From positions 12,278-22,639 of the forward strand of contig CAZSKP010000035.1 in the NCBI GenBank assembly GCA_964607485.1: DNA of 10,362 nt. Direction: 5' to 3'. Made by a program: the position numbers and the translations under genes. The first letter of the stretch is position 1; each line of letters opens with the position of its first letter. Shown here one piece after another: positions 1 through 10,362 of this stretch. Below the pieces are notes generated by a model. It did no database searches, was not told the origin of the DNA, and saw only the letters and a program-made list of their open reading frames with translations. This DNA comes from an uncultured bacterium (GTDB lineage: Bacteria; Abyssobacteria; SURF-5).

Positions 1-42
1 GGGCGTCTTGGCTTTGATGGGCAACTTCGCCTTGAGCTGATA
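1..42 (-). pseudogene. Diverged copy of part of the 3' end of the alpha-2-macroglobulin-family gene (probably continues beyond the left edge of the window)
   Basis: 1..42 aligns ungapped to 1436..1477 at 38/42 identity. The minus-strand translation is YQLKAKLPIKAKTP, versus YQLKAKFPIKAKTP in the intact gene. Similarity stops abruptly at 43. Confidence 0.8.
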
Positions 43-51
43 GAAAGTCTT

Positions 52-100
52 GGGGGCCGGTCTTGCAATAACACATTGTTGCATTGCAAGACCTGACCCC
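52..100. repeat. REP-like imperfect palindrome
   Basis: Arms GGGGGCCGGTCTTGCAAT (52..69) and ATTGCAAGACCTGACCCC (83..100) are complementary at 16/18 positions, with an inner AACA-CAT-TGTT mini-stem. From recall, it resembles GGGGTCAGGTCTTGCAAT-type extragenic palindromes. Confidence 0.75.
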
Positions 101-122
101 ATATTCTGCAGACCAACACGGA

Positions 123-144
123 TGTCATTCTGAGCGAAGCGAAG
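123..144 (+). repeat. Left half of a GTCATT...AATGAC-class palindromic repeat element
   Basis: TGTCATTCTGAGCGAAGCGAAG matches, from recall, the start of a common bacterial extragenic palindromic repeat. It is cut off at 144, with no local complementary arm. Confidence 0.6.
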
Positions 145-153
145 TGTTAGGGA

Positions 154-894
154 TCATTTGTGGTTCGGCGGATTATACTCCAGCAAGTTGTCGGCGATCT
201 CGCCGTCAACTACTGGCTCATAGGTCGTTGTGTCCACTGTTTGGAAATCCTCGAACTTCGTTTCCTCGTCGATCCTGCGTACCAAATACGTCTCCTTCTC
301 AATCCAGAGCGTCACGGGGCTGTCGTCGAAATTACCATGGACGCGGAAACACTCGGTCTCGTCAAGTTTGGCGTCTTCGATCCTGCTTGCCTCGGTAATA
401 TCCGTCAATGGCCGCCCGGAAATCTCGTTGGGGAGGAGCAGCGCGGGGATTGTGTGCGCGGAACCTCCGGACACTCCTGTCGCGCCGGCCACCGCCAGCT
501 CAAGTGACGGCGGATTCTCGGTTCCGGGCTTGATGTCCCACCAGGTCCGGACTTCATTTTCTTTGCGCCAAACGATGAATAGGCTTTTCTCCTCGCGCTC
601 GTTGACGCAGACCCTTTCATAGTACTCAAAGCGGAACCGATCCGGACGGATGAAGGCTGTGTTAAAAACCAGTTCCTTGGTCCAATTGCGACCATCATGC
701 TCGATGAAGACGATCTTGACGATGCCAGAGTCACGGTAAGATTTGCATTCGGCATACGTTTTCGCCATGCGCTCGAGAATCTGCTTGGGGGCGAGAGTTT
801 CGGAGTGCGGCTCCTCCGCATTACTTATTGAAGCGGAGGAGAGCACAAAGGCACAGGAGAGGATCACTATGATAACCGCATCCACAAGGTGCAT
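154..894 (-). CDS. Secreted/periplasmic protein, probable LolA-like (DUF2092 / lipoprotein-sorting) fold
   Basis: 246-aa ORF with ATG at 894..892 preceded by GAGAGAG. Hydrophobic N-terminal signal with a probable SNA|EE cleavage site. Motifs 'ILERMAKTYAECKSY', 'RPDRFRFE' and 'VTLWIEKETYLVRRI' are typical of LolA-superfamily proteins. Confidence 0.7.
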   Translation of the reverse strand: MHLVDAVIIVILSCAFVLSSASISNAEEPHSETLAPKQILERMAKTYAECKSYRDSGIVKIVFIEHDGRNWTKELVFNTAFIRPDRFRFEYYERVCVNEREEKSLFIVWRKENEVRTWWDIKPGTENPPSLELAVAGATGVSGGSAHTIPALLLPNEISGRPLTDITEASRIEDAKLDETECFRVHGNFDDSPVTLWIEKETYLVRRIDEETKFEDFQTVDTTTYEPVVDGEIADNLLEYNPPNHK

Positions 895-1078
895 AAGAGC
901 TCTCTCTCGGTGACAGGAACGCCAAGAGTAAGATGTATAGGCACTCCCTTCTTATTCACACCTGGTGTAGTGTATCAGAGCGTGAGCATCTCTTCAACCT
1001 CGGCTCAACAAGGGGAAGTCTTGCTCTCTTCCGCTAACGGCGCTCATTATCAGGAGGAAAAACGAACTTTGCGATTGT

Positions 1079-1105
1079 CTGGATTCTCGCTTTCGCGGGA
1101 ATGAT
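1079..1105 (+). repeat. dRS3/RPE-like hairpin (right half of a GTCATT...AATGAC-class element)
   Basis: CTGGATTCTCGCTTTCGCGGGAATGAT contains an 8-bp stem, ATTCTCGC-TTTC-GCGGGAAT (1083..1102, one G:T pair). It is one mismatch from the ATTCCC-N8-GGGAAT dRS3 pattern. Confidence 0.65.
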
Positions 1106-1219
1106 CCCCGATCAGGTCGAGGGCGGGCAATTGAGGTATGCCTTCAGTCGTGCGATTCGAAATGTCTCCGGCGACTCGCCGGTTCGCGTCATTCGTGTTC
1201 CAAAAGCCCTTCTGAATGA

Positions 1220-1249
1220 AATCCGTGTCAATCCGTGAAATCTGTGGTT
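1220..1249 (+). repeat. Short tandem repeat with 9-10 bp period (AATCYGTG x3)
   Basis: AATCCGTG at 1220 and 1230, AATCTGTG at 1239. A related TTCGCG/TTCGTG pair lies at 1183/1192, and an inverted unit ACACGGAT lies at 116..123. Confidence 0.7.
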
Positions 1250-1293
1250 AGAAAAAGTTGTAAGCTTTTTGCATTTCCTCTTCTTGCAGACGG

Positions 1294-1333
1294 AAAAAGC
1301 GAGCGGGATGGGTCGTTGTGATCCATCCCGCTC
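1294..1333 (-). terminator. Rho-independent terminator of the alpha-2-macroglobulin-family gene
   Basis: Stem GAGCGGGATGG (1301..1311) / CCATCCCGCTC (1323..1333), extendable to 14 bp with one mismatch. On the minus strand it is followed by GCTTTTT and lies about 25 nt after the stop codon. Confidence 0.85.
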
Positions 1334-1357
1334 TTTGCAACGCCTCGGCGCGGAAGC

Positions 1358-4300
1358 TCAGGCGTTGATTTCGAGGAGCACCGGCTCGGCGAAGTCCTCG
1401 ACCGACGGGTCGTAGTATTCATACACCCGCGAGGTCGGCGTCTTGGCCTTGATGGGGAACTTTGCCTTGAGCTGATACGAGAAGCTCAGCTCGGCGTTCG
1501 CGTCTATCTTACGCAGGTAGATGATTATCTGGCGGCCCGTGACGGTGTACTTCTCGATGGTCTTGTTCTCGACGAGCGCCTGCAGGCCCTCGGGCTGAAC
1601 CGCAAAGCCGGGCGGCACGCCGAGGTCCACCATGACCATGTTGGCGGTCGCGGGCCTGTTGTTGAGCACGCGCACGCTGCACGTGACGAGGTCGTCCTTC
1701 TCCAACCGCGTCTTGTCGTACTGAACGTGTATCGACATCGGCTCCTGCCGCCCGGGCCTGTCCGCGCCCCACGGCAGATAGTAGCGGCCGACGATCTGAT
1801 ACAGCATGCTCCCCTCACCCTCGAACCGGAGCTTCACGGTGTTGCTTCCCTTGCGCACGTATTTCTTCAGGTCAACCAACCGCATCACGTCGCTGTCGGC
1901 TGGCGTGATCTTCAGCGTCGTGGCCGTCTCGCCGTCGATGCTGATGGTGATGACGCCGTCCACTTCCTCGGTGGAGCTGCCCAGCGCGACGACCATCGCC
2001 TTCATCGCGAGCACGGTCGCCTGCGTCGAGTGCCACGTGCCGGAGGCGTCCTTCGAGCGGATGAGGTAGGTCATCACCTTATTGGCCGTGTCGGTGTAGC
2101 GTCCGGACCTGAGGAACGCGATGGCGGCCAGCGCGGTCGTCTCAATGTCGGCGCTGTTGCCGTGCGAGTAGGTCATCGTGTTGAGCTTCGATTCCCAATG
2201 GACCGCGTCGTTTTCCTCTATCTTCATTCCGTCCAGTTTGCGCAGGGCCGCGTCGTCCTGCCGGTCGGCGAGCACGAGTGCGTTTGCGCACAGCGCGAGC
2301 ACATATGGGTCGTCGGCGTCGTTCATGTGCGCCTTGATGTAGCTCACGGCCTTCTTGACCTCGGGACCGTCGTAGCCCGACTCGAGCAGCGACCACGCGA
2401 CGTACGCGGTCACGGGCAGGTTGCTGTTCTGTATGCGGCTCCAGCTTTCCTGATGCAGGAACGATTGGTCGGGCGCCCAGCTTCCGTCGTCCTTCTGTTT
2501 CGAGAGCAGCCATTTCTGCGTCCGCGAGATGACGGAGGGGTCCACCTCGTGCACCTTCGCCATGTCCTTGAACTCCATCAGGCCATAGGCGGTCAGAATC
2601 TGGTTGGCGGGCGGATTGCCGAACCACTCGAAGCCGCCGCCGTTGACCTCGAAGCTCAGCAGCCGCTGGTAGCCGGTGTTGATGAATCCCTCGGCCTTCA
2701 TCTGTATCTCGGGCGAAAGCTGCTTCGTCGTCTTCAGGTAGTCGAGCACGAGGATGTTCGGATACGTCGTTGACGATGTCTGCTCGAAGCAGCCGAACGG
2801 CATCCGCAAAATATTGTCGAGCCCTTCGACGATTTGGCTGAACACGCCGGGATAGATTTTCACCAGGATGGTGCTGCCGTCGTCTGTGGCGTTGGGCGGA
2901 ATCGTGATGGTCTTCTCGACGACGCCTTCGAGCCGGTCGTTGAAGTTGACGAGAAATTCCTTGCCGTCGGGTGCGACGAGAATCTGTCTCTTGATTGCGT
3001 CGCTCATCTTGCTCCCGAGGCCGTGCACGGTCAGACTGTGCCAGCCGACCTTCTTCGCGACGATGGTGAAATAAACGACTGAGACCTCGTCCTTCTCGAG
3101 CCATATTTCCTTCACCGGTTCGTCCACGAGCTCGAACCACTCCTCCTTCGTTATCTCCAACTTGATCCGCTGGGAGCCCGGAAGGTAGTTGTACACCGCC
3201 ACCGGGATCGAGATTCGGTCGTTCTGCGTGAGCGCGACCGGCAGGTCGATGTCGATGAAGAAATCCTGAAACACACGGATGGGCGTCGAAGCGCTTCCGA
3301 GCGCGCCGCCGAGCGAAGAGGCCATGCTCGCCATCCGCCACGTCGTGATCGAATCGGCCATCTTGAGGGCGATGCTCGCGTTTCCATACGCATCCGTTAT
3401 GATAGCCGGGTTGAAGAACAACGTTTCGGGAAAATACTCACGTATGCGCACCTGCTTCTTGTCTCCGTGCGCTTCGCCGCCGACAACGCTTGAATCGGGT
3501 CTCATCTCATTGTCGGCCAGCATGCCGGCCGCCTTCTGCATCATCGGCGCCACCATACCTTCCTCGACTACATCAAACGCGCGGCGGAACCAGCCTCTCT
3601 CTTTTATTTCCGGTTGGCGGGTGATTGTCACGTCGTCCTTTGTGCCGACTTTCTCGTCGGGTCCGGCGCTGAGCAGTTGAAACGTCAGGTAGTCCTTCCA
3701 CGTGAAATATGCGTTCTCCGCGCGATACAGGTTTCCCCACGGGTCGGTCGCGTCTTCCGAATTCAGCAGACGCTCACCGACGAGGGCCGCGAGGGTTTCC
3801 GTGTCGTTCGGAAATCTGTCGTGACGCTTGTGGAACCGTTTCAGCGCCTTCTCTATTTCTTCGGCGTCCTTCTGCATGATTTTCTGAAGCTCGGCCACGA
3901 AGGCGGTCTCCTTGTCGTCGTAAGTGTTGACATTCAGCGAAGGCGTCCAGAGTGTCTCGACGGAGGCCAACAGCACGCGCGCGGCTTCGCGTCGCCTGGC
4001 GATTTCCTCGATGACGGCCGCATCCGGTTTGTGGAGGACGATGTCATCCATCGAGTAGCCGTGGATTTCGTAGCGCGGCTTCATCAGCTCCTTCTCGAGC
4101 GTAAAGTAAATCTTCTCGAGGCCGGGCTGCATCTCCTGTAGAAAGAACACGCTCTCGTCCACGATGCTCACACCGAGCGCAGCCAGGACGGGATGTCCCT
4201 TCTTGTCGCGCACGGTGAAATTGATCGTGGCGTCCTCGCCCGGACGATACACGTCCTTATCAAGCGCCACGTCGATTGTGAGGTCGTTGGCCGGATTCAC

Positions 4301-6214
4301 ATAGAGGAGTCGCGAGTCGCGGATGATGTCCGACGTTGGCGTTATCTGATAGGCGTTCATCTGAAGGCTTCCGGACAGGTCGGCCGAAAGCGCCACGTCC
4401 AGCTCGCCGCGTCCGTCGCGAAGCTCGACCGACTGCGTCAAAACCGTCTGCCCCTCCTTGATGAGGTCAACGTACACGGTCCCCCTCTTGCGCGTCGCCA
4501 GAACCGTCGCGTGAACGGTGTCGCCGACCTTGTACAGCGACTGGTCGGTGCGAAGCAGCACGTGGTGCTCGCCCGGCTGGGCTGCGAGCGTCAGCTTCTT
4601 GCTCGTCCGATTTCCCTCGGCGTCGCGCGCGTGAACGGTCATGTCGAGCTGTGCGCTTTGCGGGAGTACCCTGAGGGTGGCGATGCCCAGCGCATCGGTT
4701 CGCAGGCCAGTGATTCTCGTCGCGGTCGCGCTGACATCCACGTCTATCCTTGCGGCCGCGGGTCTGCCGTCGGGATACGTGGCCATGACGTAAATGATAT
4801 TCTCGATCCCGGGCACAATCGTCCCGCTCTCGGGAACCGCCACCACTATCAGCGGGTCGGCGGCGATGCTCACGTTGCGCGTGATTTCCTCCTTGTGGTC
4901 GGCGCCGTCAACGACCCGCACGTCCACCTTCACGAACGCCTTCCCCTGCTGGAGCGGCTGACCGACGAAGTGCGACGGCAGCCTCGTCTCGAATGAATAG
5001 TGCCCCGACGCATCTGTCCGGCCCTCGATGCGGGCGAACTCGGCGAACTCGACGTCGAATTTGGAAAACTTTATGACGACGACTCCGTTCGCGACCGGCT
5101 TCCCGAAAAAGTAGTCGGCCTGCACCTCGCCCCGCACCGTCTCGCCGGGCAGGTAGTAATCTTTGTCGGGCTTCAGGCTGATCTTGAACTTCGGGAGCAC
5201 GTAGCGTTTCACCGTGACATCCTTCTCGACCGTTGTCTCGCCGAGGATGACGCGAATTTTATACGTCCCCATATTGACCTCATCGGCCAGAACGAAATCG
5301 GCTGCGGCTATGCCGAACCTGTCGGTCTTCGTCGCGTGCTTGAACACCTTGTTGCCCTTTGCATCCTGCACCTCGATTATTACGTCATCCTCCCCCGCCG
5401 GCTGCAGCGTGGCGCGGGAAAGAGAAAGGCTGCGGATGTGGATGGTCTGCTCCGGCTGATAGAGCGGCTTGTCGGTCGTGAGCAGTATCTTGTGGGCTTT
5501 CCTTATTGTTATGGGATTCTCGATCACGTCTTCGCCCAAAGGCGAGCTGACCTGAACGACGAGCGTATGTTGACCCGCCAGGTCTTCCGGAATGCGAAAC
5601 GCGGCGTCCACCGTGCCTCGTTCGTCCGTCCTGCCCCGGAACAGAATGCTCTTGCTCGCATCGCTCTTTATGGCGAACGAAACTCCGGCGTTGGCGACGG
5701 GCTCACCCGTGGCATGGTTGAGCGCCACGAGGCGCAGCGTGGGCATGCTGCCCGCCAGGAATTCGGTCGAGCCGATGAGATGCGTCTCGATGGTTCCCAC
5801 GCATTCCGCCAGGCTTCGCCTCCCCTCCAGTCTGCTCCCGTCGCGGAGCTCGACCCGGTATTCGACGGAGTACAGCGACAGGTTCTTAAGCTCGGGCACG
5901 TGGGCTATCGATGCCCTGAAGGTCTGGCTCCTGCGAAAGGCAAACACGCTGTCCGACGTTTCGGCAAGGCGATTGCCCTTAAGGTCAACGATGGCTGCCT
6001 CAACCTGCGCCCATTCAAACAGCCGCGCCTTCCACTCGATGGGAATCGCGACCTTGACGCTCCGGCCGTCGAGCCAGGCCTGGATATGCGTCTTGTCCAC
6101 ATGCGCAGTGTCCGCCGGCACGGCCTGTTCCGCAACGGCAAACAACTGGCAAACGGCCAAAAGACTGATGGCCACAACCACCAGCGCCAATGAAATGTCG
6201 AAATGTTTTCTCAT
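1358..6214 (-). CDS. Alpha-2-macroglobulin/complement-family thioester-containing protein, with a GspG/T2SSG-like insert
   Basis: 1618 aa with an N-terminal signal peptide. MG-domain motifs TDKPLYQP, YVLPKF, YFFGKPV, TDQSLYKVGD and LDKDVYRPG. Post-bait motifs REYFPET and DSITTW. Thioester GCFEQ at 2794..2780, TED motif STQAT, and receptor-domain motifs NMVMVD and VYEYY. GGAG RBS just upstream of the ATG. Confidence 0.95.
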   Translation of the reverse strand: MRKHFDISLALVVVAISLLAVCQLFAVAEQAVPADTAHVDKTHIQAWLDGRSVKVAIPIEWKARLFEWAQVEAAIVDLKGNRLAETSDSVFAFRRSQTFRASIAHVPELKNLSLYSVEYRVELRDGSRLEGRRSLAECVGTIETHLIGSTEFLAGSMPTLRLVALNHATGEPVANAGVSFAIKSDASKSILFRGRTDERGTVDAAFRIPEDLAGQHTLVVQVSSPLGEDVIENPITIRKAHKILLTTDKPLYQPEQTIHIRSLSLSRATLQPAGEDDVIIEVQDAKGNKVFKHATKTDRFGIAAADFVLADEVNMGTYKIRVILGETTVEKDVTVKRYVLPKFKISLKPDKDYYLPGETVRGEVQADYFFGKPVANGVVVIKFSKFDVEFAEFARIEGRTDASGHYSFETRLPSHFVGQPLQQGKAFVKVDVRVVDGADHKEEITRNVSIAADPLIVVAVPESGTIVPGIENIIYVMATYPDGRPAAARIDVDVSATATRITGLRTDALGIATLRVLPQSAQLDMTVHARDAEGNRTSKKLTLAAQPGEHHVLLRTDQSLYKVGDTVHATVLATRKRGTVYVDLIKEGQTVLTQSVELRDGRGELDVALSADLSGSLQMNAYQITPTSDIIRDSRLLYVNPANDLTIDVALDKDVYRPGEDATINFTVRDKKGHPVLAALGVSIVDESVFFLQEMQPGLEKIYFTLEKELMKPRYEIHGYSMDDIVLHKPDAAVIEEIARRREAARVLLASVETLWTPSLNVNTYDDKETAFVAELQKIMQKDAEEIEKALKRFHKRHDRFPNDTETLAALVGERLLNSEDATDPWGNLYRAENAYFTWKDYLTFQLLSAGPDEKVGTKDDVTITRQPEIKERGWFRRAFDVVEEGMVAPMMQKAAGMLADNEMRPDSSVVGGEAHGDKKQVRIREYFPETLFFNPAIITDAYGNASIALKMADSITTWRMASMASSLGGALGSASTPIRVFQDFFIDIDLPVALTQNDRISIPVAVYNYLPGSQRIKLEITKEEWFELVDEPVKEIWLEKDEVSVVYFTIVAKKVGWHSLTVHGLGSKMSDAIKRQILVAPDGKEFLVNFNDRLEGVVEKTITIPPNATDDGSTILVKIYPGVFSQIVEGLDNILRMPFGCFEQTSSTTYPNILVLDYLKTTKQLSPEIQMKAEGFINTGYQRLLSFEVNGGGFEWFGNPPANQILTAYGLMEFKDMAKVHEVDPSVISRTQKWLLSKQKDDGSWAPDQSFLHQESWSRIQNSNLPVTAYVAWSLLESGYDGPEVKKAVSYIKAHMNDADDPYVLALCANALVLADRQDDAALRKLDGMKIEENDAVHWESKLNTMTYSHGNSADIETTALAAIAFLRSGRYTDTANKVMTYLIRSKDASGTWHSTQATVLAMKAMVVALGSSTEEVDGVITISIDGETATTLKITPADSDVMRLVDLKKYVRKGSNTVKLRFEGEGSMLYQIVGRYYLPWGADRPGRQEPMSIHVQYDKTRLEKDDLVTCSVRVLNNRPATANMVMVDLGVPPGFAVQPEGLQALVENKTIEKYTVTGRQIIIYLRKIDANAELSFSYQLKAKFPIKAKTPTSRVYEYYDPSVEDFAEPVLLEINA

Positions 6215-6389
6215 GATCTCCGTCCTCTCTCTTGGTCTTGTCTCCGCTCAATGAACGTCGTGCTGGTTGTTCCTGCCTATACAAACGAACGAGGAAGCCA
6301 AAAGATGTAAACGAAGACAATTCTTTTTGGAATCGGTCAGGCCCGGCCGCTGAACATTGGACCGACTGGCGGAAGAGATGGGCCGGAGC

Positions 6390-7064
6390 TCACGTCGGGC
6401 GGATGTTGAGAATGGTGGGGATTTTCAGGCCTTCGGTGCAGGGCGAGTTTTTGTAGCCCATATCGACGGCGATTCCGCCATCTATCGTCATTGAGACCAG
6501 CGTAAAATCAAAATCCTTGTCGAGACACGAGAGTTTCTTCCCCGACTCGAAAAACGACTCGAACCCTCTCTTGAAACTGCCCTCGCCGCGTGTCCACAGG
6601 GCGTCGGCAATCGTTTCATAGACCAGCGCGCTCTCCCCCAGCCCACGATGGTCGTGCACGAAGACGATACTCAGGTCGATAGGCTCGTCGGAAGCCATGT
6701 TGGCGATGACGAGCATCTGGGAATAGGCCTCCGATTCGTCCAGCTCGTAAAAGTCGGCCGCGGGTACATATTTCTTGCCCCAAATGCCGTCAGTCACCTT
6801 ATCTCTGCCGAATACGTGGTCGAAATACGCATCGAGACACACCACCTGCAGCACTTTCTGGGAATATTCGAGCTTTGCCGAACTTGTGACCACGTGCTGG
6901 TACTTTTTCCTCAGCATTCGGTTAAGCGTCTTGATGATGTCGGTTCTCAGAGTGTAAGAATCCTCAGTACTGAGGGACTTGCCCTTGTTTCTCGCTGAGA
7001 CGATGTTCCGAAAATCCCCGAGCGTGTCATCGAGGTCCCAGCAGATAATCTTCGGTTTTGTCAT
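6390..7064 (-). CDS. HAD-superfamily hydrolase-like protein (224 aa)
   Basis: Starts MTKPKIICWDLDDT, with motif I DxDxT at the usual N-terminal position. Motif II VVTSS, a candidate motif III Lys in GKKY, and a degenerate motif IV ANMASD. The start was shortened from 7364 because a promoter lies at 7124..7151. Confidence 0.8.
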   Translation of the reverse strand: MTKPKIICWDLDDTLGDFRNIVSARNKGKSLSTEDSYTLRTDIIKTLNRMLRKKYQHVVTSSAKLEYSQKVLQVVCLDAYFDHVFGRDKVTDGIWGKKYVPAADFYELDESEAYSQMLVIANMASDEPIDLSIVFVHDHRGLGESALVYETIADALWTRGEGSFKRGFESFFESGKKLSCLDKDFDFTLVSMTIDGGIAVDMGYKNSPCTEGLKIPTILNIRPT

Positions 7065-7123
7065 AGTGCGGTTAATCGATGGTTGAACAATGAGCTCTCG
7101 GCTATTTTTTTGGGATTCATAAT

Positions 7124-7151
7124 AGTATACCATATTTCCCATCCTTGACAA
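7124..7151 (-). promoter_or_regulatory. sigma70-type promoter with extended -10 for the HAD gene
   Basis: On the minus strand, TTGTCA (7151..7146), 16 bp spacer, TATACT (7129..7124), with a TG-n extension (TGGTATACT). Confidence 0.65.
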
Positions 7152-7174
7152 ATTCCTCCGGAGCTCTCTATAAT
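7145..7174 (+). promoter_or_regulatory. Consensus sigma70 promoter for the ETF-QO transcript
   Basis: TTGACA (7145..7150), 18 bp spacer, TATAAT (7169..7174). Both hexamers are perfect consensus. Confidence 0.85.
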
Positions 7175-7180
7175 AAAAGG

Positions 7181-7454
7181 GGTTTACCGGGTGGCGCTCC
7201 ACGCTGTTCCATTCACCCCTGTCGTCGCTTTCGGAATGGCGGGCGTCGCCAGCGTGAAACTCCGTCTGGTCAATAGGTTGGGAGTTTCCGTCGCTAGAGG
7301 CTTTTCGGTATGAACGTATCGCCCGAGGGGTGAAATTACTGTCAGATGTCCGCAGGAGCATCACCCCGACAGTCCGCCGTTCTGTTCAGCGGACTATCAG
7401 CAACGGGCGGTATACGGTCGTTCCACAATGAAGGCAGCTTACAGGAGATAAGCT
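7181..7454 (+). promoter_or_regulatory. Long structured 5' leader (candidate cis-regulatory RNA or sRNA)
   Basis: About 275 nt lie between the predicted start of transcription and the ATG. Helices: 7212..7220/7326..7334, 7256..7263/7281..7288, 7338..7343/7368..7373 and 7371..7377/7389..7395. The SD sequence AGGAG sits in the loop of an AGCTTA/TAAGCT hairpin. Confidence 0.4.
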
Positions 7455-9164
7455 ATGGATGTCGAACGCGAAACCATGGAAGTTGATGTGTTATTCGTCG
7501 GTGGAGGCCCGGCAAACCTCGCCGCCGCGCTTCACCTTAAGCGACTCATCGACAAGCATAACGAGGAAGTGGAGAGCGGGAAAAAGCAGGGCGAGAAATT
7601 CAGCGACGAGCTGATGATCGCGCTCATCGAGAAGGCGCAGGAGGTTGGACTCCACGGGCTCTCCGGGGCGGTCGTCGACAAGAAGACCATATTCGAGCTG
7701 TTCCCCGATTTCGACGACAGCTGCGGCGCCGTCGAGTGCAAGGTCGAATCCGAAGACGTGGTCATGCTCACCAAGACCGGAAAGATAAAGGCCCCCATCA
7801 CTCCTCCCCCACTGAACAATCATGGTTTTTACACCGTCTCCCTGGCCAAATTCACCAAGTGGATGGGAGAACAGGTCGAGGCGGCAGGCGTGGACATGTT
7901 CGCCGGGTTTCCGGGCGTGGAGCTCCTGTACGAGGACAACAAGGTCGTCGGAGTCAGGACCGGCGACAAGGGCCTGGACCAGCAGGGCAACCCGAAATCG
8001 AACTTCGAGCCCGGCTACGACCTCCTCGCGAAAGTGGTCGTGCTCGGCGAAGGGCCTCGCGGGTTCCTGGCAAAACAGTTGATTGAAAAATTCGGCCTCG
8101 CGAAGGGACGCAGCCCGCAGACGTACGTGACGGGAGTGAAGGAAGTGTGGCAACTGGCCGAGGGCAAGCTCAAGCCCGGCCACGTCATACACTCGCTCGG
8201 TTATCCCCACGACACCAAGACATACGGCGGCGGATTCATCTACAGCATGAAGGACAACATGGCCTCTATCGGGTTGCTGACCGGCCTCGACGCGCGCGAC
8301 CCGCAGGTGGACCCGCACAGATATTTCCAAATGTTCAAGATGCACCCGATGGTAAAAGACCTTCTCCAAGGCGCCAAGATAATGCAGTACGGAGCCAAGA
8401 CGGTTCCCGTCGGCGGCTGGTACTCGGTGCCGAAGCTGGCCGTGAATGGATGCGTGCTCGTCGGCGACTCGGCCGCCCTTTTCAACCCGATGAAGATCAA
8501 GGGCGTTCACCTGGCCATGAAGTCGGGCATGCTCGCGGCGGAGACGATCTTCGAGGCGCTTCAGAAGAACGACTTCTCCGAAGCGCAGCTCGCGAAATAC
8601 GAAACGGCCGTCAAGAACAGCTACATCAAGCAGGACATGTGGAAAGCCCGCAATTTCCATCAGGGATTCCACAACGGGCGCTACGCCGGCCTGTTCAACG
8701 CGGCCATCCAGTACCTGACGAACGGACGCGGGCTGAAAGACCCGATGCCGACGGAGGAAGACCACAAGGCAACGGTCTCCGTCGTGGACTACTACAAGGG
8801 TCAGAACCCCGAAGAAGTGAACAAGGTGACCTTCGACGGCGAGCTCACGTTCGACAAACTGACCGACGTGTACCACTCGGGCACCGTCCACGAAGAGCAG
8901 CAGCCGTGCCACTGCCAGCTCGTCAACCCCGACTACTGCAACAACGAGGAAAGCTGCAAGAAGAAATACAACCGCTCTTGCGTGAAATTCTGCCCCGCGT
9001 TCGTCTATGAAGAGGAAGAGGACGAGGCGACCGGAAAGACCCGCCTGAAGCTCAACCCCTCGAACTGCCTGCACTGCAAGACGTGCGACATCAAGTGCCC
9101 GTACAATAACATCAGGTGGACACCACCCGAGGGCGGCGGCGGTCCGAAGTATTCGCTCGTGTGA
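7455..9164 (+). CDS. Electron transfer flavoprotein:quinone oxidoreductase (FixC-FixX-like, FAD + Fe-S)
   Basis: 569 aa. N-terminal 'ERETMEVDVLFVGGGPA' Rossmann motif, plus LSGAV, GVKEVW, GGGFIY and KIKGVHLAMKSG. C-terminal CPA...CLHCKTC and the WTPPEGGGGPKY tail. AGGAG RBS. Confidence 0.95.
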   Translation: MDVERETMEVDVLFVGGGPANLAAALHLKRLIDKHNEEVESGKKQGEKFSDELMIALIEKAQEVGLHGLSGAVVDKKTIFELFPDFDDSCGAVECKVESEDVVMLTKTGKIKAPITPPPLNNHGFYTVSLAKFTKWMGEQVEAAGVDMFAGFPGVELLYEDNKVVGVRTGDKGLDQQGNPKSNFEPGYDLLAKVVVLGEGPRGFLAKQLIEKFGLAKGRSPQTYVTGVKEVWQLAEGKLKPGHVIHSLGYPHDTKTYGGGFIYSMKDNMASIGLLTGLDARDPQVDPHRYFQMFKMHPMVKDLLQGAKIMQYGAKTVPVGGWYSVPKLAVNGCVLVGDSAALFNPMKIKGVHLAMKSGMLAAETIFEALQKNDFSEAQLAKYETAVKNSYIKQDMWKARNFHQGFHNGRYAGLFNAAIQYLTNGRGLKDPMPTEEDHKATVSVVDYYKGQNPEEVNKVTFDGELTFDKLTDVYHSGTVHEEQQPCHCQLVNPDYCNNEESCKKKYNRSCVKFCPAFVYEEEEDEATGKTRLKLNPSNCLHCKTCDIKCPYNNIRWTPPEGGGGPKYSLV

Positions 9165-9185
9165 GCAAGGAGTGAACGAAAGTCG

Positions 9186-9221
9186 AAAATCTCCTGCGGG
9201 TCTTCCTGCAGGAGATTTTTT
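9186..9221. terminator. Bidirectional rho-independent terminator between convergent genes
   Basis: AAAATCTCCTGCGGG-TCTT-CCTGCAGGAGATTTTTT, a long stem flanked by A and T tracts, lying between the stop codons at 9164 and 9238. Confidence 0.9.
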
Positions 9222-9237
9222 CCGCTTACTGTGGGGG

Positions 9238-10362
9238 TCAAGCTTCGCGTCTTTGCGGGCGTATGGCAGGCTGCTTGAAGTCTTCTTTTCGAAGGTTGTA
9301 CCTTTTCATTAGCTTGTGCAGTTGGCGGGAGCTGATGCCGGCGGCCCTGGCGGTGGCGTCGATTCGGCCCTTGTTCGCTTTGAGCAGTTCACTCAAGTAG
9401 GAGAGCTCCAGCCCCCTGACGGCGTTCTCTCTCATCTGGGCCAGCGTAAGCGAGGTGTCCACGCTCATCGCGGGCACGCCCGTCTCCCCGGAGAAGAGCT
9501 CGCTCGGGAATCCCTCCGGCGTGAGAATCGAGGACGTTTCCAGTATGTAGGCGCGCTCCATGAGATTTTCCATCTCGCGGATGTTGCCCGGCCACGAATA
9601 GCTCTCAAAAGCTTTCATCACGTCCGGATGCACGTCCTCAATTTCCTTCGAATGAAACCTGTTGAGATTCTTGAGGAGAGTCTCGGCGAGAATCGGGATG
9701 TCCTCTTTCCGCTCCCGCAGCGGCGGAATCTCGATGGGAAACACGTTCAGGCGATAGAACAGGTCCTTCCTGAACTGGCCTTCATCGGACATCTGCTTCA
9801 GTTCCATGTTGGTCGCCGCGATGATTCTCACGTCGGCATGGATGTCTTCCTCGCCGCCTACGTGTTGGAATATCCCGTCCTGAACTATCTGGAGAAGTTT
9901 TATCTGTGCGGAAGGCGTAATCGTCGCGACCTCGTCCAGAAAGATGGTCCCTCCTTTCGCGATCTCGAACTTGCCCAGCTTGCGCCGCACAGCCCCCGTG
10001 AACGCGCCCTTCTCGTGTCCGAACAGTTCGCTTTCCAAAAGCGTGTCGGGAATCGCCCCGCAATGAACGCTGATGAAACTCGCGTCCTTGCGGCTGCTGT
10101 GCCTGTGAATCAGTTTCGCCAACACACCCTTGCCCGTGCCCGTCTCGCCTATCAGCAGAACGGTGCTCTTCGTCGGCGCCACCGATTGTATCTTGTCGAA
10201 GACCTCCCTCATCAAGGGACTTTTTGTGTGGACGATTTCAAGCGAGTCGGCCTGCCAGAAACTGCTGCGGAGATACTCGAGTTCAGATTGTATGAGCGTC
10301 AATTCATGAATGCTGTCGACCACATATTTCGCCTCATCCGGGTTGATGGGATAGGTGAGATA
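9238..10362 (-). CDS. sigma54-dependent Fis/NtrC-family transcriptional regulator (5' end outside the window)
   Basis: Walker [23 protein letters not shown], Walker [24 protein letters not shown] and a C-terminal Fis-type HTH. The frame stays open to the window edge ([14 protein letters not shown], the end of a receiver domain), so the GTG at 10323 is not the true start. Confidence 0.95.

Follow-up and report, generated by a model that had tools for sequence, protein, structure and literature searches.

A homologue of the GspG/PulG pseudopilin head between the MG6 halves of a predicted bacterial alpha-2-macroglobulin-type protease trap

Analysis of the 1618-aa A2M/TEP-family protein encoded in the window (the whole stretch of 10,362 nucleotides that was analysed, from an uncultured SURF-5 bacterium) confirmed that residues 768-866 (3617..3913, minus strand, as are all features given below) are a real homologue of the head of the pseudopilin GspG/PulG. 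This T2SSG domain was recognised by Pfam, by a profile search of the PDB, by an AF2 model and by structure searches, and it is placed between the two halves of MG6, with the A2M_BRD region (residues 554-692) upstream and the Pfam A2M domain (residues 931-1020) downstream. The sequence-only reading had flagged 3629-3877 (minus strand; residues 780-862) as a GspG/T2SSG-like domain, and this identification was borne out by Pfam, profile, model and structural ranking. Its extent has to be revised, however: the flagged segment lies inside the real domain, which is larger (about 768-866; window 3617-3913).

The gene (1358..6214, stop codon included), delimited from the list of open reading frames and its translation, is present in a single copy in the genome. 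The Pfam matches above the cut-off in the whole protein were MG2, MG3, A2M_BRD, A2M, TED_complement and A2M_recep, and a sequence search of the PDB indicated human A2M as the closest relative (E 8e-79). The A2M_BRD region (4139..4555; 49.7 bits) ends in the first half of MG6 and the motif VDESVFFL (residues 685-692), in which V685, D686, E687, V689, F690 and L692 are invariant in 24 sequences; AF2 predicted strands at residues 646-686 with a pLDDT of 85-96 in a 400-aa context model. The Pfam A2M domain (3155..3424; 65.8 bits) corresponds to the second half of MG6 and MG7, and was also modelled by AF2 as strands (pLDDT 76-95). The thioester domain (TED; residues 1125-1407; 1994..2842; TED_complement, 189.8 bits) contains the thioester motif G1141-C-F-E-Q1145 (2780..2794), read from the sequence and invariant in 24/24 aligned sequences, and is followed by a C-terminal receptor-binding-type domain (A2M_recep; residues 1523-1605; 1400..1648; 54.9 bits). 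By its sequence, this split-MG6 body with a TED carrying CxEQ belongs to the A2M / thioester-containing protein superfamily, and the protein is predicted to be a thioester-bearing alpha-2-macroglobulin-type protease trap, with the corresponding thioester chemistry and response to proteases. From the translation, residues 1-28 or so (6131..6214) were read as a probable Sec signal peptide, with a basic start, a hydrophobic core and an AVA/EQ site and, on the basis of the N-terminus only, we infer that the protein is Sec-exported. In the consensus of the aligned homologues the signal region lacks a conserved Cys, and the family is therefore not characterised by a lipoprotein anchor.

The Pfam T2SSG model (PF08334; gathering cut-off 21 bits) matches exactly residues 780-862, with 25.1 bits and E 1.9e-5 in the whole protein, and with 32.2 bits and E 1.2e-7 when a 123-aa piece was used. 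A HMMER check of this kind and a structural model had been proposed with the initial identification, and both came out in its favour. A profile generated from 29 family inserts was searched against 177,635 PDB sequences, and the eight top matches were all GspG/PulG/EpsG/XcpT chains (E 1.5e-10 to 3.1e-5), with no A2M-superfamily chain among the matches. As a single sequence, the insert found GspG in the PDB only with E 0.029 (phmmer), below the noise from chemoreceptor coiled coils. AF2 modelled residues 768-872 as a long helix plus three strands with a pLDDT of 90.0 and a pTM of 0.81, and the domain also kept a pLDDT of 90-97 in the 400-aa context model, whose own pTM was 0.40. Comparison of the domain model with 48,161 chains by VIA-align ranked PulG (5wda_A) first, with Z 8.1, rmsd 3.8 and 92 aligned residues covering chain residues 25-129, followed by EpsG (Z 7.5) and then by type IV pilins. 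Foldseek on the insert model likewise gave EHEC GspG first (probability 0.99, TMq 0.55), with a weak best E of 0.064 and no match with E <= 1e-3. A Z near 8 is middling alone, and it is the structural ranking together with the sequence profile that makes the case for the pilin-head fold.

The domain is not expected to be a pilus subunit. No N_methyl motif was found by Pfam across the 1618-aa protein and no hydrophobic pilin helix could be read ahead of the domain, in agreement with the sequence-only reading. The NCBIfam GspG equivalog TIGR01710 gave 15.6 and 23.2 bits, far under its cut-off of 88.85. We thus rejected a GspG pilus subunit, as the prepilin leader, the N-methylation motif and the hydrophobic alpha1N are missing and the TIGR01710 cut-off is not reached. 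An anaphylatoxin homologue was rejected as well, considering that ANATO gave no match in the Pfam list to E = 1, that residues 693-931 contain no cysteine and that the model has an alpha/beta fold.

Conservation and ligand spacing delimited a putative calcium-site loop, S849-A-G-P-D853-E-K-V-G-T858-K-D860-D861 (3632..3670). In the family alignments D853, D860 and D861 never vary, S849 and T858 reach at least 90% conservation, and the profile search of the PDB aligned the loop to SPGPDG..T.DDI of 3g20. The calcium ligands of OutG/PulG are D117, T/S122 and D124/D125, according to the available part of a 2026 preprint (PMC13081927), and D853, T858 and D860/D861 show a spacing equal to theirs. The predicted calcium ligands of the GspG/PulG head therefore seem to be retained in the domain, which agrees with the Asp-rich Ca2+ loop that had been noticed before. 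Calcium-free PulG is described in the same part of that preprint as disordered and as degraded in vivo (PMC13081927).

The gap from A2M_BRD to the Pfam A2M domain comprises 239 aa, and the pilin-head domain is a confident separate fold within it according to AF2. The domain is preceded by an LNK-like helical stretch (residues 693-767; 3914..4138), assigned by conservation and AF2, with a mean top-residue frequency of 0.61 and with helices predicted at low confidence (pLDDT 43-67); the alignment of the CVF alpha chain reaches query residue 708. Downstream of the domain, residues 867-921 (3452..3616) are hypervariable, disordered and rich in Met/Ala/Gly/Pro, with 6.9% Met versus 1.9% elsewhere. 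This segment has the lowest internal conservation (top-residue frequency 0.30, entropy 2.70 bits) and the largest indels, its length varies from 51 to 115 aa (median 73; both anchors were found in 182 of 201 proteins) and the AF2 pLDDT is <50 across residues 883-930 in the context model. Judging from conservation, indels and the model, it is probably the bait. It is followed by VRIREYFPET (residues 922-931; 3422..3451), identified by conservation and alignment as the putative equivalent of the alpha'NT 'plug', whose role in A2M-family proteins is described in the consulted part of PMC9352918. R923, R925, F928, P929 and E930 are the same in all 24 aligned sequences, and the segment aligns to VRKYFPET of human A2M. 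Query residues 923-924, past the loop, are aligned to human A2M 730 and, in the case of residue 924, to residue 15 of the C3b alpha' chain. The insert had been located after the VDESVFFL linker and before a flexible bait and REYFPET (residues 925-931), at the place where C3, C4 and C5 carry their anaphylatoxin; the flanks and the alignments uphold this location, and the position of the domain appears topologically to be that of the anaphylatoxin.

The domain had been treated as one insertion, a view that the survey of relatives did not support. It was found together with GCFEQ in 120/120 of the best listed homologues and in 80/80 kept genome loci, which come from many environmental phyla, and a full-length alignment search of a one-genome-per-species collection gave at least 559 genome stretches with relatives of the protein. 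These sequences indicate that the domain is a constant feature of a large family and not a one-off. Its mean top-residue frequency is 0.44, against 0.53-0.73 for the A2M body, and the conserved positions are the determinants of fold and calcium site common to GspG. We also detected a sister class of A2Ms of about 1900-2100 aa with 2-4 tandem modules between A2M_BRD and Pfam A2M: among 62 such proteins, 30 have four copies, 30 have three and two have two, so that the copy number at the same site goes from 1 to 4 across related A2Ms, with one in the family of the window protein. Very long proteins that headed the representative search were discarded, as their matches are restricted to profile positions 74-100, the Asp-rich loop; one of them, P0122 (4137 aa, 26 stretches), is a SdrD_B/CarboxypepD_reg repeat protein with no T2SSG match. 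Literature searches pairing macroglobulin with pseudopilin, T2SSG or GspG returned nothing relevant (the GspG pairing being judged by title and the start of the abstract), and this layout, common in environmental bacteria, seems never to have been studied.

A genuine GspG bearing N_methyl is encoded in a T2SS cluster of the genome, and the domain is 28% identical to it. Their alignment has a 14-residue gap in the domain, ahead of the DPWG motif. This gap presumably falls on the loop related to secretion specificity, according to our own mapping, which is not residue by residue. A pseudopilin loop is tied to secretion specificity in the accessible part of the 2026 preprint (PMC13081927). The neighbours of the A2M-type gene are DUF2092-like and HAD-like genes. 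No conserved neighbours were found across the loci, the largest flank cluster covering 7/81 of them, and an operon partner as a clue to function was dropped since the flanks are not conserved. A second secreted protein of the genome combines FecR and T2SSG without the pilin helix, and there are also stand-alone secreted proteins made of three such helix-less heads. From these proteins, the helix-less head can be regarded as a reused extracytoplasmic module.

We propose, with a rough probability of 0.55, that the captured pseudopilin head serves the bait loop as a scaffold stabilised by calcium, or as a bulky element, and that it would be left on the N-terminal fragment after the cut. According to this proposal, the bait-region domain would have been enlarged by the globular head of the T2SS major pseudopilin (GspG/PulG), and the captured copy would begin where the membrane helix of the pilin would stop, its calcium ligands being kept. 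The module would be located across the MG2-MG3-LNK channel from MG6/MG7, and there it would hold out the bait, rich in Met/Ala/Gly, to the proteases that attack the trap. If the bait were cut, the chain would be severed between the module and VRIREYFPET, and this plug would retract through the channel, the trap would shut and the thioester would turn reactive, as in other A2M-family proteins, for which a plug-in-channel trigger model is given in the consulted part of PMC9352918. The module would remain with the N-terminal fragment and would form no part of any pilus. A scaffold is favoured over a specific partner by the identity of the conserved positions, which are those determining fold and calcium site, by the low conservation elsewhere and by the presence of one to four copies. 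On the other hand, a module kept so constantly across many phyla suggests a role more specific than that of a spacer and, since the solved A2M-family proteins work without it, it is not obvious why a scaffold would be needed.

A wedge, a fragment released on proteolysis and a pilin decoy or docking module, all put forward in the sequence-only reading, are less favoured than the scaffold. The low conservation of the surface and the 1-4 copies at one site fit poorly with a precise wedge, and this is one of the reasons to consider unlikely an anaphylatoxin-like gate, in which the module would wedge between body domains, protect the thioester and leave or be released on activation. Such a gate would agree with the topological position of the module at that of ANA and with its being folded and family-wide, but the lack of homology to ANA (neither an ANATO match to E 1 nor a cysteine in 693-931) argues against it, as does the context model (pTM 0.40), which showed no confident packing and included MG6 and MG7 as sole body domains. 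Foldseek on this 400-aa model returned exclusively A2M-superfamily chains with TM about 0.25, and the packing of the module is not informed by them. Release in the manner of C3a meets a further difficulty, because a single bait cut keeps the domain on the N-terminal fragment and a second cut upstream would be required; we know of no processing site upstream of the module and, unlike in C3, C4 and C5, release is not expected. It is just as doubtful that a calcium-dependent gate is the working counterpart of the anaphylatoxin, and that the bait/ANA site is a hot spot for independently installed folded gating domains. If the gate were real, its displacement after bait cleavage would set the threshold of the trigger and the copy number (1-4) would tune the system; the module might also couple the trap to the T2SS pseudopilus or to the cell surface, and free-living bacteria would possess a complement-like gated thioester system.

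The hydrophobic helix drives the polymerisation of pilins in type IV filaments, and its absence makes it improbable that the head is a docking handle or decoy whose partner is the pseudopilus, a part of the T2SS, a type IV pilus or an attacker that binds pili, and which so links the trap to the cell surface or the secretion apparatus. The T2SS cluster with a true GspG in the same genome and the reuse of helix-less heads in the FecR + T2SSG protein and in the three-head secreted proteins would be in line with docking; the 14-residue shortening and the identity of just 28% relative to the GspG of the genome argue against a T2SS-specific handle, and no T2SS or pilus neighbour is conserved (at most 7/81 loci in a flank cluster). 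Similarly improbable is a conditional bait, whose calcium-dependent fold would act as a sensor and become protease-sensitive at low calcium or on unfolding, thus widening the bait: the strictly kept predicted calcium ligands and the behaviour of calcium-free PulG in the available part of PMC13081927 are consistent with it, but a long dedicated disordered bait is already present downstream. The modest single-sequence scores (Pfam 25.1 bits, phmmer E 0.029, Foldseek E 0.064) could point to a chance resemblance or to a normal piece of MG6 that forms no domain of its own, the latter having been named at the outset as the case that would overturn the identification. We judge this highly improbable, given that the profile search reached E 1.5e-10 with pseudopilins alone on top, that an independent structural search put PulG and EpsG first, that no solved A2M-family chain matches the insert profile and that the module is modelled as a confident separate fold in the 239-aa gap.

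The A2M-family proteins (A2M, C3, C4, C5 and TEPs) have one common spring-loaded mechanism, whose trigger is still being studied. A pilin head with a predicted calcium site at the site of the anaphylatoxin is a natural experiment on a folded element beside the bait, and at the same time shows a pseudopilin head put to new use as a soluble module outside the cytoplasm. The number of genome stretches (at least 559) and the many environmental phyla of the kept loci also bear on the view, stated in the accessible part of a 2026 review (PMC13069473), that bacterial A2Ms are found chiefly in Gram-negative bacteria associated with hosts and are of metazoan origin. By sequence comparison, this environmental-bacterial family appears closer to animal A2M than to other solved chains.

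Among the solved structures, human A2M, A2ML1 and CD109 (PDB 6tav, 7q1y and 8s3o) are the best PDB sequence matches (E 8e-79 to 1.5e-66), and these metazoan inhibitors have in common with the window protein the order of MG domains, split MG6 with bait loop, MG7, CxEQ TED and C-terminal receptor-binding-type domain, as well as the VR.YFPET plug. The differences are the bacterial host, the single-copy gene and a bait loop about 100 residues longer than the metazoan one, with a folded domain carrying the predicted calcium site; none of the solved metazoan A2M chains matches the pseudopilin-head profile. C3, C4 and C5 likewise have a folded domain between LNK and the alpha'NT/second half of MG6, directly upstream of the activating cleavage region, but ANA is a disulphide-rich four-helix bundle of unrelated origin to the pilin alpha/beta head with its predicted calcium site. 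The likeness to GspG/PulG/EpsG extends to the alpha1C helix, the DPWG strand and the S.GPDG..T.DD calcium loop with equal ligand spacing, and the module differs from them in being internal to a 1618-aa protein, with no prepilin leader, N-methyl motif or alpha1N.

E. coli ECAM/YfhM and Salmonella SaA2M, of the bacterial type I A2Ms, are also bacterial thioester protease traps with a bait. Bacterial MG domains, a lipoprotein anchor and a pbpC neighbour are the hallmarks of this type. Proteins of the ECAM/SaA2M type came up as weaker hits in the structure search with the 400-aa piece (ranks 27-46) and are much more distant in sequence, being missing from the best 60 of 77 PDB sequence matches, and the insert profile found no pilin-head match in ECAM and SaA2M chains of the PDB. 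In the window protein bMG5, the one bMG model in the Pfam list, stayed at 14.3 bits (cut-off 26.5); an assignment to type I (ECAM/YfhM) was rejected given this score, the lack of a conserved signal Cys and the lack of a pbpC-type neighbour. The tandem class, for example the Pyrinomonadaceae protein P0185, has the same module at the same site and a thioester, which reads GC[GA]EQ versus GCFEQ in the family of the window protein. Some of the tandem-class proteins add a CarboxypepD_reg domain.

The DNA flagged by the sequence-only reading (3629–3877, minus strand) corresponds to residues 780–862 of a 1618-residue ORF at 1358–6214 of the window, also on the minus strand, and its translation is identical to the peptide quoted there. 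By its Pfam matches the protein belongs to the alpha-2-macroglobulin (A2M)/thioester protein (TEP) superfamily, every domain scoring above its cut-off: MG2 (97.1 bits), MG3, A2M_BRD (residues 554–692), A2M (931–1020), TED_complement (1125–1407; 189.8 bits) and A2M_recep (1523–1605). The thioester motif GCFEQ lies at residues 1141–1145 and, judged by eye, the N-terminal sequence resembles a Sec signal peptide, with AVA/EQ as the site. This member of the A2M/TEP superfamily is encoded by a gene that is single-copy in the genome. Its closest solved relatives are metazoan, namely human A2M (E 8e-79), A2ML1, CD109 and insect TEP1, followed by C3, C4 and C5; ECAM and Salmonella A2M are absent from the best 60 of the 77 PDB sequence matches and turn up solely as weaker structural matches. 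That metazoan A2M is the nearest to the family among solved chains bears on the debate over a metazoan origin of bacterial A2Ms.

Within this protein lies a domain resembling the head of the major pseudopilin GspG (residues 768–866), hereafter the pilin head. The Pfam T2SSG profile matches the whole protein at residues 780–862 with 25.1 bits (cut-off 21) and a 123-residue piece with 32.2 bits (E 1.2e-7). An alignment of the window insert with 28 inserts excised from homologues has D824, W826, G851, D853, D860 and D861 invariant, and A790, L811, L817, G827 and S849 conserved in at least 90%. When the profile of this alignment was run against 177,635 distinct PDB sequences, the top eight matches were major pseudopilins, from EHEC GspG (3g20, E 1.5e-10) through PulG, XcpT and EpsG, down to 3.1e-5, and no A2M-family chain was matched. 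The AlphaFold2 model of residues 768–872 (pLDDT 90.0, pTM 0.81) shows a helix of 30 residues and then three strands. Foldseek ranked EHEC GspG first (probability 0.99, TMq 0.55) with pseudopilins or type IV pilins as the best ten, although with weak E-values, none at or below 1e-3. When 48,161 representative chains were compared with the model by structure, PulG ranked first (Z 8.1, rmsd 3.8, 92 aligned residues) and EpsG second (Z 7.5), followed by type IV pilins at Z 5–6. Profile and model alike indicate that the pseudopilin-like domain is real and belongs to the Pfam T2SSG domain family; chance resemblance is ruled out for practical purposes by the profile and structural searches.

The absence of the pilin N-terminal helix, also claimed from the sequence, is borne out. 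Pfam on the whole protein showed no N_methyl motif, and the sequence has no hydrophobic stretch ahead of the insert; both motif and helix are present in the genome's bona fide GspG. Since the PulG match starts at pilin residue 25, the captured copy begins at the end of the membrane-embedded helix. The insert is not itself a pseudopilin, because it lacks the leader, the methylation motif and the hydrophobic helix, and scores 15.6 and 23.2 bits against the NCBIfam GspG equivalog, which requires 88.85. The proposed C-terminal Asp-rich calcium loop also stands. According to preprint PMC13081927, the OutG/PulG ion ligands are D117, T/S122, D125 (possibly D124) and two backbone carbonyls. The loop of the insert (S849-A-G-P-D853-E-K-V-G-T858-K-D860-D861) has the same ligand spacing, and its residues are invariant or almost so in the family alignments, from which we infer that the insert binds calcium.

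The pilin head lies within the bait-region domain. The first half of MG6 ends with VDESVFFL (residues 685–692) and is followed by a conserved, helical LNK-like stretch (693–767, modelled with low confidence), the pilin head, a variable segment (867–921; window 3452–3616, minus strand) and VRIREYFPET (922–931), which starts the second half of MG6. When the protein is aligned to solved relatives, the match restarts at query 923–924; the equivalent positions are residue 730 in the human A2M chain (1474 residues) and residue 15 in the alpha' chain of C3b. With the alpha chain of cobra venom factor, the alignment runs as far as query 708. The C3 alpha' chain starts at the C3a cut point, so the module and the variable segment take the place of the anaphylatoxin domain and activation site, and the sequence-only reading had likewise put the insert at the anaphylatoxin position. 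The insert is nevertheless an analogue of the anaphylatoxin by position only, as it has no ANATO match and no cysteine. A model of residues 631–1030 (400 residues, 48-row alignment) supports the deduced domain order, with pLDDT of 90–97 for the pilin head, 76–96 for the MG6/MG7 parts, 43–67 for the LNK-like stretch and below 50 for residues 883–930, secondary structure being absent from 871 on; its pTM of 0.40 means that it does not predict the arrangement of the domains.

The variable segment is probably the bait. At 863–920 the commonest residue of each position in a full-length alignment of 24 sequences has a mean frequency of 0.30, compared with 0.44 in the pilin head, 0.61 in the LNK-like stretch and 0.72–0.73 in the second half of MG6 and MG7, and the largest internal indels fall in the same segment. 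The distance from the DD motif to R.REYFPE ranges from 51 to 115 residues (median 73), as measured in 182 of 201 proteins, those with both anchor patterns. Across these 182 proteins the segment is rich in Met (6.9% vs 1.9% elsewhere, 3.5-fold), as well as in Ala, Gly and Pro. Hypervariability, indels and composition are the properties expected of a bait, and the Met enrichment may have to do with sensitivity to oxidation or with protease preference.

The layout is widespread. A word-seeded search with residues 700–930 gave 202 proteins at E ≤1e-3 among 1360 candidates. In the best 120 of these, the query included, a precomputed PF08334 label is found on 18, while phmmer with residues 770–870 matches all 120 (117 at E ≤1e-3, the remaining three at 0.0014–0.002). 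As the seeds lie within the insert region, this search could reveal only module-bearing members. A one-genome-per-species scan with peptide patterns lying outside the insert yielded at least 599 stretches, at least 559 of which encode relatives. All of the best 80 loci, a set biased to query-like proteins, encode a GCFEQ-containing ORF whose whole-sequence score against the insert profile has E ≤1e-3; the domain-level match seen is only a weak secondary one in two loci (L011 and L016), and the match is partial in another (L075, 31 bits). Labels among these loci include Poribacteria (70% identity), Hydrogenedentota, KSB3/Moduliflexus/Vecturithrix, Verrucomicrobiota, Armatimonadota, Cloacimonadota, Pirellulales, Planctomycetaceae, Phycisphaerae, TA06, Acidobacteriota and Vulcanimicrobiota, with a few MAGs labelled Bacillota or Cyanobacteriota. 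Identity to the window's protein is 42–78% over about 1600 residues (23 alignment rows, the MAGs again carrying labels of many environmental phyla), and within the window's own small phylum the gene occurs in 6 of 11 genomes, the window's included. The combination of A2M and T2SSG thus extends over many phyla, all 80 best loci and all 120 best proteins. It was already visible in automatic annotation through precomputed Pfam labels; a literature search on macroglobulins together with pilins found nothing relevant, and passages of a 2026 review (PMC13069473) mention bacterial A2Ms solely as homologues that belong mostly to Gram-negative bacteria associated with hosts.

The insert profile also uncovered a sister class with tandem copies. 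Against 1.84 billion cluster representatives it matched 8096 at E ≤1e-3, 577 at ≤1e-10 and 14 at ≤1e-30, and the best 150 are mostly proteins of 1850–2140 residues in which the profile matches three to five stretches. Pfam analysis of 11 of these identified seven as A2M-type, whole or fragment (P0123, P0126, P0127, P0128, P0130, P0137 and P0167), in all of which T2SSG precedes A2M and, wherever A2M_BRD is present, follows it; four have an added CarboxypepD_reg domain. The other four comprise three with T2SSG only and one SdrD_B repeat protein without it. Among the 62 representatives of at least 1750 residues, 30 have four matched stretches, 30 have three and two have two, and 59 contain a CxEQ motif, mostly GC[GA]EQ. 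One named tandem-copy protein is from Pyrinomonadaceae. The first copy is the best-matching stretch in many of these proteins, which would fit if that copy corresponds to the single insert.

In native members of the A2M family, as described in PMC9352918, the region right after the bait threads the MG2-MG3-LNK channel, and breakage of the bait leads to retraction and conformational change. We propose that the pilin head gives the bait loop a rigid part, stabilised by calcium, which would lie on the far side of this channel and present the flexible bait; after the cut the head would stay with the N-terminal fragment, the remaining mechanism being that of A2M. We put the probability of this reading at roughly 0.55. 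The observation made from the sequence is confirmed; its interpretation is partly supported. A wedge keeping the thioester latent, or a fragment released on proteolysis, appears improbable, and we think it equally doubtful that the domain is a decoy or docking module for pili, T2SS or pilus-binding attackers. What speaks for a presenting scaffold, rather than a precise wedge or a handle specific to pili, is that GspG itself needs the conserved positions for its fold and for calcium, that conservation elsewhere in the domain falls below that of the A2M body, that the site accommodates one to four copies, and that the alignment to the genome's own GspG shows only 28% identity, with a gap of 14 residues before DPWG. 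By our own mapping, this gap would correspond to the loop that preprint PMC13081927 ties to secretion specificity. That the domain makes the bait conditional is likewise unlikely.

No conserved neighbour was detected, the largest flank cluster comprising 7 of 81 loci. In the window the gene is accompanied by a weak DUF2092-like ORF (154–894, minus; 20.4 bits, below cut-off), a HAD/NIF-like phosphatase (6390–7364, minus; below cut-off), an ETF-ubiquinone oxidoreductase (7455–9164, plus) and a sigma-54 activator truncated by the window end (9238–10362, minus). The HAD-like and oxidoreductase genes, upstream of the A2M gene, recur at just 5 of 81 loci, the window counted.

An anti-sigma-type zinc finger was observed at the start of the A2M-type P0123 (1986 residues; zf-HC2, 45.8 bits) and, by motif rather than Pfam, of the multi-copy GspG-head protein P0240 (1768 residues); the H-x3-C-x2-C motif occurs in 2 of the 62 long representatives. 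These fingers hint that such traps could be anchored in the membrane and perhaps signal to a sigma factor. Four short proteins (P0143, P0145, P0163 and P0191; 273–278 residues) begin with what resembles a signal peptide and carry three GspG-head modules in tandem, each without the helix, and since two of these proteins are on contigs of about 23 kb they are whole genes, not fragments. The window's own genome encodes, on contig C59 (L002:105–1367, plus), a 420-residue protein with a signal-peptide-like start, FecR (53.4 bits), a C-terminal T2SSG head (56.2 bits) and no N_methyl, which from its domain matches is this genome's second GspG head without the pilin helix in a predicted secreted protein. 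Contig C6 carries a T2SS cluster with the bona fide GspG (153 residues; N_methyl and T2SSG, 135.4 bits), a GspF-like gene (423 residues) and two further prepilin-type genes (196 and 122 residues), the last three named from their translations. On contig C23 a 436-residue prepilin-type protein (L005:733–2043, minus) matches N_methyl and, in split fashion, T2SSG; its head contains a long insertion rich in Asp and Gly.
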